Assembly: GCA_051251645.1 (NCBI GenBank)
Contig: JBPOEY010000002.1
Location: 70,093-134,092, forward strand
Length of the DNA stretch: 64,000 bases
Origin: Litorimonas sp.
Lineage (GTDB): Bacteria; Pseudomonadota; Alphaproteobacteria; Caulobacterales; Maricaulaceae
Direction of reading: 5' to 3'
The position numbers and the translations under genes are program-made. Positions 1-64,000 of this stretch are shown piece after piece. The notes beneath the pieces are model-generated. The model searched no databases. It was not told the DNA's origin and worked only from the letters and a program-made list of their open reading frames with translations. The number at the start of each line of letters is the position of its first letter. Positions within the stretch are counted from its first letter, which is position 1.

Positions 1-905
1 TGCGGGTCTCCTGACCGGGCTTTCAATAAGGCCGCGATGTGGTCTGGGTCGCCTTCATGGCCACCATGGAAAACCCCTAGGCCCCCGTCAGTATGCCGCA
101 AGGTCGCAATCATCGGCAGCATTCGGTCAATGGCCCGATCAAGCGCGCGGGAACCTTCCAGACTTGTTGCCTGCAACACTGAATCCGCCGCAAGTAGAGC
201 CTCTAGGGCCTCTAGCGTTGCCATGGGCGACCGGCTGACATGTCCGCCGTCAGCTAATATCTGCACAGTAATTTCTTCGTCCAGACTATCCAAGGCCCGC
301 GCTAGAATCGTTTCACCCTTTTCGGCAAGCCGCGCGCCATAAATGACGAGGGACGCTTGTGCCCGCAATCGAGGGAGACCGTCCAATAGTCGCGCCGCGT
401 CACGGCGTAAAAGACGCATCTGACCTGAATATCGCCCGGCCAAAACACCTTGCGCATCCGTCAAGGTCGATAGCATCAGACCCCAGTGAAGCGTGCGTCG
501 TGCAAGCAAATCAGGAGCAAAAACAAACGCATTGCTGCCCGCAAAAGCATCGGCCCATTGCGCCACCAATTGTCCGGCCTTGGCGTCACCGCCGGGAACG
601 CTCAGAAGGTCCGCTAGCCAATCAAAACTATGAATCCAGTCTGCAAACCGCTCAGACGGAAGAGACACGGAAAAAGGGTGACCATGAGATCCAACATCGA
701 TGCTGTGGCCGCCAAACATCCACCGACCTGCCAGCAAATCAGTGCCGTGACGACGATTGCCGTAAGGCCGCGCGACCGTGATCGGTTTGAAATTCGGCGA
801 TCGCCCCCCGGCTTTCGGTTTAGGCCGCAGCGAGGCTGACGTGTCCATGACCACCTGGCCGAGCCGGGCGCGCAGAGCGTCAGTTATGTTGACCCGTCGT
901 GACAC
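1..905 (-). CDS. Heparinase II/III family protein (partial, runs off left edge)
   Basis: Not in the ORF track. Manual translation from GTG at 905 stays open over the ~425 nt checked and gives PSERFADWIHSFDWLADLL and FAPDLLARRTLHW, resembling the N-terminus of alphaproteobacterial heparinase II/III-like proteins. Starts 11 nt after the rpe stop. Confidence 0.6.
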   Translation of the reverse strand, partial: MSRRVNITDALRARLGQVVMDTSASLRPKPKAGGRSPNFKPITVARPYGNRRHGTDLLAGRWMFGGHSIDVGSHGHPFSVSLPSERFADWIHSFDWLADLLSVPGGDAKAGQLVAQWADAFAGSNAFVFAPDLLARRTLHWGLMLSTLTDAQGVLAGRYSGQMRLLRRDAARLLDGLPRLRAQASLVIYGARLAEKGETILARALDSLDEEITVQILADGGHVSRSPMATLEALEALLAADSVLQATSLEGSRALDRAIDRMLPMIATLRHTDGGLGVFHGGHEGDPDHIAALLKARSGDP

Positions 906-915
906 TTCGCGGCGA

Positions 916-1602
916 TCAGGCCGCAGCCCGCGCAGAGGGGCCTCGGAGAGCTTGAATATTTTCAGAAAGCGTCCCGGCACCTTTGAATACGGCGCTGCCT
1001 GCAACCAACGCCGTAGCCCCCGCCGCAATACATCGTCGAGCCGTTTGCGGATTCACGCCACCGTCAACTTCCAAGACAATTTCACGACCCGTTTGATCAA
1101 TCATTTTGCGTAACATTTCGATCTTCGCGAGTTGGCTCTCAATGAAGCTTTGACCGCCAAAGCCGGGATTAACACTCATGACCAGAATCATATCGACCAA
1201 ATCAATCATTGGGGCCACCACGCTCGCGGGTGTACCCGGATTTAGAACAAGACCCGGCTTTGCCCCGCGGTTTCGGATCGCTTGCAAGCTACGATGCGGG
1301 TGCGGTCCCGCGTCTGGATGAATGGAAAGAAAATCAGCGCCCGCATCAATGAACGCATCTAGAAACGGGTCCGCCGGCGCGATCATCAGATGGACGTCAA
1401 AAGGCTTGGCCGAATGAGGGCGTAACGCCTGCACCACATCAGGACCGATGGTAATGTTCGGCACGTAGTGACCGTCCATGACATCAATATGGATCATATC
1501 CGCCCCGGCCGCATCGACATCGGCGACAGCCTGACCGAGCGCCGCAAAATCAGCAGATAAGATAGACGGGGAAATGAGAACGTCGCTCACAGGCAGCCTC
1601 AA
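916..1602 (-). CDS. rpe: Ribulose-phosphate 3-epimerase
   Basis: [37 protein letters not shown] and EVDGG motifs. Start may be GTG at 1590. Confidence 0.97.
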
Positions 1603-1770
1603 TCAATGGCGTTAGAATATCGAAATAAGGTCTACAATCTCGGCTCAGTGATAACCTAGCAGTGTGTCCAGCGCTTCGCAACGCGCAGACGCAATCCAGA
1701 TATTACTCACAGGAAGAGTGAGCATGGGAAGGAAAGGCATAGAGTTAGCGGGTAAAAGAGCTTCGCCCAC

Positions 1771-1804
1771 AACAAAGCCCGATCCGGGGTTAGCCGGACC
1801 GGGC
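1771..1804 (-). terminator. Intrinsic terminator
   Basis: Minus strand GCCCGGTCCGG-CTAACC-CCGGATCGGGC followed by TTTGTT, just downstream of the 1829 stop. Confidence 0.7.
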
Positions 1805-1828
1805 ACGATGTATCGATCTGCGAAACGC

Positions 1829-2608
1829 TTATTTGCGGATCGGCAGGTAATCGCTTGAGCTATAAGTTGAACCCGACGTGGCGTAACCGCCATATGTGTC
1901 GGTGACTGCATCGCCGGAATAAACAGTTGTCGAGGAGGACACAGGACCGCAACATGCAGTTGTCAGCTCAGGAGCCACATAAGTCGAGCTGTAAGTTGAA
2001 GTTACAGGCGCCGCGTATGTCGAGCTGGTGTGGCTCGAATAAGACGACCCACCGCTTTGCAAACAGGATCCATCAGGCTGCATTGATGTGCCTGCTGGAC
2101 AATTAGCAACACCACCGGAGGACGCATAGCCGCCTGAAGAATAGCTCCCTGACGTGTAAGAAGAGCCACCTGTATAGGTAGATGAACCTGTGTAGCTACT
2201 GACATGTGAGCCACCTTGCAAACACGTCCCATCAGGCTGCGATGTTGTTCCTGTCGGACAAGGTGCAGTTTCTTGTGTGTAGGTCGGCGTTGACGGGTAG
2301 GATGACGTAACATGTGTCGAGCCTGTCGTGATCGTCGGATAACCCGTTGTCACAGCGCCGCAAGACGTTGTGCATGGAACACCTTCATAGCCATAATGTG
2401 TCCGCGGCGCAGGCGCTGGGCGGAAAGTTGGTGTTGTAACACCAGTCGTACAGCTTGAACCGCAAGATTGAGCGCTTTCATAATCATAGTGCGAACTCGC
2501 ACCATACTGATTAGTTTTAGCATGACTGTTGGCGCAGGCGGTAAGGCCGAGCGCCGCAATTGCGGCAGACCCCATAAGGCCGCTGCGGATAATCTGTTTC
2601 GTGCTCAT
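1829..2608 (-). CDS. Ser/Thr/Gly/Tyr-rich Cys-containing lipoprotein, unknown function
   Basis: Signal peptide with lipobox (AAIAALGLTAC) from ATG 2608. Two copies of CP(T/A)GT(T/S)xQPDG(T/S)CLQ. Followed by a terminator. Confidence 0.8.
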   Translation of the reverse strand: MSTKQIIRSGLMGSAAIAALGLTACANSHAKTNQYGASSHYDYESAQSCGSSCTTGVTTPTFRPAPAPRTHYGYEGVPCTTSCGAVTTGYPTITTGSTHVTSSYPSTPTYTQETAPCPTGTTSQPDGTCLQGGSHVSSYTGSSTYTGGSSYTSGSYSSGGYASSGGVANCPAGTSMQPDGSCLQSGGSSYSSHTSSTYAAPVTSTYSSTYVAPELTTACCGPVSSSTTVYSGDAVTDTYGGYATSGSTYSSSDYLPIRK

Positions 2609-2736
2609 GAAGAGCCTCCCATATTGACACATCGCTGAACGTTTCGCTTCAAGACTCGTGCCAGTTTGGAAGATTTCTAATCAAACTGAGTTAATACGAT
2701 CTTTAAACCCTGTTTTCAGGTCGTATTTTTAAGCCT

Positions 2737-4317
2737 CTATGCCTCTTTCGCGTCTATGTTGTCGGCTCTTTTAAGAACCGCGATGAAAAATCCGTCCATT
2801 CCTCGTCCATCGGGCGCTTCAGACGGCAAAAGTCTAATCATGCCGCCGTCTATGCGCCCCTCTGGAAGGTCCAAACCCGGGATAGGTGACAGCTTAACAA
2901 GGCCAAAATCAGGCATCGCCTTCAAAAACTTCCGCACCCGGTCTGCAGCTTCTCTTTCCTGCAACGAACACACCGAATATAGCAGCGTTCCGCCCGGCGA
3001 TACGCATTTCGCCGCATGCTTGAGCAGCGTATCTTGGAGTCGGGTGAGAGGCGTAATATCCCGCTCGCGACGGTTGTGAATAACGTCCGGATGCCGCCGG
3101 AATGTTCCCGTCGAAGAACATGGCGCATCGAGTAAAACCGCATCGAACAAAGTTTCCGGCATATATTCTGTCAAATCAGCCATTATAATGGTCGCGTCGA
3201 GTTTTGTGCGGTCCAAATTGCGTTTGAGCCGCTCTGTGCGCGCCTCGGACAAATCAAACGCGGTCACATCACCGCCCATTGCGCATAATTGCATGGTCTT
3301 CCCGCCGGGGGCGGCGCATAAATCTGCGACGCGCTTCCCTTCAAATCCACCGCAGGCTTGCTCCAACACGCGCGCTGGCAATGACGCTGAAATATCTTGC
3401 GCCCACCATTCGCCCTCTTGGAAGCCTTCCAAGGCGGTCACATTCCCAATCACATCAAGACGGACAGTTTTTCCGCCAATAACTGTTCCGCCCAATTTTT
3501 TGGCCCACCCTTCAGGGTCATTTTTCACAGACAGATCCAGCGGAGGGGACGTTGCCAGCAACAGCGCCATGCGCCGGACCGCCGCCTTACCGTAAAGCCG
3601 GGACCATTCCGAACGAAGCCAGCCGGGAATATTATTGATCGGAGGGACTTTCGCCGCTTCGGCTTTGCCGATCTCTGACACCTTGCGCAGAACTGCATTG
3701 ACCAACCCCTTAAAGGGTTCAGATTTCTCATCGGCTTTGACCAACGTCACCGTGTCGCCCACCGCTGCATGCGGCGCAACATCCATAAACACCATCTGTG
3801 CGACGGCCGTTTGGAGGTAGGCCTGCACCCGTCCGGGCGGCGGCGATTTGACCAATGGGGCTAAGACGGCGTCAATTTGCCCCATTCGCCGCAGCGTTGT
3901 TGCGCCGATCGCGCGGGCAAAAGCCCGGTCGCGCGGATCGAGACCTTCGAGAGCAGGGTTTTTCGCAAGCGAGCTTTCCAACCGGAACCCCCGGCCCATC
4001 ACATCCGCCACAGCCATTGCGGCGGCTTTGCGCGCCCGTTGGGCATTGGTCAGCTCTTGGCGCGGGGGACGTGACCAAGCGCGAGGTTTATCACCCGAGC
4101 CGCCTTTTCGATCATTAGACCCCGTGCTTTTTCCTTTATAGCCGCCTGAACCGCCGCCTTGCCCCCCTTTGTAGCCGCCACCTTTACTCGGTGGACGACC
4201 TTTTGCGCCGGGCTTCGCCCCTGGTTTTCCGCCAGATTTCGGCGGGCCACGTCGGTCGCCACCACCGCCAGAAGATGTGCGAAGGGGGCGTGAGGAATTT
4301 TTGGGCGTGTCAGACAT
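2737..4317 (-). CDS. rsmB: RsmB/NOL1/NOP2/Sun family RNA m5C methyltransferase with NusB-like domain
   Basis: DLCAAPGGKT, LLDAPCSSTGT and YSVCSL motifs; NusB-like GLVNAVLRK. Long Gly/Lys-rich N-terminal tail. Probable start ATG 4317. Confidence 0.9.
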   Translation of the reverse strand: MSDTPKNSSRPLRTSSGGGGDRRGPPKSGGKPGAKPGAKGRPPSKGGGYKGGQGGGSGGYKGKSTGSNDRKGGSGDKPRAWSRPPRQELTNAQRARKAAAMAVADVMGRGFRLESSLAKNPALEGLDPRDRAFARAIGATTLRRMGQIDAVLAPLVKSPPPGRVQAYLQTAVAQMVFMDVAPHAAVGDTVTLVKADEKSEPFKGLVNAVLRKVSEIGKAEAAKVPPINNIPGWLRSEWSRLYGKAAVRRMALLLATSPPLDLSVKNDPEGWAKKLGGTVIGGKTVRLDVIGNVTALEGFQEGEWWAQDISASLPARVLEQACGGFEGKRVADLCAAPGGKTMQLCAMGGDVTAFDLSEARTERLKRNLDRTKLDATIIMADLTEYMPETLFDAVLLDAPCSSTGTFRRHPDVIHNRRERDITPLTRLQDTLLKHAAKCVSPGGTLLYSVCSLQEREAADRVRKFLKAMPDFGLVKLSPIPGLDLPEGRIDGGMIRLLPSEAPDGRGMDGFFIAVLKRADNIDAKEA

Positions 4318-4516
4318 GGCGCGCCCATAGGACAGACCCGACGAACGGTCCATCCCGGCGCGCGGCTACCCTGCGGCAAATTAGCGGGACGGTTTATGGT
4401 AAACAGTGTCCTAGCGTGGGATTCACGTCATTTTCAGCCTTCCACTGTAGCGAAAAGGGACATCGGGCGAACTGTTCCGGTTTGACGTTGCGGGTCGCCG
4501 CTCCTACCGTTCGGGT

Positions 4517-4723
4517 ATGTCAGAGACAGCTCCCGAAGATTTGGAAAATGCGGCCCCCGGTAAGGCTTTGTCCCCCGCCGCCCAGCGCGCCTTGAAAGAG
4601 GCCGCCGCGCGAAGACGGAAGACGGCTGAACACACACGTCCGACTGAGCGGAACGGTCCGAGCGGCGAAGAGCCGACGCGGTTTGGGGACTGGGAACGAG
4701 GCGGTATCGCTTACGATTTCTAA
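4517..4723 (+). CDS. DUF1674 / SDHAF4-like small protein
   Basis: C-terminal GPSGEEPTRFGDWERGGIAYDF signature. Confidence 0.9.
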   Translation: MSETAPEDLENAAPGKALSPAAQRALKEAAARRRKTAEHTRPTERNGPSGEEPTRFGDWERGGIAYDF

Positions 4724-4812
4724 ACCCACATCGCGCCGGCCATGCTTCGCCGTAAGTGGTGAATGATGGCGCACTGGAAAGGTCCGGGCGCAAACTTAGT
4801 GGGAGTGGCGAA

Positions 4813-5919
4813 ATGGCCATCAAAACGGCTCTTTTGAGCGTCGGCGGCACAGTCGCAATATTCGGTCTCTTAAGTGGATCAGCCTTCGCGGGCGGTCCGT
4901 CTTACTGTGGTAGCAACCCCGGCTGTGATACAGGCGTCGCCTATCTACCATCTCCGACGGGATATTCCGGACCGACAACGATTGAGAACCGCACCCCCTA
5001 TGATTTTCTCGATAGCGTTCATTTTCAACGCTCGCCTCATGTCTCAATCACGCGCGTTCACAGCCTAGACCCCACAGTCGGCTTGGCCGACTCCCCCGTT
5101 GGTTTCACACAAGGCTGTCATCCGCAGAGCACAACCTATTGTCGGTCAGGCCATCAAGCCAACGCCACAACAACGGTCAGTGCGACACCGACACAGAGAC
5201 AAGCGCCGATTGTTCAAGCCCCTGTTGTGCGCGCGCCTATCATGCACGCCCCGGCCCCTGTGACAATGCCATCGCGGGTCGTCGCGACTGGCGGCGGCTT
5301 TGATCAGACAAAATTCACGCCGCGCATTTACGGTGATCCGTATACAATCACGCCGGGCATTGCCTATCTTCCGACATCCATCGTCGACCGCAACCCCTAT
5401 CGTGCGCAAGCCGTCTTGGATTCAGGTCCAGGCGGAATTACCCCCGCATTGACGGGCATGCCTATTGGTCCGCTTCCGACGCCCCGACCCTATAACTGGG
5501 CCGCGCCTGAGACAGCGATGATGGCCCCGCGCCCTCCCGTGATGATGCGTCCCACGATTCAGCCCCGCATGATGCAAGCGCCGAGGGTTCAGGCTCCCAT
5601 GATGCAGGCTCCGATGGGTCAGAGGCCAATGATGCACCCCTCCATTCCAACGGGACATCCCGGCGCGGCGGGTGCGCCCTACCAACTGTCGAATGGTCGC
5701 TACGGCTCAACCGTTGGTGCTGATGGAACCTATTGGGAAAAAGTGTCAGGCCCAACTCAGTTCGGCAATACGGTTGCCTCGCAAGTCATTTGCAAACGCC
5801 GCCTCCCGCATCCAACTCCGACACCTTATCCAGTTCCGCAACCCATGCCGCCTGTGACGTGTAACGCTCAAGCCCGTCACCCGGGTCGGCATTACGGTGG
5901 ACAGTCGAGCCGCTACTAA
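4813..5919 (+). CDS. Secreted Pro-rich, Cys-containing protein with pentapeptide repeats
   Basis: GGGAG then ATG 4813; signal peptide ending AFA. QAPIV/QAPVV/RAPIM and QAPRV/QAPMM/QAPMG repeats. Followed by a terminator. Confidence 0.8.
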   Translation: MAIKTALLSVGGTVAIFGLLSGSAFAGGPSYCGSNPGCDTGVAYLPSPTGYSGPTTIENRTPYDFLDSVHFQRSPHVSITRVHSLDPTVGLADSPVGFTQGCHPQSTTYCRSGHQANATTTVSATPTQRQAPIVQAPVVRAPIMHAPAPVTMPSRVVATGGGFDQTKFTPRIYGDPYTITPGIAYLPTSIVDRNPYRAQAVLDSGPGGITPALTGMPIGPLPTPRPYNWAAPETAMMAPRPPVMMRPTIQPRMMQAPRVQAPMMQAPMGQRPMMHPSIPTGHPGAAGAPYQLSNGRYGSTVGADGTYWEKVSGPTQFGNTVASQVICKRRLPHPTPTPYPVPQPMPPVTCNAQARHPGRHYGGQSSRY

Positions 5920-5949
5920 GCCCGAACAAAACCCCTCAAAATAGATCAA

Positions 5950-5980
5950 GCCGCGGCCCTCTCAGGGCGGCGGCTTTTTT
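5950..5980 (+). terminator. Intrinsic terminator
   Basis: GCCGCGGCCCT-CTC-AGGGCGGCGGC followed by TTTTTT. Confidence 0.8.
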
Positions 5981-6090
5981 CATGGCCCGTATCTTTGGCA
6001 CAGCCATTGCAGCACCTCTTGTCGGAGCGGCCCGGTTGGTCCTCTGTTCGAATTTCAATTCGGACCAACGCGCAAGGAAGAGGCTCGCCC

Positions 6091-6867
6091 GTGTCCAAGC
6101 TCATCAAAATTACTCTGGGACTCGTCGCAGCGACTGCGCTCGGCGCGACCGCTCAAGCCGGATGTCCGGTGGTCACCAAGACCACATGTGTGACCTGTGT
6201 CGTCACACCTCCGCCACCGTGTGTGAAATGCGACGGGCCACGAACGGGCACGAGCACCCTGCCGCCGCTATCATCCTATTTCGACCATCAAGCGCGGTGT
6301 GGAACGACACCGGTCTATCGTCCGGTCCACCGCCCAACAGTGACGTCATATTCTGGCGCATCGGCTCATGCAGGCGCATCAAGCTCTGGCAGTACGTCTA
6401 GCGCAAACAGTTTCGCGACTGCATCTGCACACGCAGGCGGCACCACGTCACAGGCCTCTGCCTATGCGTCAGCGTCAGCTTCAGCCGCCTCCGGCGCACA
6501 TGCGACGGCAACGGCCCGCGCAACCAGTTATGCGTCGTCCCACCACGCGCCAGTGGTCACATCCACCTATCAGGGCCATCAATATCGCTATGAAGGGTTT
6601 TCAGGAACTTACGGCGGCCTTGGGCACAATGAGCGCCTTCACCCGACAACATGTCCGGTCGCCGTCCATAATCCTCAACGTCATAAAGTTGCGGGCTGCT
6701 ACAAGGTTGTAAAACAATGGACGCCGCCAAAAGTTCATCGGCCTGCGCCACAACAAGTATTTTACCGCGTTGTGCGCCCGATCATCTATGTGCGCTATCC
6801 CGTTCCGGTCTGTGTGACTGGCCCTTGTGCGCCGCAACATTACGGACGCTCGCGTTACGGCAGCTAG
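6091..6867 (+). CDS. Secreted Ser/Ala-rich, Cys-containing protein
   Basis: GTG 6091 gives a signal peptide (MSKLIKITLGLVAATALGATAQA), a Cys-rich N-terminus, an SASA/ATAS low-complexity core and a CPV...GCYKVV C-terminal region. Confidence 0.75.
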   Translation: MSKLIKITLGLVAATALGATAQAGCPVVTKTTCVTCVVTPPPPCVKCDGPRTGTSTLPPLSSYFDHQARCGTTPVYRPVHRPTVTSYSGASAHAGASSSGSTSSANSFATASAHAGGTTSQASAYASASASAASGAHATATARATSYASSHHAPVVTSTYQGHQYRYEGFSGTYGGLGHNERLHPTTCPVAVHNPQRHKVAGCYKVVKQWTPPKVHRPAPQQVFYRVVRPIIYVRYPVPVCVTGPCAPQHYGRSRYGS

Positions 6868-7589
6868 ACTGTTCTAAAATCGACGCTGCGGGTCTCCGCC
6901 ATAATGGCGCGAGCCGCGGCAACAGGATCCTCAGCTTGCGTGATCGGTCGCCCGATCACCAAATGCGACGCTCCGGACGCTAAGGCGGCCGCGGGCGTTG
7001 CAATGCGTTTCTGATCCCCTGCATCGGATCCGCGCGGCCGGACGCCTGGCGTCACCACAAGAAAACTCTCTGGCACAGCGGCGCGGATTGCCGCCGCTTC
7101 GAGCGGCGACGCGACAACGCCGTCGACGCCCGCGTCCAACGCTTGCCGCACCCGACGCATCACGAGATTTTCGGCATTATCATTATAACCAATATCCTCG
7201 AGCGCCTTTTGATCGAGCGAGGTCAAGACCGTCACACCGAGAATTTTAAGGCTCGAACTGCCCTTCCCTTTGACTGCTGCGCGCATCACATCGGGTCGCG
7301 CATGCACGGTCAGCAACTGGGCATCGAGCCCGGCAATGGACCGCGTCGCTTTCTCAACCGTCGCGTCAATGTCGTGGAATTTGAAATCGAGAAAGACATT
7401 CTTACCCATCGCCCGAAGGTCACGCCCCAATTCCACGCCGCCAATGGGGAGGAGTTGCAGGCCAATTTTGTAACTCGCGACACTCTCCCCCAAACGCTCC
7501 ACCAGCGTCCGCGCCTCGGCCACACTTGGAAGGTCAAGCGCGACAAAAACGCGTTCGTCAGTCAGATTATCGGTCTCGGATATCATCAA
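6864..7589 (-). CDS. pyrF: Orotidine-5'-phosphate decarboxylase
   Basis: FVALD, YKIG, FLDFKFHDIDATV, VTPGVRP and VIGRPIT motifs. Confidence 0.97.
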   Translation of the reverse strand: MMISETDNLTDERVFVALDLPSVAEARTLVERLGESVASYKIGLQLLPIGGVELGRDLRAMGKNVFLDFKFHDIDATVEKATRSIAGLDAQLLTVHARPDVMRAAVKGKGSSSLKILGVTVLTSLDQKALEDIGYNDNAENLVMRRVRQALDAGVDGVVASPLEAAAIRAAVPESFLVVTPGVRPRGSDAGDQKRIATPAAALASGASHLVIGRPITQAEDPVAAARAIMAETRSVDFRTV

Positions 7590-8401
7590 TTTTCGCCTGT
7601 ATTTCGGTAGCTTTCCGAGCGCTTGCGCAACATCGCTTTGACGCGGGATTGTGGCAAGAAGCGCCCAAGACGCGCGATCGTCCGGTTGACTTTCCCTGGA
7701 ATAAAGACGTCCTTATTGGCCTCCAAAGCATCCGCCGCCAAGCGCGCGCACTCCGCCGCACTCATCGTCATATAGTTTGGTAGCTGATTGATGCCGTCGC
7801 GCGTGCCGTTCACATCATGGAACTCCGTAATAACGAATCCCGGACACAGCGCGGACACATGCACGCCCGTCTCTTCCATTTCCACATTCAGGCTCTGGCT
7901 GAACTTAAGCAGATAAGCTTTGACGGCGGCGTAGAGCGTATGGCCCTTACTACCCGGCAAATGTCCAGCCAAGCTCGCCACATTCATCACCCGGCCGAAG
8001 CCCCGGTCCACCATGCCCGGCAGCAGTTTGCGGGTCGCTTCGACAACCACATCAACCATCAGCGTGTTAAACTTGTCATGCTCCTCCCACGAACTGTCGA
8101 GAAACACGCCCGGATGGCCGTACCCGGCATTATTGATCAGCCCGTCAACCGTCAGGCCTTTGCCTTTAATTTCGGCCAACATCATATCAACCGCCCCATT
8201 CGCCATCAGGTCAGCCGTCACGCAATCGACATTGACGGAAAACACTGTTTCAATCTCAGCCTTCAAAGCTTCGAGACGGTCCGTACGTCGCGCGGTCACA
8301 ATCAGGTTCCATCCGCGTCCCGCATATTCCCGTGCCAAGGCCGCGCCAATTCCAGCCGACGCGCCCGTGATGAGCATCGTTCTCTTGCTTGCAACCGTCA
8401 T
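7586..8401 (-). CDS. Short-chain dehydrogenase/reductase (SDR)
   Basis: TGASAGIG, NNAG and YAAVK motifs. Probable start ATG 8401; ATGA overlap with pyrF. Confidence 0.92.
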   Translation of the reverse strand: MTVASKRTMLITGASAGIGAALAREYAGRGWNLIVTARRTDRLEALKAEIETVFSVNVDCVTADLMANGAVDMMLAEIKGKGLTVDGLINNAGYGHPGVFLDSSWEEHDKFNTLMVDVVVEATRKLLPGMVDRGFGRVMNVASLAGHLPGSKGHTLYAAVKAYLLKFSQSLNVEMEETGVHVSALCPGFVITEFHDVNGTRDGINQLPNYMTMSAAECARLAADALEANKDVFIPGKVNRTIARLGRFLPQSRVKAMLRKRSESYRNTGEN

Positions 8402-8455
8402 ACATGAACCCTTTGTGTGTTTGCCGCCGTCCGACCACCTGCTAGACGGCTGACT

Positions 8456-8782
8456 ATGCAATGGCAATCAATCGGACGGATGAGTTTAGTCAGCGGCGCT
8501 GCAATGCTGCTGAGTGGGTGTCTCACCCCCAAATTTGAGGATGCTCAGCCCGAAAAATATGTGGGCTATGATTGCGAGCAACTTAATCTGCTCTCAGAAA
8601 GCTATCGAGCCAGCCCGCAAGACCTTCTGCTTGAGGAAGATCCGAGCGAGCTTGAACGCACGAATCGCCGCAATATCTCATCCCTATTCGGTCAGCGCGC
8701 AGGCGACCGTCCGATAAACGCCCAAGAAGAGCGTGACCGTCGGTCCATTGCTCTCGCCCGTCGCCAAAAGGGCTGCCAGTAA
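8456..8782 (+). CDS. Small lipoprotein
   Basis: Lipobox LLSGC; YVGYDCEQL; stop lies 2 nt before the next gene. Confidence 0.7.
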   Translation: MQWQSIGRMSLVSGAAMLLSGCLTPKFEDAQPEKYVGYDCEQLNLLSESYRASPQDLLLEEDPSELERTNRRNISSLFGQRAGDRPINAQEERDRRSIALARRQKGCQ

Positions 8783-8784
8783 TT

Positions 8785-9570
8785 TTGGACTCGGTTGCCC
8801 TCATTCGATTAGGCGTTTTCATTGGCGCTCTGTGTTTCTTCATGGCGCTGGAAAGTGTCGTTCCGGCCCGTGTGCGGGTCTTACCGCGCCTGTCCCGTTG
8901 GCGGACCAATCTGTCTTTATCCGCTCTGGGCAGTCTCGTTGGCATACTGATGACGCCTGTTCTTGCGGTCAGTGTCGCAGTTCTTGCATCAGCGAATGGC
9001 TGGGGCCTGTTTAATGTTATCGCGCTTGATCCGTGGGTAGAAGGCGTACTGGCGATCATTTTTCTCGACTTCACGATTTGGGCGCAACATGTGGCCTTTC
9101 ACTATGTCCCATGGCTGTGGCGCTTGCACCGAGTCCACCACACAGATCGGGACTTAGACGCCACGAGCGGTGTCCGTTTTCATCCCGTTGAAATTGCCAT
9201 CAGCCTATTGTGGAAAGCTGTGGTTATTCTGGCGCTTGGCCCCTCGGTTCTCGCCGTCATCATCTTTGAAATTGTGCTCAACGCGACCGCTATCTTCACC
9301 CATAGTAATATCGCGTTACCCAAACGGCTCGACCGGACGCTGCGCCGCGTTTTCGTGACGCCGGACATGCACCGCATCCATCATTCCGTTCGCCGACCCG
9401 AGACCAATAGTAATTACGGTTTCAACCTGTCGATTTGGGATCATCTGTTCCGGACTTACCGCACAGACGCGCAGGGTGACCTAACACTCGGCCTGTCAGA
9501 ATATCAGAGTGCGCGTCCCGCCCGACTGCTCTTTTCGCTCTGGCTTCCCTTCACGCGTCGCGCCCCCTAA
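8785..9570 (+). CDS. Sterol desaturase / fatty-acid hydroxylase family protein
   Basis: His boxes HVAFH, HRVHH, FHP and HRIHH in a membrane protein. Confidence 0.93.
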   Translation: MDSVALIRLGVFIGALCFFMALESVVPARVRVLPRLSRWRTNLSLSALGSLVGILMTPVLAVSVAVLASANGWGLFNVIALDPWVEGVLAIIFLDFTIWAQHVAFHYVPWLWRLHRVHHTDRDLDATSGVRFHPVEIAISLLWKAVVILALGPSVLAVIIFEIVLNATAIFTHSNIALPKRLDRTLRRVFVTPDMHRIHHSVRRPETNSNYGFNLSIWDHLFRTYRTDAQGDLTLGLSEYQSARPARLLFSLWLPFTRRAP

Positions 9571-9578
9571 AAGGGGTC

Positions 9579-10133
9579 ATGATCTTTATACCGCTGATCC
9601 TTGCTCTCGCCCTCCTCGTCTGGGGCGTTCTGATTTTCAACAAGTTGGTTGGCCTAAGACAGATGGCCCATAATGGCTGGTCAGATATTGAGGTCCAGCT
9701 CAAGCGCCGGGCGGATTTGATCCCGCGTCTGGTTGAAACCGTGAAGGGTTATGCCGCGCATGAGCGCAGTGTTTTCGATGATGTCATTCGCGCGCGCAAC
9801 GCCGCCTTAAACGCCGGCGACGATATTGAGGCGCGAGGCTCCGCCGAAGGCGCGGTCGCGCGCGGGACATCACGGTTGTTTGCGCTGGCGGAAAATTATC
9901 CTGAATTGAAAGCCAACGCGAACTTCCTCGATTTGCAAAATGACCTGTCCGACACGGAAGACACAATCGAAATGGCCCGGCGGTTTTATAATGGCGCTGT
10001 ACGAGAATTGAATACCGCCGTTGAGACTGTGCCGTCTAACCTGATCGCAAAACCCTTTGGGTTTACGAAAAAGCCTTATTTTGAAATTAGCGACGCAGAC
10101 GCCGTTGCGCCAACCATTACGTTCGACACATGA
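9579..10133 (+). CDS. lemA: LemA family protein
   Basis: WSDIEVQLKRRADLIPRLVETVKGY, ENYPELKAN and ARRFYN motifs. Confidence 0.95.
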   Translation: MIFIPLILALALLVWGVLIFNKLVGLRQMAHNGWSDIEVQLKRRADLIPRLVETVKGYAAHERSVFDDVIRARNAALNAGDDIEARGSAEGAVARGTSRLFALAENYPELKANANFLDLQNDLSDTEDTIEMARRFYNGAVRELNTAVETVPSNLIAKPFGFTKKPYFEISDADAVAPTITFDT

Positions 10134-11857
10134 GAGTTCTGCTCGGCCTCATCCTGTCACTGTTCTGGACCGGCTTGTCCTTTGCTCAGGAGCGGATCAG
10201 TAATTTCGACGTCGATATTCAGGTCGAAACATCTGGTGACATTGTCATCACAGAGACCATCGACGTCATCAGCACGGGCGATGCGATTAAACGTGGTATT
10301 TTTCGCGAACTGCCTGTGCGCTATACCTTCATGGGTGTGTCGCAGAGCCGCGACTATGAGCTCCTCAGCCTTGAGCGTGATGGACGCCAGGACATTGTAT
10401 CGACCAGTCGGCGTGGCAATGCCCTTGTCTGGCGTATTGGACAAGCGGACGTCTTTCTCGATCCCGGTCCGCATCAATATGTCATTCGCTACCGTGTCGA
10501 AAATGCCATTCACCGACATGAGGATCGCGACGAGCTTTATTGGAACGCAACAGGCACATATTGGGAGTTTCCGATCGACGCGGCGCGCGCGACGGTGCGC
10601 TTCCCAGACGAGGCCATTGTCACCGACACTTACGCCTATACGGGCCGTTTCGGGAGCAAAGCCAGCAACGCCAATATCGCCATTTCTGGTCCAACCGTCG
10701 CCTTCACAACGAACCAAGCGCTCTCGCGCAAAGCCGGGCTAAACGTCTCTGCGGCGATTGCCCCCGGTGTCATCGCCCCGATGAGCGCAGAACGCAAAAC
10801 ACAGCTTTTTTGGATCCGCTATGGCGCACTCATTATGCTCAGTCTCGGCGGGATTGGCCTGCTGTTTTTCTATTGGCGACAATGGTCACGGGTTGGACGC
10901 GACCCGCAAAAACCACCCGTTTTTGCTCGCTACGTCCCGCCGCAAGACAAGAGCGGCCAAGAGTATAGTCCCGCCGCCGTCCACTATATCCATCACAAAG
11001 GCTTTCGCAGCATGGACGCGCTCTCGGCCATGCTGATGCAGCTCGGCGGGCACGGCGCGCTCGACATTCAAGCCGACAAAAAAGTCACCACCCTCCGCCG
11101 TCTTTCAACCTCGATAGAGGGCGAGGATGCGAAGGCGCTGGTCAAATCCTTGATGGCCGGACGCGACGGCACGCTGGTTCTTGACGGCGACACGGACACG
11201 GCCTTCCATGAGGCGATTTTAAAGTTTCATAAGACGATCGGAAAGAAATACGGACCGAACTATTATCGCTATAATTTAGGCTGGGCGGCGATCGGTTTTC
11301 TCGCCAGTCTTGCGCTCGCATCTTTCGTCATTTTCTCCCCTGTCGCGAAAAATAGTCTGCCCGTCCTCGCCCTCTTCCTCGGGCTGATTGGGATGAACCT
11401 CCTCTTTGTCTTCCTGCTCCCCGCGCCGACGCGTTATGGCGCGCAAATCAGTTCAGAAATCGACGGCTTCAAGCTTTACCTCGAAACGGCAGAGGAAAAA
11501 CGGATCAACACCGCCGACCCTCTCAGCGACCGCCCGCCTGCCATGACGGTCGACCTTTATGAGCGCTTCTTGCCCTATGCGATGGCGCTGGGCGTTGAGA
11601 AACCGTGGACCAAACAGTTTGAAACCTCCATGCCGATTGAGGCCAAAGACTACCGCCCCAGTTACGCCCACGGTAACGCGCTGCGAGCCGGCCGTAGCCC
11701 CGTTAATTTCAGTCGCGCCCTCAACAAAACGCTGACGTCAGGTGTCGCCGCCGCCGCGCCCGTGAGCCAATCCAGTGGCAGCGGGTTTAGTTCCGGGTCC
11801 GGAGGCGGCGGATTCTCTGGCGGCGGGGGCGGGGGTGGAGGCGGCGGGGGTTGGTAA
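10130..11857 (+). CDS. DUF2207 family membrane protein
   Basis: DELYWNATG, LYERFLPYAMALGVEKPW and poly-Gly-W C-terminus; coupled to lemA. Confidence 0.9.
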   Translation: MRVLLGLILSLFWTGLSFAQERISNFDVDIQVETSGDIVITETIDVISTGDAIKRGIFRELPVRYTFMGVSQSRDYELLSLERDGRQDIVSTSRRGNALVWRIGQADVFLDPGPHQYVIRYRVENAIHRHEDRDELYWNATGTYWEFPIDAARATVRFPDEAIVTDTYAYTGRFGSKASNANIAISGPTVAFTTNQALSRKAGLNVSAAIAPGVIAPMSAERKTQLFWIRYGALIMLSLGGIGLLFFYWRQWSRVGRDPQKPPVFARYVPPQDKSGQEYSPAAVHYIHHKGFRSMDALSAMLMQLGGHGALDIQADKKVTTLRRLSTSIEGEDAKALVKSLMAGRDGTLVLDGDTDTAFHEAILKFHKTIGKKYGPNYYRYNLGWAAIGFLASLALASFVIFSPVAKNSLPVLALFLGLIGMNLLFVFLLPAPTRYGAQISSEIDGFKLYLETAEEKRINTADPLSDRPPAMTVDLYERFLPYAMALGVEKPWTKQFETSMPIEAKDYRPSYAHGNALRAGRSPVNFSRALNKTLTSGVAAAAPVSQSSGSGFSSGSGGGGFSGGGGGGGGGGGW

Positions 11858-11859
11858 GC

Positions 11860-13203
11860 CTACCCCTTCACCGTCTTCCGCGTCGCCTTTGGCGCATCAC
11901 TCACCCGCACTTTCGGCGCCTCGTGGACAACCCGTTGCGGGAATGGGATTTCGATATTGTTGGCTTTGAGCGTGCGCCAGATGATGAAACCGACGTCGGA
12001 GGCGAATTTATTCGGGCCGTCATCGACGCCTTCGCACCAGAACTCGACACACATATTGATCGAACTATCGCCAAAGCTGCGGAATTCGACGCTCGGTTCA
12101 TCCGGCTCCGCCAGCACGTCTTTATGGTCTAACACCGCGTCACGGATCAGGGGTACGAGCGCGTCAAGGTCCGTGTCGTAAGAGACCCCAAAATCAACCT
12201 CATAACGTTGCAAGGGACTATCGTGCGTCCAGTTTTCATAGCTATTTTCTGTGAAGTCCGTGTTGGGCACGATGATGTCTTTGCCGTCCGCGGTTGAGAC
12301 TGTTGTTGAGCGCATATTGATCGATTTGATCCGGCCGAAAACGTCGCCTTCTAACATGACAAAGTCGCCGACCTTCACCGAGCGGTCGAGCAGAATGATT
12401 AAGCCTGAAACGAAATTCGCCGCGATCGGCTGTAAGCCCAGCCCAATCCCGAGCGACAGCGCGGAGAAGACCACGATAAGACCCGACGTCGCAATACCCG
12501 CCGTATTAATGACCAAGAACGCGACAAAGACGAACAAGATGATTTGGAATAATTTGGCGAGGATTTCCCGCACACCAATATCGAGGCTTTCTTGCGCCCG
12601 AATGACGGTCTGTCCACGTTTATTGCCGAGCGAGCCGAGCCAAAAAAATAAGGTTCCGAACACGGCCAGTTTGGCAATTGTCAGCGCCGTTATCGGGTTT
12701 GACCCCATCGGAATCAGAATAGTATTGCCCAGAAAGGTCGTAAATTCGGTCCAATATCCGAGCACGAAAATGAGCGAGAGCGGGACGAGTATGTAGGTTG
12801 CAATTTTGCGATAGAGCGGGTCGTCAAGGAAGACAGTGATCGCCCGGTAAACGACAAAGACGGTCGCAAGGCTCTGTGCGATTTTAACGAACCAGTCTTC
12901 GCCAAACCCCGCCATGCCGCGCAGGGCCGTCGCGGCCAAGGCCAATAAAGCGACGAGCAGGATCGCGCGCAAAAACTGTCCCGCCCGGAAGATGATCTGA
13001 CGAAACTTAAGCGCATTTGCGTCCGCTGCAGGCGCGGCGCGGAGCACCGGCATCTGTTTACGAAGAATACGCGCCAGGATCGGCGCAACAACGATCGCTA
13101 CAGCAACCGCAACGAGCTGCGCCAAAAATGGCGGGCTTTGTAACCAGACCCATAATTGGTCCAGCCACTCTTGCGCACGCTGCGTTAAAAGTTCGAAATC
13201 CAT
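11860..13203 (-). CDS. Small-conductance mechanosensitive channel (MscS family)
   Basis: GIGLGLQPIAANFVSGLIILLDRSVKVGD, IIVPN and IEIPFPQRVVH motifs. Confidence 0.93.
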   Translation of the reverse strand: MDFELLTQRAQEWLDQLWVWLQSPPFLAQLVAVAVAIVVAPILARILRKQMPVLRAAPAADANALKFRQIIFRAGQFLRAILLVALLALAATALRGMAGFGEDWFVKIAQSLATVFVVYRAITVFLDDPLYRKIATYILVPLSLIFVLGYWTEFTTFLGNTILIPMGSNPITALTIAKLAVFGTLFFWLGSLGNKRGQTVIRAQESLDIGVREILAKLFQIILFVFVAFLVINTAGIATSGLIVVFSALSLGIGLGLQPIAANFVSGLIILLDRSVKVGDFVMLEGDVFGRIKSINMRSTTVSTADGKDIIVPNTDFTENSYENWTHDSPLQRYEVDFGVSYDTDLDALVPLIRDAVLDHKDVLAEPDEPSVEFRSFGDSSINMCVEFWCEGVDDGPNKFASDVGFIIWRTLKANNIEIPFPQRVVHEAPKVRVSDAPKATRKTVKG

Positions 13204-13339
13204 GATCGGAACATCCCTGTTTGATGATCAGACGCCGCTATGGCGCGCGTGACCCGAGTTCGCAAGTTTCAGGTCACGGGCATTTGTCAATTCCGCCAAT
13301 AAGTGCAAATGACCTAACAACACGCAATCGAGGCTTTTT

Positions 13340-13681
13340 ATGAAACGTTTCACCCTTCTCCTGTTTGCGATCCTGCTGGGATCAGCGGTGCCCGCCTTTG
13401 GCGGCGAGGTCACGCGCGAAAATGCTAGCGCCAAGTTCGAATGGAAAAGCACCGAATGCCAGCGCCCGTCCCGCCCCTATCCGCAAAAAAACGACCCGAC
13501 GCGACAGGCGCAGATGCAGAATTTTACGCTGAAAGTGGCCTATTATCTCGACTGCCTCAAAGGTGAAGCCCAACGTGATTTCGATCGCGCGCAAGTCGAA
13601 ATGCACGAAGCCATTCAACGCAAGCTGCAAGCGGAAACGGATAAGATGAACGACGATGTCGTACGAATGGTGAAGCAATGA
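13340..13681 (+). CDS. Secreted hypothetical protein
   Basis: GAGG RBS, signal peptide (SAVPAFG), two Cys; followed by a perfect hairpin. Confidence 0.75.
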   Translation: MKRFTLLLFAILLGSAVPAFGGEVTRENASAKFEWKSTECQRPSRPYPQKNDPTRQAQMQNFTLKVAYYLDCLKGEAQRDFDRAQVEMHEAIQRKLQAETDKMNDDVVRMVKQ

Positions 13682-13685
13682 CGCA

Positions 13686-13712
13686 GCCTTTTGATCCGGG
13701 GGATCAAAAGGC
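13686..13712. terminator. Perfect 12-bp hairpin (terminator-like)
   Basis: GCCTTTTGATCC-GGG-GGATCAAAAGGC immediately after a stop codon; no clear U-run on either strand. Confidence 0.55.
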
Positions 13713-14110
13713 AAGGAACCGAGAGCGCAGCGAACGGCTCCAATCTCAAGACATAGGGATATGTCCTACCGCCCATCGCGGGGTCGGCAAACAACGTTTC
13801 GTGATCAAAGTGACACGAGCGCGGGCGCTACCCTGTGACGGATAGAGAATTGAGATACCGATTTACACAGGGTCGAACCCGCGCGATTAGTAGGCGCACC
13901 CGATCAAAAACGCTGTGCCCCGACGGCCCGCTATGAGCTCACGCCGGTGACGATGAGACGGGACACAGGACTTTCGATCCCACACCCGCCAACCGCCCGA
14001 TGTCGCGAAGGCGCACGGCGACGAGGTGTAAATCTCGCCGTTAATCCGCTCGTTCTCATCCGCTAATCGTCATCAGTCGTTCCGCCGGATGGAACCATGC
14101 GCGCCGCATT
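13713..14110 (-). ncRNA. Candidate large structured non-coding RNA (unassigned)
   Basis: No ORF of 60 aa or more covers 13715-14088. Many stems use G-U pairs valid only on the minus strand, with a GAAA tetraloop and two crossing long-range pairings (see findings). Confidence 0.5.
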
Positions 14111-14285
14111 ACCTCGCCCATCGTCCAGCCCACCAAACCCCCGCCAGCCTGAGAATAATGCCTCTCTCGTGTCCGAAGCGGGTGAGGCTAACAGACCACG
14201 GTTTCGGTAAGCGGGGATGGGGTTGTGGGAAATGTGATGGGGGATGGGATTTGCGAGGGGTGTTAGCGGGAATGGATTTTTCTAT

Positions 14286-14399
14286 TTGTCATCCCGACCT
14301 AGCGCAGCGCAGAATCGCGACCTTACAGCTGTGAACCTCGCTCGCTGGATCACGCAACTGACAGGTCCCGGATCGCCAAAGGGGCGTCCGGGATGACAA
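14286..14399. repeat. REP/MITE-like element with GTCATCCCG termini
   Basis: Perfect 11-bp terminal inverted repeat TTGTCATCCCG...CGGGATGACAA downstream of nadA. Confidence 0.75.
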
Positions 14400-14499
14400 C
14401 GAGAGGTTTGATGGAGTGTTTACCTTGCCCGCCTAGACGTAAGGTGTGGCGGAGGGCGCAAATAAAATAGCCGGAATTTAACGTTCAAGCCTCACGCTG

Positions 14500-15672
14500 C
14501 TAGATCACTTTTACGTCTTTGATCGGGCTGTCCGGATCGAAGTGTCCTTTTTCCTTATCAAACTTCACATTGATCATGCGCATGACGGCGTCATAGGCTT
14601 GGGCGCGCATGGGTTCGGGCACGAGCACTTCATTGGTCCCGTCGCGCAAACACTCATAGAGGTTTTCCAGCGTGATCCGTTTCATATGCGGGCAAAGATT
14701 ACACGGGCGAACGAAATCAACGGTTGGGTTGGCCATGGCGACATTGTCAGACATGGAACATTCGGTCAGCAGGATGACTTTGCCCGGGCTGTGATCCCCG
14801 ACATAATCACTCATCGCTTTGGTGGAGCCTGTAAAGTCAGATTCTTCGACCACTTCAGGTGGGCATTCGGGGTGGGCCAGCACAACCACGCCCGGATTGG
14901 CCGCGCGCATGTCGCGCACATCTTGGGCCGAGAAACGCGCATGCACTTCACAGCGGCCATGCCACGCAATGATCTCAATATCGGTCTGACGCGCGACGTT
15001 TTTCGCGAGGAATTCATCCGGCAGCATGATGACTTTATCGACGCCCCATTCGGCGGCGATATGTTCGACAATGGCGACCGCATTTGAGCTGGTACAGCAA
15101 ATGTCGGACTCCGCTTTTACGTCCGCCGATGTGTTGACATAGGTCACGATTGGAATGCCGGGATAGCGTTGCTTGATTAATTGCACATCCGCGCCCGTGA
15201 TCGAGCTGGCGAGCGAACAGCCCGCGCGCATGGACGGAATATAGACGCGTTTATCCGGACAGAGAATTTTAGACGTCTCGGCCATGAAATGCACGCCGCC
15301 CTGAATAATGACGGTGGCGTCAGTTTTCGTCGCTTCAATCGCGAGACCAAGGCTATCGCCCACATAATCGCCTACCAGCGCAAAAATATCGGGCGTCATA
15401 TAATTATGGGCGAGAACAACCGCGTTCTTCTCGACCTTCAGTTGATTGATCGCATGGACGAGCGGCGCATAGGCCGGCCATTCAAACTCAGGAATAAAAT
15501 TGGACACTTGTGCGTAGAGGTGGTCCGTCGCGGCTTTGACCTCGTCCGTATAAGGCAAGTCCTTGGGATATCCGTCCAAGTCTTTGCCCGGCACGGCACA
15601 GACGCCGTTTTCGACTTCCAGCGTCTGGCCAATCCAGCGACCATTTTCCCAATTGAGAAGCTCTTTACCCAT
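14500..15672 (-). CDS. nadA: Quinolinate synthase
   Basis: LAHNYMTP, GVHFMAET, GCSLA, YVNTSA, DICCTSSNA, AHPECP, TECSM and CPHMK motifs. Confidence 0.97.
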   Translation of the reverse strand: MGKELLNWENGRWIGQTLEVENGVCAVPGKDLDGYPKDLPYTDEVKAATDHLYAQVSNFIPEFEWPAYAPLVHAINQLKVEKNAVVLAHNYMTPDIFALVGDYVGDSLGLAIEATKTDATVIIQGGVHFMAETSKILCPDKRVYIPSMRAGCSLASSITGADVQLIKQRYPGIPIVTYVNTSADVKAESDICCTSSNAVAIVEHIAAEWGVDKVIMLPDEFLAKNVARQTDIEIIAWHGRCEVHARFSAQDVRDMRAANPGVVVLAHPECPPEVVEESDFTGSTKAMSDYVGDHSPGKVILLTECSMSDNVAMANPTVDFVRPCNLCPHMKRITLENLYECLRDGTNEVLVPEPMRAQAYDAVMRMINVKFDKEKGHFDPDSPIKDVKVI

Positions 15673-15723
15673 GATTGTCCTTCTATGACGCCAAGCGCGG
15701 TGTCAGCCTTAATATAGGGGCGG

Positions 15724-16014
15724 TTAGCCGAACACAAAAGGAATCGCGAGGAGCAAAGCCCCGCAGAGGAGCCCGCCGGCAATAGTCATATCCGAAAGTT
15801 TCGAGGCGGGCATCGGCTTGCGACGGTCAATGATGCGCCCGATAAAGCCGAACACACAGGCTGCGCCCGCGCCAATCAGCGCCCAAAACGGCAAAGCAAC
15901 ATTGGCAAACCCTTCGGATGGGACGTCATTGATGCGCAACATATAGAGCTCGATCAGCGAAGACACGCTGATCAACAGGCCAATTATGGCTAAAATATTG
16001 ATGACAAGGCGCAT
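15724..16014 (-). CDS. Small three-helix membrane protein
   Basis: Three hydrophobic stretches; probable start ATG 16014. Confidence 0.65.
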   Translation of the reverse strand: MRLVINILAIIGLLISVSSLIELYMLRINDVPSEGFANVALPFWALIGAGAACVFGFIGRIIDRRKPMPASKLSDMTIAGGLLCGALLLAIPFVFG

Positions 16015-16128
16015 AGGTTTCTCCCGAGTTGGAACGGTCGTGACCTGCGCCAAGCGCGGCGTCAAGGCGCAGATAATTGCCGCGCCTAACAGTAGCGTTG
16101 AGCGCTTTGCCCCGCTAGAACGCCGTCC

Positions 16129-16653
16129 ATGTTTAAGACAGCCCTATACCATCTTTTCGTGCCGTCCGGACGGACAGACCGAAAAACTTTTTGGATCACC
16201 CTCGCCGCTTTTTCTGCTCTTGTGGTGGCGTTCAAAGCGGGTCTCTTTATGAATGACACGGCGGGCGTCGTCTATTTCTGGGGCTTTCTCATTTGGATGA
16301 CGATGTTATTTTGCGGAACGTTTGCCGTTTATGGGAAGCGGCTGAAGGATTTCGGGCGGTCTATCACGCCAATTTTCGGCGTTTTAACGCTCTGGATTAT
16401 CGTAATTTTTGTCTTCGGTATTTTGAACGGGGCGGGCGATTATCTGACCGAATTCTCTCAATATGAACGCAAAGCGATGATCGATGAAGCGGTGAAAGAC
16501 GAACTCAACGCCGCCTATCAAGACGATTTAGCAGGGACGCCGCTGCTGCTGATGAACGTGATTTTATGGGGAATTCTCGCCGCCTTCACCGCATGGGTTG
16601 GGTTCACACCGGGCGATGAGGGCGATAACCGCTATGGCTCGCCGCCCCGCTAA
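16129..16653 (+). CDS. DUF805 family membrane protein
   Basis: GRTDRKTFW, KRLKDFGRS and PGDEGDNRYG motifs. Confidence 0.85.
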   Translation: MFKTALYHLFVPSGRTDRKTFWITLAAFSALVVAFKAGLFMNDTAGVVYFWGFLIWMTMLFCGTFAVYGKRLKDFGRSITPIFGVLTLWIIVIFVFGILNGAGDYLTEFSQYERKAMIDEAVKDELNAAYQDDLAGTPLLLMNVILWGILAAFTAWVGFTPGDEGDNRYGSPPR

Positions 16654-16737
16654 CGTATTTCATAAGGCTTCGAATTTCCTTGCAATTCATGCAGAATTCG
16701 CAGAATTTAGGGATAAATAATCAGAGGGACTGAGACT

Positions 16738-17244
16738 ATGGGTAATTTACTATTTTCGCCGAGTGGCCGCATTGGGCCAAGTGCCTATATGAAGGGCATG
16801 ATTGTTTTGGCGGTCATCAGCGCCATTATTAGCATCGTGCCACTGTTCAGCCCCGGGCTGGCCATGATATTGGGCATTTTGTCTCTTCTCTTGATCGTTC
16901 CGTTTATCTTTCTAGGCATTAAGCGCAGCCATGACGCCGGTAAATCCGGATGGATGGTGTTGACGCACCTTCTGCTGGTCATTGGTGTCAGCGTTGCGAT
17001 CACCTTTATTCTGCAAGCTTTGGGCATGGGTCCATCCCCCGAAATGGAAGCGGCCGTTGCGGCGGCTGGCGAAACCGGCGATCTTGGTGAGGTCATGCGA
17101 TTGACCGGAGAGTTGGCCAAAGAGACAGCGATTCCTTCTGCAATTTCAAGTCTCGTCGGCACGTTGATCAGCGCTTTTTTGATCAATATGTTCAACAAGC
17201 AAGACGCGGGCGACAATCAGTACGGACCCATCCCGGTCGCTTAG
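16738..17244 (+). CDS. DUF805 family membrane protein (tandem paralogue)
   Basis: LFSPSGRIG, KRSHDAGKSGW and GDNQYGP motifs. Confidence 0.88.
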   Translation: MGNLLFSPSGRIGPSAYMKGMIVLAVISAIISIVPLFSPGLAMILGILSLLLIVPFIFLGIKRSHDAGKSGWMVLTHLLLVIGVSVAITFILQALGMGPSPEMEAAVAAAGETGDLGEVMRLTGELAKETAIPSAISSLVGTLISAFLINMFNKQDAGDNQYGPIPVA

Positions 17245-17267
17245 TCAAAGCTGACAAACGCAATTTT

Positions 17268-17295
17268 AAAGCCCGTCGACCCGGCGGGCTTTTTT
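17268..17295. terminator. Bidirectional intrinsic terminator
   Basis: AAAGCCCG...CGGGCTTTTTT between the convergent DUF805 gene and lipB. Confidence 0.8.
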
Positions 17296-17300
17296 ATGGA

Positions 17301-17942
17301 TTACGCCAGCGGGCCAAACAATCGGGTGAAATTGCGCGCCAAGGCGGCGTCAACCTCCGCCATCGTGGCGTCCACGCCCAAATCGGCCAGCGACGTCACG
17401 CCATGCTCCGTAATCCCGCACGGCACGATCCCGCTAAAATGTGACAAGTCCGGCGCGACATTGATCGACAGGCCGTGGAAGCTGACCCAGCGGCGGATAC
17501 GAATGCCAATGGCCGCGATCTTCGCCTCCACAACACCCCCTTGGCCATCAGGTTTTACAACCCACACACCGATCCGGCCCGTGCGACGTTCGCCGCTCAC
17601 CCCTAAGTCTGCCAGCGTATCAATGACCAACTGCTCAACACCGGAGACAAAGCAGCGCACATCGCGCCCCCGTGTGCGTAGATCGAGCATCAGGTAGCCC
17701 ACGCGTTGGCCCGGGCCATGATAGGTATATTGCCCGCCGCGCCCGGCGTTAAAGACATCAAACCGGTCTGGGTCGACCAGATCCGCCGGATCCGCGCTCG
17801 TCCCGGCTGTGTAGAGCGGTGGATGCTCTAACAGCCAAATTTGCTCGCGCGCCTCACCCGCCGCGATCGCGGCTGCGCGGGCTTCCATATGCGCCAGCGC
17901 CGTCTTGTAGGGCACATGCGCAGGGGCCTGCATCCATTCCAC
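17301..17942 (-). CDS. lipB: Octanoyltransferase
   Basis: [36 protein letters not shown] and IVPCGI motifs. Start uncertain: the ORF-track start at 18089 overlaps the upstream gene. Confidence 0.95.
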
Positions 17943-17994
17943 GGGATCATCCGTTCGCAGTGCTGCCAGCCCCGCCCCGGCCTTAGCCGCAAGT

Positions 17995-18423
17995 TTATTG
18001 TTGTTGGCCAAGATCGTCCAAGACTGTGCGCAACACATCTGCTGCTTCGGGGTGATCGTTGTAAATTCGCTGGATTTCGGTCGCAACACGCCGCTGGGTC
18101 TCGACCAGTTTCGGTGCCCGGGACGCCATCGCTGTCATGTCTGAAAAGCTCGGGCTCTCCATCGTCTCCATTTTCGCAAACAACGCCTGATATTCTTCGA
18201 CCATCTTTTCAATCGCGGGGCGGACCTGCTCAGCCGTCTCAGAACTATCAACGCGCGCGAGCATTTCGCCGAGCGTGTTGCCGTCATCAATCAATTGATC
18301 CGCGACGTTAGGCAAGTTCGTTTCCGACACAGTCGTCGCGGTTGAGAGGTCTGCGTCAGGATCGGACCCGCCATTACACGCCACAAGCAAGGGCAGAAGG
18401 GAGAGAGCAAGGAGATGTTTCAT
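17995..18423 (-). CDS. Lipoprotein, unknown function
   Basis: [16 protein letters not shown] lipobox; predicted helical body. Confidence 0.8.
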
Positions 18424-18638
18424 AAAGAGCAAGTAAGACCCGCGCCCTGTTCTGACAAGTCCGAGACCGTGCGCCGCAGCGGTCTATCGAATGTGGCGGC
18501 TAGCATAAGGATCGGTGCAACGACACTGGATGGGCGTTGCGGTCCATCACAGCGGCATCTGACAGTAGCCACCGAGCGATAAATCCACTGTTTATAGGGA
18601 CATTTTTGTTAAATTCGAGCCTCTGGGACGATTGTGGC

Positions 18639-20357
18639 TCATAAAGCCGCATTTCGTCCGCAAAAGCCGCTTGTCAGACGCCCCACCCCATCGCTATAGG
18701 CGCGCTCTGCTTTGGCGTGCGGCCGTGGCGGAATTGGTAGACGCGCAGCGTTGAGGTCGCTGTGGGGTAACACCCGTGGAAGTTCGAGTCTTCTCGGCCG
18801 CACCATTACTTCATTTTGCATGTTCATGCTCCCTAACACCTTGAATGGTAACGAGAAATCGTGGTTCGAGAACCCCTTTTCGGGGCAATAGGGTAAAGCC
18901 TTAGGTAGGGCGAGCTTGAGCAAGAGCCTTTGCTTGGCAAATTCGCCACTTTCCCAGAGTTTCCAAGGCATTGTCAGGAATTGCATTGCAGCCTGAAACG
19001 CCGTTTCAAAGGGTTGTGGGGGTTCGAGAGGCTGTGTAGCCCTATTCTCTAAATCACGCTTTTGCGTTTCGAGAAGATCGACTTCTTTCTCATAGGCCGC
19101 AATCACGCGATCACTCGTACTGTTCATGATACGGTCGATAAGTTTTGTGATTTTTCCATCTATCACCGCGACGCTTTCAACACTGACACTCTGCTGCGCT
19201 TTGAGGCTGTCTAAGCGTGCATCCCAAATCTTGCGGAACATGGCGCTGGCCGCAGCAAGGAGCTGTGGACGCGGCGTGAGGCTTTTTGCAATTTCACCAA
19301 AGCCGTCTTCAATCCGCTCTTTACGAATGGACTTGCCATAGCGGTCACAGCCCTTCTGTTGACAGGTGTAGTAGCCATACTTCTTGTAACGCCCCTTCGA
19401 CCATGCAGACGTCATCGGCGTGTCACAGCATGAGCACGATACGAAATGGCGCATCGGGAAATCTTCATGAACATGGGCGCGGGCGGGTTTGGGCGATTTA
19501 CCGTCGAGACGATCTTGGATTTTTTGCCACGTCTCCAAACTGATCAGCGGCTCATGCTTTCCACGGAGCATGTGAATGTTCCACTTTTTGATCGTCATGT
19601 GTCCAGCGTAGAGCGGCTGGCGCAAAACATTGAACGGGTATTGATGGGACAGGGGTGTTTTGCGGCTGCCCATGATTGACGCATGACCGCTTAGAAATCG
19701 TCTTACATCAGCGCCCGTATCGAAACGCCCACTGGCGTAGCCCTCCAACGCCTCGCGAATGATGGAAGCGTTCGGCTCGTCAGGCGTGATGATTTTGCCG
19801 CCGTCAGAGGCCTTCTGAAATTTATAGCCGACGGGCTGATTGAACAGCCAATAGCCTTGATCAACACGGGCGCGCATCTTCTGGATAGTTTGCCGACGGT
19901 TTTGTTGGCGTTCCAATTCACCTTGCGCGGCAAGGATGGTTTCGATGAAGTTGCCTTCGGGCGTGTCCTCAAACTTGAAGTTTAGGCACTCAACAGTTGC
20001 GCCACGGTCTTCCAACGCTTTGCGGAGTTGCAGATGAAACACCGTGTCACGCGCAAAGCGTTTTAGATCATCAAAGATCACCAAAAATTGCTCATCCGGT
20101 TGCGCATCAAGAAAGGCAAGAAGGGCAACCATACCGGGGCGCTTCATGTAATCGCCACCGCCTGACACATCATCGGGGAATACGGCTGTCACCGTATATC
20201 CTTTATCTTCCGCATAGCGGCGGCATCGAAGCTCTTGGCTTTGCAAGCCTGACCCTTCGGTTGTTTGCTTCGTTGAGGACACGCGGCAGTAGATCAGCGC
20301 TTTTCGCGGTGCGTTCTGCGCAGGATGAGATGGGACTCGTTTTGCGTTTTGGGTCAT
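18639..20357 (-). CDS. Large serine recombinase (resolvase + recombinase + Zn ribbon)
   Basis: ALIYCRVSS catalytic Ser motif, DDLKRFARD, PVGY and CSCC...CQQKGC Zn ribbon. The ORF reads through the tRNA antisense to a stop at 18639. Confidence 0.92.
   Translation of the reverse strand: MTQNAKRVPSHPAQNAPRKALIYCRVSSTKQTTEGSGLQSQELRCRRYAEDKGYTVTAVFPDDVSGGGDYMKRPGMVALLAFLDAQPDEQFLVIFDDLKRFARDTVFHLQLRKALEDRGATVECLNFKFEDTPEGNFIETILAAQGELERQQNRRQTIQKMRARVDQGYWLFNQPVGYKFQKASDGGKIITPDEPNASIIREALEGYASGRFDTGADVRRFLSGHASIMGSRKTPLSHQYPFNVLRQPLYAGHMTIKKWNIHMLRGKHEPLISLETWQKIQDRLDGKSPKPARAHVHEDFPMRHFVSCSCCDTPMTSAWSKGRYKKYGYYTCQQKGCDRYGKSIRKERIEDGFGEIAKSLTPRPQLLAAASAMFRKIWDARLDSLKAQQSVSVESVAVIDGKITKLIDRIMNSTSDRVIAAYEKEVDLLETQKRDLENRATQPLEPPQPFETAFQAAMQFLTMPWKLWESGEFAKQRLLLKLALPKALPYCPEKGFSNHDFSLPFKVLGSMNMQNEVMVRPRRLELPRVLPHSDLNAARLPIPPRPHAKAERAYSDGVGRLTSGFCGRNAAL
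18719..18805 (+). tRNA. tRNA-Leu(GAG)
   Basis: Acceptor GCGGCCG/CGGCCGC-ACCA, D-loop GGAATTGGTAGAC, anticodon stem CAGCG-TTGAGGT-CGCTG, long variable arm, GTTCGAGTC T-loop. Upstream TTGTCA...GCTATAG promoter-like sequence. Confidence 0.97.
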
Positions 20358-20644
20358 GGTCTATTTTCTCCCGTGTCTGGTGTCTGTTGTGTTTTATCGG
20401 CCTTCGAATCCGTGATGGACGCAGACGGTATCGCGATTTGCGATGCCCTGCGCGGTTGGAAGTCTACGTCAAAACCGAGATCGACAAACTGTACCATCAT
20501 AACCCAAAGCACCGAAAGAATTTCTTTGGCCTCTTGGTCGGTCAAGTCCATGCCGTCCAAATACTGGACGTATTCAGCCGGATCGAATTCGATAGCAGGT
20601 TTCAGGTTTTTAGACGCGCTTTTTGCAAATGTCTCTTTAGTCAT
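20354..20644 (-). CDS. Hypothetical protein coupled to the recombinase
   Basis: Strong AAAGGAGG RBS; ATGA overlap with the recombinase start. Confidence 0.75.
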   Translation of the reverse strand: MTKETFAKSASKNLKPAIEFDPAEYVQYLDGMDLTDQEAKEILSVLWVMMVQFVDLGFDVDFQPRRASQIAIPSASITDSKADKTQQTPDTGENRP

Positions 20645-20859
20645 CGTCCCCTCCTTTCGCTTTTACCGTGCTCACCGAGGTAGGGGTCAGTGACAAGGTT
20701 AGGGCAGTTTTAGTGCATTCTTTATGATACCAAAAATATGCAACTTTAACAAGAACATAACGTGAACGACTAAGGTCGAATACGAAGTCTCGCAGCCTTC
20801 TATTTCTGAAAAACCGTAGAAAATACGGGGTATTCACGCCGCCGTTTTGATTGACGACC

Positions 20860-20888
20860 GCGCGTCCCTCCGCTACGGAGGGACGCGC
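20860..20888. repeat. Perfect 13-bp inverted repeat
   Basis: GCGCGTCCCTCCG-CTA-CGGAGGGACGCGC, followed by TATTTTT on the plus strand. Confidence 0.7.
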
Positions 20889-20933
20889 TATTTTTGAGCG
20901 AATCGGGTGCATCTTTATCGCGTTCATCGACCT

Positions 20934-22838
20934 CTAGCCCCCTGTCTCAAAATCGGGTTGATTGCGATACCACCACCATTTTTGAGCCTTTATCGGCGGC
21001 AGGTTTTCGACCAACAGAAGTTGTTCGTCGCGCGGCATACGCATCAGCTCATCCGCGAAGACAAGAGGGCGCTGAACGTCATCAATCGACACCGTCTCAG
21101 AGCTGCCAGAAGAGCCGCCTTGTGCGCCGCTGCTATGACTTGTGCCAAACGAGACCGAGCGTTTTTTGAGCGTCGTCAGCCCGCAAAGATGCTCCGCATA
21201 TTTTGCAGTCTCGAAATCACGCGAACCGAAATACTGAAACACGCCCGCATTCGCGACGAAGGTCTGCCAGCTTTCCGCGCCGTAAAGTCTTTTGAGCTGC
21301 GAGAGGTCTTGCGTGATCGCCCAGAGTTGAACGCCGAGGCCTGCCATTGTCCCGAAGGCGGTTTCAACGGTGTTCAGCCGCCCAAGCGCCGCAAACTCAT
21401 TCAGGATGAACCGCACAGGATGTGGCTGATCATTCTCCGCTTTCCGTGTCAGTTCGATCAGAGCGGTCGAGATCAGCAAACGCAGCCACCGCGAAAACGT
21501 ATCCATCCGGTCAAGCGGCAGGGTCAAATACACTGTGACAGGGGTTTGGCCTTTTAGATCGGCAAACGAGAAATCGCTTTTTGAGAGGCTTTCACGAATG
21601 CGCACGCTTTCTAAGAAGTGCGTGTTGGCGTGGGCGGTTGAGACAACGCTTGCCCGCTCGCGCCAGTCCTTTTGTAAGAACCGATAGGCCGAGTTTTTGA
21701 CGAAGCTGATTTTACTTTTCAGCATGCGGTCAAGCACTTCATCGAGTGTGCCTTTGGCTTCTCCCGTCGCTTTGCCGTTTTCATCTCTCTGCATCAGCGG
21801 CAGGCAGAGGATGTCCCGCAAGCGGCCAAGATTGCGGCGTTGCGCCTCCCGTTTCTCACTGACGATGTAAGCGAGAAAGCCTGCAATCAGCGCCTTGGCT
21901 TCATTCGGCCAATGTGGGCTTTGTCCGTCTTCCAGAACGAGCGCGTCTGCATAGAGCAGCGCATCACTGGCAAGATCAGGATCGTCTGCATTGAGACGAT
22001 CCAGCGGATTGAACCGCGCCTTGAGCAAGGACACGCCATCAACGCTTTGTGTGATGTCCCACGGATCGATGATCATCACCTGATGACCCATGTCAGCGCG
22101 ACGTTTGGCGGTATGTCGTGCGCTTTCTCCTTTGGGATCAACGACGATCATTGATCCCGCGCTGCGCACGAGGTTCGGCAGGATCGCCGTCTGGTCTTTC
22201 CCTGTTCGGGTCGGGGCAATTGTGATGGCGTGCATATCGCCGTTGTAAATGATGGCTTCGCCTGTTTTGCTTTCTTGTCCGAGGAACAGACCCGTCTCCC
22301 CCGTGCCGTCGAGATTGTATCCCGTTGGCGCAGGCGCAATCATCTTGGCCTCTGTTAGATCGTCCGTGTTGGCCCATCGGGCCGACCCGAAAATAACAGG
22401 CAGTTGCGTCGGCGGCTGAACCCGCACGAAATAATTCAGGACGAGACCAAGCCCCGTGAGATAGCCTATGAGCGCCGCAAAGGGCGGCATCGCCATTCCG
22501 AGAGTTTGCGAGCCTGTAAAGACGGCGGCAGTAATGCCGACCCCTAAGATGGCGGCGGCGAGTTTCCAGCCCTCCTGACGAAGCAGCAGGCGCAAGAACA
22601 CAAAGACCAGCGCGGTGAGACCGCCACCGATCCCGCCGCCGATCAATGCGCCAAGAGACTGCACGACGGTTGAACCGCCAAGCCCTTGGGTTGAGAGGCT
22701 AGCGATAAGAACGATGAGTGCGAGGGTGACGACAAACAGCCGACCACTTGATTGTCCGTAGAGCTGATAGTCCCGCACCGTTTGAACAGTTGGGTTTGCC
22801 AACAGTTTTTCGCGTTGGGCATTAATGACGTTTTTCAT
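20934..22838 (-). CDS. Type IV secretion coupling protein (VirD4/TraG family)
   Basis: N-terminal TM helices, FGSARWA, Walker A-like APTRTGKD, VVDPKGE, Walker B ILNEFAALG and WAITQDLSQL. CAGGAG RBS before ATG 22838. Confidence 0.92.
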   Translation of the reverse strand: MKNVINAQREKLLANPTVQTVRDYQLYGQSSGRLFVVTLALIVLIASLSTQGLGGSTVVQSLGALIGGGIGGGLTALVFVFLRLLLRQEGWKLAAAILGVGITAAVFTGSQTLGMAMPPFAALIGYLTGLGLVLNYFVRVQPPTQLPVIFGSARWANTDDLTEAKMIAPAPTGYNLDGTGETGLFLGQESKTGEAIIYNGDMHAITIAPTRTGKDQTAILPNLVRSAGSMIVVDPKGESARHTAKRRADMGHQVMIIDPWDITQSVDGVSLLKARFNPLDRLNADDPDLASDALLYADALVLEDGQSPHWPNEAKALIAGFLAYIVSEKREAQRRNLGRLRDILCLPLMQRDENGKATGEAKGTLDEVLDRMLKSKISFVKNSAYRFLQKDWRERASVVSTAHANTHFLESVRIRESLSKSDFSFADLKGQTPVTVYLTLPLDRMDTFSRWLRLLISTALIELTRKAENDQPHPVRFILNEFAALGRLNTVETAFGTMAGLGVQLWAITQDLSQLKRLYGAESWQTFVANAGVFQYFGSRDFETAKYAEHLCGLTTLKKRSVSFGTSHSSGAQGGSSGSSETVSIDDVQRPLVFADELMRMPRDEQLLLVENLPPIKAQKWWWYRNQPDFETGG

Positions 22839-22991
22839 GATAGACTCCTGCTTAGAAAAAAACGAATTCGTTCTTTTTGAGGAGGCTTTTTGGAGATAGG
22901 CCGATGGCAAGAGGGGCGCTAGAGGGTATCAGAGCATCGAGCACCTAAATTGGAGCAGATCGGAATTGGATATTTCTAGCGTATTGAAATC

Positions 22992-23711
22992 ATGACCGAT
23001 TCCCGATCTAAAGATAACGCCTCGTTTCTCACCGAAAATGCCGCTGTGTATCGGCACGGTGCAAAGATCACTTATATTCAAATGGTCAGCCTGATTATGG
23101 GCTTTGCGTCTGGCGCGTCGATCACCAAAGCTGCCGAGAGAGCCGAGGTGCATCGAGATACGGTGAAAGATACATTTGCGGCGCTGCGGGATCGCCTCTC
23201 TAAGCCGCGCTTCAAAAAATGGCTGCAAAGCGACTATGCCAATCTTGCCCTGACCAACGCGCAAGACCGCGAACAGATGGAAGACGCGCGAGATGCACTC
23301 TTTCATTGCCATGGAAATATTGACTGCCAGAAACGGTTTTCGTCAGGGCGACGAAAACCGCGCGTTTGTCGATCATGTCCGGTTTTCGTTTACGTCTCGT
23401 CTCACGTCCCCGAACCAGAACCAGAACGTCATCACGGGGATGCCGAGGCGATGGTCGATCTCGTTGATAAGCTACGCGCATTCTATCGAAGGCTAGGGTG
23501 GAACGAGAGCGCAAACAGCGGCGCGGATCAGCGCAACATTTTTGAAAAACGCTTCCGTCATTTCGAAGTGCTTTCGACGGCGGTGGTGCATACGGACTTC
23601 GATGACAGCGGAAAGGTTACAAGTGACGAGGATGACTGGTTAAGTATCCGGCATCTCGGAAAGGCGCTGTCGGAAGAGTTGAGAGAAGAACCGCTAATTT
23701 CATCTCAATGA
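22992..23711 (+). CDS. Hypothetical protein with HTH-like segment and Cys cluster
   Basis: ASITKAAERAEVHRDTV is HTH-like; CHGNIDC...CRSCP. Divergent from virD4. Confidence 0.65.
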   Translation: MTDSRSKDNASFLTENAAVYRHGAKITYIQMVSLIMGFASGASITKAAERAEVHRDTVKDTFAALRDRLSKPRFKKWLQSDYANLALTNAQDREQMEDARDALFHCHGNIDCQKRFSSGRRKPRVCRSCPVFVYVSSHVPEPEPERHHGDAEAMVDLVDKLRAFYRRLGWNESANSGADQRNIFEKRFRHFEVLSTAVVHTDFDDSGKVTSDEDDWLSIRHLGKALSEELREEPLISSQ

Positions 23712-23776
23712 AAATGCTAGAGACATTACAAAAGTCTGAGCGGTAACAAAGCGAGTTTCCAAATAGGTGTGACGGG

Positions 23777-24874
23777 CTAAAAATCCATATTGGCAGAGTT
23801 GTCCATCATTCGGCCTAGGTGATTTAGAAAACTCTCCATCATGTCCTCACTTGCCATAGCCTTTTTGTAAGTCCCATCTACGGCATATGTTAGGATACTT
23901 GGGTAGCCAGTTTCGAGAAATTGCTTCGCTGGAGCTCTCCCATTTTCCCAAAGTCTATCCAGAAAAGTTTCAATTCTTTGGTAATCAGATTTCCAATCTC
24001 TTGTGGCTGCGCTTTCAAAGGCGAACTCAGACCGAGACTTTTTATCTAAAACTCTTAGTGGGACGGCTCCCGTAGCCGTGTGGAAACTGAAAGCCGCACC
24101 ATCCTTACCAAAAGAACCGTGCGCTATATAGTTTCTGAGTTCATTACGAAGCGACAAAATATCATCATAAGCCGCTTTCTCATCAACCAACTTCAAATCA
24201 AAAACCAATTTACATTTTTGACCGAAATCTCCTTTCAGAACATCCACAATTTCTTTCCCGTTGGTGAGTTCTCCTTTCAAGATGGCGATATGAACCAAGG
24301 CTTGTTCACACCATGCGAAAAACGCATCAACCGCACTCTCATGCATCCATTTCCCTTGCTCAAGAAACTCATAGGCAGGATAGCTTGTAGATGTGAATTT
24401 CCAGCCTTTATCGGTTTCACCTTCTTCGACTACAACCCTGTCCTTATCGGTTTCAAACTTATCGAGAAGCTGACGACTCTGCTCTCGCAGATATTGGTAT
24501 TTTTCCCAAAGTTGAGGGCATTTGGACTCTAGGTTTAGATTGGAAGAAGTGGAGGCTTGGTCGGCACGCCAGAGGAAATAGGGCTTAGCTGCCTTAATGC
24601 CTTTCTGGATAACCTTGTAAATGGCTTCACCATCTGCGCCCTCGCTACACGAGAGGCGCATTCCGAATTTTTGATATGTGACGCAGCAGCGAAGACCATT
24701 GAAATCAAACGGTATCCCGTAAGCAAGTTTTTCAGCAGGTCCAAAATAGTCGTATTCGAGTAGATCAACCATCATCAAGAATATGAGATAATAGTTACTA
24801 TGCGGGATGCCACGAAAACCAGAGGACTGCCCCTGAACCTTGGATTCTTCTGAGGGCTTAGAAATACCCGACAT
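23777..24874 (-). CDS. HEPN-motif protein (putative RNase / defence effector)
   Basis: RNYIAH matches the HEPN Rx4H motif. Probable start ATG 24874. AT-rich. Confidence 0.6.
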   Translation of the reverse strand: MSGISKPSEESKVQGQSSGFRGIPHSNYYLIFLMMVDLLEYDYFGPAEKLAYGIPFDFNGLRCCVTYQKFGMRLSCSEGADGEAIYKVIQKGIKAAKPYFLWRADQASTSSNLNLESKCPQLWEKYQYLREQSRQLLDKFETDKDRVVVEEGETDKGWKFTSTSYPAYEFLEQGKWMHESAVDAFFAWCEQALVHIAILKGELTNGKEIVDVLKGDFGQKCKLVFDLKLVDEKAAYDDILSLRNELRNYIAHGSFGKDGAAFSFHTATGAVPLRVLDKKSRSEFAFESAATRDWKSDYQRIETFLDRLWENGRAPAKQFLETGYPSILTYAVDGTYKKAMASEDMMESFLNHLGRMMDNSANMDF

Positions 24875-24989
24875 CGCTTTCAGCACGTTGTTACGGGTTT
24901 TCTCTATACAAAATTCTTTCAATTTCGTTTTCCAATTTAGGATTATGCGCTCACATCGTATTGTCGTTAAGCGGCCTGATCTAAGACAC

Positions 24990-25211
24990 GCCGTCACCTA
25001 GCTGACGGCCTTATAGTTGGGTGAAGTGTATCATATTTGGCTTAGTTTGCGTGTTATTTACGTCAGAATTATATTCTGCAAGGTGTGCGCAGCGTAATAC
25101 ACTTCGCGTATTACGCTGCGCGACCTTGGCAAGGGGAACCCGCTGCGCGTTCCCCGTTGCATCCCCTCCGGCTATTGGCTCTGATAGGGCGTTGACCCCA
25201 TTTCAGAGCCA
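24990..25211. repeat. Cluster of five inverted repeats
   Basis: IRs at 24990-25009, 25064-25078, 25087-25121 (perfect 14 bp), 25129-25160 and 25176-25211. Confidence 0.75.
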
Positions 25212-25404
25212 GCAAACGTATCGCCGTTTCACCACTCGCAAGAAGATGTCGCTCTCCCTGCACCCATCGACAATTTCATTGAGACGCTTTCAGCGCGACC
25301 AACCGCCCACCGATTAGATGCCGCCAGTGTTTCGTCACAGGAGACGACTAAAGTACTGTAACGTCCCTTGTGAACGCACTCAATTTTTGCTTCAGGATCT
25401 ATAC

Positions 25405-26205
25405 CTACCCAAGCGGCCTGAAAGAAATTTCATTCGGTCCGCAGAGCTTTTCATCGGCAAGAGCGATTTCAGACGGAATGTTGAACACACTGCAAATAAC
25501 GTTGCTGTATTCATCGCCAGACTGAAAAGAGCACGCATGACAGGGGAGCCAATCTCCCTCATAATCGCCCTCGGTTAACTCTGGCACGTCAGCAATAGTA
25601 GAAGCTGTTTCATCTGAAACACTATGGCTATCCAACTCTTCCTCTGACGATTCTTTCTTCGACCGCTCAACGCGCTCATGACACGGCCTGCACAAAGCGA
25701 TGAGTTCAAACATGAACTCATCGCCAAGATTCTCATAGGTCAGATGATGAATATCCCGCGCAGGGTTCTCTAAACACCCTTCACAAAGATTGTTGGCTCG
25801 CCTGAAAATCTTTACCCGCGTTTTAAGCCATTTTTCTGAAGAGAGATGCTTAACGTACTTCTCACTAAACCGACCCGTTTTACGTTTTTGTATAGTAAGA
25901 TGCTTGGCGAAAATTTCATCCAGTTGCTTCTTTTTCGCCCGGTCATATGATGGAGCCAGACTTTCGTCCCAAGGTTCTGGTTCCACAATTATGTCTTTCT
26001 GTGACCTTGCAGACCCTCTTTGAAGACCACATTTCAAGCATTGCTCGACATACTGCTTGGAGCCATCACTGACCGTTCTCATAACGAAAGATGTTTTCTC
26101 ATGAGTGCAAAATGAGTTTGAGTGCTTCTGAATGTCTCCCGTTAGCGCATCAGTTGGCCACAATGTGACTTCCTGATTTGTCTCAGGGTCGATAACTTTC
26201 GCCAT
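25405..26205 (-). CDS. HNH endonuclease-domain protein
   Basis: CEGC...DIHHLTY...LIALCRPCHER is an HNH/Zn signature; additional Cys clusters at both ends. Confidence 0.82.
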   Translation of the reverse strand: MAKVIDPETNQEVTLWPTDALTGDIQKHSNSFCTHEKTSFVMRTVSDGSKQYVEQCLKCGLQRGSARSQKDIIVEPEPWDESLAPSYDRAKKKQLDEIFAKHLTIQKRKTGRFSEKYVKHLSSEKWLKTRVKIFRRANNLCEGCLENPARDIHHLTYENLGDEFMFELIALCRPCHERVERSKKESSEEELDSHSVSDETASTIADVPELTEGDYEGDWLPCHACSFQSGDEYSNVICSVFNIPSEIALADEKLCGPNEISFRPLG

Positions 26206-26332
26206 TAGCGCTCACTTCTTTCTATATACTGCTCGCTGGAAGCAGCAGGAGATAACGACTTTCTTTAAAGAGCTACCTTACGCCAAAACAACTTTTATTT
26301 GTGCTTCACCTGTGTATGTGCCAGACTTCGAA

Positions 26333-28051
26333 ATGGCTAAAATCCGTTTTATAAAAATAGAGAATTTTCGTTGTTTCGAGTCTTTTGAATGGCATCCTAA
26401 CTCTGGTTTGAATTGCCTCATAGGATCGGGTGACAGTGGAAAGTCCACGATCATAGACGCGATAGATTTAGCACTTGGTCCACGTCAGACGAAACTATTT
26501 TCAGATGCAGATTTTCATTTATTGCAAACCGATAAATCAATCTTGATTGAGATTACAGTTGGCGACCTCGACGACCCGCTTAAGAACCTTGAAAAATATG
26601 ATATGTGGTTGCGCGGCTATGATAGCGCAAAAAAAGCTATCGAAGATGAACCAGCAGAAAATCTCGAAACAGTTTTAACAGTGCGCCTTGAAATTGGAGA
26701 CGACCTCGACCCGCAATGGTCGCTGTATTCAGCGCGCGCAGAAACTCAAGGACGAGAGAAAAATCTGTCTTGGGGCGACCGCGTGCTTCTGGCAGGAACG
26801 CGAATAGGCGCAGTATCAGATTATCACCTATCTTGGCGGAAGGGAGCTGTCCTGAACCGTATTGGCGACGAGACGCCCAACACGACCTCGGCTATTGCGA
26901 AAGCAAAGCGAGCAGCGAGAGATGCGTTTGGGGCAGAGGCTCAACCTGACCTTAACGACGTTCTTAAAGCGGTGAGTGATACAGCGGCAAACCTCGGTGT
27001 TCCCATCGAAGGCGACTTGCAGGCATTGCTCAACGCTCATTCAATTTCGCTTAACGGCGGTACAATCTCTGTCCACGATAAGAACGGCTTACCTCTCGGC
27101 TCACTAGGGCTCGGCTCAAGCAGATTGCTCGTTGCAGGTCTTTTGGATAAAGCAAAAAAGGGCTCAAACCTAATTCTAGTGGATGAGCTAGAGTATGGTC
27201 TCGAACCCCACAGAATCATCAGGTTTCTGGATGCGATTGGGGCGAAAGATGAAACTGAAAGAAAGCAGTCATTTGTAACAACTCACTCACCAATTGTACT
27301 TCGCGAACTCTCGGCTTCGCAACTCTTTCGTTTATGCAAAACTGGAGATGTCCATTCTGCAAACTCGGCAAATTGTGACCCGACATCACAAGGAACATTA
27401 CGACTTTATCCAGAAGCCTTTCTTGCAAAGTCTATCATGCTTTGCGAAGGCGCAAGCGAAGTTGGCTTTCTTCGCGGGCTAGACCAATATTTTTCAACAC
27501 AAGACAAACAGTCTTTTTGGGCCTGTGGTTCAACGCTCGTTGACGCGAGCGGCGTGTCGAAATTATACAAAGCCGCACCAACGCTACAGAGCTTAGGCTA
27601 TCGCATTGCGTCTCTTAGAGATGATGATGTCCTTCCCGATATTCAACAGGAGGCTGAATTTATAGCAAACGGCAGCACCGTCTTCAAATGGACTGCGGGA
27701 TATAAAATCGAAAACGCTATTATAAACGCTGCGCCGTTAGACATGATTGAGAAAATCATTAACGCTGGCATTTCTTCGGTTGGAGAGCAGACAGTAGACG
27801 AACATATTAAATCAACATCGTCTGGCAAGACAAATTTGAAAAACTTCCAAGACCTTGCTCCTCTTGGGCTCATATCTCAGGATGATCGAAATATACTGAC
27901 GAACGCGTGTACAACTAAGAACGCATGGTTCAAATCAGTAAGCAGCATGGAAAGCCTTGCTAGAGATATAATCGCGCCGCAACTGGCAGATATGCACGCC
28001 GATTTTTCCAGCGTTGTAACCGCTGTCGGCACATGGATGCTCAATGAATAG
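26333..28051 (+). CDS. gajA: OLD-family ATP-dependent nuclease (ABC ATPase + TOPRIM), GajA-like
   Basis: IENFRCF, GSGDSGKST, LVDELEYGLEPH, TTHSP, TOPRIM LCEGASE and DDD motifs. Confidence 0.85.
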   Translation: MAKIRFIKIENFRCFESFEWHPNSGLNCLIGSGDSGKSTIIDAIDLALGPRQTKLFSDADFHLLQTDKSILIEITVGDLDDPLKNLEKYDMWLRGYDSAKKAIEDEPAENLETVLTVRLEIGDDLDPQWSLYSARAETQGREKNLSWGDRVLLAGTRIGAVSDYHLSWRKGAVLNRIGDETPNTTSAIAKAKRAARDAFGAEAQPDLNDVLKAVSDTAANLGVPIEGDLQALLNAHSISLNGGTISVHDKNGLPLGSLGLGSSRLLVAGLLDKAKKGSNLILVDELEYGLEPHRIIRFLDAIGAKDETERKQSFVTTHSPIVLRELSASQLFRLCKTGDVHSANSANCDPTSQGTLRLYPEAFLAKSIMLCEGASEVGFLRGLDQYFSTQDKQSFWACGSTLVDASGVSKLYKAAPTLQSLGYRIASLRDDDVLPDIQQEAEFIANGSTVFKWTAGYKIENAIINAAPLDMIEKIINAGISSVGEQTVDEHIKSTSSGKTNLKNFQDLAPLGLISQDDRNILTNACTTKNAWFKSVSSMESLARDIIAPQLADMHADFSSVVTAVGTWMLNE

Positions 28052-29462
28052 CGTATTGCTGCCTACAGAAATATCCGGTGGAACGATAACCGCACCAGCA
28101 GGGTGTGGCAAAACGCACCTAGTTGCCGAAAGCATCGCTCAACACGGTGAGAATGAACTACCGTTACTCGTTCTCACACATACCAATGCAGGAGTTGCCG
28201 CCCTACGAAACCGCATTAGTAGGCTTGGAGCGAATGCAAAAAAAGCAAGAATTGCGACGCTGGATGGTTGGTCTTTAAAAATCCTTCGCTCTTTTCCGGC
28301 GCGAGGAGAAATTGACCCTACGCATACAGAACTAAACAACCCAAAAGAAGACTATCCCGCCATCCGAAAGGGTGTTTTGAACATTTTGAACGGTGGGCAT
28401 ATTAGGGATATAGTTGCATCCTCCTACTCAAGGCTTATCGTTGACGAATACCAAGATTGCCAAGTCGAGCAGCATGAAATGGTTATCAGTCTTTCGCAGG
28501 ATTTGCCTACATGCGTTCTTGGCGACCCCCTACAATCGATTTTCAACTTTGGAGGACAAACGACTGTTGACTGGTCCTCTGATGTTCTTGCAACATTTCC
28601 CAGCGCCCGTGAGTTAACTACGCCTTGGCGTTGGAATTTGGTGGGAAATGTAGAGTTGGGAAATTGGCTTCTTTCCGTGCGGAAGTCTCTCATAAGTGGT
28701 CAAAAAATTGACCTTCGAGAAGCTCCCGACTGTGTAGAATGGGTGCAAATAACAGGTTCAAAAAGTCATGATTGGCCAAAGCAACTCGCCGCTGCAAACA
28801 CGAAATCCCCAGTTGCAGATGGCGGCAGCTTGATAATGGCGAAGTGGCCATCAGACCAAATTGAATATGCGAAGAGAATTCCGGGCGCGGTGAAGATTGA
28901 AAATGCCGAGTTAAGCGACTTGGTAAAGTTCGCAGCCTCTTTTTCGCTGACAGAAGAAGATGCTCTTAATAAGCTTGTAAACTTCGCGGCTACGATGATG
29001 ACAGGTCTTGAACTCTCCAAGCTAAGCAAACGTTTTCAATCATTAAGAGCAAACACAAATCGAAATCCACCAAGCGATGCTGAAGCATCGCTTTTGGAGT
29101 TTGCTGAACTACCAACTTATCGCAAAGCCGCGATAGTTCTCTCGGAACTAAACCGTCAAACTGGTGTGAGAGTGTTTCGTAGCCATTTACTTCGCTCAAC
29201 ACTCAAGGCTCTAAACGCGGCAGAGGCTCAAGAGGATGCAGACCTCGTTGAAATTGCAACTCAAATTCGCGACCAGATACGTGTGTCCGGACGTGGACTT
29301 ACTAAAAAAGCTGTAGGCAGCACACTTCTATTCAAAGGGCTTGAGGCAGACGTTTCTATCATCCTAGACGCAAGCACAATGAATGCTCGCGATTTGTATG
29401 TGGCACTTACAAGGGGGGCTAGGAAAATTGTAGTATGCTCCAAGACGCCCCTCATACCTTAG
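28044..29462 (+). CDS. gajB: UvrD-like helicase, GajB-like
   Basis: APAGCGKT, LTHTNAG, VDEYQD, LGDPLQSIF, KGLEAD and YVALTRG motifs; 8-nt overlap with the OLD gene. Confidence 0.85.
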   Translation: MNSVLLPTEISGGTITAPAGCGKTHLVAESIAQHGENELPLLVLTHTNAGVAALRNRISRLGANAKKARIATLDGWSLKILRSFPARGEIDPTHTELNNPKEDYPAIRKGVLNILNGGHIRDIVASSYSRLIVDEYQDCQVEQHEMVISLSQDLPTCVLGDPLQSIFNFGGQTTVDWSSDVLATFPSARELTTPWRWNLVGNVELGNWLLSVRKSLISGQKIDLREAPDCVEWVQITGSKSHDWPKQLAAANTKSPVADGGSLIMAKWPSDQIEYAKRIPGAVKIENAELSDLVKFAASFSLTEEDALNKLVNFAATMMTGLELSKLSKRFQSLRANTNRNPPSDAEASLLEFAELPTYRKAAIVLSELNRQTGVRVFRSHLLRSTLKALNAAEAQEDADLVEIATQIRDQIRVSGRGLTKKAVGSTLLFKGLEADVSIILDASTMNARDLYVALTRGARKIVVCSKTPLIP

Positions 29463-29545
29463 TTTTATTAGATAGCGTCTAAACGCGCTTTCGTGATCCG
29501 AGCCTGTCATATCAGCCAGTCGGCTTCAGTTCGGCATGAAAGGCC

Positions 29546-30361
29546 CTAAGATGTAACGAAGCGCAAGCTTCCACTTTCAATATCTTTGACGATACCTCTT
29601 ACAAAGTCTTTAGCGCGGGACACGAATGTATCGCTGCTCACATTTACATCATACTCAACGTAGACCGCCTCAATGGGTATGAGCGAGCCATCTGTAGCCT
29701 TAAAATGAGCATCGGGATGTCGCCACAGCCATTTTTTGTCTGTCTCTGCTATTCGGCTACTCGGCAATAAGTTCTGAATGTCCACATGAGACGCGAGAGG
29801 CTTACCATCCTGATTGAAGAACAAGGGGTCGTAATTCGTTCCGTCGAAATGGAGAACCACATCCTCACCCTTTGGTATGGAGGCCATAAAACTTTTTGTA
29901 GGAATCGGCTCGAAATGAGTGATGTTCGTCGTAATGGCATGTAGTGTTGAGTGGATTTCTCTGATGCGCCCCTCAAAATCTTCGTCTCTACTCTCTCTTA
30001 TTTCTTTCAGCGCAATCCCATGTGTCTCGGCATAGCGGATTGCGCCTTCCTGAAAACCGTTGGATGAAACAAAAATACCGTTCAATTTTGGAAGATCTGC
30101 AAGAACACCATGGAAGTCACGGACCTTGCCAACTGGGACGGGTGAAGCAAAATTTTTGCATTCGATGGCGGTTTGATACCTGTTTTCTCCGATATTGAAC
30201 TCCCAATAAATGTCGATTTGGGGTTTTAGGCCGGACAATCCAATCATGTCGGTCTTGTTCATTTCAACTATCACATTGGTGTATCCGTCTTCGGATAGTA
30301 TCGCCTGATATATACCTTGAACAAATTCCTCGTACTTTTTCCCTTTGCTGTATGCGCTCAT
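29546..30361 (-). CDS. Mrr-like PD-(D/E)XK restriction endonuclease with extra C-terminal region
   Basis: GKKYEEFV, QIDIY, IECKN, VSSNGFQEGA motifs; no methyltransferase nearby. Confidence 0.8.
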   Translation of the reverse strand: MSAYSKGKKYEEFVQGIYQAILSEDGYTNVIVEMNKTDMIGLSGLKPQIDIYWEFNIGENRYQTAIECKNFASPVPVGKVRDFHGVLADLPKLNGIFVSSNGFQEGAIRYAETHGIALKEIRESRDEDFEGRIREIHSTLHAITTNITHFEPIPTKSFMASIPKGEDVVLHFDGTNYDPLFFNQDGKPLASHVDIQNLLPSSRIAETDKKWLWRHPDAHFKATDGSLIPIEAVYVEYDVNVSSDTFVSRAKDFVRGIVKDIESGSLRFVTS

Positions 30362-30419
30362 TCTGATTTCTCATTGATGCGATGCTAATGATTACCTATA
30401 AGCCATTCTGGAGGGTAGA

Positions 30420-30608
30420 ATGGATAAGGTTTTTGGTGTTTTGGTTTCTGCTGTCTTGCTGACCGGCTGGATTTGGATTTTTGGTCAAACGGATAGCGTT
30501 TATATTCAAGCGGGCATGATTGTTTTTAGCATTTTGGGTGGTTGCTTGATGGCCTCGCAATCGGATGACGAACACGACGTCGATGAAGATGTTGAGATGA
30601 TGTCGTGA
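30420..30608 (+). CDS. Small two-TM protein with acidic tail
   Basis: GGAGG RBS; two hydrophobic helices followed by DDEHDVDED. Confidence 0.6.
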   Translation: MDKVFGVLVSAVLLTGWIWIFGQTDSVYIQAGMIVFSILGGCLMASQSDDEHDVDEDVEMMS

Positions 30609-30841
30609 TGCCGCAACCAAAGAGTTATAGAAAGTGCGTATCAGATTGCATCAAAAAATATGGTAGCAATCTTCCTTATATCGCCAGTGCCATTATTATT
30701 GTGTCTTTACCAATAGCCTTTTTCGACGGAGGGGCTACGGCAGCAAGCGTCGCAATTGTTTTAGCCTCACTGGGTTATGGGAACGTAAGCGTTTCACTTA
30801 CGACTTGTCTATTGCGATGCCTAAGAAAAAAGAAACGCTAG
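30605..30841 (+). CDS. Small membrane protein with basic tail
   Basis: Overlaps the previous stop; hydrophobic core; LRKKKR C-terminus. Confidence 0.5.
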   Translation: MMPQPKSYRKCVSDCIKKYGSNLPYIASAIIIVSLPIAFFDGGATAASVAIVLASLGYGNVSVSLTTCLLRCLRKKKR

Positions 30842-31035
30842 CCAGGGTTTGGTACGGATTTTCTGTTTGATTTTGTCTTTTTATGCATGAAACCTTGAGC
30901 TAGTAAGTAACTCGACAATCCTCCAAAAACAACAATTGATAGGGTTGGAGCAAGCGGCATAGCTAAAATACACGCCGCACCAGATACGGTTGCGCCCAAA
31001 TATAAAGCTGATCTCTTATTAAATATTTTTTTCAT
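30838..31035 (-). CDS. Small two-TM protein with basic tail
   Basis: GAGGAG RBS; hydrophobic hairpin; upstream palindrome TTGTTATA-A-TATAACAA (31051-31067). Confidence 0.6.
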   Translation of the reverse strand: MKKIFNKRSALYLGATVSGAACILAMPLAPTLSIVVFGGLSSYLLAQGFMHKKTKSNRKSVPNPG

Positions 31036-31086
31036 TAGGTACTCCTCAAGTTGTTATAATATAACAATACCTTAATACTTAATAAT

Positions 31087-31692
31087 TTACAACTCCATTT
31101 CATACAAATCCCGAATTTCTCCATCCTGAATACATAAATACTCTAGCGTCTGTTTCTCGCTCGTATGGCCGAAGGCGGCCATGAGGAGGGCGACGGGGCG
31201 GTTGTTTTGGACGCGTTGATGATAGCCCCATGTTTTGCGCATGGTGTGCGTCCCGTAATTTCCTTTGAGGCCGATGTCTGCGCACCAGCTTTTCATTTTA
31301 TGATTTGCAGCCGAGACTGTGAGGGCGCTTCCCGATCTTTGAGAGCGGAATAGCGGGCTGTCAGGGCTTGCGTGGGGATGAACAGCGAGCCAACGCTCCA
31401 TACTTTCAACAACGGTTCTATTGAGTGTTATCGCGCGATAGCGACCTGATTTTGACTGCTTAAGGTCGAGACGGTCGCCAACGTTCAAATGAGCAACATG
31501 ACCGACCTTAAGGGAAAGAATTTCACCTGCGCGATACGCGGTATTGATGCCAAAAGTGAACATACACAGATCACGCGGATTATCCGACAATAGGGCCTTG
31601 ATGGCCTGAATGTCTTCCAGATGGCGGATTGGCTCAACCTTGATGGAGGAGCCTTTCTTAGGGTGATTTGGGTTGCGTTTTTTCACTGCCAT
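31087..31692 (-). CDS. Short tyrosine recombinase (catalytic domain only, 201 aa)
   Basis: YRAGE, K(Q)SK, HTMRKTWG, FGH and C-terminal EY give the R-K-H-R-H-Y set. Confidence 0.92.
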   Translation of the reverse strand: MAVKKRNPNHPKKGSSIKVEPIRHLEDIQAIKALLSDNPRDLCMFTFGINTAYRAGEILSLKVGHVAHLNVGDRLDLKQSKSGRYRAITLNRTVVESMERWLAVHPHASPDSPLFRSQRSGSALTVSAANHKMKSWCADIGLKGNYGTHTMRKTWGYHQRVQNNRPVALLMAAFGHTSEKQTLEYLCIQDGEIRDLYEMEL

Positions 31693-31716
31693 TCGACTAG
31701 GATAACAGCGAAAATA

Positions 31717-31750
31717 AATACATCAACTTTTATTGATAAGTTGATGTATT
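31717..31750. promoter_or_regulatory. 13-8-13 palindromic tyrosine-recombinase-type site (site 1)
   Basis: AATACATCAACTT-TTATTGAT-AAGTTGATGTATT with perfect arms, 25 bp upstream of the recombinase ATG. Confidence 0.75.
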
Positions 31751-31840
31751 ATGAAAACCCTTTATCGGTCAAGGCTTTTCGAAAGGCGGCTCAAGAAAAT
31801 TTATGCCATTTTCCCTGTGTGTCCCCGCACTAGCTAGGAT

Positions 31841-31866
31841 CATCAACTTTTCAATAGAAGTTTATG
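31841..31866. promoter_or_regulatory. Second recombinase-type site, inverted relative to site 1
   Basis: CATCAACTTT-TCAATA-GAAGTTTATG is 23/26 identical to the reverse complement of 31721-31746. Confidence 0.65.
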
Positions 31867-31885
31867 ACTGCACGAGGAGAACAAC

Positions 31886-32239
31886 ATGCAGATTGCCGCC
31901 GTTCAATGGAGCACCCTTGACCACATTCACGATGTGGAACCTATCAACAATGCCGACGAAGCGTGCCTGACGGAAATTCGTCATGTGCTGACCAAGTACG
32001 GCAACCTTAAGCGTTTTGGTGTGGCTCTGCTCCACAATCATTTTGAGCTAAGTGACGATGAAGTCATGATGGAAACGACTGATCTTGATCAGCGCACACA
32101 TGTCGTCCGCCCGATGACGCAAGCTGAAATCGATAAAAACAATATCGAGGTTCAATCGACCATCGTGACGTTTGATGAGACGGGCTATCATCGCCGCTGT
32201 GGGTGTGATCCACGCGCCACCGGACACCATCACAAGTAA
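31886..32239 (+). CDS. Hypothetical protein with LLHNHF motif and C-terminal CGC...HHH
   Basis: GAGGAG RBS; own terminator downstream. Confidence 0.8.
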   Translation: MQIAAVQWSTLDHIHDVEPINNADEACLTEIRHVLTKYGNLKRFGVALLHNHFELSDDEVMMETTDLDQRTHVVRPMTQAEIDKNNIEVQSTIVTFDETGYHRRCGCDPRATGHHHK

Positions 32240-32256
32240 GACATCTCTTAAAGCAT

Positions 32257-32285
32257 AAGCTCCCGTTTTATAGCGGGAGCTTTTT
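32257..32285 (+). terminator. Intrinsic terminator
   Basis: AAGCTCCCG-TTTTATAG-CGGGAGCTT followed by TTT. Confidence 0.8.
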
Positions 32286-32301
32286 ACATTTTGGACGCCG
32301 T

Positions 32302-33330
32302 ATGCCTCGCTCATTCTTACTTTTGACCGTGTATTCTCTCGCATCCGCGTGTCTTGTCGGATGTGGGAACACGGATAGCACGGAGGACACAACGGCACCC
32401 GTTGTCACGCGCGAATCCGCAATGAAGGCCGTTGACCCGGATGGTCCATTGGCCCCCTCTATTCGAGACGTCGAACAACAAAGCGAAATTGCTGACTCTG
32501 TTGTTAAGGAAGCTGCAAAGAGGGAATGCGGTCTTCGTCTGCCTTATACAAATGAAGGCTACTCCAGCGGTGACCTTCCGCCCTATGTTCACAAATCTTA
32601 CGATGAGCGTTTGGGCGACATCGACAATCCGTGCCTTCTAACGGATGCGGATTTGGCCCTCTTGCCTGAACGCGACCGCCTTGCGCTCAAACTCCTTCAT
32701 GATGAACCGGCGCTTTTAGAAGACGGAGAAATTCAGCATGTGTTCGTCTGCTTGAACGACCCTGTTGCAGCAGAACTCGCAGAAGACAATGAATTCGCTT
32801 GGCCTCGTTTAGTTGAAAAGGTTGTCAATCACGGAAAGACATTTCTGCCGCAATTTGCGACAGTCGAATTTGAAGTCCCGCTTGGCACCACGCTTTCCTT
32901 GTCAAAATATGATGGCGAGGCAGGAGGCTTTCACATTCTTGACGGCGGAAGAGACCCGAACATCGGACAAATCGGCATACAGCTTCCTTTCATGGGAGGG
33001 TGCTTTGGGAATTCACCATTAAACTTCCCCGGCAACGTCGAAAATTGGTTTGAGAGGGGGCGATATGAAAAATTTATCGTGGCACTGGACCGACCTATTT
33101 CCGGGCTTTTTCTAGAGATGACACCAACACAAGCCGAAGATTTTATCACTCGACAAATTAAGGATGACCTTCGCATCGTAAGCCTCACCGCGCGCGTAAG
33201 CGTATCCGATTACGAAAGAAGCCCAAAACGCACAGGCTTCAACCGCGTGACGTTCCAAGGAAACCTACGGGGCGTCACAGTGAACCACAGGGACATTGAG
33301 GACCCACTATTAAAAGTATCCTATCCTTAG
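32302..33330 (+). CDS. Lipoprotein, unknown function
   Basis: Signal peptide with LVGC lipobox; long open frame. Confidence 0.75.
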   Translation: MPRSFLLLTVYSLASACLVGCGNTDSTEDTTAPVVTRESAMKAVDPDGPLAPSIRDVEQQSEIADSVVKEAAKRECGLRLPYTNEGYSSGDLPPYVHKSYDERLGDIDNPCLLTDADLALLPERDRLALKLLHDEPALLEDGEIQHVFVCLNDPVAAELAEDNEFAWPRLVEKVVNHGKTFLPQFATVEFEVPLGTTLSLSKYDGEAGGFHILDGGRDPNIGQIGIQLPFMGGCFGNSPLNFPGNVENWFERGRYEKFIVALDRPISGLFLEMTPTQAEDFITRQIKDDLRIVSLTARVSVSDYERSPKRTGFNRVTFQGNLRGVTVNHRDIEDPLLKVSYP

Positions 33331-33373
33331 CATGAGTGTAGCTTCTCCATTCCTGATGCTCCGCATTAAAACG

Positions 33374-34645
33374 TCAACGGCCTAGGTCGTTCTCTCTGTC
33401 ATGCCGTTTAAGGTGCCTCTGAATTTCAGCCTCGTTTTCAATCGTCTCTTGCGATTGGACTGTCTCACAGAGCAGCGCATGGCGCACCATGTCGTAGTTC
33501 GCCAGCGTGTCTTGCTTTTCGCGCTCTAGCCGTCCCCGCGCTTCGATATGCGTGAATATCAAGTCGTCCCGCTCGTTCTGATCGCGGTTGAGACAGCGAT
33601 AGAGATCATGTTCATTGACCATCTTGAGCCGTGCATGCCGCCCCGTGAAGCGGTCGATGAGGCCTTTTAGTCCTTTCCGATAGAGCGACAGCCGTTTGGC
33701 ATGTTCTTCTTTGGCGCGAAGTTCCTGCCGCACCTCAAGGGCGGCGCGTTCCTGTTTCTGCGCTTTGACGAGCATCTCCCGCTTGGTCTCAATCTCGCCT
33801 AAGTCTTCATCACGAATGTCTTTAGCCTCTAGGAGATGGCCGTCGATGACGGGGGCAATCTCGTTTTTAAACGAAGTCATCTGATCTGTGATGGGGGGCA
33901 GATCAGCTGAGCGTCCTAGTCTTGCTCTGACCTCTTTTGTTTTTAGGCCGATCCAACGCGGGATCGAAAAAACGTTGCCTTCAAAATCGACGGCGACATA
34001 TCCCCGCCGATCCCCACGGGCGAGTTTATAGCCGCGCTCATTGAGAGCATTCTCAAAGGCCGCACGGCCATCTGAAATCTGCCATGCATCTTGGAGCGCT
34101 TCTTTGATGTCGCGGGGGTCTTGTTCAGACCGTTTCGCTTGTAGCCAGTCTTGAAGCGTGAAGTTACGCGGATCGCGCTTTTGACTGTCTGCCAAACCTG
34201 CGGGCATCGTCCATCCGTGTTCGCGATAGAGGGATTTACTGACCTCACGCAGTTTCATCTTGTAGAACGACATCTGCTTGGCCGTCATTGTGTCGGCATC
34301 AATTCGTGACCAAACGACATGCGCGTGACGTCGCCCTTTCTTTTCGTGAAAGACGATCGCGCGGGGCTGTCCGTTCAGATCAAGTTTCTCTTCAATCTGT
34401 CGCACGGCGGCTTCAAATGTCTCTGTCGTAACCTTGGCCTCAGGTGGCGGGCTGAGCGAGAGTGAGAATAGAAACTGACGACATTTGGTCGCTTTGGAGA
34501 TCGCATGCGTTTCAACGAAAGCATCTGTTAGATCAGAAGACGCAAAGCCGCGCACTTCGTGCACGGTGACATGGTCATTCTCGTTCGAGAGAAGATGCGC
34601 GGCAAGCTGACGAGCGCCGCCGCGCTGTGACGCCGACAAAATCAC
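33374..34645 (-). CDS. Relaxase/mobilization nuclease (MOB-P/VirD2-like)
   Basis: GTG 34645 gives MILSASQRGGARQLAAHLL; SLSLSPP, FHEK and HAHVVWS His motif; coiled-coil C-terminus. Confidence 0.9.
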   Translation of the reverse strand: MILSASQRGGARQLAAHLLSNENDHVTVHEVRGFASSDLTDAFVETHAISKATKCRQFLFSLSLSPPPEAKVTTETFEAAVRQIEEKLDLNGQPRAIVFHEKKGRRHAHVVWSRIDADTMTAKQMSFYKMKLREVSKSLYREHGWTMPAGLADSQKRDPRNFTLQDWLQAKRSEQDPRDIKEALQDAWQISDGRAAFENALNERGYKLARGDRRGYVAVDFEGNVFSIPRWIGLKTKEVRARLGRSADLPPITDQMTSFKNEIAPVIDGHLLEAKDIRDEDLGEIETKREMLVKAQKQERAALEVRQELRAKEEHAKRLSLYRKGLKGLIDRFTGRHARLKMVNEHDLYRCLNRDQNERDDLIFTHIEARGRLEREKQDTLANYDMVRHALLCETVQSQETIENEAEIQRHLKRHDRENDLGR

Positions 34646-34649
34646 GGCA

Positions 34650-35201
34650 TCAGCCTTTTCTAACGCCAAGCGCCTTGAGCAAGGCCGCGCGCATGTCAGA
34701 GAGTTCGGACGTGGCCTCATTCAAGGCCGACTTTATTTCCGCCTCATCTTCAAACGTGCCGCTGTGAATGGCGAGCGCCATCGTCGTCAGCGCATCGGCA
34801 ATCCCAGAACTCCCAACCATCGCGAGAACTTGCGCAATCATCGTTTTATGATGATCGATCATCGCCCGCCGTGCCGCCGCCTTAGTTGTCGGCGCGAATA
34901 GGACTTTCTTGACATACGCCCCCAGCGGCTCGCCCGCTGCATCCTCGCGCAAGCGCTCCCGTTCGGCAGGATTCAGGCGGATTGAGAAGGGCGTTGAGGC
35001 TTTCGAATGACGCGCCGCTTTCTTTTGGCGATACTGACCACCACCCATCGAAGGGCCGCTTTTCCGCTTTCTACGGCTATTTTCGTATTCAGCGTTAGGA
35101 TGAAGCCTGTCTTTTGTGGCCTCCGCGTTAAAAGCAGAGGATACCCGCGGCGCGTTTGACGCCCATAGGTCAAGATTTTTCCGAGTTTTTTCTGACATCA
35201 C
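34650..35201 (-). CDS. mobC: MobC-like relaxosome accessory protein
   Basis: RHH-like PFSIRLNPAERERL...PLGAYVK, directly upstream of the relaxase. Confidence 0.75.
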   Translation of the reverse strand: MMSEKTRKNLDLWASNAPRVSSAFNAEATKDRLHPNAEYENSRRKRKSGPSMGGGQYRQKKAARHSKASTPFSIRLNPAERERLREDAAGEPLGAYVKKVLFAPTTKAAARRAMIDHHKTMIAQVLAMVGSSGIADALTTMALAIHSGTFEDEAEIKSALNEATSELSDMRAALLKALGVRKG

Positions 35202-35712
35202 GACACCTCCGGTTTAGAGGTGGGTGAGGAAGTGTCAGTCGCAGGGTTATCGTTCGTCAAAAAATTTTCAGCTTGTAGAATCGACTCCCATTCTCCTAGA
35301 ATGTCGAATAACTGGTTCAGCTCCCCTCGCGAGAGGTGCACCATCGCTTTCCCGATAGCGTTATCGGGGTCGATTGTCTTACGAACATTCTAAATAAGTT
35401 GGACCCAATCGGGCTGTCCTGAAGGTCGAGCGTGTTGCTTGACATTGAGCTTTTCTTAAGCCTGTGCGATCTCGCTTCTTCGGTCACGCCTTGGCCGCTT
35501 AGTCTGACCGCCATAGTCTCCGCACACGTCCAGACCGACCCGTGCGAATGAAGAATGGGGCTGTCGATCTTTGAGCCGCCCTTCGAGCTGGCTCTCCACC
35601 GTATCGCGGTCAAACGCCCTCACCTTCGGGCATAGACGCTGCGTCAATTCGGATAAGTTTGGAACGATTGATCTTTATATGAATTGCAAGAATGAACACG
35701 AAAGGAACCCTC

Positions 35713-35817
35713 ATGAAATTCATCGTCCGCACTATTCTTGCATCCGTCATTACCTATGGCATGCGAAAAGTTCTCAATGGTCAATCCACGACCGACAATA
35801 CCCGCGTTCCTGACTAA
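35713..35817 (+). CDS. 34-aa small protein (below track cutoff)
   Basis: AAAGGA RBS then MKFIVRTILASVITYGMRKVLNGQSTTDNTRVPD*. Confidence 0.5.
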   Translation: MKFIVRTILASVITYGMRKVLNGQSTTDNTRVPD

Positions 35818-35864
35818 TATAATTTCGACCCTATTCTTGAAAGTCTGTCGCCACAGAAGCCGTT

Positions 35865-36353
35865 ATGAAAACACAATCCTTAGCCATTATTTTTGCTAGT
35901 GTCCTTGCCGCGTGTGGGGCGAACAATACGCAAGAGGTTGCAGAAATTAATAATGATTGGACGGGCAATGAAATAAAGGTCGATGCCTTTACCGACGAGA
36001 AGGTCACGGGCGTCACATGCCATATGGCCCATTTTGACCGCGGCGTTTATGATCGGCTCAAGAAAGGTTCTTGGTTTGAGAACCCGTCAAATGGCTCCAT
36101 TAATTGCGTGCAAACGGGCCCTATCAATGTCGGGGATATCGATCTCGGAAAAGATGGCGAAGCCGTCTTTAAGCAAAGACAATCGCCTATTTTCAAAAAG
36201 CTAACGGTTCGTCGCATCTATGATCGCGATAATGATACTCTGATCTACCTTGTCTATTCCCGGCAAGTCGTTGAAGGGTCCGCCAAGATGAGTATTGCGA
36301 GCGTTCCTCTTTATGGTCCAAACGTGACATGGACCGGAGAAAAGCCCGAGTAA
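35865..36353 (+). CDS. creA: CreA family lipoprotein
   Basis: LAAC lipobox; GVTCH, ENPSNGSINCVQTGP, VRRIYD...LIYLVYS motifs. Confidence 0.85.
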   Translation: MKTQSLAIIFASVLAACGANNTQEVAEINNDWTGNEIKVDAFTDEKVTGVTCHMAHFDRGVYDRLKKGSWFENPSNGSINCVQTGPINVGDIDLGKDGEAVFKQRQSPIFKKLTVRRIYDRDNDTLIYLVYSRQVVEGSAKMSIASVPLYGPNVTWTGEKPE

Positions 36354-36356
36354 TAT

Positions 36357-37556
36357 CTAGGGCATTCTTGCTCTGACCTCTTCCAAGAAGTGATGAACGA
36401 CGCGCACATGTTCCGGCGTCGGCGGCGCATAGGATATGTCATATGCGTGCTGGCTGTTTGGGAGCTCGGCAAAAACCACCGCATGATCTGAGACTTGATC
36501 AATCGCATGGGCAAAGGCCTTCGCGCTATCAAAATCCGCAAGCGCATCTTGTCGACTATGTAGGATGAGCATCGGTGGCGCATCCGCCTTGATATGAGCC
36601 ATCGGAGACGATTTATCCCAAAGATCCCGATGGGTCGTAATAGGGCCGGGCATTACAAGTTTCGATAGAAATGTCTCCATCTCCTTAAACCCTGTTGTCA
36701 TGGACGATTGTCGATTGAGAAAATCGTAGACCCCATAGACAGGAACGCACGCATTAACCGAGCAGTCCTCGTTTTCAAATCCAGGTTTAAAAAGAGCCTC
36801 ATCAGAGGCCAGCCCTGCGAGGGCGACAAGGTGTCCACCAGCAGACCCGCCGGTCAAAGCGACAAAATTTGGATCCCCGCCATAGTCAGCGATGTTCGCT
36901 TTGACCCAGGCGATGGCGCGCATAACATCTTGGATCATGACGGGCATTCTATTCCACGGGCCAAGGCGGTAGTTGATGTCCACAACAAGCCAGCCGTGAG
37001 ACGCCATATATTGGATCAGGGGTTGCGCCTGTTGATGTTTTCGACCGACAACCCAACCGCCGCCGTGGACGTGAATGAGCACGGGCAGCATCGTCGCCGC
37101 GTCAATCTTAGATTTATATATGTCGAGCCGATTGCGGCGCCCGAATGGGCCATATGAAATGTTTTTTGTGCGTTTCACATCCCTATTTGATGGTCTGAAC
37201 GGAAGGACTGCCCCAACCACAAAATCAATAAACGACGCGCGACGCCTGTCCGGACCGACGGCCGCCAAAGCTTGGCTACTGTCCCACGCGCGTTTCAGCG
37301 TCAGGAAAAATAAGCCAATGGATACTACATTGAGGATCGCCATCCACGGCGCGGCCGCAGGACCAGTTAGCGTGAAAAACAGCAGGACCCCGGCGGCTAA
37401 AATAAACCAAAAGGCCCAAATTTGTCCGACCAGGCTCCAGCCAAAATATGCAAAGGAGAGGCCTCTTATGGCCCGAGGCCATTGCATATGAACCGCCCCT
37501 GCGACAGCGGCTGTCAAATAAGTGACCGTCAGCACAATTTGAAATAAGTAAACCAT
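36357..37556 (-). CDS. Alpha/beta hydrolase (HSL-like esterase) with N-terminal TM segments
   Basis: HGGGW, INYRL, GGSAGGH, D and HAYD motifs. Confidence 0.9.
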   Translation of the reverse strand: MVYLFQIVLTVTYLTAAVAGAVHMQWPRAIRGLSFAYFGWSLVGQIWAFWFILAAGVLLFFTLTGPAAAPWMAILNVVSIGLFFLTLKRAWDSSQALAAVGPDRRRASFIDFVVGAVLPFRPSNRDVKRTKNISYGPFGRRNRLDIYKSKIDAATMLPVLIHVHGGGWVVGRKHQQAQPLIQYMASHGWLVVDINYRLGPWNRMPVMIQDVMRAIAWVKANIADYGGDPNFVALTGGSAGGHLVALAGLASDEALFKPGFENEDCSVNACVPVYGVYDFLNRQSSMTTGFKEMETFLSKLVMPGPITTHRDLWDKSSPMAHIKADAPPMLILHSRQDALADFDSAKAFAHAIDQVSDHAVVFAELPNSQHAYDISYAPPTPEHVRVVHHFLEEVRARMP

Positions 37557-37698
37557 TAGAGTCCTTTAGACACCTTACTCAGAATTCTTTGCGAAGCTGC
37601 CAGTCATTTGCGCAAGATTGTCGCACCGCGTATTTGATTGGAACGCGATTGCTGCATTTTGCGTAACTTCATCACATACAACATTTTGGAGCCAGAAG

Positions 37699-38034
37699 AT
37701 GAAAGTTATACTCGTCGTCGAAGATGATCCATTTATAGCGTCTGACCTACAAACATTGTTGGAAGACCTTGGCCATGAAATTCTTGGACCCACGGCCGGA
37801 GTGAGGGCTGCGCTAGAAATTATTCAAACCGCAAAACCTGACTTTGCCTTGCTTGACGTCAATGTCCTCGACGGGCTGACGTTTCCAATTGCGAAACGGC
37901 TGAAAGAAGACGGCACACCTTATGTTTTTATAACGGGGCGTCCTGACCTCGTTGCAAATTCTGAATTTCGCGATGCGCCCGTCATCCAGAAACCTTTCAG
38001 CATGAAGCAAATTGAGAAACTGCTCAAAAGCTAG
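37699..38034 (+). CDS. Single-domain response regulator
   Basis: VVEDD, LLDVN, FITG and IQKPF motifs; GGAG before ATG 37699. Confidence 0.9.
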   Translation: MKVILVVEDDPFIASDLQTLLEDLGHEILGPTAGVRAALEIIQTAKPDFALLDVNVLDGLTFPIAKRLKEDGTPYVFITGRPDLVANSEFRDAPVIQKPFSMKQIEKLLKS

Positions 38035-38086
38035 TCAAAACGGTGGGCTTACGGTGGGCCTCATTCAAAGATCAAATGCGATTCAC

Positions 38087-39157
38087 TTACGCCAGCACAG
38101 AGGATAACGGCGCAGTAATCGTCCAAGCAAGGCCCTCGGGATTATAGTCTAAGTCAACTGTTCCCATCAATGTGTTTGAGGCCATCTGTTGGATGACTGT
38201 ACTGCCGAACCCCGAATGTGTCGGCGCGACAACGCGCGGACCGTCGGTCTCAATCCACATCATTGCAAACGTGCCCTCAGAGGCAGAACCGCAGGTCCAA
38301 TGAATATCAACTTTTCCGGTTGTATTTGACAAGGCGCCGTATTTGACAGCATTTGTCGCCAGCTCATGCAAGGCCATCCCAATAGCTTGCGCCGCCCTTT
38401 CTGAAATTTTGATAGACGGACCTGACACAGTAATCCGACTGGGCTGACTTGGAACGAACGGTTCGATGTGTCGCTTTACGAGGCGGCCCAATTGAATTTC
38501 GGACCATTTATCATCGACAAGAACGGCCTGATTGGACGCAAGCGCCTCCAACCGGGCTGTGAATCTTGCTAGAAACTCGTTTGGTTTGGCGTGGCGGGCT
38601 GTCATTCTCGCAATGGCCGACACGACCATGAGGAGATTTTTTGATCTGTGCGCAACTTCGCCCATGAGGTTCTGGATGCGCTGCTCAGCGCTTTTCGATT
38701 CCGTCACATCTCTAATGACTACGAGCCCTTGGACAGCAACGTCCGCGCCACCTTGCTGTTCATAGACAACCGTTTTTCGGGCGTTAAGCCAGCGGATGGT
38801 TCCGTTCGATGCAACAACCCGGTGCGTCACATCAATAACATCGTCACCGCGCTCAGATAGCAAATCACTGACGCGACATTCTACGCCCTCACGATCATCA
38901 GGGTGAATTCTATCGTGCAAATCTTTTCGAGGCACAGAGACGTTTGCTGGCAAATCAAAAAGATCGGCGGCTCTTGTATCGAGCGTTATTGTATCGCCGA
39001 CATAATCCACTTCGCCCAGCGCGAGCTGTGCGATTTCCGTGCCGAGGCGCAATTTATCGGCCTCTAGATTACGCATTGATAGATATAGTCGTGGAATCTT
39101 AAGTTCCGAATTTGTCATATGTCTCAGCCACTGCGTTTCTTTGTGGCTCATCACCAT
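38087..39157 (-). CDS. PAS + HWE-type histidine kinase
   Basis: RIHPDD PAS; HRSKNLL, HELATNAVKYGALS, WIETDGP and GFGS motifs. Confidence 0.92.
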   Translation of the reverse strand: MVMSHKETQWLRHMTNSELKIPRLYLSMRNLEADKLRLGTEIAQLALGEVDYVGDTITLDTRAADLFDLPANVSVPRKDLHDRIHPDDREGVECRVSDLLSERGDDVIDVTHRVVASNGTIRWLNARKTVVYEQQGGADVAVQGLVVIRDVTESKSAEQRIQNLMGEVAHRSKNLLMVVSAIARMTARHAKPNEFLARFTARLEALASNQAVLVDDKWSEIQLGRLVKRHIEPFVPSQPSRITVSGPSIKISERAAQAIGMALHELATNAVKYGALSNTTGKVDIHWTCGSASEGTFAMMWIETDGPRVVAPTHSGFGSTVIQQMASNTLMGTVDLDYNPEGLAWTITAPLSSVLA

Positions 39158-39328
39158 TCTCGAAACAGATTAGAATACGGTCGTTTTCAATCTTAAAAGA
39201 CGTTGCAGCGCTCAGACATAACCTACGTTAAGTTTCAACGAATGAAATGACCCTTTATCAATTATGTTTTGAGCAATGGAGCTCGTCTTTATGACGCTTT
39301 ACCTATCGTTCGTCGTCGACCTTAGTCC

Positions 39329-40330
39329 TTATTTTAACAAAGTGGTATCGCAGATCATTGCTAAACACCGTGTCTCAACCATTTTCAATCGCGAAACACG
39401 TTTGGCGGACTTCTTAATATCACCAATTTTCGAAATCCGATTTTCAACGTCGATGTCAGCTAATTCTAACACGTTTGGATGGATATAACTCGTTCGGCAA
39501 ATCGAAGGCGTATTATGTAATCTGTCTGCGGCGGCTTCTGTCATGGCTTTAAGCGTCAGTGTTGCATCCGCACCCTCAGCGACTCTGTAAGCCGCAACCG
39601 TACCATGCCACGTTCTAAATGTTTTAGCGGTAAAGTCGTCTTTTAGATAAGCGTTGACGTCACTCGAATCGATGGAGTGGATGCGCCCATCTGTCCTGAC
39701 ATATTGGAAAACATCGCGACCTGGTAAATCGTGAATATCTTCCAAGACGCGGCTTAACGTTTTGTCGCGAACGATCTTTCGAACTCGTTTGCCCCCTTTG
39801 GCGCGAAAGTCGAGTTTCACAAAATCCTCGCCGAGCTTGATATGTTTTCCGCGCAACGTTGACGCACCATGTGACCCATTGGATTCGGTATACTGCTGAT
39901 TGCCGACCCGAATGGCTGCGCAATCAATAAGCCGTAAGAGAGCCGCAATGACAAAGCGTTTGTCCACGTCCTCACGCCTCAAATCTCGATATATCTTACG
40001 TCGAATTCTTGGCAGCGCATTTCCAAAGTCTTGCAACGCGTCAAATTTTTTAGCGTCTTGAAAATCGCGCCAATCAGCATGATACCGATATTGTTTTCGA
40101 CCTGCGTCGTCCAACCCTGTCATTTGTAAATGACCGTGATCATCGCGGCATATCCAAACGTCTTTGTAAGCCGGTGGGATGCCCAAGGCTTGCAGACGAA
40201 TCAACACCTTGGGGTCCGTTATATCCCGCCCCTCGTCGTCGGAGAAGTGTCGTATGCCAAGGCGAATTATGGTGGTGAAACCCGGTTCACTATCTGAACT
40301 ATACCGCAACGTCTTGGGAAGGGATTGCAT
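39329..40330 (-). CDS. Bacterial DNA topoisomerase IB
   Basis: GIPPAYKDVWIC, GRKQYRYH, IRVGN, KGGK, AKTFRTWHGT and CRTSYIHP motifs. Confidence 0.93.
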   Translation of the reverse strand: MQSLPKTLRYSSDSEPGFTTIIRLGIRHFSDDEGRDITDPKVLIRLQALGIPPAYKDVWICRDDHGHLQMTGLDDAGRKQYRYHADWRDFQDAKKFDALQDFGNALPRIRRKIYRDLRREDVDKRFVIAALLRLIDCAAIRVGNQQYTESNGSHGASTLRGKHIKLGEDFVKLDFRAKGGKRVRKIVRDKTLSRVLEDIHDLPGRDVFQYVRTDGRIHSIDSSDVNAYLKDDFTAKTFRTWHGTVAAYRVAEGADATLTLKAMTEAAADRLHNTPSICRTSYIHPNVLELADIDVENRISKIGDIKKSAKRVSRLKMVETRCLAMICDTTLLK

Positions 40331-40889
40331 TCAGCGTGTGGTCCTAAATCTTGGTATGATGAAATACATTTAGCGCTTCAAACAGGTGGTCGACCGATCC
40401 ACGTCAATATCCACCGGGTAGGCTTTGTATACGCATCATGCGGCACTCGGATTGCGCATGTTCAGATTGCAAGCGCTCAGAGCGATCAAAAACCTTTGAC
40501 TGTCAGATATAAATTGGCCGTCAGGAAGACTCGCAATGGACTTTCTTGATAATTGGGATGACCTGCTTGTCAAAGCAGACGCCGTGACAAGCAGGTCGGA
40601 TGCGGCACCATAAGCAAACGCGCCCATGCTGAGACGGGGCAGACTCAGCAATGATCCACGCTAGCAATCCCCCGTCGTCGTCACACTATCATAGGTTAAG
40701 TCCATTTCGTGCTTTTGCAGTGTCGGAATGGGTCATGTCCGCGGTATCCGTCATCGCTGAAACCTCACGTCAGATAATCATCTTATGGGAACGCGACGCG
40801 TCGCTTGGGCGTATGACGATAGTGCATCCGAACGGTAGTCATATACTCCCTTGTCGGTCGAAGCTGTGAGGTATCAAAAGGCTATACAT

Positions 40890-41348
40890 ATGAAACGTGA
40901 CGACCAAAAATTCATGGCCGAATGCGTGTCCTTAGCGTTGAAGGCCGCTGAAGTAGAATCCACAAACGGCATCGCCGCGCTTATTGTTAAAGACGGAAAA
41001 GTCATTGGGACAGGCGTCAACAAAGTCTTCGACGATTGCGATCCGACCCGTCACGCTGAGATCGTTGCCATAGGAAATGCTTGCGCGACCCTTGGAGAGC
41101 CGAGCCTAAAAGGAGCGACGCTTTACGCCTCGCTCCAACCTTGCGAAATGTGCCTCGGCGCAATCGCTTTTTCGGAAATTGAAACCGTTGTTTTCGCCGC
41201 GCAACGAGCGGATGTCGCGCCAAAATATTTCATGTATCCCGGTCTCGTAGCGGATGATTTTGTCAGAGCTTCAAAGAACCGTCTAACCCTGTTGGGCGGC
41301 GTAATGGCTGACACGGTTACGCACCTCTACGTAGACGGTCAGGAATAA
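40890..41348 (+). CDS. Nucleoside/nucleobase deaminase (CDA superfamily)
   Basis: DPTRHAE and QPCEMC motifs. Confidence 0.9.
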   Translation: MKRDDQKFMAECVSLALKAAEVESTNGIAALIVKDGKVIGTGVNKVFDDCDPTRHAEIVAIGNACATLGEPSLKGATLYASLQPCEMCLGAIAFSEIETVVFAAQRADVAPKYFMYPGLVADDFVRASKNRLTLLGGVMADTVTHLYVDGQE

Positions 41349-41563
41349 ATTTAACTCATAACGATATAAATGTTTGACGCCAATGTGTGAAGACTGCAGC
41401 AAGCAAACCGAAAACTTGTCATAGTTTATGGAGAGCGTCGAGAGGACGTGGTCATAATACTGACCCAAACCCACTTATTCGCCTGAGCGCCTCAATTTTT
41501 TTCAATGGTCGCTTTGCTGGGTTCACCTAAATTTTTACGGATTACGCTAGATTGGAAATCTGA

Positions 41564-42265
41564 ATGTCTGAATCGACAGTTCCTCTTGATATTGCTCGCA
41601 TGATCCTCGGAGATCAAAGTTCTCTGTTTTATATTGAGATCTTGCTTCGAACATTGATCATTTACGCCTATACGTTCGTTCTCTTGCGTGTCTTTGGTCG
41701 TCGCACAAAAGCGTCCATGTCTATTATGGACGTCATCGTTATTGTTGCGCTCGGCTCCGCCGTTGGTGACGTTGCCTTTTATCCAAACGTGCCAATTCTT
41801 CATTGCCTCGTCGTGGTCACACTCATTGTCGGGCTCAACAAGGCGCTGATCAATGCCTCTCAAAAAAGCCATCGCCTGCGCGATTTAATTGAAGGCGATG
41901 CCACCGTATTAGTGCGCCGCGGTGTCATCCAGATGGACGCTTTGAACAAGGTCAGTATCGGCCGACAAGCCCTTTTGGAGATGATGCGTGAGAAGGGTAT
42001 TTGTAATTTGGGTCAAGTCGACCTTGGTGTTTTGGAACCGAGCTGCGCGCTCAGCATATTTTCTCCAGACGAACCCCGGTTAGGTCTTTCGATCCTGCCC
42101 CCCGATCCAGTCGAGGCCGACGACGACTTAGACAATGAGCATGAACAGATAGTTTGTTGTTCAGGATGCGGCCTGGTGCGTTCAAACGAGTCGCGCACGT
42201 GTTTCGCGCCCAACTGTCATGAGACGAAGCGCTCGGCGTTCGAGCGTCCACGGTATGCGCTATGA
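41564..42265 (+). CDS. DUF421 (YetF) membrane protein
   Basis: ALGSAVGD, IEGDATVLVRRG, MREKGI and LEPS motifs. Confidence 0.85.
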   Translation: MSESTVPLDIARMILGDQSSLFYIEILLRTLIIYAYTFVLLRVFGRRTKASMSIMDVIVIVALGSAVGDVAFYPNVPILHCLVVVTLIVGLNKALINASQKSHRLRDLIEGDATVLVRRGVIQMDALNKVSIGRQALLEMMREKGICNLGQVDLGVLEPSCALSIFSPDEPRLGLSILPPDPVEADDDLDNEHEQIVCCSGCGLVRSNESRTCFAPNCHETKRSAFERPRYAL

Positions 42266-42999
42266 GTAAAGTTCTTAGAAAACTACTCACCTCAATAGCG
42301 GATCAACGCGGCTGTCCTCCGACCGCCGTTGATATGGTGGAAATCAGCAAAACGCTGCGCTTTATACAAAGTGACAGCTTCCCGTGTGTTGGGGCGAAAA
42401 GCGCGCTTGTTCAAGACGGCGTCGAATTTCGTGTCTATGATAATTTGATCCGTGATGCGAACGACACGGCCCTTCATCTCGACATTCAAGAATATCTCAC
42501 CCGACTCAATCCAGAGGATGCGAGGGTGCAATCCTTCGTGGCCATTTTCAAAACCCCTCAAGATTTGAGCGAAGCTGAATTTGAGACAGCACTCTGGGAC
42601 CGACTTAAAGGGTTGCACAAAATGAACAGGGATTTGGATATACCGTGGAATCCGAACGTATCGTCTGATCCTGACAATCCACATTTTTCAATGAGCATCG
42701 CAGGACATCCCTTTTTCATCGTTGGCATGCACGCGGGCGCAAGCCGGATTTCAAGACGGTCCCCTTATCCGACGCTGGTGTTTAACTCGAATGTCCAATT
42801 TGATCGGTTGAAAGCTGATGGCCGTTATGAAAAATTGCAATCCGTCATTCGTCAGCGGGATGAAGCCCTTCAAGGATCGATAAACCCGAACCTCGCAGAT
42901 TTTGGTCAAGCCTCTGAAGCCCGGCAATATTCAGGCCGTCCTGTTTCAGAGAGCTGGGCCTGTCCGGCGCACTTTGGCGCCAAGAAAGATGAGCCTTAA
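42262..42999 (+). CDS. YqcI/YcgG family protein (GntA/DcsA-like heme N-hydroxylase family)
   Basis: FPCVGAK, FSMSIAGHPFFIVGMH, SRRSPYPTLVFN and EARQYSGR motifs. Confidence 0.85.
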   Translation: MSKVLRKLLTSIADQRGCPPTAVDMVEISKTLRFIQSDSFPCVGAKSALVQDGVEFRVYDNLIRDANDTALHLDIQEYLTRLNPEDARVQSFVAIFKTPQDLSEAEFETALWDRLKGLHKMNRDLDIPWNPNVSSDPDNPHFSMSIAGHPFFIVGMHAGASRISRRSPYPTLVFNSNVQFDRLKADGRYEKLQSVIRQRDEALQGSINPNLADFGQASEARQYSGRPVSESWACPAHFGAKKDEP

Positions 43000-43609
43000 C
43001 ATGACGAATTTTGACCGAATTTCACCCCGCTCTGGGGCTGCCGTAACGTTATTAAAAGGCGATGTGCTGACAGTGCGGGACCCAGAGGGTCAGCAAGTCT
43101 CAGATTTGATCGCCTATAATCAGGGCGACTTGAAAGAATATCTCTCATCGGGCCGGACCATTGATTATGCTTCAAGACTATTTCTAACAACGGGCGACAT
43201 TTTATACTCGAACCGGTCAAACCCGATGTTGACGATCATTCATGATGACGTCGGACGTCATGATTTTACCCTCACGCCGTGTTCGCGCGCGATGTTTGAA
43301 AAGCTCTACCCGGACGAAGACCCTCACCGGGGATGTCTCGGAAACCTCGCGGCTGCGGTCGAGCCTCTCGGCCTGACGTCTGATGATGTTCCAATCGCCT
43401 TTAATATTTTTATGCATGTTTCAGTTAACTCGGAAACAGGAGAGATTGCTGTTCTACCGCCCCTCAGCAAGCCTGGTGATGTCATGCGTTTGCGAGCTGA
43501 AATGGATTTAGAAGTTGCGTTAACGGCGTGCTCAGCGGGTCAATCGAACAACTTCATCTACAAGCCCATTGAGTATCATATTCAACATCACTCCAACCCG
43601 TCTGAATAA
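42989..43609 (+). CDS. DUF1989 (urea-carboxylase-associated) protein
   Basis: PEGQQVSD, LYSNRSNPM, HDFTLTPC, GCLGNL, FNIFM and TACS motifs. Confidence 0.88.
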   Translation: MSLNMTNFDRISPRSGAAVTLLKGDVLTVRDPEGQQVSDLIAYNQGDLKEYLSSGRTIDYASRLFLTTGDILYSNRSNPMLTIIHDDVGRHDFTLTPCSRAMFEKLYPDEDPHRGCLGNLAAAVEPLGLTSDDVPIAFNIFMHVSVNSETGEIAVLPPLSKPGDVMRLRAEMDLEVALTACSAGQSNNFIYKPIEYHIQHHSNPSE

Positions 43610-43679
43610 AGACACACGCTAACATGGCCGCCAAAACCCAACCCCGACACTGGCCGTTATTGATGAGAGGACATTCGAT

Positions 43680-44183
43680 ATGCTCAACACTTTAATGCGG
43701 CACAAAACCGCCGGGGTTGGTTTTATTATCATTTGTGCGATTGGTTTTGCCGCATGGCGTTTGAACGGTGCAATCTATCGCGATGCTGTTTTAGTCGAAC
43801 TTTATGAAGCTCTGAGATCGAGTGGGCTCTATTTAGGCAGCGCAATCGCGACGAGCTCGGCCACAACATTGGCTCTCATGCTGACCATGCTTGGTCTTGT
43901 TCGACAGATCGATAAAGATTTTGATCGCGGCGTATATCAGTCCGTCGTGTTTATCGGCGTGATGAGTGCGACCTGCCTCGTATCCGCTATTTTATTGTTG
44001 CTCTTATTCACCTTGCCCGTCTCAGAGTATGATCAGGTGCCGTCCTGGTGGTATAGTGCCCTTTACAACCTCGCCTATGGCTTAATAGTTCTCGTCTCGG
44101 CTTTGGCCGTCACAATTGTGCTTATCCTCACCCAAATTATTGTGAGCGTCATTCGTAACATAACCCCAACATCGAAGTCCTAG
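43680..44183 (+). CDS. Multi-pass membrane hypothetical protein
   Basis: GAGG RBS; about four hydrophobic helices. Confidence 0.75.
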   Translation: MLNTLMRHKTAGVGFIIICAIGFAAWRLNGAIYRDAVLVELYEALRSSGLYLGSAIATSSATTLALMLTMLGLVRQIDKDFDRGVYQSVVFIGVMSATCLVSAILLLLLFTLPVSEYDQVPSWWYSALYNLAYGLIVLVSALAVTIVLILTQIIVSVIRNITPTSKS

Positions 44184-44241
44184 GAGCCCTAATGGGGATC
44201 AGATGTCATCAATGGTTTCGGCCTGATAGGCGTAATATGGC

Positions 44242-44964
44242 TCAGGTAAAATCATCCACCAGTTGGTTCTGTAAGCGCACAGACTGTACGCAAATCTCCA
44301 ACTGTTGAGGATCAAGAATATCAATATGATTGCGCGTGAAGTCGACCAACCCTTTCGTCTTTAGGGCCTTAAATGTTCGACTGACTGTGACAGATGTTAG
44401 GCCTAATGCGTCAGCAATATCAGCTTGCGTCAAAGGAACTCTCAATCGATCTGGATGGCTAAAGCCATTCCGGAGTTGCTTGGATCTTAGTCCCAATAGG
44501 GCATGCGCGATCTTTGCTTCAGCATTGCCGCGAGTGAAGACCGCCATGCGTTCTTGTAACATGATGTAGCGCCGCCCCAGTGTTTTCATAATTGCAATTG
44601 CGGCCATGGGAGACCGCTCCATAGCGTCGACGAATTGGTTGACAGGGATGAGATATAATTCAGCTTTTTCAAACGCGATCAAGGTCGACGTTGCCCGCTC
44701 GTCAGAGATGAACTCCAGACCCCCAATATCGATCGGTACATGAAATGCGAATAATTGCCTGTCCCCGCCCTCAAGGTCGGCCGTCGATGTCAGCCATCCT
44801 TCAACGACACAGTAGAGGTGCTTAACCACATCTCCGGCATTATAAAGTGATCGGCCTTTTTCCAAGGTTTTCCGCGTTACCTGAATGTCTTTCAGAAAAT
44901 CACTCCCTTCCACGTCGAACGAGAAGTTGTTGCCGAGGGCATCAATTAAATATTTTGTATTCAT
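44242..44964 (-). CDS. Crp/Fnr family transcriptional regulator
   Basis: cNMP-binding-like N-domain; LTQADIADALGLTSVTVSR HTH. Confidence 0.92.
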   Translation of the reverse strand: MNTKYLIDALGNNFSFDVEGSDFLKDIQVTRKTLEKGRSLYNAGDVVKHLYCVVEGWLTSTADLEGGDRQLFAFHVPIDIGGLEFISDERATSTLIAFEKAELYLIPVNQFVDAMERSPMAAIAIMKTLGRRYIMLQERMAVFTRGNAEAKIAHALLGLRSKQLRNGFSHPDRLRVPLTQADIADALGLTSVTVSRTFKALKTKGLVDFTRNHIDILDPQQLEICVQSVRLQNQLVDDFT

Positions 44965-45192
44965 TTAGATACATCGTTTTGGAGAGAAATCGTGACGTCT
45001 TCAGTGAGCCGTAACATCGCAAGGTCACCAAAGTCACTTAACCCATTCAGGAGGGTATTCGTAACATCTTGCGTCCTATCAGGCAATGAAATCAAAATAG
45101 AAGCCATTTTGCCTTCAAACACATCTAGCCAAGTATTTTAAACGATCTCAACCAGAGCGAAAGGCCGGATATTCTTCGCCCCCATAAAGTCA

Positions 45193-47007
45193 TTAAGACG
45201 CTAACGCCTGTGTCCGGTCACTGGCATTCACAACAGCTCTTTTATCGAAGCAGCCCCCCAAAGCCAGCGAGATCGCTTGGGCAAGATCACGCACCCGGAC
45301 GGGGCGCGTAACGGCCAGCGCTGTTGTCGCATAGGTGGCAAGCTCTGACGGGCCGCAAATCAGAACGATAGGCGGTCGGATCGACGGCGGAATTGGCGCG
45401 AACAACTCCATCGCAGCAACCCCGTGACCGAGATCGACCCGCGTATCGAGCAAGATGATGTCTGGCGCACACCGATTGTGAATTTGCGAGATAAGCGTCA
45501 ACACACCCGCTTTCGTGCAGGCGAATTGCTGCGTGTTCGCATTCATTCCTGTCAGTGTTTCCGTGAAAATGGACGTTTCTAAACCGATCGGTGAAAAGAG
45601 ACCGATGGTTAAATTACGGGGGAGTTCGGCGATTGGACACGCGCGGATGATTACTGCGGGCAAAGAGAGTTTCATCGTAAACACGGACCCTTCGCCAAGT
45701 CTGCTTGTGGCGGACAGCGTTCCCTGCATCAACTCCGTTAGTTCACGGCTAATCGACAGACCAATTCCGGTTCCCTCATAGACGCGGGCCGAGCCGCTGC
45801 TGCCTTGGCGAAACCGCTCGAACATATGATCAATTCTATCTGGGTCTATACCAATGCCGCTATCGGCCACGCTGAATTCAAGGTTATAGTGCCCACGATC
45901 CTGTGGCGTGCCTGTGACGCTAATGATGACATATCCCTGTTCGGTGAATTTGACTGCATTGCCAGTTAGATTTTGTAGCACCTGACGGATCCGAACCGGA
46001 TCACCGACGACGTGTTGCGGCAAATTCGGGTCGAGCCGGACCATGACATCGACAGATTTCGCGTACGCTTTTTCCGCGGCGAGAACGGCCACATCTTCTA
46101 CCAAGGTTGCCAGCTCGAACGGTTCCGGATGTAAGTCCATTTGTCCTGCTTCGAGTCTCGAATAGTCAAGAATATCATCGATAATAACCATGAGTTTTTC
46201 ACCCGAAGTCGAGATAACCTGCGTATATTGTGCCTGTGTCGGCGATAGATTGGTGCCGAGCATTAACTCGCTCATTCCGATCACACCATTCATCGGTGTG
46301 CGGATTTCATGGCTCATCGCGGCCAAGAAGTCCGACTTCGCAATATTGGCGGCATCGGCTTTTTTCTGCGCGGTTTCTGCGCGAAATTTGTGGCTTTCAG
46401 CCTCCTGTCTTTGTCTTGTCGCGACAGCAACCATCTCAAGAAAACGCGCATCGCTTTGATGCAGCGCGGATAACAAGGCCGCAAAAACGCAGAGATAAGC
46501 CGGAAGAATGGCGAGGCTGACATAGACCATTGATGTATCGCCACTGATATAAAAATGATTGGCGAGAATACCTGCTACTGCTGCCGTCGCCAGAACGTAC
46601 GGGAGCACCGAGACAATCAGGAGCTGAGGCAAGGAACGATAACCGATCAAGGGATTGACCACGCCCGCGCAGGCATAGACCGCAACGAGAAAGGTCAACG
46701 CTAAATTCGTATTCATCAAGACCACAGGAATTGGCAGAGCGAAAGCAACTTGGAGCACAAGTGTTGAGACCAAAATCCCGGCGCGCGCCGAGCGTTTATC
46801 GACCTTATCCGCCAAAAATTTGAACGCTAAAAGCTCAATCCCCAATCCAATCAAGCAAGTCACGCAAATCGCGAGGGCGATTTTCCATGATGTTATTGTG
46901 CTGATGAAGAGAGCGCACAAAAAAGCGGCCAACACCCGAAAGAAGGCGGACTGCTTGATAAAGCTGTGCACCGTGAGGTAACTATTTTTACGCTGGTGCG
47001 ACATCAT
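45193..47007 (-). CDS. Membrane hybrid sensor histidine kinase with degenerate receiver
   Basis: [26 protein letters not shown] and GTGIGL motifs; C-terminal LLD. Confidence 0.9.
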
Positions 47008-47074
47008 GTAACACGGTTAGTATCCGATACCTGAAAATGGTCTTAACCACGATCGGTGAGAGGGATTTAATGTC

Positions 47075-47111
47075 AAAAAGAACGCCTCCCAAACGCCGGG
47101 CTTGGAAGGCG
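47075..47111 (-). terminator. Intrinsic terminator of the TonB-receptor gene
   Basis: Minus strand CGCCTTCCAA...TTGGGAGGCG followed by TTCTTTTT. Confidence 0.7.
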
Positions 47112-47143
47112 GTAATTGAGCGCTCTATATGTGCCGCTGCGAT

Positions 47144-49762
47144 TTAGAACCGACGTTTCAGACTCGCCGCAACTGTGGTCCCGATATTATAGTCATCAAG
47201 AATGATTGATGTGCCGTTCAACGTTTGGCTGGCCTCATAACGGTCATCCAAGATATTTTGGATTTTGAACCCGAACTCATACTCGCTTCCCCGCATTTTG
47301 AACGGGATATTGGTCACGAGATCAAGACTGATCGGGAGCTGTTCGTTGATCGATGGTAAGCCATTGGACAAATCTTCGACCGCGCGAATCCGCTCAGACG
47401 TGTAGTTCAGCAGCAGGAATATGTCCCAACCAGCTTCGTAATTTTCGATTCCAAACTGCAAATTGACAAGATGGTCACTCTGCCCCTGCAGTTTACGCCC
47501 ATCCGTATAAAGCCCGGCTGCGGAAATCGTCACGGGCGTCACACCCCGTGACGGATCAACCGTCGGCGGCGTGATGCTGACGGTGCCATCAGCTGACACG
47601 GAACTGTCAACATAGGTGTAATTCGACCGAATCACGAAATCCTGCCCGCCGAGCCATTTGTTCAGGACAGGGAACTTGTCGGAAATGGCGAATTTCTTCT
47701 CAAACTCCAATTCCAAACCATAAAGTTCTGCACGCGGTGCGTTGATAAAGCTCGTCGCGTTACTTTCGCCCAAGCCGTTAAAAATGAACTCCTCGATCGG
47801 ATTCGTCAGATCCTTATAGAAGCCGCCCACGGTGATGAACTGCGTCGCCCCGAAATAATACTCCAAACGCGCATCGAGATTTATGCTCTCAGAATTGGTC
47901 AGGAACGGGTTGCCGACGAAACGATCATCTGTGTCCGTATTGACGAAAATCGACGGGGTGAGTTCGCGGAATTGCGGCCGGTTGATCGTTTTCGACGCTG
48001 CCAACCGCAACTGCCAATTATCGGCGAACGTATAGGTCGCTGTTACCGCGGGGAGGAGATAGTTTTCGTCGAGCGTCTCGAATTGAAAGAACGACCCCGC
48101 GACAAGCGACTGCTCAATGGCGGTTTCCTGCTTTGATGTTTCATACCGTAAGCCACCTGAGACCCGCAGGTCCGGAAAGAATTCGGTTTCCAATGCGACA
48201 TAGCCGCCGAAGGTTTCTAGCGTCGCAAAGGACAGGTCCGGGAAGCCCGTCGTCCCGCCGCGACGAATTTCCAACACGCCCGCATCAACAACCGCGTCCG
48301 ACAAGATCAAATCAATGCGCGATTCCCGTAAGGGCGCTGGGATCGTGCCAAAATAGCGAAAGTCAGCTTGCGAAGAATCCCGGCTTTTATCGAGATAGGC
48401 CCCACCAAATTTAATCTCGACCTCCCGCGCGCCCAGATCGAAGGGCACCGCAAAATCGAGGCCCAAATCGAGGGTCGTGTCATCAAGCTCTGAAAACCGG
48501 ATATCATTATTCGTACCGGGTCGGTTAAATTGGAACCGAAAGCCCAAACCATCTTCGAAATTCTCATAATTGATGCGACGCTCATAAGGGGCATCGCGCG
48601 CCGCCTTGGCGTAGGACGCGCGCCACGTGAGCTCGGCATCATTCAGCGATGGAATGAAATGCTCGCCCAATAACTGACCCATATAGACTTCACGTTCGAA
48701 CCATTCCGTGAAGTCCTGACGGAAAAACCGATCTTCGCGATCTTCGCCCGTGATGATGCGCGCTTCGGCTGAGGATTGACGCGTCGCCAACCCAACAATC
48801 TGCACTAAATTATTTTCATCAAGCTCAACGCCAACGCCGAGCAAACCATTTAGAGAGACGGTGTTTTCCGTCGATTCTCGAAACCCTTGGTCCAACAAGA
48901 CAAGCTCGCCATTGCCGCCGATATTGGCCGTATTGTCCTCACCACGCCGCGTTTCCCAGCGATTATCATAGCCGAGCGTTGCCAGAACGCCGATGCTTTG
49001 ACCGCCATCGAGATCAAATCGAGTCCCGGCAGAGAGGCGCCCGCCGCCATTAAACGGAAGTTTCTCATCAATATCGATCACGAGCGTATCGAAGTTTTCA
49101 AAGTTGCGCGTCGGAACACCATTGGCGTCCAAGGCGGGCAAGTCCCGAAGACCATCGTCAAAGCCGAGCCAATCCGTATCAGACCCGCCATAGACAAGGC
49201 CTTTTCGGTTCGTTGTCGTTGTATTGTAAGATCCGCTGACCGAGAGCTCCAAGAATGCCTCATCCGGGAGCGCGCGCGTGCGCAAATTAATCGCCCCACC
49301 GCCAAATTCTCCCGAAAATTCCGGGCTATAGGTTTTCTGCACAACGACGTCAGACAAGACTGAGGTCGGGAACAAATCGAGCGGGGCGACCCGGCGTAAA
49401 GGCTCCGGTGATGGCAGGGGCGCGCCATTGAGCGTCGCGTAAGAGTAACGTTCATTCAAACCCCGCACGATCACGAATTTGCCTTGGCTCAGGGACAGGC
49501 CCGTGACGCGGGTCAACGCCGAGGCAATATCGCTCGCCCCAATTTGGGCAAAAGTGTCTTCATCCAAAACCGTCGTGATTTCCGAGGTAATTTTCTTTTC
49601 ATTCGGAATGAAAACGCCCGTCGAGATGACTTCGTCTGATATTTCAGGCGACGGAGAGGGTGTCTCCTGTGCATTGGCTCGGCTCGGAAGCTGAGTCAGC
49701 GCCGTCCCGATCAGAAGCGCGGCTAAGAAGCTGTGTGTCGTTGGTTTCACGATGCGATCCAT
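47144..49762 (-). CDS. TonB-dependent receptor
   Basis: Signal peptide, plug (ALTRVTGLS, VRGLNERY, PLDLFP), beta-barrel, C-terminal Phe. Confidence 0.93.
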   Translation of the reverse strand: MDRIVKPTTHSFLAALLIGTALTQLPSRANAQETPSPSPEISDEVISTGVFIPNEKKITSEITTVLDEDTFAQIGASDIASALTRVTGLSLSQGKFVIVRGLNERYSYATLNGAPLPSPEPLRRVAPLDLFPTSVLSDVVVQKTYSPEFSGEFGGGAINLRTRALPDEAFLELSVSGSYNTTTTNRKGLVYGGSDTDWLGFDDGLRDLPALDANGVPTRNFENFDTLVIDIDEKLPFNGGGRLSAGTRFDLDGGQSIGVLATLGYDNRWETRRGEDNTANIGGNGELVLLDQGFRESTENTVSLNGLLGVGVELDENNLVQIVGLATRQSSAEARIITGEDREDRFFRQDFTEWFEREVYMGQLLGEHFIPSLNDAELTWRASYAKAARDAPYERRINYENFEDGLGFRFQFNRPGTNNDIRFSELDDTTLDLGLDFAVPFDLGAREVEIKFGGAYLDKSRDSSQADFRYFGTIPAPLRESRIDLILSDAVVDAGVLEIRRGGTTGFPDLSFATLETFGGYVALETEFFPDLRVSGGLRYETSKQETAIEQSLVAGSFFQFETLDENYLLPAVTATYTFADNWQLRLAASKTINRPQFRELTPSIFVNTDTDDRFVGNPFLTNSESINLDARLEYYFGATQFITVGGFYKDLTNPIEEFIFNGLGESNATSFINAPRAELYGLELEFEKKFAISDKFPVLNKWLGGQDFVIRSNYTYVDSSVSADGTVSITPPTVDPSRGVTPVTISAAGLYTDGRKLQGQSDHLVNLQFGIENYEAGWDIFLLLNYTSERIRAVEDLSNGLPSINEQLPISLDLVTNIPFKMRGSEYEFGFKIQNILDDRYEASQTLNGTSIILDDYNIGTTVAASLKRRF

Positions 49763-49848
49763 TTCAAAATCGGTCAGTTAGTTTTGGTCGGCAACAGTCA
49801 GAGCCGCAAACCGTTCGACCCGGACACAAGGCCCGGGTCGCGGAAAAT

Positions 49849-52596
49849 CTATTGGTCGACCAAAAGGGTCCAACCTTGATACCAAGTGTCATCGGCGTCT
49901 TCGACGGCGCCGATGTAGGTGACGGCATCAAAGAACGGATCGACAGCATTGACGTTGGTCGCGGTAACCGCCTGCTCCGGTGCGCCAGGGACATAGCTTT
50001 CGTCAGACACGGTGACCGCGCCACCAATAATAATATTAGACCCCGCCGCGATGACCGCCGCCTGCGCCGCGTCTTCAACCGTATTATCGGCTTCGAGATC
50101 GGCGCTATTGCCTGCGATGAGAAAGCTGTTCAGCGAGACATTTCCGGCTGTCGCCTCTGTCGCCGTGGAGGCATCATCAATGTCAAAACCTGCATCCTGA
50201 AAGCCGGTCACGATCCCGTTATAGAGGTCCGCATTTGTCCCGGCGCGTAGCAAGACGCCCGTATCGCCCGCAGCGCCCCCAATAAAGGTTAGGTTCGAGA
50301 TCGTTGGATTAGACCGTGGGGTCAGCGTATTATTCGAGCCCCGGTTGTCGCCTTCGATCCCGCGGTCGCCGGCGCTGTCGGCTTGATCAATGATGACATA
50401 TTGCACCTTGCCAACCCAGCCATCGGTCCAGTCAAGGCTGTCATCACCAATCCCTGTCAGGACAAGGTGTTTGACATTCACGGTACCGCCGAAGAATTCG
50501 ACGCCGTCATCAACATTATTATGGACTTGGACGTAATCGACTTGCGTCGCGGAGCCGACCCCTTGGAAGGCAATGCCGTTGAGCTCGTCCTCATCATTGA
50601 TGAGGTTGCCTGCGAAAGAGACCCGGGTAAAAAACAAATTGCCGCTATTATCGTCAGAGGCCCCACCCCCGAATAGGCCCGAAGAGCCTTCGCCGGATTT
50701 CTCACACCCAATCGCACCGCCTGTTGCCGTGCCGTCGATACAATCATTGATCGGCGCGCGGCCATTGATGATCAAGCCACCCCATTTACCGCGATCATTC
50801 GCATTATCTGACGTTCCGAACACTTCATCGCGCGATGTGATGATGACGGGCGCTGTGCGGGTTCCGTTAGAGCGGATTTGGGAGCCGCGTGAGACAACGA
50901 GATAATCGTCCCCCGCCGCGCCGTAGACAGTCGTTCCCGCATCAATGGTAAGAATGGCGCTCGATCGATTAGCAATCGGGTTGGCTGTGTCACCGCCCAG
51001 ATCTTCGCCGATAAAGACCGCGCCTTCGAGTTGATAGACGAAATTATTGTTCAACCGGACATTGGACGTGATCGACCCTGTCAGCGAACAAATCTGCTTG
51101 CCGCCGACAATGTCACCTGTGGACAGCGTGCCCACCGGACATTCCGTTGGGCTTTCAAACAACCCAAAGGTCCAGCCCTGCGCCCAATTGCTATCCTCGG
51201 TCTCGGTCGCGGAAAACGCGCCGATATAGCCAGCATTATCAAAACCTGCGAGCATCGGGTCTGTTGATGTCACGGCTTGCTCCGCCGCACCGGGGAAAAA
51301 CTCATCCGCCAGGGAGCTATTGCCCTGAACGACGTTCGGGCTGTTCGCGACAGCGGTTTGCGTATCAAAGGCTGGAGTGTCGTCACCGGATTCGATATTG
51401 TCGCTATTGTCGAGGAATAGAGAGGCAAACGACAAATCACCACTGGCGAGATTATCCAGACTGGACTGATCATCGACATCAATACCGGCATCTTGGAACC
51501 CGACGATCACGCCGTTAATCATGCGTCCTTCTGTGCCGGCGCGAACAACAATGCCCGTGTCGCCGGAATCACCGCCGAGGAAGGTAAAGTTGGAAATCAG
51601 CGGATTAGACGTTGGGGTCAGTGTGTTGTTGGAGCCTCGGTTATCACCTTCAATCCCGCGGTCGCCTGCGCCAGGGCTTTGTTTGACGAGCACATATTGA
51701 GCGCCGCCGGTCCACCCATCCGTCCAGTCAAGGCTATCATCGCCAATCCCCGTCAGCACAACATAGTCACAGACGACGGAGCCGCCGAAAAACTCGACGC
51801 CATCGTCCGCATTATTGTGAACTTGAATATGGTCACACGTTGTGCCGGACCCGACGCCCTGGAACGCAATCCCGTTCAACTCGTCTTCGTCATTGATCAA
51901 GTTACCGGCATATTTGACCTGCAAATATTGCAAGGTGCCCGAGTTATCCGCCGCGTTCGCGCCGCCAAATAAACCGGATGACCCTTCGCCAGATTTCTCA
52001 CAGTCGGCTGAGCCGCCGACGGCGGTCCCGTCGATACAATCATTAATCGGTGCGGAGCCGTTAATAACGAGGCCACCCCATTGTCCCCGATCATTCGCCG
52101 GATCAACCGTGCCGGCAATGTCTTGGATCGATGTCATAATCACCGGCTCTGTCGCTGAGCCGCGGGCATTTAGACGCGAGCCTCGCGAAACAACGAGATA
52201 GTCTTGACCTGCTTTGCCAAAAATTCGCGTGCCTGCCGGGATCGTTAAGGTCGCGTTGCGCCCACCGTCTTCACCCACAAATACTGCCCCGTCCAGCGCG
52301 TAGCCATTGGCCGCTGACAAAGTCAGGTTTTCCGTAATCGTGCCGGTAATCGTGCAGGCAATGACGTCTGTGCTGCCTGTTGCAATCGTTTCTTGCGTCG
52401 TTCCTGTGTCGCAACCGGCCGCGCCGACAAGATTAATCTCAGTATTGCCGCTACCGCCACCACCGCCTGACGTTGGAGGATTAATGACCACACCGCCGGT
52501 TTGGCCGGGAGAAGAGGTTGTCCCGCCTCCGCAAGCAGATAAGGCAAAACCAGCCGCAGTGGCCAAAAGGACGCGCTTTAGGGACGAGTTGAACAT
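49849..52596 (-). CDS. Large acidic lipoprotein with two tandem ~420-aa beta-helix-like domains
   Basis: LSAC lipobox; duplicated WGGL(V/I)ING...DELNGIAFQGVGS...VHNN(A/V)DDGVEFFGG...W(A/Y)QGWT. Confidence 0.88.
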   Translation of the reverse strand: MFNSSLKRVLLATAAGFALSACGGGTTSSPGQTGGVVINPPTSGGGGGSGNTEINLVGAAGCDTGTTQETIATGSTDVIACTITGTITENLTLSAANGYALDGAVFVGEDGGRNATLTIPAGTRIFGKAGQDYLVVSRGSRLNARGSATEPVIMTSIQDIAGTVDPANDRGQWGGLVINGSAPINDCIDGTAVGGSADCEKSGEGSSGLFGGANAADNSGTLQYLQVKYAGNLINDEDELNGIAFQGVGSGTTCDHIQVHNNADDGVEFFGGSVVCDYVVLTGIGDDSLDWTDGWTGGAQYVLVKQSPGAGDRGIEGDNRGSNNTLTPTSNPLISNFTFLGGDSGDTGIVVRAGTEGRMINGVIVGFQDAGIDVDDQSSLDNLASGDLSFASLFLDNSDNIESGDDTPAFDTQTAVANSPNVVQGNSSLADEFFPGAAEQAVTSTDPMLAGFDNAGYIGAFSATETEDSNWAQGWTFGLFESPTECPVGTLSTGDIVGGKQICSLTGSITSNVRLNNNFVYQLEGAVFIGEDLGGDTANPIANRSSAILTIDAGTTVYGAAGDDYLVVSRGSQIRSNGTRTAPVIITSRDEVFGTSDNANDRGKWGGLIINGRAPINDCIDGTATGGAIGCEKSGEGSSGLFGGGASDDNSGNLFFTRVSFAGNLINDEDELNGIAFQGVGSATQVDYVQVHNNVDDGVEFFGGTVNVKHLVLTGIGDDSLDWTDGWVGKVQYVIIDQADSAGDRGIEGDNRGSNNTLTPRSNPTISNLTFIGGAAGDTGVLLRAGTNADLYNGIVTGFQDAGFDIDDASTATEATAGNVSLNSFLIAGNSADLEADNTVEDAAQAAVIAAGSNIIIGGAVTVSDESYVPGAPEQAVTATNVNAVDPFFDAVTYIGAVEDADDTWYQGWTLLVDQ

Positions 52597-52680
52597 GTGT
52601 AAGCCTCACGAAGGACAAAAATCGCTAACGAGGGACTCAAAATTTGCCCTCGCGTTCCTGCGGGCCAAGACCACCTTATT

Positions 52681-52740
52681 GTGACGCGCGAGCAACGGGT
52701 CCGTGTCGCTTCGGTGAAAGGCTCGTGAAGCTTCAATGAC
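52681..52740 (-). promoter_or_regulatory. 11-bp-periodic Pho-box-like array
   Basis: Plus-strand GTGAC, GCAAC, GTGTC, GTGAA, GTGAA and ATGAC at 52681, 52692, 52703, 52714, 52725 and 52736. Confidence 0.5.
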
Positions 52741-52780
52741 GTTCAAAGACTGTTTTGAGCCAAGTCACTGACTCCAAACG

Positions 52781-52808
52781 AAAAAGGCCCGCCGTTATCG
52801 GGCGAGCC
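52781..52808 (-). terminator. Intrinsic terminator
   Basis: Minus strand GGCTCGCC...GGCGGGCC followed by TTTTT, after the TPR gene. Confidence 0.75.
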
Positions 52809-52843
52809 ATTTTCTGTATTTTTGAGACGCTGTCTGCGTGAGC

Positions 52844-53413
52844 TTATTTAAGTTCGAGAGTCGCCATTTGCTCACTGACCGCCGCCCAACCAGGGCGCAA
52901 GGTCAACGCGCGCACGTAAGCGTCGCGGGCGGCTTCGGTCTCGCCCGCCATCTGGTAGGTCAGGCCCAAGCCATATTCAGCCAGCGGTACGTGGCGGCCC
53001 TGATTATTACAATCTTCAAACTTCCGACGCGCCGTCGTGAGGTCATTTTCCATCATGGCCGCAAAGCCATGACCGAGAGTTTCCAACTGGCGATCATTCG
53101 CCAAATCACCCGCCCGAGTAAAATCTTCTGCGGCACTATCGTGACGCCCCAAGGCCATCTGGTGCAGCGCGCGGCGCGCATAAAGTTGCGAACGCACATC
53201 ATCATTGGGGGCGGAGGCGCGTAATGCCTTGGTGCAAGACCGAATGGCGCGCGATGAACTCTCCATCGAGAGACAATTATTCAATGACGCCTGAGCCGGT
53301 GATGGGAGCGCGCTTATCCCTGTAGCGGTCAACGTGCTCGGGAATGTTTCGCTGGCCAAGGCCGTCCCTGACATGGCGAGAACAAGTCCGGCTGAGAGTA
53401 AGAATATTTTCAT
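52844..53413 (-). CDS. Secreted TPR-like protein
   Basis: Signal peptide (TALA); helical repeats such as AEYGLGLTYQMAGETEAARDAYVRALTLRP. Confidence 0.8.
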   Translation of the reverse strand: MKIFLLSAGLVLAMSGTALASETFPSTLTATGISALPSPAQASLNNCLSMESSSRAIRSCTKALRASAPNDDVRSQLYARRALHQMALGRHDSAAEDFTRAGDLANDRQLETLGHGFAAMMENDLTTARRKFEDCNNQGRHVPLAEYGLGLTYQMAGETEAARDAYVRALTLRPGWAAVSEQMATLELK

Positions 53414-53493
53414 GGCAGCGCTCCGACAGCAGGTCGACTGTTATTTTTGAAACTACACGTTCGATCAATTTCGAAACATGTCACAGTTCTTCT

Positions 53494-53577
53494 ATGACTA
53501 TTATGTGACACAAGCGTCATAGAATAGTCAATATAAAAATGACAGTAATGTGACATTAAATGTCATATTATTGTCGC
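53494..53577. promoter_or_regulatory. Pho boxes on both strands
   Basis: Minus: ATGTCAC-ATTA-CTGTCAT (53539-53556) and GTGTCAC-ATAA-TAGTCAT (53494-53511). Plus: GCGTCAT-AGAA-TAGTCAA (53514-53531) and ATGTCAT-ATTA-TTGTCGC (53560-53577). Confidence 0.7.
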
Positions 53578-53799
53578 TAAACCATCTGCACGCATACGAA
53601 GCCTCTGCACAGAACAGTGTTCCGCGCCCTTAAGGCATTGACGGAGTGGGATAAAACGTGCGCGCAAAACCATATCACGCAAGTGAAAGTGCCGCCCGCG
53701 TATCGTGAGACGTCGCGGCCCCCTTATAGACGGGTCAAAAGACGGTTAGTCGCGCCGCGCCTAACAGGCACGACGCTGTTATGGAGCAATGGGCCGGAC

Positions 53800-53976
53800 T
53801 TAGGCGTCTGCCTTGGCTCCCATTTGCACAAGCGTATCTTTAATTTGCAACTTCTGTCGTTTGAGCTGCGAAATTTTTACATTATCTGGAGCCGGACTTC
53901 GAAGCTCTCGGTCGATTTGGTGTTCAATATTCCCGTGACGGGTGTGTAGTTGTTCCAAATGAGCCGATAGCGCCAT
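53800..53976 (-). CDS. DUF465 (YdcH) family protein
   Basis: GGAGG RBS; LEQLHTRHGNIE...LKRQKLQIKD. Confidence 0.85.
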   Translation of the reverse strand: MALSAHLEQLHTRHGNIEHQIDRELRSPAPDNVKISQLKRQKLQIKDTLVQMGAKADA

Positions 53977-54046
53977 GAAGACCTCCATTTACGGTTTGTG
54001 GAAATGCACAATAGCACATTCTCGCCAACAGCGCTAGAACCCGCCC

Positions 54047-54304
54047 ATGACAGATAGTTCAGACAGCTCAGATACGCCTAACGTCGACCCCGAATTGACG
54101 GCGGAGGAGGAAGAGGCGCAGGCCATTGAGCTCTTAGAACGGTTAAAGCTGGAACATCGCCGGATCGATCAAGAGATTAATGCGCTGGCAGAAACTGGTG
54201 TCGCTGACATGTTAAAGGTTAAGCGGATGAAGAAAATCAAACTGTCGATCAAAGACCAGATAGCCTATCTGGAAAATCAAATCACGCCGGACATTATCGC
54301 TTAG
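54047..54304 (+). CDS. DUF465 (YdcH) family protein
   Basis: LKLEHRRID...RMKKIKLSIKDQI; divergent from its paralogue. Confidence 0.85.
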   Translation: MTDSSDSSDTPNVDPELTAEEEEAQAIELLERLKLEHRRIDQEINALAETGVADMLKVKRMKKIKLSIKDQIAYLENQITPDIIA

Positions 54305-54322
54305 TCTTCGCCGCCCAAAGAC

Positions 54323-54949
54323 TCATTCGTTAGACCGCTTATCCAGATACATAGCGCGGTCCGCACGCTCCAAAACTTGCGCCGCTGTCTGACCTGCTTC
54401 GCATGGGGCCGTTCCCCAACTGGCCGTAATCCCAATAGGTCCTTCCGGATGTTGCAAAGACAGATTGCCAACCCGGCAGGCGAGCGCGCCCGCTTTCGCT
54501 TTGGCAATCATCTGATCTGACTTGAACAAGAGCACACCAAATTCATCCCCGCCAAGCCGCGCGACCATATCGCACTGACGGACACCCGTGAGGAGACTCT
54601 CTGCGACGAACTCTAATATCTTATCGCCGATCCCATGACCAAAACGATCATTGACCAATTTAAACCCATCCAAATCAAAGAAGATAATGGATGACGTCAT
54701 CCCATAGCGGGACATGACGGACTGTGCACAACTGACTTCGCGCATAAAGGCCCGACGGTTGTAAATTGGCAAAAGTGGATCCAGATCCGCCGACGCTTCG
54801 AGCTCTAACACCCGTAAGCGTAATCGCGTCACTTCATCGCTCAGCTCACGATTTCGCGCAGCCAGATGCGCATCCGTCACACCAATCTGTGACGACATCG
54901 GATCAGCGGCAGTTTGCAGCAGCGTCGTGATGCGGGATGGATCGACCAA
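54323..54949 (-). CDS. Diguanylate cyclase (GGDEF domain)
   Basis: NRRAF, FDLDGFKLVNDRFGHGIGD, RLGGDEF and ADRAMY motifs. Confidence 0.92.
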   Translation of the reverse strand: MVDPSRITTLLQTAADPMSSQIGVTDAHLAARNRELSDEVTRLRLRVLELEASADLDPLLPIYNRRAFMREVSCAQSVMSRYGMTSSIIFFDLDGFKLVNDRFGHGIGDKILEFVAESLLTGVRQCDMVARLGGDEFGVLLFKSDQMIAKAKAGALACRVGNLSLQHPEGPIGITASWGTAPCEAGQTAAQVLERADRAMYLDKRSNE

Positions 54950-55123
54950 GTCTTCAACGAATCCTTTTTGAATAGACTCCTCTTCTTGACCCGGGCGTCG
55001 TTAATGATGCGCTAAGAAAACGGAGAGATTTCTATCTTCGTGACATCGTTTCTGGCAATTGACCGCTCTGTCCCAATCGCTATGTTGCATCGCTTTCCAG
55101 CGCAGGAAGCGAGAGTGCCCCCC

Positions 55124-55627
55124 ATGTCCACCCCGTCCATCGCCATCACGCCCCCTGTCGCCATTATAATGGGGTCAAGATCCGATTGGCCGACCATGGA
55201 ACATGCGGCCATCGTGCTCGACGAACTCGGCGTTTCTTATGAAGCGACCGTGATTTCTGCGCACCGCACACCACAACGTCTTTATGATTTCTCGATCGCC
55301 GCCGCCGACAACGGCTTTAAAGTCGTGATCGCCGGCGCAGGCGGCGCAGCCCATTTGCCCGGCATGTGCGCCTCGATGACCCGGCTGCCCGTGCTCGGCG
55401 TTCCCGTCGAGAGCAAAGCTCTCTCCGGCATGGATAGCTTACTGTCGATTGCGCAAATGCCCGGCGGCATTCCAGTCGGAACCCTCGCCATTGGCAAAGC
55501 GGGTGCAAAGAATGCGGGACTGCTCGCGGCCGCCATTCTCGCGACCTCGGACGACGCCCTCGCCGAACGCTTAGACGTTTGGCGCGCGCGCCAAACAAAG
55601 AGCGTCGGCACAGACCCGCGCGGCTAG
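55124..55627 (+). CDS. purE: N5-carboxyaminoimidazole ribonucleotide mutase
   Basis: [25 protein letters not shown] and QMPGGIPV motifs. Confidence 0.97.
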
Positions 55628-55630
55628 ATC

Positions 55631-56701
55631 ATGACCCGCCCCAAAACGCTACTCGCGCCCGGTTCAACCATCGGTATTCTGGGCGGTGGACAATTGGGCC
55701 GGATGCTGGCCTTAGCGGCCGCGCGACTAGGATTGAAAACGCACACATTCGGCCCGTGTGATGATGACCCGGCGGGACAAGTGTCCAACACGCACACGCA
55801 AGCTGCCTATGATGACGAGGGCGCCCTCGCCCAGTTCGGCGCAGCGTGCGACGCGATCACCTATGAATGGGAGTCCATTCCGGTTCGCGCCGTCGAAGTT
55901 GCCGGGGCGGACCGTTTTGTTGCGCCGAACCTCACGGCCTTGCGCACAGCGCAGGACCGCCTGCTCGAAAAACAATTTCTCTCAAGCCTGCCCGGTGTCG
56001 ACGTCGCGCCATTCGCCGCCGCGAGCGGCAGTCTGCAAGACTTGCAGCGCGCCATCGACACGATTGGGATGCCTTGCGTTGTGAAGACGCGGCGCGGCGG
56101 CTATGACGGCAAAGGCCAAGCCGTCGTGACGCAGAAGGACGATATTCCCGCCGTCTGGGACGCGCTGGGCGCGTTTGACCTCATTGTCGAAGGCTTCGTG
56201 ACCTTTACGCGTGAAGCCAGCGTCGTCTGCGCGCGCGGAATGGACGGTGACGTCCGGGCCTATCCCCTCACGGAAAATGTCCACCGCGATCACATCTTGC
56301 ATAGCTCGACCGCGCCAGCCTCTGGTGACGACGGCGAACCCGGCAAGATTGCGCGAACCATCGTCGATGCGCTTGATTATGTCGGCGTCATTGGTGTCGA
56401 GTTCTTCGACACGCCCTCCGGTTGGATCGTCAATGAAATCGCGCCGCGCGTTCACAATAGCGGCCATTGGACCCAAGACGCGGGCTGCACGGACCAGTTC
56501 GAACAACATATTCGGGCTGTTGCGGGCTGGCCGCTTGGCGACGCCACGCCCGCGTGGCCCGTGCAAATGACGAACCTCATCGGCGATGATGTTGCGGCGT
56601 GGGAATCACTGGCGCGCGACCCGAAAACCCGCCTTCACCTTTATGGCAAACAAACGGTCAGAGCGGGTCGGAAGATGGGTCACGTCAATCGGCATATATA
56701 G
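55631..56701 (+). CDS. purK: N5-CAIR synthase
   Basis: GILGGGQLGRM, GYDGKGQ, NEIAPRVHNSGHWT and RKMGHV motifs. Confidence 0.97.
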   Translation: MTRPKTLLAPGSTIGILGGGQLGRMLALAAARLGLKTHTFGPCDDDPAGQVSNTHTQAAYDDEGALAQFGAACDAITYEWESIPVRAVEVAGADRFVAPNLTALRTAQDRLLEKQFLSSLPGVDVAPFAAASGSLQDLQRAIDTIGMPCVVKTRRGGYDGKGQAVVTQKDDIPAVWDALGAFDLIVEGFVTFTREASVVCARGMDGDVRAYPLTENVHRDHILHSSTAPASGDDGEPGKIARTIVDALDYVGVIGVEFFDTPSGWIVNEIAPRVHNSGHWTQDAGCTDQFEQHIRAVAGWPLGDATPAWPVQMTNLIGDDVAAWESLARDPKTRLHLYGKQTVRAGRKMGHVNRHI

Positions 56702-56714
56702 ACGCCGATACAGA

Positions 56715-57605
56715 TTAAGCGTTCAGCACGCGCCCCGCCACCGCATCCAGCTTCGCGACTAATTCCGGGTCACGGGCTTCGGGCGGCGTAATAATTGCCA
56801 CGTCGAGATTGGTTTCAATCCCAGCGGCACAGGGGAAACGCGGTTGCCCCGTCAGTGTTTCACAGAGAGTCCGGACGGCTTCGCCTGCCGTCGCTGCATT
56901 CTGTTGCAAAATCGCGATCACACTGGCGACATCGACGCTGCCGTGATCTGGGTGCCAGCAGTCAAAATCCGTCACCATAGCGAGTGTGGCGTAAGGCAGC
57001 TCCGCTTCGCGGGCGAGCTTGGCTTCCGGCATATTGGTCATGCCGATGACGTCACAGCCCCATTGGCGATAGAGCGCGCTCTCGGCCTTGGTCGAAAACT
57101 GCGGCCCTTCCATCGCCAGATAGGTGCCGCCTTTATGCACGGTCGCGCCCGCACTGCGGGCCGCTTCAGCGGCGAGAGTTGAGAGGCGAGGACAGATGGG
57201 GTCGGCGACACTGACATGCGCGACGCAGCCGGGCCCAAAGAAGCTCTTCTCGCGCGCGAACGTCCGATCAATAAATTGATCGACAGCGACGAAATGGCCG
57301 GGGGCATACTGTTCTTTGAGGGAGCCGACCGCACTGATCGAGAGCACATCCGTACAGCCCGCGCGTTTCAGCGCATCGATATTCGCACGGTAATTAACGG
57401 CGCTTGGCGTGAGATGGTGACCCCGGCCATGACGCGGCAAAAACCGCAAGCGAACATCGCCATAATCGGCAAATAAAATCTCATCCGACGGATCGCCCCA
57501 CGGCGTATCGATCTTGACCCACTGTTCGTTCTTCAGCCCATCAATGGCGTAAAGCCCAGAGCCGCCGAGCACGCCGAGAGTCCATTGGGTGTTGGTTTGG
57601 ATCAT
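56715..57605 (-). CDS. mtnP: S-methyl-5'-thioadenosine phosphorylase
   Basis: GGSGLY, PRHGRGH, EGPQFST, GMTNMPEAKLARE and VTDFDCW motifs. Confidence 0.95.
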   Translation of the reverse strand: MIQTNTQWTLGVLGGSGLYAIDGLKNEQWVKIDTPWGDPSDEILFADYGDVRLRFLPRHGRGHHLTPSAVNYRANIDALKRAGCTDVLSISAVGSLKEQYAPGHFVAVDQFIDRTFAREKSFFGPGCVAHVSVADPICPRLSTLAAEAARSAGATVHKGGTYLAMEGPQFSTKAESALYRQWGCDVIGMTNMPEAKLAREAELPYATLAMVTDFDCWHPDHGSVDVASVIAILQQNAATAGEAVRTLCETLTGQPRFPCAAGIETNLDVAIITPPEARDPELVAKLDAVAGRVLNA

Positions 57606-57624
57606 TGGGTCAACCTAAATATCT

Positions 57625-57715
57625 TCGCTCATCCCGATGAAAGTCGGGATCCAGCTATCGAGTTTGAGCTGCTGTCTCGCGAGGGCTAGATCCCGACTTT
57701 CGTCGAGATGAGCGA
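57625..57715. repeat. REP-doublet-like element
   Basis: 27-bp inverted repeats (25/27 identical), TCGCTCATCCCGATGAAAGTCGGGATC. Confidence 0.75.
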
Positions 57716-57738
57716 CAGTTAAAATTGGCAGAAAACGC

Positions 57739-57957
57739 CTAGTGGTGTCCGCCTAGGACAGCATTGGGATCAAGCTTAAACACACGATCACAATATTTGC
57801 AGATCACATGCGTGTCTTCGCCCATATCCAGCCACGTCACCGGATGGCCTAGCGCGTCTCCGCCGCCGTCACATTTAACGTAAGTGCTGCTGACGATGAC
57901 CACGTCATTTTCCGTCTCTTCGAGGCGGGGCGTAGGCGATATATTTTTAGCAACCAT
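57739..57957 (-). CDS. Zinc-finger (zf-CHCC-type) small protein
   Basis: CDGGGDALGHP...CKYCDR. Confidence 0.88.
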   Translation of the reverse strand: MVAKNISPTPRLEETENDVVIVSSTYVKCDGGGDALGHPVTWLDMGEDTHVICKYCDRVFKLDPNAVLGGHH

Positions 57958-58023
57958 GCGGGCACGTCCTTGTCGTTAGGCTGGCCTGCGTCTAAGCGTC
58001 CGCCCCATGCGAGACAAGCCTCT

Positions 58024-58986
58024 ATGACCGAAACCTCTTCACAGCCAGTCAGCCCGGCCATCGAACTCATCGGCCTGACTAAGACCTATGCCGCGTCTAA
58101 AAAGGCCCCCGCCAAGACCGCGCTGCATGGAATTGACCTCATCATTCCGCGCGGGTCGATCTTCGGCCTGCTTGGCCCCAATGGCGCGGGCAAATCCACG
58201 GCGATCAACATACTCGCTGGACTGGTGAATAAGTCCTCCGGCACCGCGCGGATCATGGGTTATGATATTGAAACCCAGACCCGGGCGGCGCGCGCGTCCA
58301 TCGGGATCGTGCCGCAAGAAATCGCGATGGACGTATTCTTCACGCCCTACCAAGCGATGGAGTTGCAAGCGGGCTATTACGGCGTGCCCAAGCGCGAGCG
58401 ACGGACCGAGGAAATTCTCGACGCGCTCGGTCTGCTCGACAAGCGCGATGCCTATGTGCGGCAGTTGTCTGGTGGAATGAAACGCCGCCTGCTGATCGCC
58501 AAAGCGCTGGTGCATAATCCGCCTGTGCTGATCCTCGATGAGCCGACCGCGGGCGTTGATATTGAGCTGCGTCGTCAGCTCTGGGAGTATGTGCAAACCC
58601 TGCATGAGCGCGGTACGACGATTATTCTGACCACACATTATCTGGAAGAAGCCGAAGCGCTGTGTGACCAAATTGCGATCATTCACGAAGGTCGCATTGT
58701 CGCTAATGAAAGCAAAAACACGATGTTGTCGCGCATGGATAAACGTATGTTGGTGATCACGCCAACGGACACGCTTACAACTGTGCCTGATGCTTTGAGT
58801 GATCTGAGCGCCGTGATCGACGATGGAAACCTGATCATCTCATATTTGAAAGGCACGGATTCTGTCACCGGGCTGCTCAATCGGGTAAAAGACGCAGGTC
58901 TCTCCATTGCCGACCTGCGGACCGATCAACCCGATCTGGAAGATATCTTCTTGCAACTGACCTATGGGTCTGATGTCTCGACCTAA
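58024..58986 (+). CDS. ABC transporter ATP-binding protein (ABC-2 type)
   Basis: GPNGAGKS, LSGGMKRR, LDEPT and TTHY motifs. Confidence 0.93.
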   Translation: MTETSSQPVSPAIELIGLTKTYAASKKAPAKTALHGIDLIIPRGSIFGLLGPNGAGKSTAINILAGLVNKSSGTARIMGYDIETQTRAARASIGIVPQEIAMDVFFTPYQAMELQAGYYGVPKRERRTEEILDALGLLDKRDAYVRQLSGGMKRRLLIAKALVHNPPVLILDEPTAGVDIELRRQLWEYVQTLHERGTTIILTTHYLEEAEALCDQIAIIHEGRIVANESKNTMLSRMDKRMLVITPTDTLTTVPDALSDLSAVIDDGNLIISYLKGTDSVTGLLNRVKDAGLSIADLRTDQPDLEDIFLQLTYGSDVST

Positions 58987-59947
58987 CTACCGCATCGGAC
59001 TGCTCGGCGCGTCCCGGATTGCGCCGAAGGCAATCATTGCACCTGCGTTAAAGCGCGATGATTGCGAGATTGTTGCCATCGCGTGTCGCGATGTCTCGCG
59101 CGGTCAGACGTATGCCATTGACCATGGCATACCCGACGCTGACGTTATGGCTGATTACGCCGCCCTTTGCGCACGCAACGATATCGACATTATCTATAAT
59201 GCCTTGCCCCCGTCCAAACATTTGGAGCTCGCGCGCCTCGCGATCGGCAAAGTCCAGCTGATCGAAAAACCCTTTGCCATGAATGCAGCCGAGGCGAAAC
59301 AAATCGCCGCTTTGCCCGGCGTCATCATGGAAGCGTTCCACCACCGCTATCATCCGGCCTTCGGGCTCTTCTTGAACGCCGTCGAGGCGATCAAACCACT
59401 GACCCATATGACGGGGCGTTTTCACGTCACCATCCCGAACACACCGGGGGAGCTGCGCCATATCGCAGAGTTAGGCGGCGGCGGTCTGATGGACCTTGGC
59501 ACCTATCCGTTACACATCGCGCGGACCGTTGCCGGACGCGAACCGCGCATCGTCAGCGCCACCGCGGTAGAGGGCGACCCACGCATCGATCTGTTCATCG
59601 AAGCAGAGCTGGATTTCGGCGACGGGCTGACGGCAACGATCTCCAGCGATATGCGCGAGGGTATAGAGCGCGTGAATTATTTTGAGGTCGTCGGCGCGGG
59701 CGGCACGGTACGCTTCGATAACCCCGTGCATCCCTATCGCGGCTGCACAATCACCACGCCAGACGGAATCACGACCGACGCGGATCATCCCCGCTGGCGA
59801 GCGGTGACCACCTATGACGCACAGCTCGCCCATCTCCTCGCCAGCCTCGGCATGGGAAGGCCGCCGCTGACCAACGCGCCTGAGGCCGTGCGGCAGATGC
59901 AAGCGATTGACGCAATTTACAGGGCGAGCGAGCTAGGGCCGCGTTAG
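58964..59947 (+). CDS. Gfo/Idh/MocA oxidoreductase
   Basis: GASRIA, YNALP, IEKPFA and GGGLMDLGTYP motifs. Confidence 0.92.
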   Translation: MGLMSRPNYRIGLLGASRIAPKAIIAPALKRDDCEIVAIACRDVSRGQTYAIDHGIPDADVMADYAALCARNDIDIIYNALPPSKHLELARLAIGKVQLIEKPFAMNAAEAKQIAALPGVIMEAFHHRYHPAFGLFLNAVEAIKPLTHMTGRFHVTIPNTPGELRHIAELGGGGLMDLGTYPLHIARTVAGREPRIVSATAVEGDPRIDLFIEAELDFGDGLTATISSDMREGIERVNYFEVVGAGGTVRFDNPVHPYRGCTITTPDGITTDADHPRWRAVTTYDAQLAHLLASLGMGRPPLTNAPEAVRQMQAIDAIYRASELGPR

Positions 59948-60023
59948 AACCTTAAGTCTCCCGCAGGAGAAACCGTACAAAACTGTGCCACACAGGGGGA
60001 ATAAGCGATCGCCGTAGACATCC

Positions 60024-60815
60024 CTACCCCAACCGTCCGGTAATATAATCCTGCGTGCGCGCGTCCGACGGGTTGGTGAACATCCGCTCGGTCTGATCAT
60101 ATTCGATCAGCGCGCCCTTATGTAGGAATGCGGTTTTATCGCTGATCCGCGCGGCTTGTGCCATGCTGTGGGTGACGATGATGATGCAGTATCGTTTCTT
60201 GAGCTCTTCGATCAGTGCTTCGAGCCGCGCGGTTGCGATGGGGTCGAGCGAGCTGGCGGGTTCGTCCATCAAGATCACGTCCGGATCAATGGCGAGAGCG
60301 CGCGCGAGCACAAGCCGTTGTTGCTGCCCAACGGACAGGCTTGGCGCGGGCAGTGTCAGCCGATCTTTAACTTCGTCCCAAAGTCCCGCGCGTCGGAGGC
60401 TTTTTTCAACCAAGCGGTCGAGCGCCCCGCGCCCCTGCGCCAGCCCATGCAGACGCGGGCCATAGGCGACATTTTCGTAAACGGACCGAGGGAAAGGCGC
60501 GGGCTTTTGGAACACCATCCCGACACGCGTGCGCAGTAAGACGGGATCAATGGTTGGCGCGTAGATATCCGTTCCGTCCATCAGCACGGTGCCATGGGTT
60601 CGTGCATCCGGGATCGTGTCATTCATGCGGTTAAACACGCGCAGTAAGGTGGATTTCCCACAGCCCGACGGGCCGATCAGCGCCGTGACGCTGCGGTCGG
60701 CAATATCAATGTCGATATTTTGGAGCGCGCGGAACGCACCATAATCCACGGACACACCGCGACAGGTGAACTTTGGCGCCGGTTGGGGCGGGGTCAGGGG
60801 ATCAAACATCGTCAT
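60024..60815 (-). CDS. pstB: Phosphate ABC transporter ATPase
   Basis: [31 protein letters not shown] and VTHSM motifs; ATGA overlap with pstA. Confidence 0.96.
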
Positions 60816-62098
60816 AGCTTTCGCCGCCTTTGCAACCGTTCGCGCAGGATTATGGCAACCCCATTGATAAACATGAGGACCACCAGAAGAGAGATAATCG
60901 CGGCCGATGTGCGTTCTGCCCACGCCGCTTCGGCGGATCCAGACCAGAGAAAAATCTGCACGGGTAATGCCGTCGCCGGGTCCATCGGCGAGCTGGGGAC
61001 TGAGGTTACAAATGCGACCATACCAATCATCAGCAACGGCGCGGTCTCGCCTAGCGCTTGTGCCATACCAATGATCGACCCGGTCATCATCCCCGGCGCG
61101 GCGAGCGGCACGCGGTGATTAAACACGGCCTGCATCCGCGACGCGCCCAGGCTCAGGGCACTATCCGTAAGCGAGACAGGTACCGCGAGCAGCGCTGCAC
61201 GCGACGCGATCACAATGGTCGGGAACATGCGCAGGGCCAGCACGAGCCCGCCGACCAGCGGAATGGAGCGTTGCAGACCAAAGAAGTTGATGAACACGGC
61301 GAGCCCCAGCAATCCAAACACAATAGACGGCACAGCGGCGAGATTATTAATATTCACTTCGAGCAATCGCGTCAGCCGTCCGCCCCAACCTGTTTGCGGC
61401 GCAAAACTATCCAAATAAATCGCAGCCCCAACACCAACCGGAAGCGCCAGCGCACTCGCGATCAGCACGATCATGACAGACCCGAATATAGCCGAGGCAA
61501 GTCCCGCCCGTTCCGGATCGCGGGAGTCCGGATTGGCAAACAGCCCGCGATTAAACCGACGGTTGATCCGGCCCTCCGCCTCTAACGTCGCGATCCAAGC
61601 GATTTGCCGATCGGTGATCTTACGTTGATCTTCGGGCAAGCTCGGATCGATATGCCCCTTGAGATATTGATCGGTCAGGTCCGAGGCGGGGACACGCAAT
61701 TGAACCAGACCCTTACTTTCAGCCGTGCGGAGATCCGCCGTCGCCGTTGAGGCCGATATGATCTGTAAAAGCGCGCGGCGGATATCGTCGTCAGGCACCG
61801 CATCAAACGTGTCTGCCAGCGCATCCGCCAAGCGGCGGCGGTCATTGGTGGGTTGGGCCGTCTGTGAGGGGATCGTCAAATCGAGTGTCACCCAATGCTG
61901 CGTAAAGGCAGACGCCCCGGTCGAGACGATCGAGATCAACAGCCACGCCAGCGCAGCGATAGAAAAAGCGACCGCCGCACGGCCATAGATCCGGAACCGA
62001 CGTTCTGCCGACCGTCGCTTTCGCATCCGGGCTTCCATCGGCGGGGTCGCAATTGTCACCTTCATCGGTGTGTCTGACGATGTGTTTGGCGCGCTCAT
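60812..62098 (-). CDS. pstA: Phosphate ABC transporter permease
   Basis: [17 protein letters not shown] and [10 protein letters not shown] motifs. Confidence 0.95.
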
Positions 62099-63333
62099 TC
62101 GAACCGTGTCCGGTAGCGATTGACGACGGCCATGGCGCCAATATTGAGCAGTAAGGTGATGACGAACAGAACAAGACCGAGCGCAAAGGCCGCCAGCGTG
62201 CGCGGACTGTCAAAGACCTGATCGCCCGTCAATAAAGCCACAATCTGTACGGTCACTGTGGTGACGGCGTCAAACGGGTTCGCTGACAAGTTCGCCGCGC
62301 GCCCCGCCGCCATGACCACGATCATGGTCTCGCCAATCGCCCGCGAAATTGCGAGCAGGAACGCGCCGATAATGCCCGGCAAAGCGCTACGAAAGACAAC
62401 ACGGATCAGGGTTTCAGACTTCGTCGCCCCTAAGGCGGTGGACCCATCGCGCAAACTTTGCGGGACGGCGCGGATGACGTCATCGGAGAGGGAACTCACC
62501 AACGGAATAATCATCACCCCCATGACCAATCCGGCAGCCAGAGAGGATTGCGTTGCCACATCCGCACCAAACCAAGCGGCCGCGTCGCGGATCGCCGGAC
62601 CGACGCTGATAAGAGCGAAAAAGCCGTAGACCACAGTCGGAATTCCGGCCAACACTTCGATGGCGGGCTTGGCAAACGCTCGGGTCCGGGGCGAGGCATA
62701 TTCTGAGAGATAAATCGCCACCATTAAGCCGATGGGTCCGGCAACAGCCATCGCGATCCCGGTGATAAGAAACGTCCCGGCAAACACGGGCACGGCCCCA
62801 AAAGCACCGCTCTGCCCGGCCCCGCCCGCGCGGATCGGGGTTTGTGGCGACCATTGCGTACCGAATAGAAATTCGAGGATCGACACATCACGAAAAAACA
62901 GGGTCGCTTCGAAGACAAGCGAAGCGACGATACCCGCTGTTGTCAGCAACGCCACGAGCGCCAACAGCATTAAGCCCGTCTCCGCCAACCGTTCAACATG
63001 GGTACGGGCCGCAAAGCCTGGCCTGACATTCGCAATCGACACGGTAAGCGGCAGGGCCGGAATAACGATCAGCGCAATCAGCCAGAGCCCATCCCCCTCG
63101 ACACTCGGCGTTGCGCCCCGCATGGATAAGCCCGCGAGATAGATACCGACCCCGACGAGCCCGGTCAGGGCCGCCGCCAGACGGGCATGGTGGCGCGGTT
63201 GGGCGCGGGCGGCCGACGGTCCGAGGGTGTCAGGCACAACCAAACGCGCGGCACGGCCATAAATTATGCGGTAAGCCCCGACCATCAATGCGCCGACAAT
63301 CACCAACATATAGAGCGGCACCGGATCGCTCAC
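62095..63333 (-). CDS. pstC: Phosphate ABC transporter permease
   Basis: FLFGTQWSP, LAGIPTVVYG and SRAIGETMIV motifs. Confidence 0.95.
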   Translation of the reverse strand: MSDPVPLYMLVIVGALMVGAYRIIYGRAARLVVPDTLGPSAARAQPRHHARLAAALTGLVGVGIYLAGLSMRGATPSVEGDGLWLIALIVIPALPLTVSIANVRPGFAARTHVERLAETGLMLLALVALLTTAGIVASLVFEATLFFRDVSILEFLFGTQWSPQTPIRAGGAGQSGAFGAVPVFAGTFLITGIAMAVAGPIGLMVAIYLSEYASPRTRAFAKPAIEVLAGIPTVVYGFFALISVGPAIRDAAAWFGADVATQSSLAAGLVMGVMIIPLVSSLSDDVIRAVPQSLRDGSTALGATKSETLIRVVFRSALPGIIGAFLLAISRAIGETMIVVMAAGRAANLSANPFDAVTTVTVQIVALLTGDQVFDSPRTLAAFALGLVLFVITLLLNIGAMAVVNRYRTRFE

Positions 63334-64000
63334 GGACGCAACTCCGACGGGGTTTTCGCACGCTCGATCCGCTGTCGGATGGTGGCCCGTTCCGCATCTG
63401 ACAGCGGGATCAGCCCAATTTCTTCCAAATAGCCCCCCGGACCGGACGCTTCATCCGAGGTCAATTCGAGGGCATAATCCACCATACGCCGATCTTCTCC
63501 GCCGCGAAAATATAGGAATAGATCCCGCACCACCGGGTAGGACCCATTACGAATCGTGTCTTGGCTCGGCAGCACACCGCCAATCGCAATCCCTCTGACC
63601 TTGTCCGTATTCTGATCCAGAAAAGAAAAGCCAAACACGCCGAGCGTTGTTGGAGAATTCGCTAACGTTCGGATCAAGGCATTATCATTCTCGCCCGCGT
63701 CAATCCAACGCCCATCTTCGCGCAGATCATGGGCGCGCGAGCGAAATAGATTGGGCGTGGACCGCTCCATCTCCGCCAAACAAGGTAAGGCGCGTGCGCC
63801 GGCTTCCATCGCTGTTTCAACAAAGGCGTCGCGCGTCCCCGACGTCGGCGGCGGGCCGTAAACCTTGATCATGTCCGGGGGCAGGGCCGGATCAATATCG
63901 GACCACCGCGCGTAAGGATTAAGCCTCGGCGTGCAGTCCGTCCCCGAGGTTGGTAATTCACGCGCCAACGCGCGGTAGAGCGTGAGCGGATCAATATCCA
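63330..64000 (-). CDS. pstS: Phosphate ABC transporter substrate-binding protein (partial, starts beyond right edge)
   Basis: GPPPTSGTRDAF, AGENDN, FGFSFL and YPVVRDLFLY motifs; the frame is open to the window edge (DIDPLTLYRALAR). Confidence 0.9.
   Translation of the reverse strand, partial: DIDPLTLYRALARELPTSGTDCTPRLNPYARWSDIDPALPPDMIKVYGPPPTSGTRDAFVETAMEAGARALPCLAEMERSTPNLFRSRAHDLREDGRWIDAGENDNALIRTLANSPTTLGVFGFSFLDQNTDKVRGIAIGGVLPSQDTIRNGSYPVVRDLFLYFRGGEDRRMVDYALELTSDEASGPGGYLEEIGLIPLSDAERATIRQRIERAKTPSELRP

What the first reader, a model, noticed from the sequence alone, without database searches (positions are those of the whole stretch)
13713..14110. Unassigned ~400-nt ornate RNA with two pseudoknot-like pairings between convergent genes
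Seen: an ORF-free block with many stems: GACATA/TATGTC (13750-65), CCCTGTG/CACAGGG (13831-37/13866-72), TGACGAT/ATCGTCA (13948-54/14066-72), and GATGAGACG/CGTTCTCATC. A GAAA-tetraloop hairpin (13960-13987) and GAGCCG/CGGUUC need G-U pairs valid only on the minus strand. Two crossing pairings: the hairpin-loop GATTTACAC (14026-34) is perfectly complementary over 9 nt to 13860-68, and ATCTCAA/TTGAGAT (13850-56/13743-49) crosses the CCCTGTG stem. It does not match RNase P, tmRNA, SRP, 6S or common riboswitch signatures that I can recognise. Inference: a standalone large ncRNA. The order (kissing loop, GNRA hairpin, kissing partner, small stems, final GAGCCG stem) loosely recalls a group II intron scaffold, but the domain V geometry is not canonical.
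Basis: partly seen in the sequence, partly recalled or inferred. Interest (0 to 1): 0.78.

Follow-up and report, generated by a model that had tools for sequence, protein, structure and literature searches.

The report
Multicopy large structured RNA element
The flagged stretch is part of one of about 36 copies of a 550-600-base non-coding element whose elaborate RNA fold is kept by compensating mutations; it matches no Rfam 15 family, related forms occur in tens of copies in other marine and freshwater relatives, and its function is unknown.

Summary
The structured, ORF-free block is real, but it is not a single stand-alone gene. It is the middle two-thirds of one copy (window 13679-14283, RNA sense = minus strand) of the main repeat of this Algimonas/Litorimonas-type genome: 24 near-full copies and 13 fragments, 71-97% identical.

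Rfam 15 has no match. Covariation is strong:
- 3' domain: 95.9% of cells paired, 20 of 28 pairs with double changes, 0 of 500 shuffles as good.
- 5' domain: 92.4% paired, 21 of 31 pairs with double changes.
- A long-range helix and a pseudoknot join the two domains.
- G-U outnumbers A-C 544 to 89 in helices, so the minus-strand RNA is what selection sees.

The group II intron resemblance fails.

No coding signal, terminal inverted repeats, or consistent transposase, reverse transcriptase, TnpB or IscB partner was found. Copies sit among unrelated housekeeping genes, mostly in sense with the upstream gene, and are mosaics, pointing to gene conversion. Diverged relatives occur throughout the genus and, at up to 40 or more BLAST matches per genome, in a second family of the order.

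Function is unknown.

The parts
13679..14283 (-). One full 'long-form' copy of the repeat element. The RNA sense runs from 14283 down to 13679.
   Evidence: Homology to other copies spans this range (BLAST; conservation profile; nhmmer, hmm 5-593 = C12:83787-84377; alignments).
14265..14283 (-). 5' end of the element: an A-rich stretch plus direct repeat 1 (RNA CCAUUCCCGCU).
   Evidence: The conserved terminus (A-rich)-CATCC(C/A)C(G/C)C is seen in nearly all copies, and the flanks diverge beyond it.
14223..14264 (-). Hypervariable, C/A-rich, G-poor spacer of the leader.
   Evidence: It differs even between copies that are 97-99% identical elsewhere. The leader is 40% C and 12% G, against 33% G in the body. 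It has no matches elsewhere in the genome.
14210..14222 (-). Direct repeat 2 (RNA CCCCAUCCCCGCU).
   Evidence: It is conserved and tends to vary together with repeat 1 between copies (columns 20-28 and 75-88).
14078..14203 (-). 5' domain: a UUCG-capped hairpin, a nested hairpin and the hairpin 14126-14092.
   Evidence: Model R2 matches at 143 bits. Across 54 copies, 92.4% of cells are paired, 21 of 31 pairs have double changes and 0 of 500 shuffles do as well.
14166..14173 (-). 5' strand of the pseudoknot (RNA GACACGAG), lying in the loop of the first hairpin.
   Evidence: It is complementary to 13812-13819 (I5). Two copies carry the compensating change A-U to G-C, and all but one of the one-sided changes (5 variant forms in 9 copies) give G-U. 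The equivalent pairs are GGACAG/CUGUCC in type B and GGAGGGC/GCCCUCC in type C.
13812..13819 (-). 3' strand of the pseudoknot (RNA CUCGUGUC). It can also pair locally with variable downstream partners.
14128..14138 (-). 5' strand of the long-range helix that closes the fold (RNA GUUUGGUGGGC).
   Evidence: It pairs with 13885-13895. The cognate duplex averages -15.7 kcal/mol against -11.5 for non-cognate partners, permutation p < 0.0005.
13885..13895 (-). 3' strand of the long-range helix.
13898..14077 (-). Central variable domain (160-250 nt in other copies). It includes the hairpin 14018-14043 with loop GAUUUACAC and the GAAA-tetraloop hairpin 13951-13995.
   Evidence: Modules are swapped between subfamilies (columns 266-400). 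The GAAA hairpin covaries with GC, AU, CG and UA pair types (columns 413-429). The loop GAUUUACAC occurs in 8 of 54 copies.
13763..13897 (-). 3' domain: the long helix 13884-13866/13837-13819, which encloses the conserved GUGUAAAUCGG internal loop and a pyrimidine-rich loop, plus the hairpin 13788-13768.
   Evidence: Model R1 matches at 135 bits. Across 83 copies, 95.9% of cells are paired, 20 of 28 pairs have double changes, 0 of 500 shuffles do as well, and the covariation score is 0.415 against at most 0.08 when partners are slid.
13679..13762 (-). 3' tail found in full only in 'long' copies: hairpins GACAUA/UAUGUC and GGAGCCG/CGGUUCC, the terminal hairpin 13686-13712, and the end ...CUGCGUCA, which overlaps the stop codon of the convergent 113-aa ORF.
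   Evidence: It is shared with C1:505k, C12:8.6k, C1:731k and C1:1373k, and the terminal hairpin shows compensating changes. Other copies end near 13745-13768.

Best explanation
The flagged block belongs to one copy (window 13679-14283, RNA sense = minus strand) of an undescribed multicopy element of about 540-600 nt. The element encodes no protein. It specifies a large, compact RNA.

Shown here:
- The layout is a C-rich, G-poor unstructured leader bracketed by two short direct repeats, then a 5' domain, a swappable central domain with a GAAA-tetraloop hairpin, and a 3' domain.
- A long-range helix and a pseudoknot lock the 5' and 3' domains together.
- The fold is preserved by compensating mutations in all copies and in other species.
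- The pattern of G-U pairs shows that selection acts on this strand as a single strand, almost certainly RNA.
- Copies lie in intergenic DNA next to unrelated housekeeping genes.
- Copies are mosaics of each other.

Inferred:
- The element is a non-autonomous 'passenger' that is transcribed in sense, mostly by read-through from the upstream gene. Here that gene is nadA, 215 nt upstream.
- Copies are kept alike by gene conversion.
- The element persists because the RNA itself does something. One possibility is that the RNA fold is needed for its own spread. Another is that it has been put to use as a transcript-end or insulator module, with a Rho-loading-type leader followed by a nuclease-resistant fold.

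Which of these RNA-level roles applies is not settled. I put about 0.9 on the identity (a new multicopy structured-RNA element read from the minus strand) and about 0.3 on the read-through/transcript-end role. The confidence of 0.55 given for this explanation is for the whole statement taken together.
For: - Repeat family: 32 BLAST matches and 37 nhmmer matches in the genome, 24 of them near full length. It is the dominant repeat in a self-comparison.
- No known family: no Rfam 15 hit, at gathering score across the whole window or at E <= 10 in the 13500-14600 stretch around the element.
- Strand: RNAalifold gives -241.9 kcal/mol for the minus sense against -169.6 for the plus sense. The single-sequence fold gives z = -3.96 against -1.48. 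G-U outnumbers A-C 544 to 89 in helices. UUCG and GAAA tetraloops are present.
- Covariation: 46 of 84 predicted pairs have double changes, and the formal counts with controls are. The long-range helix has p < 0.0005. The pseudoknot has compensating changes within type A and across types B and C.
- Non-coding: the longest ORFs per copy range from 42 to 163 aa and are not conserved, there is no three-base periodicity over the whole element, and the window's ORFs have no Pfam hits.
- Context: flanking genes are unrelated. The upstream gene is co-oriented in 17 of 23 copies. Between tandem genes the element is in sense in 12 cases and antisense in 3.
- Mosaicism: the nearest paralogue changes from segment to segment. 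L028 is 99% identical in the 5' domain but is not among the six closest copies in the 3' domain (the sixth is 76.6% identical). The copy downstream of nadA is also present in G021 and G041, yet it is 97% like its paralogues and only 69-75% like those orthologues.
- Breadth: at least 20 copies in G044 and G055 and 12 in G041. Matches in 7 of 8 sampled genomes of the genus, plus weak matches in a second family, where BLAST finds 45 and 38 matches in two genomes.
Against:
- No convincing promoter or terminator lies in or next to the element.
- Six of 23 copies have a divergently oriented upstream gene, so read-through cannot explain all copies.
- A simple stabiliser or terminator role would not need so elaborate a fold.
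- The means of spread is unknown. No terminal inverted repeats, no target duplication and no partner enzyme were found.
- The copy-number distribution is patchy and bursts look recent: in G055 contigs break inside copies. That suits a selfish element better than a host function.
- The CM alignments used for the pair counts are fitted to the model, which inflates the percentage paired.
Confidence: 0.55

Rival explanations
1. The RNA is the working part of a mobile system. Either its fold is a ribozyme, or it is a guide or bridge RNA for a nuclease or recombinase encoded elsewhere in the genome and not yet recognised, and that activity copies the element to new sites. The hypervariable leader between the two direct repeats would be the target-recognition part.
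For: - All other known dispersed, complex bacterial RNAs (group II introns, IscB/TnpB omega RNAs, IS110 bridge RNAs) need their fold for mobility; this rests on my own knowledge.
- The distribution is patchy and the element is high-copy, with recent bursts.
- The fold is conserved in every copy.
- The leader varies even between near-identical copies.
Against: - No TnpB, no Y1 transposase and no IscB RRXRR domain (though that search had no positive control).
- IS110 is absent from 4 of 5 high-copy genomes.
- rve is a pseudogene or below the cut-off in G055 and G041.
- No reverse transcriptase in G021, G044 or G055.
- Leader spacers match nothing else in the genome and have a strong C/A bias, which is unlike sampled target sequence.
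- No protein gene recurs next to copies.
Confidence: 0.15
2. It is a family of genes for a trans-acting cellular RNA. That RNA would be a scaffold of a ribonucleoprotein or a self-assembling RNA particle, like the large ornate RNAs OLE, ROOL and GOLLD, and it happens to be amplified to tens of copies.
For: - Its size (about 450-600 nt), compact pseudoknotted fold, tetraloops and modular peripheral domain resemble those RNAs.
- PMC12286853 reports that GOLLD, ROOL and OLE form homo-oligomeric complexes.
- Some copies are kept at orthologous places across species.
Against: - OLE, ROOL and GOLLD are, to my knowledge, single-copy or phage-borne rather than 20-45 dispersed copies per genome.
- No promoter or terminator is evident.
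- Copy number varies from about 1 to more than 40 between related species.
- Rfam models of those families do not match.
Confidence: 0.15
3. It is an ordinary DNA-level intergenic repeat of the MITE, REP or ERIC kind. The apparent RNA structure would be a by-product of palindromic DNA or of a single-stranded DNA intermediate.
For: - It is dispersed, strictly intergenic, non-coding and multicopy, with a patchy distribution.
- G-T wobble is also tolerated in single-stranded DNA.
Against: - No terminal inverted repeats: every inverted repeat is internal.
- No transposase or RAYT partner.
- The fold is not a simple palindrome. It is a multi-domain structure with long-range helices, a pseudoknot and RNA-type UUCG and GAAA tetraloops, all conserved by compensating changes across species.
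- The strand asymmetry is strong.
Confidence: 0.1
4. It is a cis-acting leader (riboswitch, thermosensor or attenuator) that controls the gene immediately downstream.
For: - The RNA 3' end lies 0-121 nt before a co-oriented start codon in about 10 copies.
- The conserved CUCGUGUC can pair either with the distant GACACGAG or with a local partner, which is a switch-like choice.
- Several downstream genes are stress- or translation-related: rnr, clpB, bipA, an ABC-F gene and surE.
Against: - In 9 of 24 copies, including the window's, the next gene is convergent.
- Downstream genes share no pathway.
- There is no terminator or Shine-Dalgarno-sequestering element at the 3' end.
- The element's copy number and mobility are unlike known riboswitches.
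Confidence: 0.07
5. It is a degenerate, ORF-less or circularly permuted group II intron, the resemblance noted by the first reader.
For: - It is about 600 nt, ORF-less and multicopy, lies downstream of genes in sense, and has a GAAA hairpin.
- The 3' tail of long copies has a GAGCCG...CGGUUC hairpin that recalls domain V.
Against: - No hit to Intron_gpII or the group-II-D1D4 models even at E <= 10.
- The GAGCCG hairpin is too short and is absent from most copies.
- The GAAA hairpin has no AGC triad and its lower stem varies.
- There are no GUGYG or AY boundaries.
- G021, G044 and G055 have no reverse transcriptase.
- Circularly permuted group II RNAs are about 900 nt and have recognisable domains 5 and 6 (PMC8637638).
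Confidence: 0.03

Closest known systems
Large ornate bacterial RNAs of unknown function (OLE, ROOL, GOLLD, raiA)
   Same: It is hundreds of nucleotides long, with a multi-domain fold supported by covariation, tetraloops, pseudoknots and variable peripheral modules. It encodes no protein and has no known function.
   Different: There is no sequence or model match. This element is dispersed in 20-45 copies per genome, is restricted to part of one alphaproteobacterial order, lies in sense downstream of ordinary genes, and evolves in concert.
Bacterial intergenic repeat families (REP/BIME/REPIN, ERIC, Correia, RUP, BOX, and the Caulobacter CIR elements of Chen and Shapiro 2003)
   Same: It is strictly intergenic, non-coding, multicopy and patchy between species. 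It is often co-transcribed with neighbouring genes, and its copies have a mosaic structure.
   Different: It is five to twenty times longer than REP-type units. It has no terminal inverted repeats and no RAYT or transposase partner. It has a complex non-palindromic RNA fold. It has no conserved or enriched CcrM GANTC site (0.9 per copy against 2.0 expected), which is the feature CIR elements are named for (PMC10969869; the details of the original paper are recalled from memory, as it was not held).
Mobile structured RNAs: group II introns (including ORF-less and circularly permuted forms) and IscB/TnpB omega RNAs (HEARO)
   Same: It is a large, conserved RNA fold present in many dispersed copies, with a patchy distribution.
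   Different: It has none of their defining RNA motifs and no partner protein.

Membership tests
Group II intron (Rfam RF00029, group-II-D1D4) | Domain V: a 34-nt hairpin with an AGC triad, a 2-nt bulge and a GNRA loop, detectable with the Rfam models. | tested here: not met
   There is no hit at E <= 10 over 13500-14600 on either strand. The GAAA hairpin has a variable lower stem without AGC.
Group II intron (Rfam RF00029, group-II-D1D4) | A reverse transcriptase/maturase, within the element or elsewhere in the genome. | tested here: not met
   The only RT in G000 is DRT6-like and is unique to this genome. G021, G044 and G055 have no RVT_1 match.
IscB/TnpB omega RNA (HEARO, IS200/IS605) | Linkage to tnpB or iscB and to a Y1 transposase. 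| tested here: not met
   PF07282 and PF01797 are absent from G000. PF14239 is absent from 5 genomes, though that search had no positive control. No gene recurs next to copies.
MITE | Terminal inverted repeats at both ends. | tested here: not met
   The repeat finder finds only internal inverted repeats and none joining 13679-13700 to 14260-14283.
MITE | A target-site duplication and a parent insertion sequence whose ends match. | tested here: inconclusive
   No empty site could be recovered because the orthologous loci either carry the element or are rearranged. rve, DDE_Tnp_1 and IS110 are not consistently present in high-copy genomes. Other transposase families were not searched.
REP/REPIN | Short (20-40 nt) palindromic units and a RAYT (Y1) gene. 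| tested here: not met
   The unit is 540-600 nt with a multi-domain fold, and there is no Y1_Tnp.
Caulobacter CIR repeats | A conserved CcrM methylation site (GANTC) within the repeat. | tested here: not met
   There are 28 GANTC sites in 32 copies, against about 65 expected, and none is at a position shared by most copies. The CIR sequences themselves were not available for comparison.
OLE / ROOL / GOLLD / raiA / IMES and all other Rfam 15 families | A match to the family's covariance model. | tested here: not met
   Searches cover the window. Searches cover the related types B and C.
Riboswitch or other cis-regulatory leader | A constant position upstream of functionally related genes. | tested here: not met
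   Downstream genes are unrelated, and 9 of 24 are convergent.

The most novel reading that the evidence does not exclude
The element is a new class of self-propagating RNA. Its conserved pseudoknotted fold would be a ribozyme, or an RNA that recruits a host enzyme, and this would let the element copy itself into new intergenic sites without any element-encoded protein. The hypervariable leader between the two direct repeats would take part in site choice.
Probability: 0.1. Interest if true: 0.95.

Novelty: new variant of a known kind. Interest (0 to 1): 0.72.

Why it matters
Few large bacterial RNAs with complex folds are known, and each has opened a line of work (RNase P, group I and II introns, OLE, ROOL, GOLLD, omega RNAs).

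Here is a 450-600-nt pseudoknotted RNA whose fold is maintained in every one of tens of dispersed copies per genome, in at least two families of one alphaproteobacterial order, with no partner protein in sight.
- If the fold serves the element's own spread, it would be a new kind of mobile RNA.
- If it serves the cell, it would be a new abundant RNA module at the ends of ordinary genes.

In practice, the many natural variants already give a covariation-rich alignment for structure modelling. Culturable type strains exist (for example Algimonas arctica KCTC 32513), so the question can be tested directly.

Tried and rejected
- Known RNA families: Rfam at the gathering score and at E <= 10 gave nothing but a chance sX5 match at E = 4.1. 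Types B and C also have no match.
- Recurrent neighbouring protein genes: the only recurrences were common paralogues, namely SDR, enoyl-CoA hydratase and a response regulator/kinase pair.
- The single reverse transcriptase of the genome as partner: it is DRT6-like, absent from all 47 other genomes of the genus, and the degenerate copy 1.15 kb downstream of it is probably chance.
- Insertion next to terminator or REP hairpins: this looked striking by eye, but upstream flanks fold no better than random genomic windows.
- tRNA linkage: only 2 tRNA genes in the 32 loci checked, no recurrent linkage.
- Leader spacers as guides: they match nothing else in the genome.
- Coding potential: no conserved frame and no Pfam hit. 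The small mod-3 differences in the two short sub-alignments rest on about 42 columns per phase and vanish over the whole element.
- Viral contigs hold no copy.
- CcrM sites are not enriched.
- Literature searches found no description. The Chen and Shapiro 2003 paper was not held.

Full report
**What is at the site.** Window 13682-14499 is non-coding. It lies between a conserved 113-aa plus-strand ORF (13340-13681, no Pfam match) and nadA on the minus strand (14500-15672). As RNA, the minus strand of 13690-14120 folds far better than shuffled sequence (z = -3.96, 0 of 100 shuffles as good). The plus strand does not (z = -1.48). Rfam 15 gives no match at the gathering score. At E <= 10 it gives only a chance sX5 hit at E = 4.1 outside the flagged block.

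**It is a repeat.** A search of the window's own genome (3.54 Mb, 29 contigs) with the block found 32 matches at 67-100% identity.
- With flanks included, homology runs from about 13679 to 14283.
- A profile built from the copies finds 37 places: 24 cover at least 450 of 598 profile positions, and 13 are fragments.
- A self-comparison of the genome shows that this family makes up most of its repeated DNA. The assembled genome holds almost no multicopy insertion sequences.
- The flagged coordinates therefore cover about two-thirds of one unit.

**Which strand, and is the structure real?**
- On 32 copies from this genome and from G021, RNAalifold gives -241.9 kcal/mol in the minus sense against -169.6 in the plus sense. 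In the minus sense, 46 of 84 predicted pairs show changes on both sides.
- I built covariance models of the 3' domain (window 13763-13897) and the 5' domain (14078-14203) and aligned all copies found in several species.
  - 3' domain, 83 sequences: 95.9% of cells paired, 20 of 28 pairs with double changes, covariation score 0.415 against 0.05-0.08 when partners are slid, 0 of 500 shuffles as good.
  - 5' domain, 54 sequences: 92.4% paired, 21 of 31 pairs with double changes, 0.407 against 0.06-0.16, 0 of 500 shuffles as good.
  - These alignments are fitted to the models, which flatters the percentage paired. The number of distinct pair types and the slid controls are less affected.
- In the helices, G-U pairs outnumber A-C pairs 544 to 89. 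Hairpins are capped by UUCG and GAAA tetraloops. Selection therefore acts on the minus-sense single strand, most simply RNA.

**Architecture, 5' to 3' on the minus strand.**
- The element starts with an A-rich end and direct repeat 1 (14283-14265), then a 42-nt hypervariable spacer (14264-14223) and direct repeat 2 (14222-14210).
  - This leader is 40% C and 12% G. The body is 33% G.
  - The leader differs even between copies that are 97-99% identical elsewhere.
- Next come the 5' domain, a central domain of 160-250 nt whose modules differ between subfamilies, and the 3' domain.
- A long-range helix joins 14138-14128 to 13885-13895. Cognate strands pair at -15.7 kcal/mol against -11.5 for strands taken from other copies (p < 0.0005), and divergent copies show multi-position compensating changes.
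- A pseudoknot joins GACACGAG (14173-14166, in a hairpin loop) to CUCGUGUC (13819-13812).
  - Two copies carry the exact A-U to G-C exchange, and all but one of the one-sided changes (5 variant forms in 9 copies) give G-U.
  - At the same positions, related type B RNAs have GGACAG/CUGUCC and type C RNAs have GGAGGGC/GCCCUCC.
  - CUCGUGUC can instead pair with variable local partners, so alternative folds are possible.
- About five 'long' copies, including the window's, carry an extra 3' tail (13762-13679). It ends in a covarying hairpin and ...CUGCGUCA, which overlaps the stop codon of the convergent ORF.

- The 9-nt complementarity between the loop GAUUUACAC (14034-14026) and GUGUAAAUC (13868-13860) is real. 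The loop is kept while its stem covaries, but it is present in only 8 of 54 copies, one of them in another species. Other copies carry different hairpins there, some GAAA-capped. It is at most a subfamily-specific tertiary contact.
- The ATCTCAA/TTGAGAT pairing is no better between cognate than between non-cognate partners (p = 0.6).

**Not coding, and not a known mobile element.**
- No reading frame is conserved. The longest ORF per copy is 42-163 aa, there is no three-base periodicity over the element, and the window's ORFs have no Pfam hit.
- There are no terminal inverted repeats.
- TnpB and Y1 transposase are absent. The IscB RRXRR domain was not found, though that search had no positive control.
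- The only reverse transcriptase is a DRT6-type defence enzyme found in no other genome of the genus. G021, G044 and G055, which hold many copies, have no RVT_1 match.
- rve is only a pseudogene in G055 and below the cut-off in G041. DDE_Tnp_1 and IS110 are mostly absent.
- No protein gene recurs beside copies, apart from common paralogues.
- No group II motif is detectable. Circularly permuted group II RNAs are about 900 nt with clear domains 5 and 6 (PMC8637638).

**Context and evolution.**
- Flanking genes are ordinary and unrelated. Downstream: acyl-CoA dehydrogenase, xseA, rnr, MatE, clpB, ABC-F, surE, bipA. Upstream: carboxylase, dnaB, clpX, malic enzyme and others.
- With a codon-usage gene caller, the upstream gene is co-oriented with the RNA in 17 of 23 copies. 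Between tandem genes the element is in sense 12 times and antisense 3 times.
- No promoter or terminator stands out.
- The impression that copies sit just after hairpins did not survive a control.
- Copies are mosaics. The copy at C1:1473846-1474502 is 99% identical to the window's in the 5' domain and 97% in the centre, but it is not among the six closest copies in the 3' domain (the sixth is 76.6% identical).
Yet it is 97% like its paralogues and only 69-75% like these orthologues.
- A copy upstream of xseA has a counterpart at the orthologous site in G044.
- This pattern is concerted evolution by gene conversion.
- In G055 several contigs end inside copies, which is a sign of very similar, recently multiplied copies.

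**Distribution.**
- An exact-pattern scan of 185,579 species genomes found the element only in Algimonas arctica, A. ampicilliniresistens, a Litorimonas MAG and two unclassified MAGs. A scan of viral contigs found none.
- The 3'-domain model finds at least 20 copies in G044 and G055, 12 in G041 and a few in other genomes.
- A broader model finds matches in 7 of 8 sampled genomes of the genus, including 15 in G057 and 7 each in G043 and G042. It also gives weak matches in another family of the order.
- Those weak matches led to clearly related elements of about 330-600 nt. Type B occurs in the genus, and type C in the second family. They have the same layout: a C-rich leader with an ATCC-type motif, a 5' domain, a 3' domain with a ...GAAAYSGKUAU... 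loop, and the equivalent pseudoknot. They show their own compensating changes.
- The core of type C is found by BLAST in 38 of 39 and 24 of 24 sampled genomes of two genera of that family. Two complete genomes there give 45 and 38 matches.
- None of these types matches Rfam.
- A look-up of this scan's earlier notes by sequence found no look-alike. Earlier notes describe analogous but unrelated multicopy structured repeats in other phyla.

**Interpretation.**
- Shown: this is a new, large, pseudoknotted RNA fold encoded by a dispersed, non-coding, multicopy element. It evolves in concert, mostly lies in sense downstream of genes, and is widespread in part of one alphaproteobacterial order.
- Inferred: it is transcribed, probably largely by read-through, and the RNA itself is the functional unit.
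- The choice lies between a selfish role, where the fold is needed for spread, and a co-opted one. The G-poor, C-rich, unstructured leader of about 70-80 nt has the composition of a Rho-loading site, and the compact fold could protect or mark transcript ends.
- Neither role is demonstrated, and the elaborate conserved tertiary structure is more than a stabiliser would need.
- The closest published repeat by host and position, the Caulobacter CIR elements, is defined by a CcrM site. That site is neither conserved nor enriched here. The original paper was not available.

Noticed in passing
window 14287-14396: A separate small palindromic repeat lies between the element and nadA, with ends GTCATCCCGAC... 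and ...GTCCGGGATGAC. A second copy, 84% identical, lies at C12:697528-697637 beside another copy of the large element.
   Followed up: partly
G000 C23:112079-113710 (outside the window; locus L064/L163): A 544-aa DRT6-type antiviral reverse transcriptase (PADLOC Drt6, E = 2.8e-131) sits directly downstream of sdhA. It is found in none of the 47 other genomes of the genus. A degenerate copy of the RNA element lies 1.15 kb downstream on the same strand.
   Followed up: partly
L021/L025 flanks (G000 C12:822941-823213 and C1:426215-426486), and upstream of type B and C copies in other genomes: REP-like hairpin repeats of the form CCTCCCCC-loop-GGGGGAGG, or CACCTTCTCCC...GGGAGAAGG, recur next to copies. 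By BLAST they are found in several families of the order, independently of the large element.
   Followed up: no
window 13679-13681: The stop codon of the conserved 113-aa ORF (13340-13681) lies inside the terminal TGACGCAG of the element, so the insertion or its end sequence supplies or overlaps the gene's stop.
   Followed up: no
G000 C12:463056-464148 (outside the window): A 144-bp tandem repeat, 78-89% identical between units, lies inside a long minus-strand ORF (643 aa within the 2.3-kb stretch examined). It was first mistaken for an insertion sequence in the self-comparison.
   Followed up: partly
G014 and G047 (same genus): These two fragmented genomes hold 16 and 7 RVT_1 matches in long open frames (up to 1700 aa). 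They may be multicopy retroelements or contamination, and are unrelated to the RNA element.
   Followed up: no

What the first reader, a model, noticed from the sequence alone, without database searches (positions are those of the whole stretch)
13713..14110. Unassigned ~400-nt ornate RNA with two pseudoknot-like pairings between convergent genes
Seen: an ORF-free block with many stems: GACATA/TATGTC (13750-65), CCCTGTG/CACAGGG (13831-37/13866-72), TGACGAT/ATCGTCA (13948-54/14066-72), and GATGAGACG/CGTTCTCATC. A GAAA-tetraloop hairpin (13960-13987) and GAGCCG/CGGUUC need G-U pairs valid only on the minus strand. Two crossing pairings: the hairpin-loop GATTTACAC (14026-34) is perfectly complementary over 9 nt to 13860-68, and ATCTCAA/TTGAGAT (13850-56/13743-49) crosses the CCCTGTG stem. 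It does not match RNase P, tmRNA, SRP, 6S or common riboswitch signatures that I can recognise. Inference: a standalone large ncRNA. The order (kissing loop, GNRA hairpin, kissing partner, small stems, final GAGCCG stem) loosely recalls a group II intron scaffold, but the domain V geometry is not canonical.
Basis: partly seen in the sequence, partly recalled or inferred. Interest (0 to 1): 0.78.

Follow-up and report, generated by a model that had tools for sequence, protein, structure and literature searches.

The report
Multicopy ornate RNA repeat family
The flagged block is one of about thirty copies of a gene-free, half-kilobase repeat found only in Algimonas/Litorimonas bacteria; it encodes a large, intricately folded RNA that matches no described family, has no partner protein and has no known function.

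Summary
The structure is real, but the finding is mis-framed. Window 13713-14110 is the middle of a repeat unit of about 0.5 kb (about 14283 to 13743, RNA on the minus strand). It has 34 matches in this genome. Nearly every sampled genome of the Algimonas/Litorimonas genus carries 7 to 22 or more copies. It was not found in 150 other alphaproteobacterial families. RNAalifold on 32 copies gives 82 pairs, 41 of them with compensatory double changes. A long-range helix (14173-14166 with 13819-13812) closes the RNA and covaries between subtypes. G-U wobble and folding energy favour the minus strand only. A conserved promoter-like module precedes every subtype. No Rfam family matches. No TnpB, IS110 or Y1 transposase was found, and no reverse transcriptase is associated. 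No neighbouring ORF recurs, and no conserved small ORF lies inside the element. Copies sit in intergenic DNA next to unrelated housekeeping genes. They are kept at orthologous sites, evolve in concert within a genome, lie at synteny breakpoints, and are sometimes missing or decayed. Best reading: a new lineage-specific, multicopy "ornate" non-coding RNA gene family of the mobile/repeat type. Its biochemical role is unknown.

The parts
14228..14283 (-). Upstream extension of the repeat unit, carrying a distal ATCC-N-CGC motif (about 14270-14280). Similarity between copies ends just 5' of it.
   Evidence: Alignments of copies with their flanks.
14211..14222 (-). Proximal conserved motif CCCCATCCCCGC at a -35-like position. 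Other subtypes have AGAGAT..(T/A)GATCC-N-C here. From memory, it resembles a DnaA box.
   Evidence: Flanks of all subtypes right-anchored on the long-range helix. Inference only; no transcript data.
14190..14195 (-). -10-like hexamer (TCTGTT here; CAATTT or CAGTTT in other type A copies; TATATT in distant subtypes), 17 nt after the ATCC hexamer. Predicted start of the RNA is about 14183.
   Evidence: Conserved spacing in all subtypes. Inferred.
14140..14182 (-). P1 domain: CCCGC (14182-14178) pairs with GCGGG (14144-14140) and encloses a small hairpin.
   Evidence: RNAalifold, with CG/GC/UA/AU exchanges; coordinates.
14166..14173 (-). 5' strand (GACACGAG) of the long-range closing helix.
   Evidence: Paired in 32/32 copies with an AU-to-GC double change. 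Other subtypes have GGCAYGAGG/CCUCGUGCC and GGACAG/CUGUCC.
13812..13819 (-). 3' strand (CUCGUGUC) of the long-range closing helix.
14128..14138 (-). P2 5' strand (GUUUGGUGGGC), made of G and U only. It pairs with 13885-13895.
   Evidence: the 3' strand varies by transitions that G-U wobble absorbs. This works on the minus strand only.
14092..14126 (-). P3 hairpin with a conserved 11-nt loop, AGGUAAUGCGG.
   Evidence: pairs 154-165/177-188, up to 8 double changes; alignment A2.
14079..14091 (-). P4 5' strand, pairing with 13897-13911. Together with P2 it encloses the central domain.
13996..14078 (-). Variable central domain. It includes the subfamily-specific hairpin whose loop, GAUUUACAC (14026-14034), is complementary to the P8 loop.
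   Evidence: Other subfamilies carry GNRA-type or unrelated hairpins at this position.
13951..13995 (-).
   Evidence: pairs 353-357/363-367, 14-15 double changes.
13920..13947 (-). P7: CCGGCG (13947-13942) pairs with CGUCGG (13925-13920).
   Evidence: UA/CG and GC/CG exchanges.
13819..13884 (-). P8 long hairpin with the conserved loop motif GUGUAAAUCGG. This is the core of the 3' domain shared by all subtypes.
   Evidence: helix 1: 16 of 19 pairs with double changes.
13769..13787 (-). P9 terminal hairpin (loop ..GAU).
   Evidence: helix 2: 5 of 6 pairs with double changes.
13743..13768 (-). Conserved 3' tail (GGAC..UGUCUUGAGA). In this copy it forms the GACAUA/UAUGUC hairpin.
13679..13742 (-). 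Optional 3' module found in only a few copies. It holds the GAGCCG..CGGUUC hairpin and the 27-nt palindrome 13685-13711, which abuts the stop of ORF 13340-13681.

Best explanation
Window 13713-14110 is the interior of one paralogue of a lineage-specific, ORF-less, multicopy gene family.

What each unit is. Each unit (here about 14283 to 13743, minus strand) has a conserved promoter-like module followed by a highly structured RNA of about 440 nt. At least ten helices, several of them long-range, are kept by compensatory change. A 5'/3' helix closes the molecule.

How the units behave. They behave like a mobile/repeat-type RNA gene:
- They occupy intergenic DNA next to unrelated housekeeping genes, in either orientation.
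- Copy number differs between species.
- At orthologous sites they can be present, absent or decayed.
- They are homogenised within a genome by gene conversion.
- They act as substrates for rearrangements.

Shown: the family exists; the RNA-level structure is on the minus strand; the distribution is as described; there is concerted evolution; no element-linked protein was found.

Inferred:
- The unit is transcribed from its own promoter.
- The folded RNA (as a ribonucleoprotein scaffold or a catalytic RNA) is the selected product.
- Today the family persists and spreads mainly by homologous recombination and gene conversion, not through an element-encoded enzyme.
For: - Repeat family: 34 matches in the genome, 71-97% identical to the window copy by BLAST.
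- Structure: 82 consensus pairs, 41 with double compensatory changes.
- 3' domain across all subtypes: 93.8% of cells paired against 72% in shuffles and about 40% with slid partners; 21 of 25 pairs show double changes.
- Long-range helix: paired in 32/32 copies, and it covaries between subtypes.
- Strand asymmetry of folding.
- The same layout in every subtype: ATCC motif, 17 nt, TAnnTT-like hexamer, 17-20 nt, then the helix.
- Distribution: type A in 9/48 genomes of the genus. The superfamily is in 7/8 and 9/12 sampled genus genomes, with 7 to 22 or more matches in most, plus three neighbouring genera. It was found in 0/150 other families of the class.
- A pattern scan of all species genomes returned only Algimonas, Litorimonas and one unclassified MAG.
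- Orthologous sites are occupied in several species.
- Two locus-wise orthologue pairs diverged by 0.19-0.26 substitutions per site. Four-fold degenerate sites are only about 54% identical, a Jukes-Cantor distance of about 0.7 by my calculation.
- Copies otherwise cluster by genome, which indicates concerted evolution.
- Flanks of single copies map to different contigs of this genome.
- An empty site and a decayed relic exist in sister species.
- Neighbouring genes are diverse.
Against: - There are no transcript data, so the promoter and the RNA ends are inferred.
- The -35-like element matches no sigma-factor consensus that I could verify.
- No mobility mechanism, target-site duplication or terminal repeat could be defined.
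- Clustering by genome could also reflect repeated re-insertion at preferred sites.
- The alignments used for the pair counts were partly fitted to the structure.
- Covariation among paralogues may reflect selection on a few source copies rather than on every locus.
- The biochemical function is unknown.
Confidence: 0.6

Rival explanations
1. A host-domesticated, trans-acting RNA family, for example a protein-sequestering or scaffold RNA. Its many paralogues would be expressed from a shared regulated promoter, possibly controlled by DnaA or by an alternative sigma factor. The host would keep the copies for dosage.
For: - Near-universal in the genus.
- Orthologous copies diverge three to four times more slowly than four-fold degenerate sites.
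- The upstream motif and its spacing are conserved in all subtypes.
- No mobility gene was found.
Against: - Copy number ranges from 1 to over 30 between close species.
- Empty sites and decayed relics exist.
- Several divergent subtypes coexist in one genome.
- Copies lie next to other intergenic repeats.
- No target or partner is known.
Confidence: 0.25
2. A non-autonomous DNA transposon (a MITE, or an IS200/IS605-type palindrome-associated element) whose hairpins act at the DNA or single-stranded DNA level, moved by a transposase supplied in trans.
For: - Dispersed and intergenic, in either orientation, with present/absent polymorphism.
- Adjacent to REP/MITE-like palindromes.
- A possible short direct repeat (TCCGC) at one filled site.
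Against: - No terminal inverted repeats and no consistent duplication.
- No Y1, TnpB or IS110 gene in the genome.
- The whole 440 nt is structured, including long-range helices and conserved loops.
- Helix strands made of G and U tolerate transitions on one strand only.
- A promoter-like module is conserved.
Confidence: 0.08
3. A hok-like type I toxin-antitoxin locus: a structured mRNA of about 400 nt with 5'/3' fold-back pairing that encodes a small toxic peptide.
For: - Multicopy, with its own promoter.
- 5'/3' long-range pairing with covariation, which from memory resembles hok family mRNAs.
- A short ORF starting MRR.. begins at a conserved AUG in 29/32 type A copies.
Against: - That ORF is basic rather than hydrophobic, its length (17-123 aa) and C-terminus are not conserved, and it lies in a covarying hairpin.
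- Other ORFs are broken by 1-nt indels.
- The motif holding that start codon is missing from the type B and distant copies I read by eye, and I saw no alternative ORF there.
Confidence: 0.04
4. An orphan guide or scaffold RNA of an RNA-guided nuclease or recombinase (HEARO/IscB omega-RNA, TnpB omega-RNA or IS110 bridge-RNA type), or an ORF-less group II intron.
For: - Large, ornate, multicopy RNA, as HEARO and ORF-less introns are.
- Both DUF559 nuclease genes of this genome lie just upstream of copies, on the same strand.
Against: - No Rfam HEARO or intron hit at E<=10.
- No TnpB or IS110.
- Reverse transcriptase is present in only 12/30 genus genomes and absent from several that carry many copies.
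- DUF559 genes elsewhere in the genus have no element nearby, and G021, G041 and G044 have elements but no DUF559.
- No hypervariable guide-like segment. I saw no domain V-shaped helix or GUGYG 5' end in the alignments.
Confidence: 0.03

Closest known systems
HEARO RNA (IscB omega-RNA) and other mobile-element-borne ornate RNAs
   Same: Large, multi-helix RNA. Many copies per genome, including ORF-less ones. Intergenic and lineage-patchy. Structure supported by covariation.
   Different: No Rfam HEARO match. No IscB, TnpB or HNH gene nearby or in the genome. No variable guide segment. It has its own conserved promoter-like module. Copies are kept at orthologous sites and homogenised.
ORF-less and circularly permuted group II introns (for the permuted type see PMC8637638)
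   Same: ORF-less structured RNA of 0.4-0.8 kb, multicopy, with GNRA-type loops and long-range helices.
   Different: No domain V/VI, no GUGYG/AY ends, no Intron_gpII hit, and no dependence on reverse transcriptase. It sits in intergenic DNA rather than inside a host transcript with exon-binding sites.
'Mobile/repeat sequence candidates' (MRSC) from Breaker-lab intergenic-region surveys (PMC11109978)
   Same: Fits their working definition in part: multiple copies per genome and inconsistent orientation relative to neighbouring genes.
   Different: It is not associated with a transposase, integrase, nuclease or helicase. At about 440 nt with ten or more helices it is much larger than a typical repeat hairpin.
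hok/sok-type type I toxin-antitoxin mRNAs
   Same: About 400 nt, own promoter, chromosomal multicopy, 5'/3' fold-back helix supported by covariation (recalled from memory, not tested against hok sequences).
   Different: No conserved small hydrophobic ORF. No evidence of an antisense RNA gene.
Bacterial interspersed repeats (REP/BIME, ERIC, Correia, RUP and other MITEs)
   Same: Dispersed intergenic repeats that promote recombination. They are often adjacent to this element.
   Different: Those are 30-200 bp palindromes with DNA-level symmetry. This element is asymmetric, strand-specific and about 0.5 kb, with conserved unpaired loops and a promoter-like module.
Large 'ornate' bacterial RNAs of unknown or recently emerging function (OLE, GOLLD, ROOL, raiA)
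   Same: Size, complexity, conserved loops, and swapping of peripheral elements (kissing loop versus GNRA-type cap).
   Different: Those occur in one or a few copies per genome and are phylogenetically broad. This one has about 30 copies per genome and is confined to one genus and a few neighbouring genera.

Membership tests
Any Rfam 15 family | Covariance-model match at the gathering score, or at least a suggestive E-value | tested here: not met
   The window had no match at gathering score in this region. At E<=10 the region gave only a chance sX5 hit. Type B, type C and distant copies gave no relevant hit at E<=1.
Group II intron | Domain V/VI (34-nt helix with AGC triad, 2-nt bulge and GNRA loop; bulged A), detectable by RF00029 | tested here: not met
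   No RF00029 or other intron hit. By my reading, the only GAAA-type hairpin (P6) has a symmetric internal loop, a CGAAA pentaloop and no AGC triad.
Group II intron | Intron-encoded or co-resident reverse transcriptase/maturase | tested here: not met
   The only RT in this genome is DRT6-like and lies beside parE. RVT_1 is present in 12/30 genus genomes and absent from G021, G044, G055, G042 and G043, which carry many copies.
HEARO / OMEGA guide RNAs (IscB, TnpB) | Adjacency to, or co-occurrence with, an IscB/TnpB nuclease gene, plus a variable guide segment | tested here: not met
   PF07282 has no hit in the genome. No neighbouring ORF recurs. Near-identical copies differ by wobble-compatible changes in a helix, not in a guide-like block.
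IS110 bridge-RNA elements | DEDD recombinase gene | tested here: not met
   PF01548 has no hit in the genome.
IS200/IS605 palindrome-associated elements | Y1 transposase available in the genome | tested here: not met
   PF01797 has no hit.
MITE | Terminal inverted repeats and target-site duplication | tested here: inconclusive
   Aligned ends show no terminal inverted repeats. One filled/empty comparison shows a possible short direct repeat (TCCGC), but the flanks are too diverged to be sure.
Type I toxin-antitoxin (hok-like) | Conserved small hydrophobic ORF within the structured mRNA | tested here: not met
   In type A, the only widely shared start gives basic peptides of 17-123 aa with an unconserved C-terminus, and the other ORFs are frame-broken. 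By eye I saw no counterpart in type B or distant copies.
Structured non-coding RNA (generic) | Base pairs kept through compensatory changes, on one strand | tested here: met
   41 of 82 pairs have double changes. In the 3' domain 21 of 25 pairs have double changes, and 0 of 500 shuffles reach the observed values. Strand asymmetry.
RpoE/ChrR (ECF) dependent promoter | TGATCC-N16-CGTA (PMC5507510) | tested here: not met
   Many copies have (T/A)GATCC at the -35 position. The -10 position reads TATATT, CAATTT or TCTGTT, never CGTA.
DnaA-box-bearing promoter | TTATCCACA-like box bound by DnaA | not testable with these tools
   The motif (T/A)(T/G)ATCC(A/C/G)C resembles the DnaA box consensus as I recall it. 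The review I read gives no box sequences. Binding was not tested.

The most novel reading that the evidence does not exclude
This is a previously undescribed class of large ornate RNA that propagates and homogenises itself across about 30 chromosomal loci without any element-encoded protein. Possible routes are an RNA-catalysed or RNA-templated step, or recruitment of host recombination. Alternatively, it is a cell-cycle-wired multicopy RNA driven from promoters with DnaA-box-like motifs.
Probability: 0.12. Interest if true: 0.85.

Novelty: new variant of a known kind. Interest (0 to 1): 0.62.

Why it matters
Bacterial RNAs over 400 nt with this many conserved helices are rare. When their roles were finally found, they were ribozymes, ribonucleoprotein scaffolds or guide RNAs; HEARO, for example, proved to be the IscB guide. 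This family offers about 30 natural variants per genome and hundreds across one genus. That is an unusually rich covariation data set for structure modelling. It is also a clean case of concerted evolution and repeat-driven genome rearrangement in marine Caulobacterales. If the RNA has a role in its own spread, or a host function tied to its conserved promoter, it would define a new functional RNA class. If it is only a selfish repeat, it still explains the oversized intergenic gaps and the synteny breaks in these genomes.

Tried and rejected
- Rfam, at gathering score and with permissive E-values, on the window, on subtypes B and C and on distant copies: nothing relevant.
- BLAST of the element against plasmid and phage collections: no match.
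- Partner enzymes in this genome: no TnpB, no IS110, no Y1 transposase. The single RT is DRT6-like and unrelated in position. RT is patchy across the genus.
- Recurrent neighbouring ORFs around 30 own-genome copies, 20 copies from other species and 31 further loci, mostly of distant types: none beyond orthologous flanks.
- DUF559 nuclease lead. Both DUF559 genes of this genome sit just upstream of copies. The link fails elsewhere in the genus, so I dropped it as a general partner.
- Functional theme among neighbouring genes: none. A cis-regulatory or riboswitch reading is rejected, also because orientation relative to the neighbours is mixed.
- Small conserved ORF, to test a type I toxin: rejected.
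- Terminal repeats or target duplication: not definable.
- RpoE/ChrR promoter: the -10 element does not fit.
- Papers on Algimonas/Litorimonas and on multicopy structured RNAs: no description of this element.
- Not run: the metagenome scan (no sufficiently specific degenerate pattern), R-scape (not installed), and any 3D modelling.

Full report
**Setting.** The flagged block lies in an 818-nt gap between two convergent genes: a 113-aa ORF without a Pfam family (13340-13681, +) and quinolinate synthase nadA (14500-15672, -). Only short ORFs of 42-81 aa without family hits overlap it. Rfam 15 finds nothing here at gathering score, and only a chance sRNA hit at E<=10. As a single sequence, the minus strand folds much better than shuffled controls and the plus strand does not. 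Over 13690-14130 the z-scores are -2.9 and -0.9. Over 13745-14183 they are -2.1 and -0.3, with a 42 kcal/mol difference between strands.

**It is a repeat.** Searching the window's own assembly with the gap sequence returned dozens of matches at 71-97% identity. A profile of the unit finds 34 places. Twenty-two of them cover nearly the whole 485-nt core. Several more share only the 3' 140 nt, and the rest are fragments. Aligning copies with their flanks shows that similarity runs from about window 14283 to 13743. A few copies carry an extra 3' module that matches 13679-13742. Copies that match only by their 3' part are not truncations. They belong to two further subtypes (B and C) with different central domains but the same ends.

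**It is an RNA-level structure on the minus strand.**
- An alignment of 32 copies from four genomes (A1) gives an RNAalifold consensus of 82 pairs. Forty-one of these show at least one sequence with both sides changed and the pair kept.
- The best-supported helices are the CGAAA-capped hairpin (window 13951-13995), the long P8 hairpin (13819-13884), P3 with its conserved AGGUAAUGCGG loop (14092-14126), and P9 (13769-13787).
- Two long-range helices, P2 (14128-14138 with 13885-13895) and P4 (14079-14091 with 13897-13911), enclose the central domain. Their 5' strands consist of G and U only, and the partner strands vary by transitions that wobble pairing absorbs. That pattern works only on the minus strand.
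- A further long-range helix, GACACGAG (14173-14166) with CUCGUGUC (13819-13812), is paired in all 32 copies and shows an AU-to-GC double change. The other subtypes have GGCAYGAGG/CCUCGUGCC or GGACAG/CUGUCC at the same positions.
- For the 3' domain across all subtypes (A5), 93.8% of cells are paired, against 72% in shuffles and about 40% with slid partners. Twenty-one of 25 pairs have double changes. This alignment was fitted to the model, which favours the structure.
- P7 (13942-13947 with 13920-13925) also covaries.

- CCCTGTG/CACAGGG and the GAAA hairpin are real and conserved.
- TGACGAT/ATCGTCA and GATGAG/CTCATC hold only in some subfamilies.
- GACATA/TATGTC and GAGCCG/CGGTTC lie in the 3' tail or the optional module.
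- The 9-nt 'kissing' complement is kept in only five of 32 copies. One of the five is a copy only about 75% identical to the window copy. Other subfamilies carry a GNRA-type or unrelated hairpin in its place. It may be a subfamily-specific tertiary contact, but it has no covariation support. By my estimate, about 0.45 such 9-mer complements are expected by chance in 485 nt.
- The 7-nt crossing pair is at chance level and is not conserved.

**A conserved promoter-like module.** When the upstream regions of all subtypes are right-anchored on the 5' strand of the closing helix, the same layout appears everywhere. It begins with a motif of the form AGAGAT..(T/A)GATCC-N-C, which reads CCCCATCCCCGC in the window (14222-14211). 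Seventeen nucleotides later comes a hexamer that reads TATATT in distant subtypes, CAATTT or CAGTTT in most type A copies, and TCTGTT here (14195-14190). After another 17-20 nt the helix begins. On this basis I place the RNA start near 14183. The region 14184-14283, which holds a second ATCC motif, would then be upstream regulatory DNA. This is inference; there are no transcript data. The -35-like half resembles the TGATCC of RpoE/ChrR promoters, but the -10 half lacks their CGTA (PMC5507510). From memory it also resembles a DnaA box. I could not verify that.

**Who has it.**
- A covariance model of the type A 5' domain finds the family in 9 of 48 genomes of the genus and in none of 143 other genomes of the order.
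- A degenerate pattern scanned over one genome per prokaryotic species returned only Algimonas arctica, Algimonas ampicilliniresistens, a Litorimonas MAG and one unclassified MAG. This identifies the lineage: Caulobacterales, Algimonas/Litorimonas.
- Models of the shared 3' domain reach further. Three neighbouring genera have a few. One weak hit appeared elsewhere in the order, and none in 150 other families of the class.
- Nothing matched in the plasmid or phage collections.

**No protein partner.**
- Flanking ORFs of 30 own-genome copies, 20 copies from other species and 31 further loci, mostly of distant types, share nothing beyond orthologous neighbours.
- The genome has no TnpB, IS110 or Y1 transposase.
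- Its single reverse transcriptase is DRT6-like and sits beside parE. Only 12 of 30 genus genomes have any RT, and several copy-rich genomes have none.
- Both DUF559 nuclease genes of this genome lie directly upstream of copies on the same strand. However, DUF559 genes elsewhere in the genus have no element nearby, and three element-rich genomes have no DUF559. I record this as a curiosity, not a partnership.
- No small ORF is conserved in frame, length or character.
- Neighbouring genes are unrelated housekeeping genes, including xseA, an acyl-CoA dehydrogenase, an RNB-domain ribonuclease (RNase R/II type), surE, dnaB, ftsK and nadA. Orientation relative to them is mixed. This rules out a pathway-specific cis-regulator.

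**Evolutionary behaviour.**
- Many copies occupy orthologous sites in different species. The site downstream of nadA is filled in this genome, in A. arctica and in A. ampicilliniresistens. Others are shared in the same way.
- On a tree of 45 copies, most cluster by genome rather than by locus. This includes the three nadA-site copies. The near-identical window-type copies are mosaics whose high identity stops inside the unit. I take this as concerted evolution by gene conversion. Repeated re-insertion at preferred sites cannot be excluded.
- Two pairs do cluster by locus. Their summed branch lengths are 0.19-0.26 substitutions per site. Four-fold degenerate sites of neighbouring genes are only about 54% identical between the two species, a Jukes-Cantor distance of about 0.7 by my calculation. 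The element therefore evolves several times more slowly than neutral sites.
- The two flanks of single copies in other species map to different contigs, or to distant places, in this genome. Copies therefore mark synteny breakpoints.
- Turnover also occurs. One site filled here is empty in A. arctica. Another is empty in one species and holds a decayed 3' relic in A. arctica.

**Interpretation.** The evidence establishes a new, lineage-restricted family of large structured RNAs encoded by a dispersed repeat. The evidence does not show what the RNA does.
- I favour a mobile/repeat-type RNA gene whose folded transcript is the selected product, and which now persists mainly through recombination between copies (confidence about 0.6).
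- A host-domesticated trans-acting RNA family is the main rival (about 0.25). The two readings are not mutually exclusive.
- DNA-level MITE, hok-like toxin mRNA, orphan guide RNA and group II intron readings each fail a defining test.

By the Breaker-lab working definition (PMC11109978), this would be filed as a 'mobile/repeat sequence candidate'. It differs in being unusually large and complex and in lacking the transposase or nuclease association that usually goes with that label.

Noticed in passing
window 14287-14396: A separate palindromic REP/MITE-like repeat of about 110 nt (GTCATCCCGAC ... GTCCGGGATGAC) lies between nadA and the RNA element. Related copies occur next to other element copies and in other genera and families of the order.
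   Followed up: partly
G000:C1:168126-168446 and G000:C1:426633-426947 (outside the window): The genome's only two DUF559 (PD-(D/E)xK, Vsr-like) genes both sit immediately upstream of an element copy on the same strand, at gaps of about 5-14 nt and about 440 nt. The association does not hold in other genomes of the genus.
   Followed up: yes
G000:C23:112415-112891 (locus L040 1165-2799): A 544-aa reverse transcriptase whose best match is the defence family DRT6 (PADLOC E 3e-131). It lies between a succinate dehydrogenase flavoprotein gene and a ParE toxin gene. It is the only RT in the genome.
   Followed up: partly
window 13685-13711: A 27-nt perfect palindrome (CCTTTTGATCC GGGGG GGATCAAAAGG) lies directly after the stop of ORF 13340-13681, with no T-run on either strand. 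It is part of a 62-65-nt module shared at 93-95% identity by three element copies, with a fourth matching its first 30 nt. It may act as a bidirectional terminator.
   Followed up: partly
window 13340-13681: A 113-aa ORF with no Pfam family. It is conserved in 15 of 48 genus genomes (88% identity in A. arctica) and keeps the element as its downstream neighbour there.
   Followed up: partly
loci L099, L103, L105, L109 (A. ampicilliniresistens) compared with G000 contigs C12, C23, C24 and C1: The left and right flanks of single element copies map to different contigs of this genome. For example, nadA on one side is joined to the flank of copy c19 on the other. The repeats therefore mark inter-species rearrangement breakpoints.
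   Followed up: partly
L012/L064 (G003:C2:~1094900-1095030): A 'mini' version of the element joins the 5' domain directly to the 3' domain and lacks the central domain of about 220 nt. It sits at the site orthologous to copy c04.
   Followed up: no
window 18719-18802: A tRNA gene, the only Rfam gathering-score hit in the window.
   Followed up: no

What the first reader, a model, noticed from the sequence alone, without database searches (positions are those of the whole stretch)
31690..31890. Candidate invertible DNA switch beside a FimB/E-sized tyrosine recombinase
Seen: between the 201-aa recombinase (minus) and a divergent gene at 31886 lie two palindromic sites. Site 1 has loxP-like 13-8-13 geometry with perfect arms (AATACATCAACTT-TTATTGAT-AAGTTGATGTATT). 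Site 2 (31841-31866) is 23/26 identical to the reverse complement of site 1, and the asymmetric 6-bp cores are exact reverse complements (TATTGA vs TCAATA). Known: tyrosine recombinases invert DNA between sites with matching cores in inverted orientation, and FimB/FimE are ~200-aa catalytic-domain-only enzymes of this type. Inference: the 114-bp segment 31737-31850 flips and switches expression of the 31886 gene versus the recombinase and small membrane genes on a defence island. Caveat: palindromic arms match in any orientation, so only the core carries orientation information.
Basis: partly seen in the sequence, partly recalled or inferred. Interest (0 to 1): 0.85.

Follow-up and report, generated by a model that had tools for sequence, protein, structure and literature searches.

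The report
Portable flip-switch promoter with tiny recombinase
A 201-residue recombinase gene on a mobilizable island sits next to a 114-bp promoter-bearing DNA segment flanked by two loxP-like sites, and comparison with about 30 related loci indicates the segment can be flipped to turn a neighbouring gene on; this appears to be an undescribed, widespread family of a well-known kind of switch.

Summary
Two 13-8-13-type palindromic sites lie at 31717-31750 and 31841-31866. Their central hexamers, TATTGA and TCAATA, are exact reverse complements. They are the only two such sites in the 3.5-Mb genome.

The recombinase belongs to a large family of about 200-residue enzymes found in many phyla, mostly on plasmids and mobilizable islands.
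- In 32 related loci the same site pair lies upstream of the gene, always inverted.
- Spacing falls in helical steps: 120-123 bp, 131-135 bp, and single cases of 113 and 143 bp.
- The central 6 bp match perfectly in every pair although the hexamer differs between loci. Arm positions match only 75-100%. This is the signature of a strand-exchange region.
- A conserved sigma-70-like promoter sits inside the segment against one inner arm. It faces the recombinase in most lineages, including this window, and the divergent gene in at least two.
- The divergent gene starts 10-50 bp beyond the distal site, so it has no room for its own promoter. It usually encodes a small exported protein.

The enzyme is not a FimB/FimE member. 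No orientation polymorphism was seen among about 45 contigs. This family was not noted elsewhere in the scan.

The parts
31087..31692 (-). Gene for a 201-aa tyrosine recombinase with a catalytic domain only. The true start may be the GTG two codons downstream.
   Evidence: PF00589 at E 8e-19. R54, K81, H149, R152, H176 and Y185 are conserved in a 49-member alignment and align to the XerA/XerH catalytic residues. The AlphaFold model has pLDDT 88 and its best fold matches are XerA, XerH and Cre catalytic domains. Close relatives start at the MKKRN position.
31717..31750 (.). Proximal recombination site (site 1): 34 bp with 13-nt perfect inverted arms. The inferred 6-bp crossover region is TATTGA at 31731-31736.
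   Evidence: Sequence; pattern searches; a homologous site is present upstream of the gene in most family loci.
31737..31850 (.). Candidate invertible segment of 114 bp between the two crossover regions. It includes both inner arms and the promoter.
   Evidence: Paired inverted sites 113-143 bp apart in 32 loci. The promoter-bearing end lies in opposite orientation in L082-L091 and L013.
31746..31772 (-). Sigma-70-like promoter inside the segment. The -35 is TTGACC (31772-31767) and the -10 is TAATAC (31751-31746), with a 15-nt spacer. In this assembly it points at the recombinase gene.
   Evidence: The bipartite motif cTTGAC-N15-TAnnAT is conserved and anchored 3 nt from the AACTT of the inner arm in most of 29 loci. 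The generic promoter scan, which requires a 16-18 nt spacer, did not list it.
31841..31866 (.). Distal recombination site (site 2). The crossover region is TCAATA at 31851-31856, and the outer arm is weaker.
   Evidence: Sequence. It is the only other genomic copy. Distal sites generally have a less palindromic outer arm. Homology with L080 and L081 starts within 5 bp of the start of this site.
31886..32239 (+). Target gene: a 117-aa protein of unknown function with no signal peptide. Its conserved C-terminus (CGCDPRxxGHHHK) is rich in Cys and His. The RBS GAGGAG lies at 31874-31879.
   Evidence: ORF and translation. No Pfam, NCBIfam or PADLOC hit. Fifteen homologues exist; those whose contigs were fetched lie beside this recombinase on related elements. 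Only 19 bp separate site 2 from the start codon.
32257..32282 (+). Intrinsic terminator-like hairpin after the 117-aa gene, so the switched transcript probably covers this one gene.
   Evidence: Terminator scan: 11-bp stem followed by a T-run.

Best explanation
The stretch from 31087 to about 31866 is a self-contained DNA switch of about 0.8 kb.

Inferred mechanism:
- The recombinase binds the two 34-bp loxP-like sites, pairs them across a tight loop, and exchanges strands within the identical 6-bp centres (TATTGA / TCAATA).
- This inverts the 114-bp segment 31737-31850.
- The segment carries one outward-reading promoter whose -10 element abuts the inner arm of a site, so the promoter moves intact with the segment.

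In the orientation assembled here the promoter reads through site 1 into the recombinase gene. The 117-aa gene at 31886 then has no promoter. After inversion the promoter would lie at about 31815-31841 on the + strand and read through site 2 into the 117-aa gene, and recombinase transcription would drop. Bound recombinase sits over the -10 and the start point, so it probably also represses the promoter.

Shown: the sites, their uniqueness, the intact catalytic residues, the family-wide pairing, the core covariation, the promoter motif and its two placements.

Inferred: that strand exchange occurs, its frequency, and its regulatory effect.
For: 1. The site pair is real and unique in the genome.
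2. The catalytic set is intact and the fold is Xer/Cre-like.
3. In 32 loci with 41-88% identical recombinases (39% in the farthest family members) from Alpha- and Gammaproteobacteria, Verrucomicrobiota and Nitrospinota, two sites lie upstream in inverted orientation.
4. The central 6 bp match perfectly in the 23 pairs, with 20 different hexamers. The between-locus match is 3.2 of 6, and the permutation p is below 1e-4.
5. When the partner site is chosen by arm consensus alone, 13 of 14 pairs score 6/6. The other scores 5/6 and is a single-contig SNP variant.
6. Per position over 32 pairs, identity is 100% at all six central positions, 75-100% in the conserved arms and 50-87% at the positions flanking the core. 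This fits a crossover region, not a nucleic-acid stem or an operator.
7. Spacing is quantised at 120-123 (n=20), 131-135 (n=10), 113 and 143 bp, as expected for a torsionally constrained synapse.
8. The conserved promoter sits inside the segment. It lies at the recombinase end in about 20 lineages and at the opposite end in the L082-L091 plasmid population and in L013, with alignable sequence.
9. The divergent gene starts 10-50 bp from the distal site in most loci. In 24 of 30 its N-terminus looks like a signal peptide, and two (L122, L127) carry PEP-CTERM motifs.
10. L046 carries four sites with one shared core, in both direct and inverted pairs.
Against: - No read-level test was possible.
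- About 45 contigs carrying identical or near-identical switches, from several natural populations, all had a single orientation within each population. Switching is therefore rare, biased, or masked by majority-rule assembly.
- Orientation is heavily skewed towards promoter-to-recombinase.
- The promoter spacer is 15 nt, which is short for sigma-70, and there is no expression data.
- A 114-bp invertible segment is near the lower limit for DNA looping and would probably need a bending protein.
- Many more distant family members have only one site, so the ancestral role of the enzyme may be resolution rather than inversion.
Confidence: 0.7

Rival explanations
1. Multimer or cointegrate resolution module. 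The recombinase and its upstream site resolve dimers of the excised island or plasmid, as Cre/loxP and XerS/difSL do. The second site and any inversion are incidental and regulate nothing.
For: The family sits on plasmids with Rep and ParA genes and on mobilizable islands. Many distant members have a single palindromic site upstream. The closest sequence and fold matches are Xer-type enzymes.
Against: - Resolution needs no second site, and no identity between two sites on one molecule. Yet the inverted partner, its spacing and its perfect core match persist down to 41% protein identity.
- A promoterless divergent gene abuts the distal site in most loci.
- All Xer models score far below their cut-offs.
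Confidence: 0.13
2. Operators only. The recombinase or another protein binds the two palindromes and loops the DNA to repress the divergent promoters, with no strand exchange.
For: The -10 element overlaps the inner arm, so binding should repress. Helically phased spacing also suits repression loops. No inverted form was seen in any assembly.
Against: - An operator model predicts the best conservation in the contacted arms, and does not predict perfect identity confined to the central 6 bp in strictly inverted orientation with free drift between loci.
- All catalytic residues are invariant or nearly so across the family.
- The promoter end is found on either side in different lineages.
Confidence: 0.07
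3. Gene-capture site. The distal site acts like an integron attI, where circular DNA carrying a compatible site is inserted. This would explain why the gene next to it varies.
For: Homology between the window and its closest relatives (L080, L081) begins within 5 bp of the distal site, and in L005-L007 about 26-34 bp outside it. In both trios it ends at the recombinase stop codon. The adjacent small gene differs among relatives at 87-88% recombinase identity. L046 has a direct site pair with an identical core around a 3.3-kb block. An earlier scan note describes a related tiny recombinase flanked by direct sites.
Against: No third site or site remnant bounds the 117-aa gene in the window or in the paired loci. 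Inverted pairs cannot release a circle. The variable genes carry no attC-like element. This reading could coexist with the switch.
Confidence: 0.08

Closest known systems
E. coli fim switch (fimS with FimB/FimE)
   Same: A recombinase of about 200 aa that lacks the N-terminal core-binding domain is encoded beside a short invertible segment. The segment carries a sigma-70 promoter that turns an adjacent gene on or off.
   Different: - It is not a FimB/E homologue beyond the superfamily: 19.5 bits against a cut-off of 222.
- There is one recombinase, not two.
- The sites are 34-bp loxP-like palindromes with a 6-bp core, not 9-bp repeats with flanking half-sites.
- The segment is 114 bp, not 314 bp.
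- The promoter alternates between the target gene and the recombinase gene itself.
- The module is carried on mobile elements.
Cre/loxP of phage P1
   Same: Simple 34-bp sites, with 13-14-nt inverted arms around an asymmetric centre in which 6 bp must match. The enzyme probably needs no arm-type sites. The catalytic domain folds alike (TM 0.65-0.71). Inverted sites give inversion.
   Different: The enzyme lacks Cre's N-terminal domain (201 aa against 343). Sequence identity is about 20%. The natural sites occur as an inverted pair 120 bp apart around a promoter, rather than as a single site used for circularisation and dimer resolution.
RecV-dependent switches of Clostridioides difficile (flagellar, cwpV, cmr) and Tsr-type invertible promoters of Bacteroides
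   Same: Tyrosine recombinase-mediated inversion of promoter or regulatory segments of 150-300 bp upstream of surface-related genes (background from PMC7446863 and PMC9286219, listed).
   Different: Those recombinases act in trans on several switches in one genome. Here there is one switch, always in cis, forming a portable unit with sharply bounded homology. The host range is mainly marine and sediment Proteobacteria and other phyla.
XerS/difSL, XerH/difH and archaeal XerA/dif
   Same: A single recombinase acts on a palindromic site close to its own gene. These are the best sequence and structure matches.
   Different: All Xer models score far below their cut-offs. There is no core-binding domain. 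Two inverted sites with covarying cores occur instead of one dif site. The gene is accessory and sporadic: 3 of 200 genomes of the same family and 0 of 18 of the same genus.

Membership tests
Tyrosine recombinase superfamily (PF00589) | Catalytic R-K-H-R-H/W-Y set in a conserved C-terminal fold | tested here: met
   PF00589 at 68 bits against a cut-off of 27. R54, K81, H149, H176 and Y185 are invariant and R152 is over 90% conserved, and they align to XerA/XerH. Fold match to XerA, XerH and Cre at probability 1.0.
FimB/FimE-type DNA invertases (NCBIfam NF007371) | Sequence membership above the curated cut-off | tested here: not met
   19.5 bits against a cut-off of 222.
FimB/FimE-type DNA invertases (NCBIfam NF007371) | About 200 aa, catalytic domain without a core-binding domain | tested here: met
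   201 aa. The model shows a disordered residue 1-20 stretch followed directly by the catalytic domain. Xer and Cre targets align only over their C-terminal domains.
Invertible promoter switch (inverton) | Two inverted repeats flanking a short segment next to a recombinase gene | tested here: met
   the arrangement is conserved in 32 loci.
Invertible promoter switch (inverton) | Identical crossover sequence in the two repeats | tested here: met
   The central 6 bp are identical in inverted orientation in all 32 pairs aligned, with 20 distinct hexamers among the 23 pairs. One single-contig SNP variant (L091) scores 5/6.
Invertible promoter switch (inverton) | Promoter inside the segment and a promoterless target outside it | tested here: met
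   A conserved TTGAC-N15-TAnnAT motif lies at one inner flank, and the other flank scores low. The target gene starts 10-50 bp from the distal site. This rests on motif evidence only, with no transcript data.
Invertible promoter switch (inverton) | Both orientations present within a clonal population | not testable with these tools
Assembled contigs showed one orientation per population. Both orientations do exist between lineages.
Xer/dif chromosome or plasmid dimer resolution | Membership of the XerC/D/S/H/A families and a single dif-like site | tested here: not met
   XerA 44 bits against 220, XerD 35 against 330, XerC 33 against 335, XerS 18 against 267. Two sites, not one. The gene is accessory.
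Integron (IntI/attI/attC) | IntI-type integrase with attC-bounded cassettes | tested here: not met
   No integron-specific model reaches its cut-off. There are no further sites or hairpin arrays in the window.

The most novel reading that the evidence does not exclude
The 0.8-kb unit (distal site, promoter segment, proximal site, recombinase gene) is a portable switch cassette that moves between plasmids, islands and phyla. Its distal site also serves as an entry point where new genes, mostly for small exported proteins, are placed under phase-variable control. It would then be a hybrid of a fim-like switch and an integron-like capture site. Support comes from homology blocks bounded at or within about 30 bp of the distal site and at the stop codon, from the variable adjacent genes, and from family members with direct-repeat site pairs.
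Probability: 0.12. Interest if true: 0.8.

Novelty: new variant of a known kind. Interest (0 to 1): 0.56.

Why it matters
Invertible promoters are known mainly from host-associated bacteria and a few model systems. This would be a compact, self-contained family of such switches: a single 200-residue enzyme, two 34-bp sites and one promoter.

The family is widespread in marine and sediment bacteria of several phyla and rides on plasmids and mobilizable islands beside defence cargo.

The comparative data define the 6-bp crossover region and the allowed loop lengths without any experiment. That makes the system directly testable, and it is potentially useful as a very small orthogonal recombinase and site pair.

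It would also mean that mobile elements carry their own phase-variation device for small exported proteins. In this island the target is an uncharacterised Cys/His-rich protein.

Tried and rejected
- **Orientation polymorphism among contigs with identical proteins.** P0077 (10 contigs), P0072 (10), P0089 (8), P0095 (5) and P0124 (6) showed none.
  - Differences in called ORF lengths were gene-calling or assembly effects.
  - One contig has a 235-bp deletion, and one contains a run of Ns.
- **Minus-strand BLAST among 198 upstream regions.** This found only a 54-bp palindrome.
- **Close relatives.** L080/L081 and L213-L215 are all in the same orientation.
- **Plasmid collection.** The megablast search found no match.
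- **Viral contigs.** The scan gave only distant relatives.
- **Third site bounding the cargo or the 117-aa gene.** None was found in the window or in the paired loci. Only L046 has extra sites.
- **Cargo exchange at the recombinase 3' end.** L082 and L083 diverge 190 bp past the stop codon with no site there.
- **RNA or ssDNA stem between the two sites.** Rejected because only the central 6 bp are perfectly matched.
- **Tn3-type resolvase role suggested by L216/L217.** Rejected. I read the Tn3-family transposon as having inserted into and truncated the distal site (inferred from the sequence).
- **Structure of the 117-aa protein.** The model had pLDDT 57, too low for a fold search.
- **Literature.** Four searches found no description of this family. 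DeepInverton (PMC11602134) predicts marine invertons in bulk but names no recombinase family.

Full report
**Observation.**
- The intergenic region 31693-31885 separates a 201-aa ORF on the minus strand (31087-31692) from a 117-aa ORF on the plus strand (31886-32239).
- Site 1 (31717-31750) has perfect 13-nt inverted arms around an 8-nt centre.
- Site 2 (31841-31866) has one arm mismatch and matches the reverse complement of site 1 at 23 of 26 positions.
- The central hexamers, TATTGA (31731-31736) and TCAATA (31851-31856), are exact reverse complements.
- The arm pattern occurs twice in the window against 0.02 expected. It occurs nowhere else in the 3.54-Mb genome.

**Context.**
- The window carries a mobilizable island beside tRNA-Leu (18719-18805).
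- Its genes are a large serine recombinase, a VirD4/TraG coupling protein, a Gabija pair (GajA E 1e-207, GajB E 4e-171), an Mrr-like nuclease and a MobA/VirD2 relaxase.
- The island is therefore integrated by the serine enzyme, and the small tyrosine recombinase is an internal module.
- The tyrosine recombinase is accessory. It was found in 3 of 200 genomes of the same family and in none of 18 of the same genus.

**The enzyme.**
- It matches PF00589 only.
- All Xer, integron and FimB/E-type NCBIfam models score far below their cut-offs.
- The catalytic residues R54, K81, H149, R152, H176 and Y185 are invariant or nearly so in 49 relatives. They align with those of XerA and XerH.
- The AlphaFold model (pLDDT 88) is a catalytic domain preceded by about 20 disordered, conserved basic residues. 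There is no core-binding domain. Its best fold matches are XerA, XerH and Cre.

**The family.**
- The protein search returned 934 relatives at E <= 0.001, all 120 listed being about 200 aa.
- Loci came from Alpha- and Gammaproteobacteria, Verrucomicrobiota, Nitrospinota, Desulfobacterota, Planctomycetota, Acidobacteriota and Bacteroidota.
- Contexts are plasmids with Rep and ParA genes, and islands with relaxase, NikA-like and coupling-protein genes, often next to defence genes.

**The sites are conserved and paired.**
- Most loci carry a palindrome of the type yyAACTT-N8-AAGTTrr upstream of the gene.
- In 32 loci (recombinase identity to the window 41-88%) a second copy lies 113-143 bp away, always in inverted orientation.
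- In the 23 pairs scored, the central 6 bp of the two copies are perfect reverse complements. There are 20 different hexamers; the between-locus match averages 3.2 of 6, and the permutation p is below 1e-4.
- To avoid selecting on the core, I also chose partners by the arm consensus alone. With arm scores of 9-10, 13 of 14 distinct pairs score 6/6; the other scores 5/6 and is a single-contig SNP variant. Low arm scores give chance-level cores.
- Position by position over 32 pairs, identity between one site and the reverse complement of its partner is as follows:
  - 100% at all six central positions
  - 75-100% in the conserved arm positions
  - 50-87% at the two positions on either side of the core
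- Tyrosine-recombinase chemistry requires homology in the overlap region, so this pattern is what it predicts. It is not what an operator predicts (arms best conserved), nor an RNA or ssDNA stem (uniform pairing).
- The exclusive inverted orientation also fits an active enzyme, because direct repeats would delete the segment.

**Geometry.** Centre-to-centre spacing is 120-123 bp in 20 loci, 131-135 bp in 10, and 113 and 143 bp in one each. These are steps of about one helical turn. That points to physical synapsis of the two sites across a small loop.

**What the segment carries.**
- A conserved bipartite motif, cTTGAC-N15-TAnnAT, lies inside the segment. Its second hexamer ends 3 nt before the AACTT of one inner arm.
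- In the window it is TTGACC (31772-31767) and TAATAC (31751-31746) on the minus strand, pointing at the recombinase gene.
- Because it abuts the inner arm, it would move intact on inversion.
- In about 20 lineages it faces the recombinase.
- In the plasmid population L082-L091, and in L013, the homologous element lies against the distal site and faces the divergent gene. For example, the L082 flank aligns in reverse orientation with the L122 and window flanks, and L013 with L039.
- Both states of the proposed switch therefore exist in nature, between lineages.

**The target.**
- In most paired loci a divergent ORF starts 10-50 bp beyond the distal site, which leaves no room for a promoter of its own.
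- The inner flank on that side is not promoter-like in the promoter-to-recombinase state.
- In 24 of 30 loci the N-terminus looks like a signal peptide, and several proteins are weakly related.
- L122 and L127 carry PEP-CTERM motifs, L127 also with RTX repeats.
- Genes downstream of the recombinase are co-oriented in only about half of the loci. The conserved partner is therefore the divergent gene.
- In the window the target is a 117-aa cytoplasmic-looking protein with a conserved Cys/His-rich C-terminus, followed by a terminator.
- Its 15 homologues include members that lie beside the same recombinase on related islands.
- Its structure could not be predicted with confidence.

**Modularity.**
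- In the window/L080/L081 trio, nucleotide homology starts within 5 bp of the start of the distal site. In the L005/L006/L007 trio it starts 26-34 bp outside that site.
- In both trios it ends at the recombinase stop codon. Both flanks differ.
- The adjacent small gene is unrelated in L080 and L081, although the next gene, a 342-aa lipoprotein, is shared with L080 at 52%.
- The unit therefore behaves as a discrete cassette of about 0.8 kb.

**Evidence against, and limits.**
- About 45 contigs from several populations, plus close relatives, showed one orientation per population.
- The 15-nt promoter spacer is short, and the generic promoter scan did not list the site.
- Many distant relatives have a single site, so dimer resolution may be the ancestral role or an additional one.
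- In the flipped state the recombinase would lose this promoter, so return switching would need basal expression.

**Verdict.**
- The best explanation is an invertible promoter switch driven by a cis-encoded, catalytic-domain-only tyrosine recombinase acting on loxP-like sites with a 6-bp crossover region (confidence about 0.7).
- It works like the fim switch but is not a FimB/E family member. Its sites and fold are closest to Cre/loxP and Xer/dif.
- I found no published description of this family.
- Earlier scan notes describe the island (same window), an unrelated Clostridia switch of the same kind, and a related tiny recombinase flanked by direct sites.
- This family of paired inverted sites was not noted before in the scan.

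Noticed in passing
L046:583-5158 (Verrucomicrobia MAG contig): Four sites share the core TGGATA/TATCCA. An inverted pair flanks the recombinase gene itself (583 and 1403). A direct partner lies 3.3 kb away (3893). A further inverted pair 318 bp apart (3893 and 4211) precedes a 241-aa gene. This looks like a shufflon-like or cassette-like multi-site arrangement in the same recombinase family.
   Followed up: partly
L082:1460-1500, L216:960-1000, L092:1470-1500: In loci where the proximal site lies about 150-160 bp from the start codon, the right arm of the site plus its flank is repeated as a half-site immediately before the start codon. This suggests a duplicated or inserted unit of about 110 bp between the switch and the gene.
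   Followed up: no
L216 and L217:1-760: A Tn3-family transposase gene and what looks like its terminal repeat end inside the distal site. Only the inner arm remains, so this switch is probably locked in the promoter-to-recombinase state.
   Followed up: partly
L082 vs L083: from about position 2305: The same plasmid backbone, with an identical recombinase and switch, continues into two different downstream contexts: ParA side or Rep side. They diverge 190 bp after the recombinase stop, and no recognisable site marks the junction.
   Followed up: partly
window 31886-32239 and L206-L213: The 117-aa protein family has invariant LLHxHF, METTD and C-terminal CGC...GHxH motifs, which look metal-binding. 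In the contigs fetched it lies beside the recombinase on islands with NikA-like, relaxase and coupling-protein genes. It has no family assignment.
   Followed up: partly
L138 and L139: 255-330 of the 450 bp upstream of the recombinase gene: This is a single-site locus in which the palindrome extends to about 54 bp, roughly 24 nt on each side of the core.
   Followed up: no
L193-L205 (Alteromonas-type loci): Large AAA_15/OLD-type ATPase genes lie directly downstream of the recombinase on the same strand. A small gene plus a Gly-zipper/SH3 lipoprotein gene lie on the divergent side. Defence cargo next to this recombinase recurs across genera.
   Followed up: no
window 30396-30620 (-): The 74-aa ORF called a small membrane gene starts with TTG and its translation is not hydrophobic. 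It may not be a gene. The 65-aa ORF at 30838-31035 does look like a two-helix membrane peptide.
   Followed up: no
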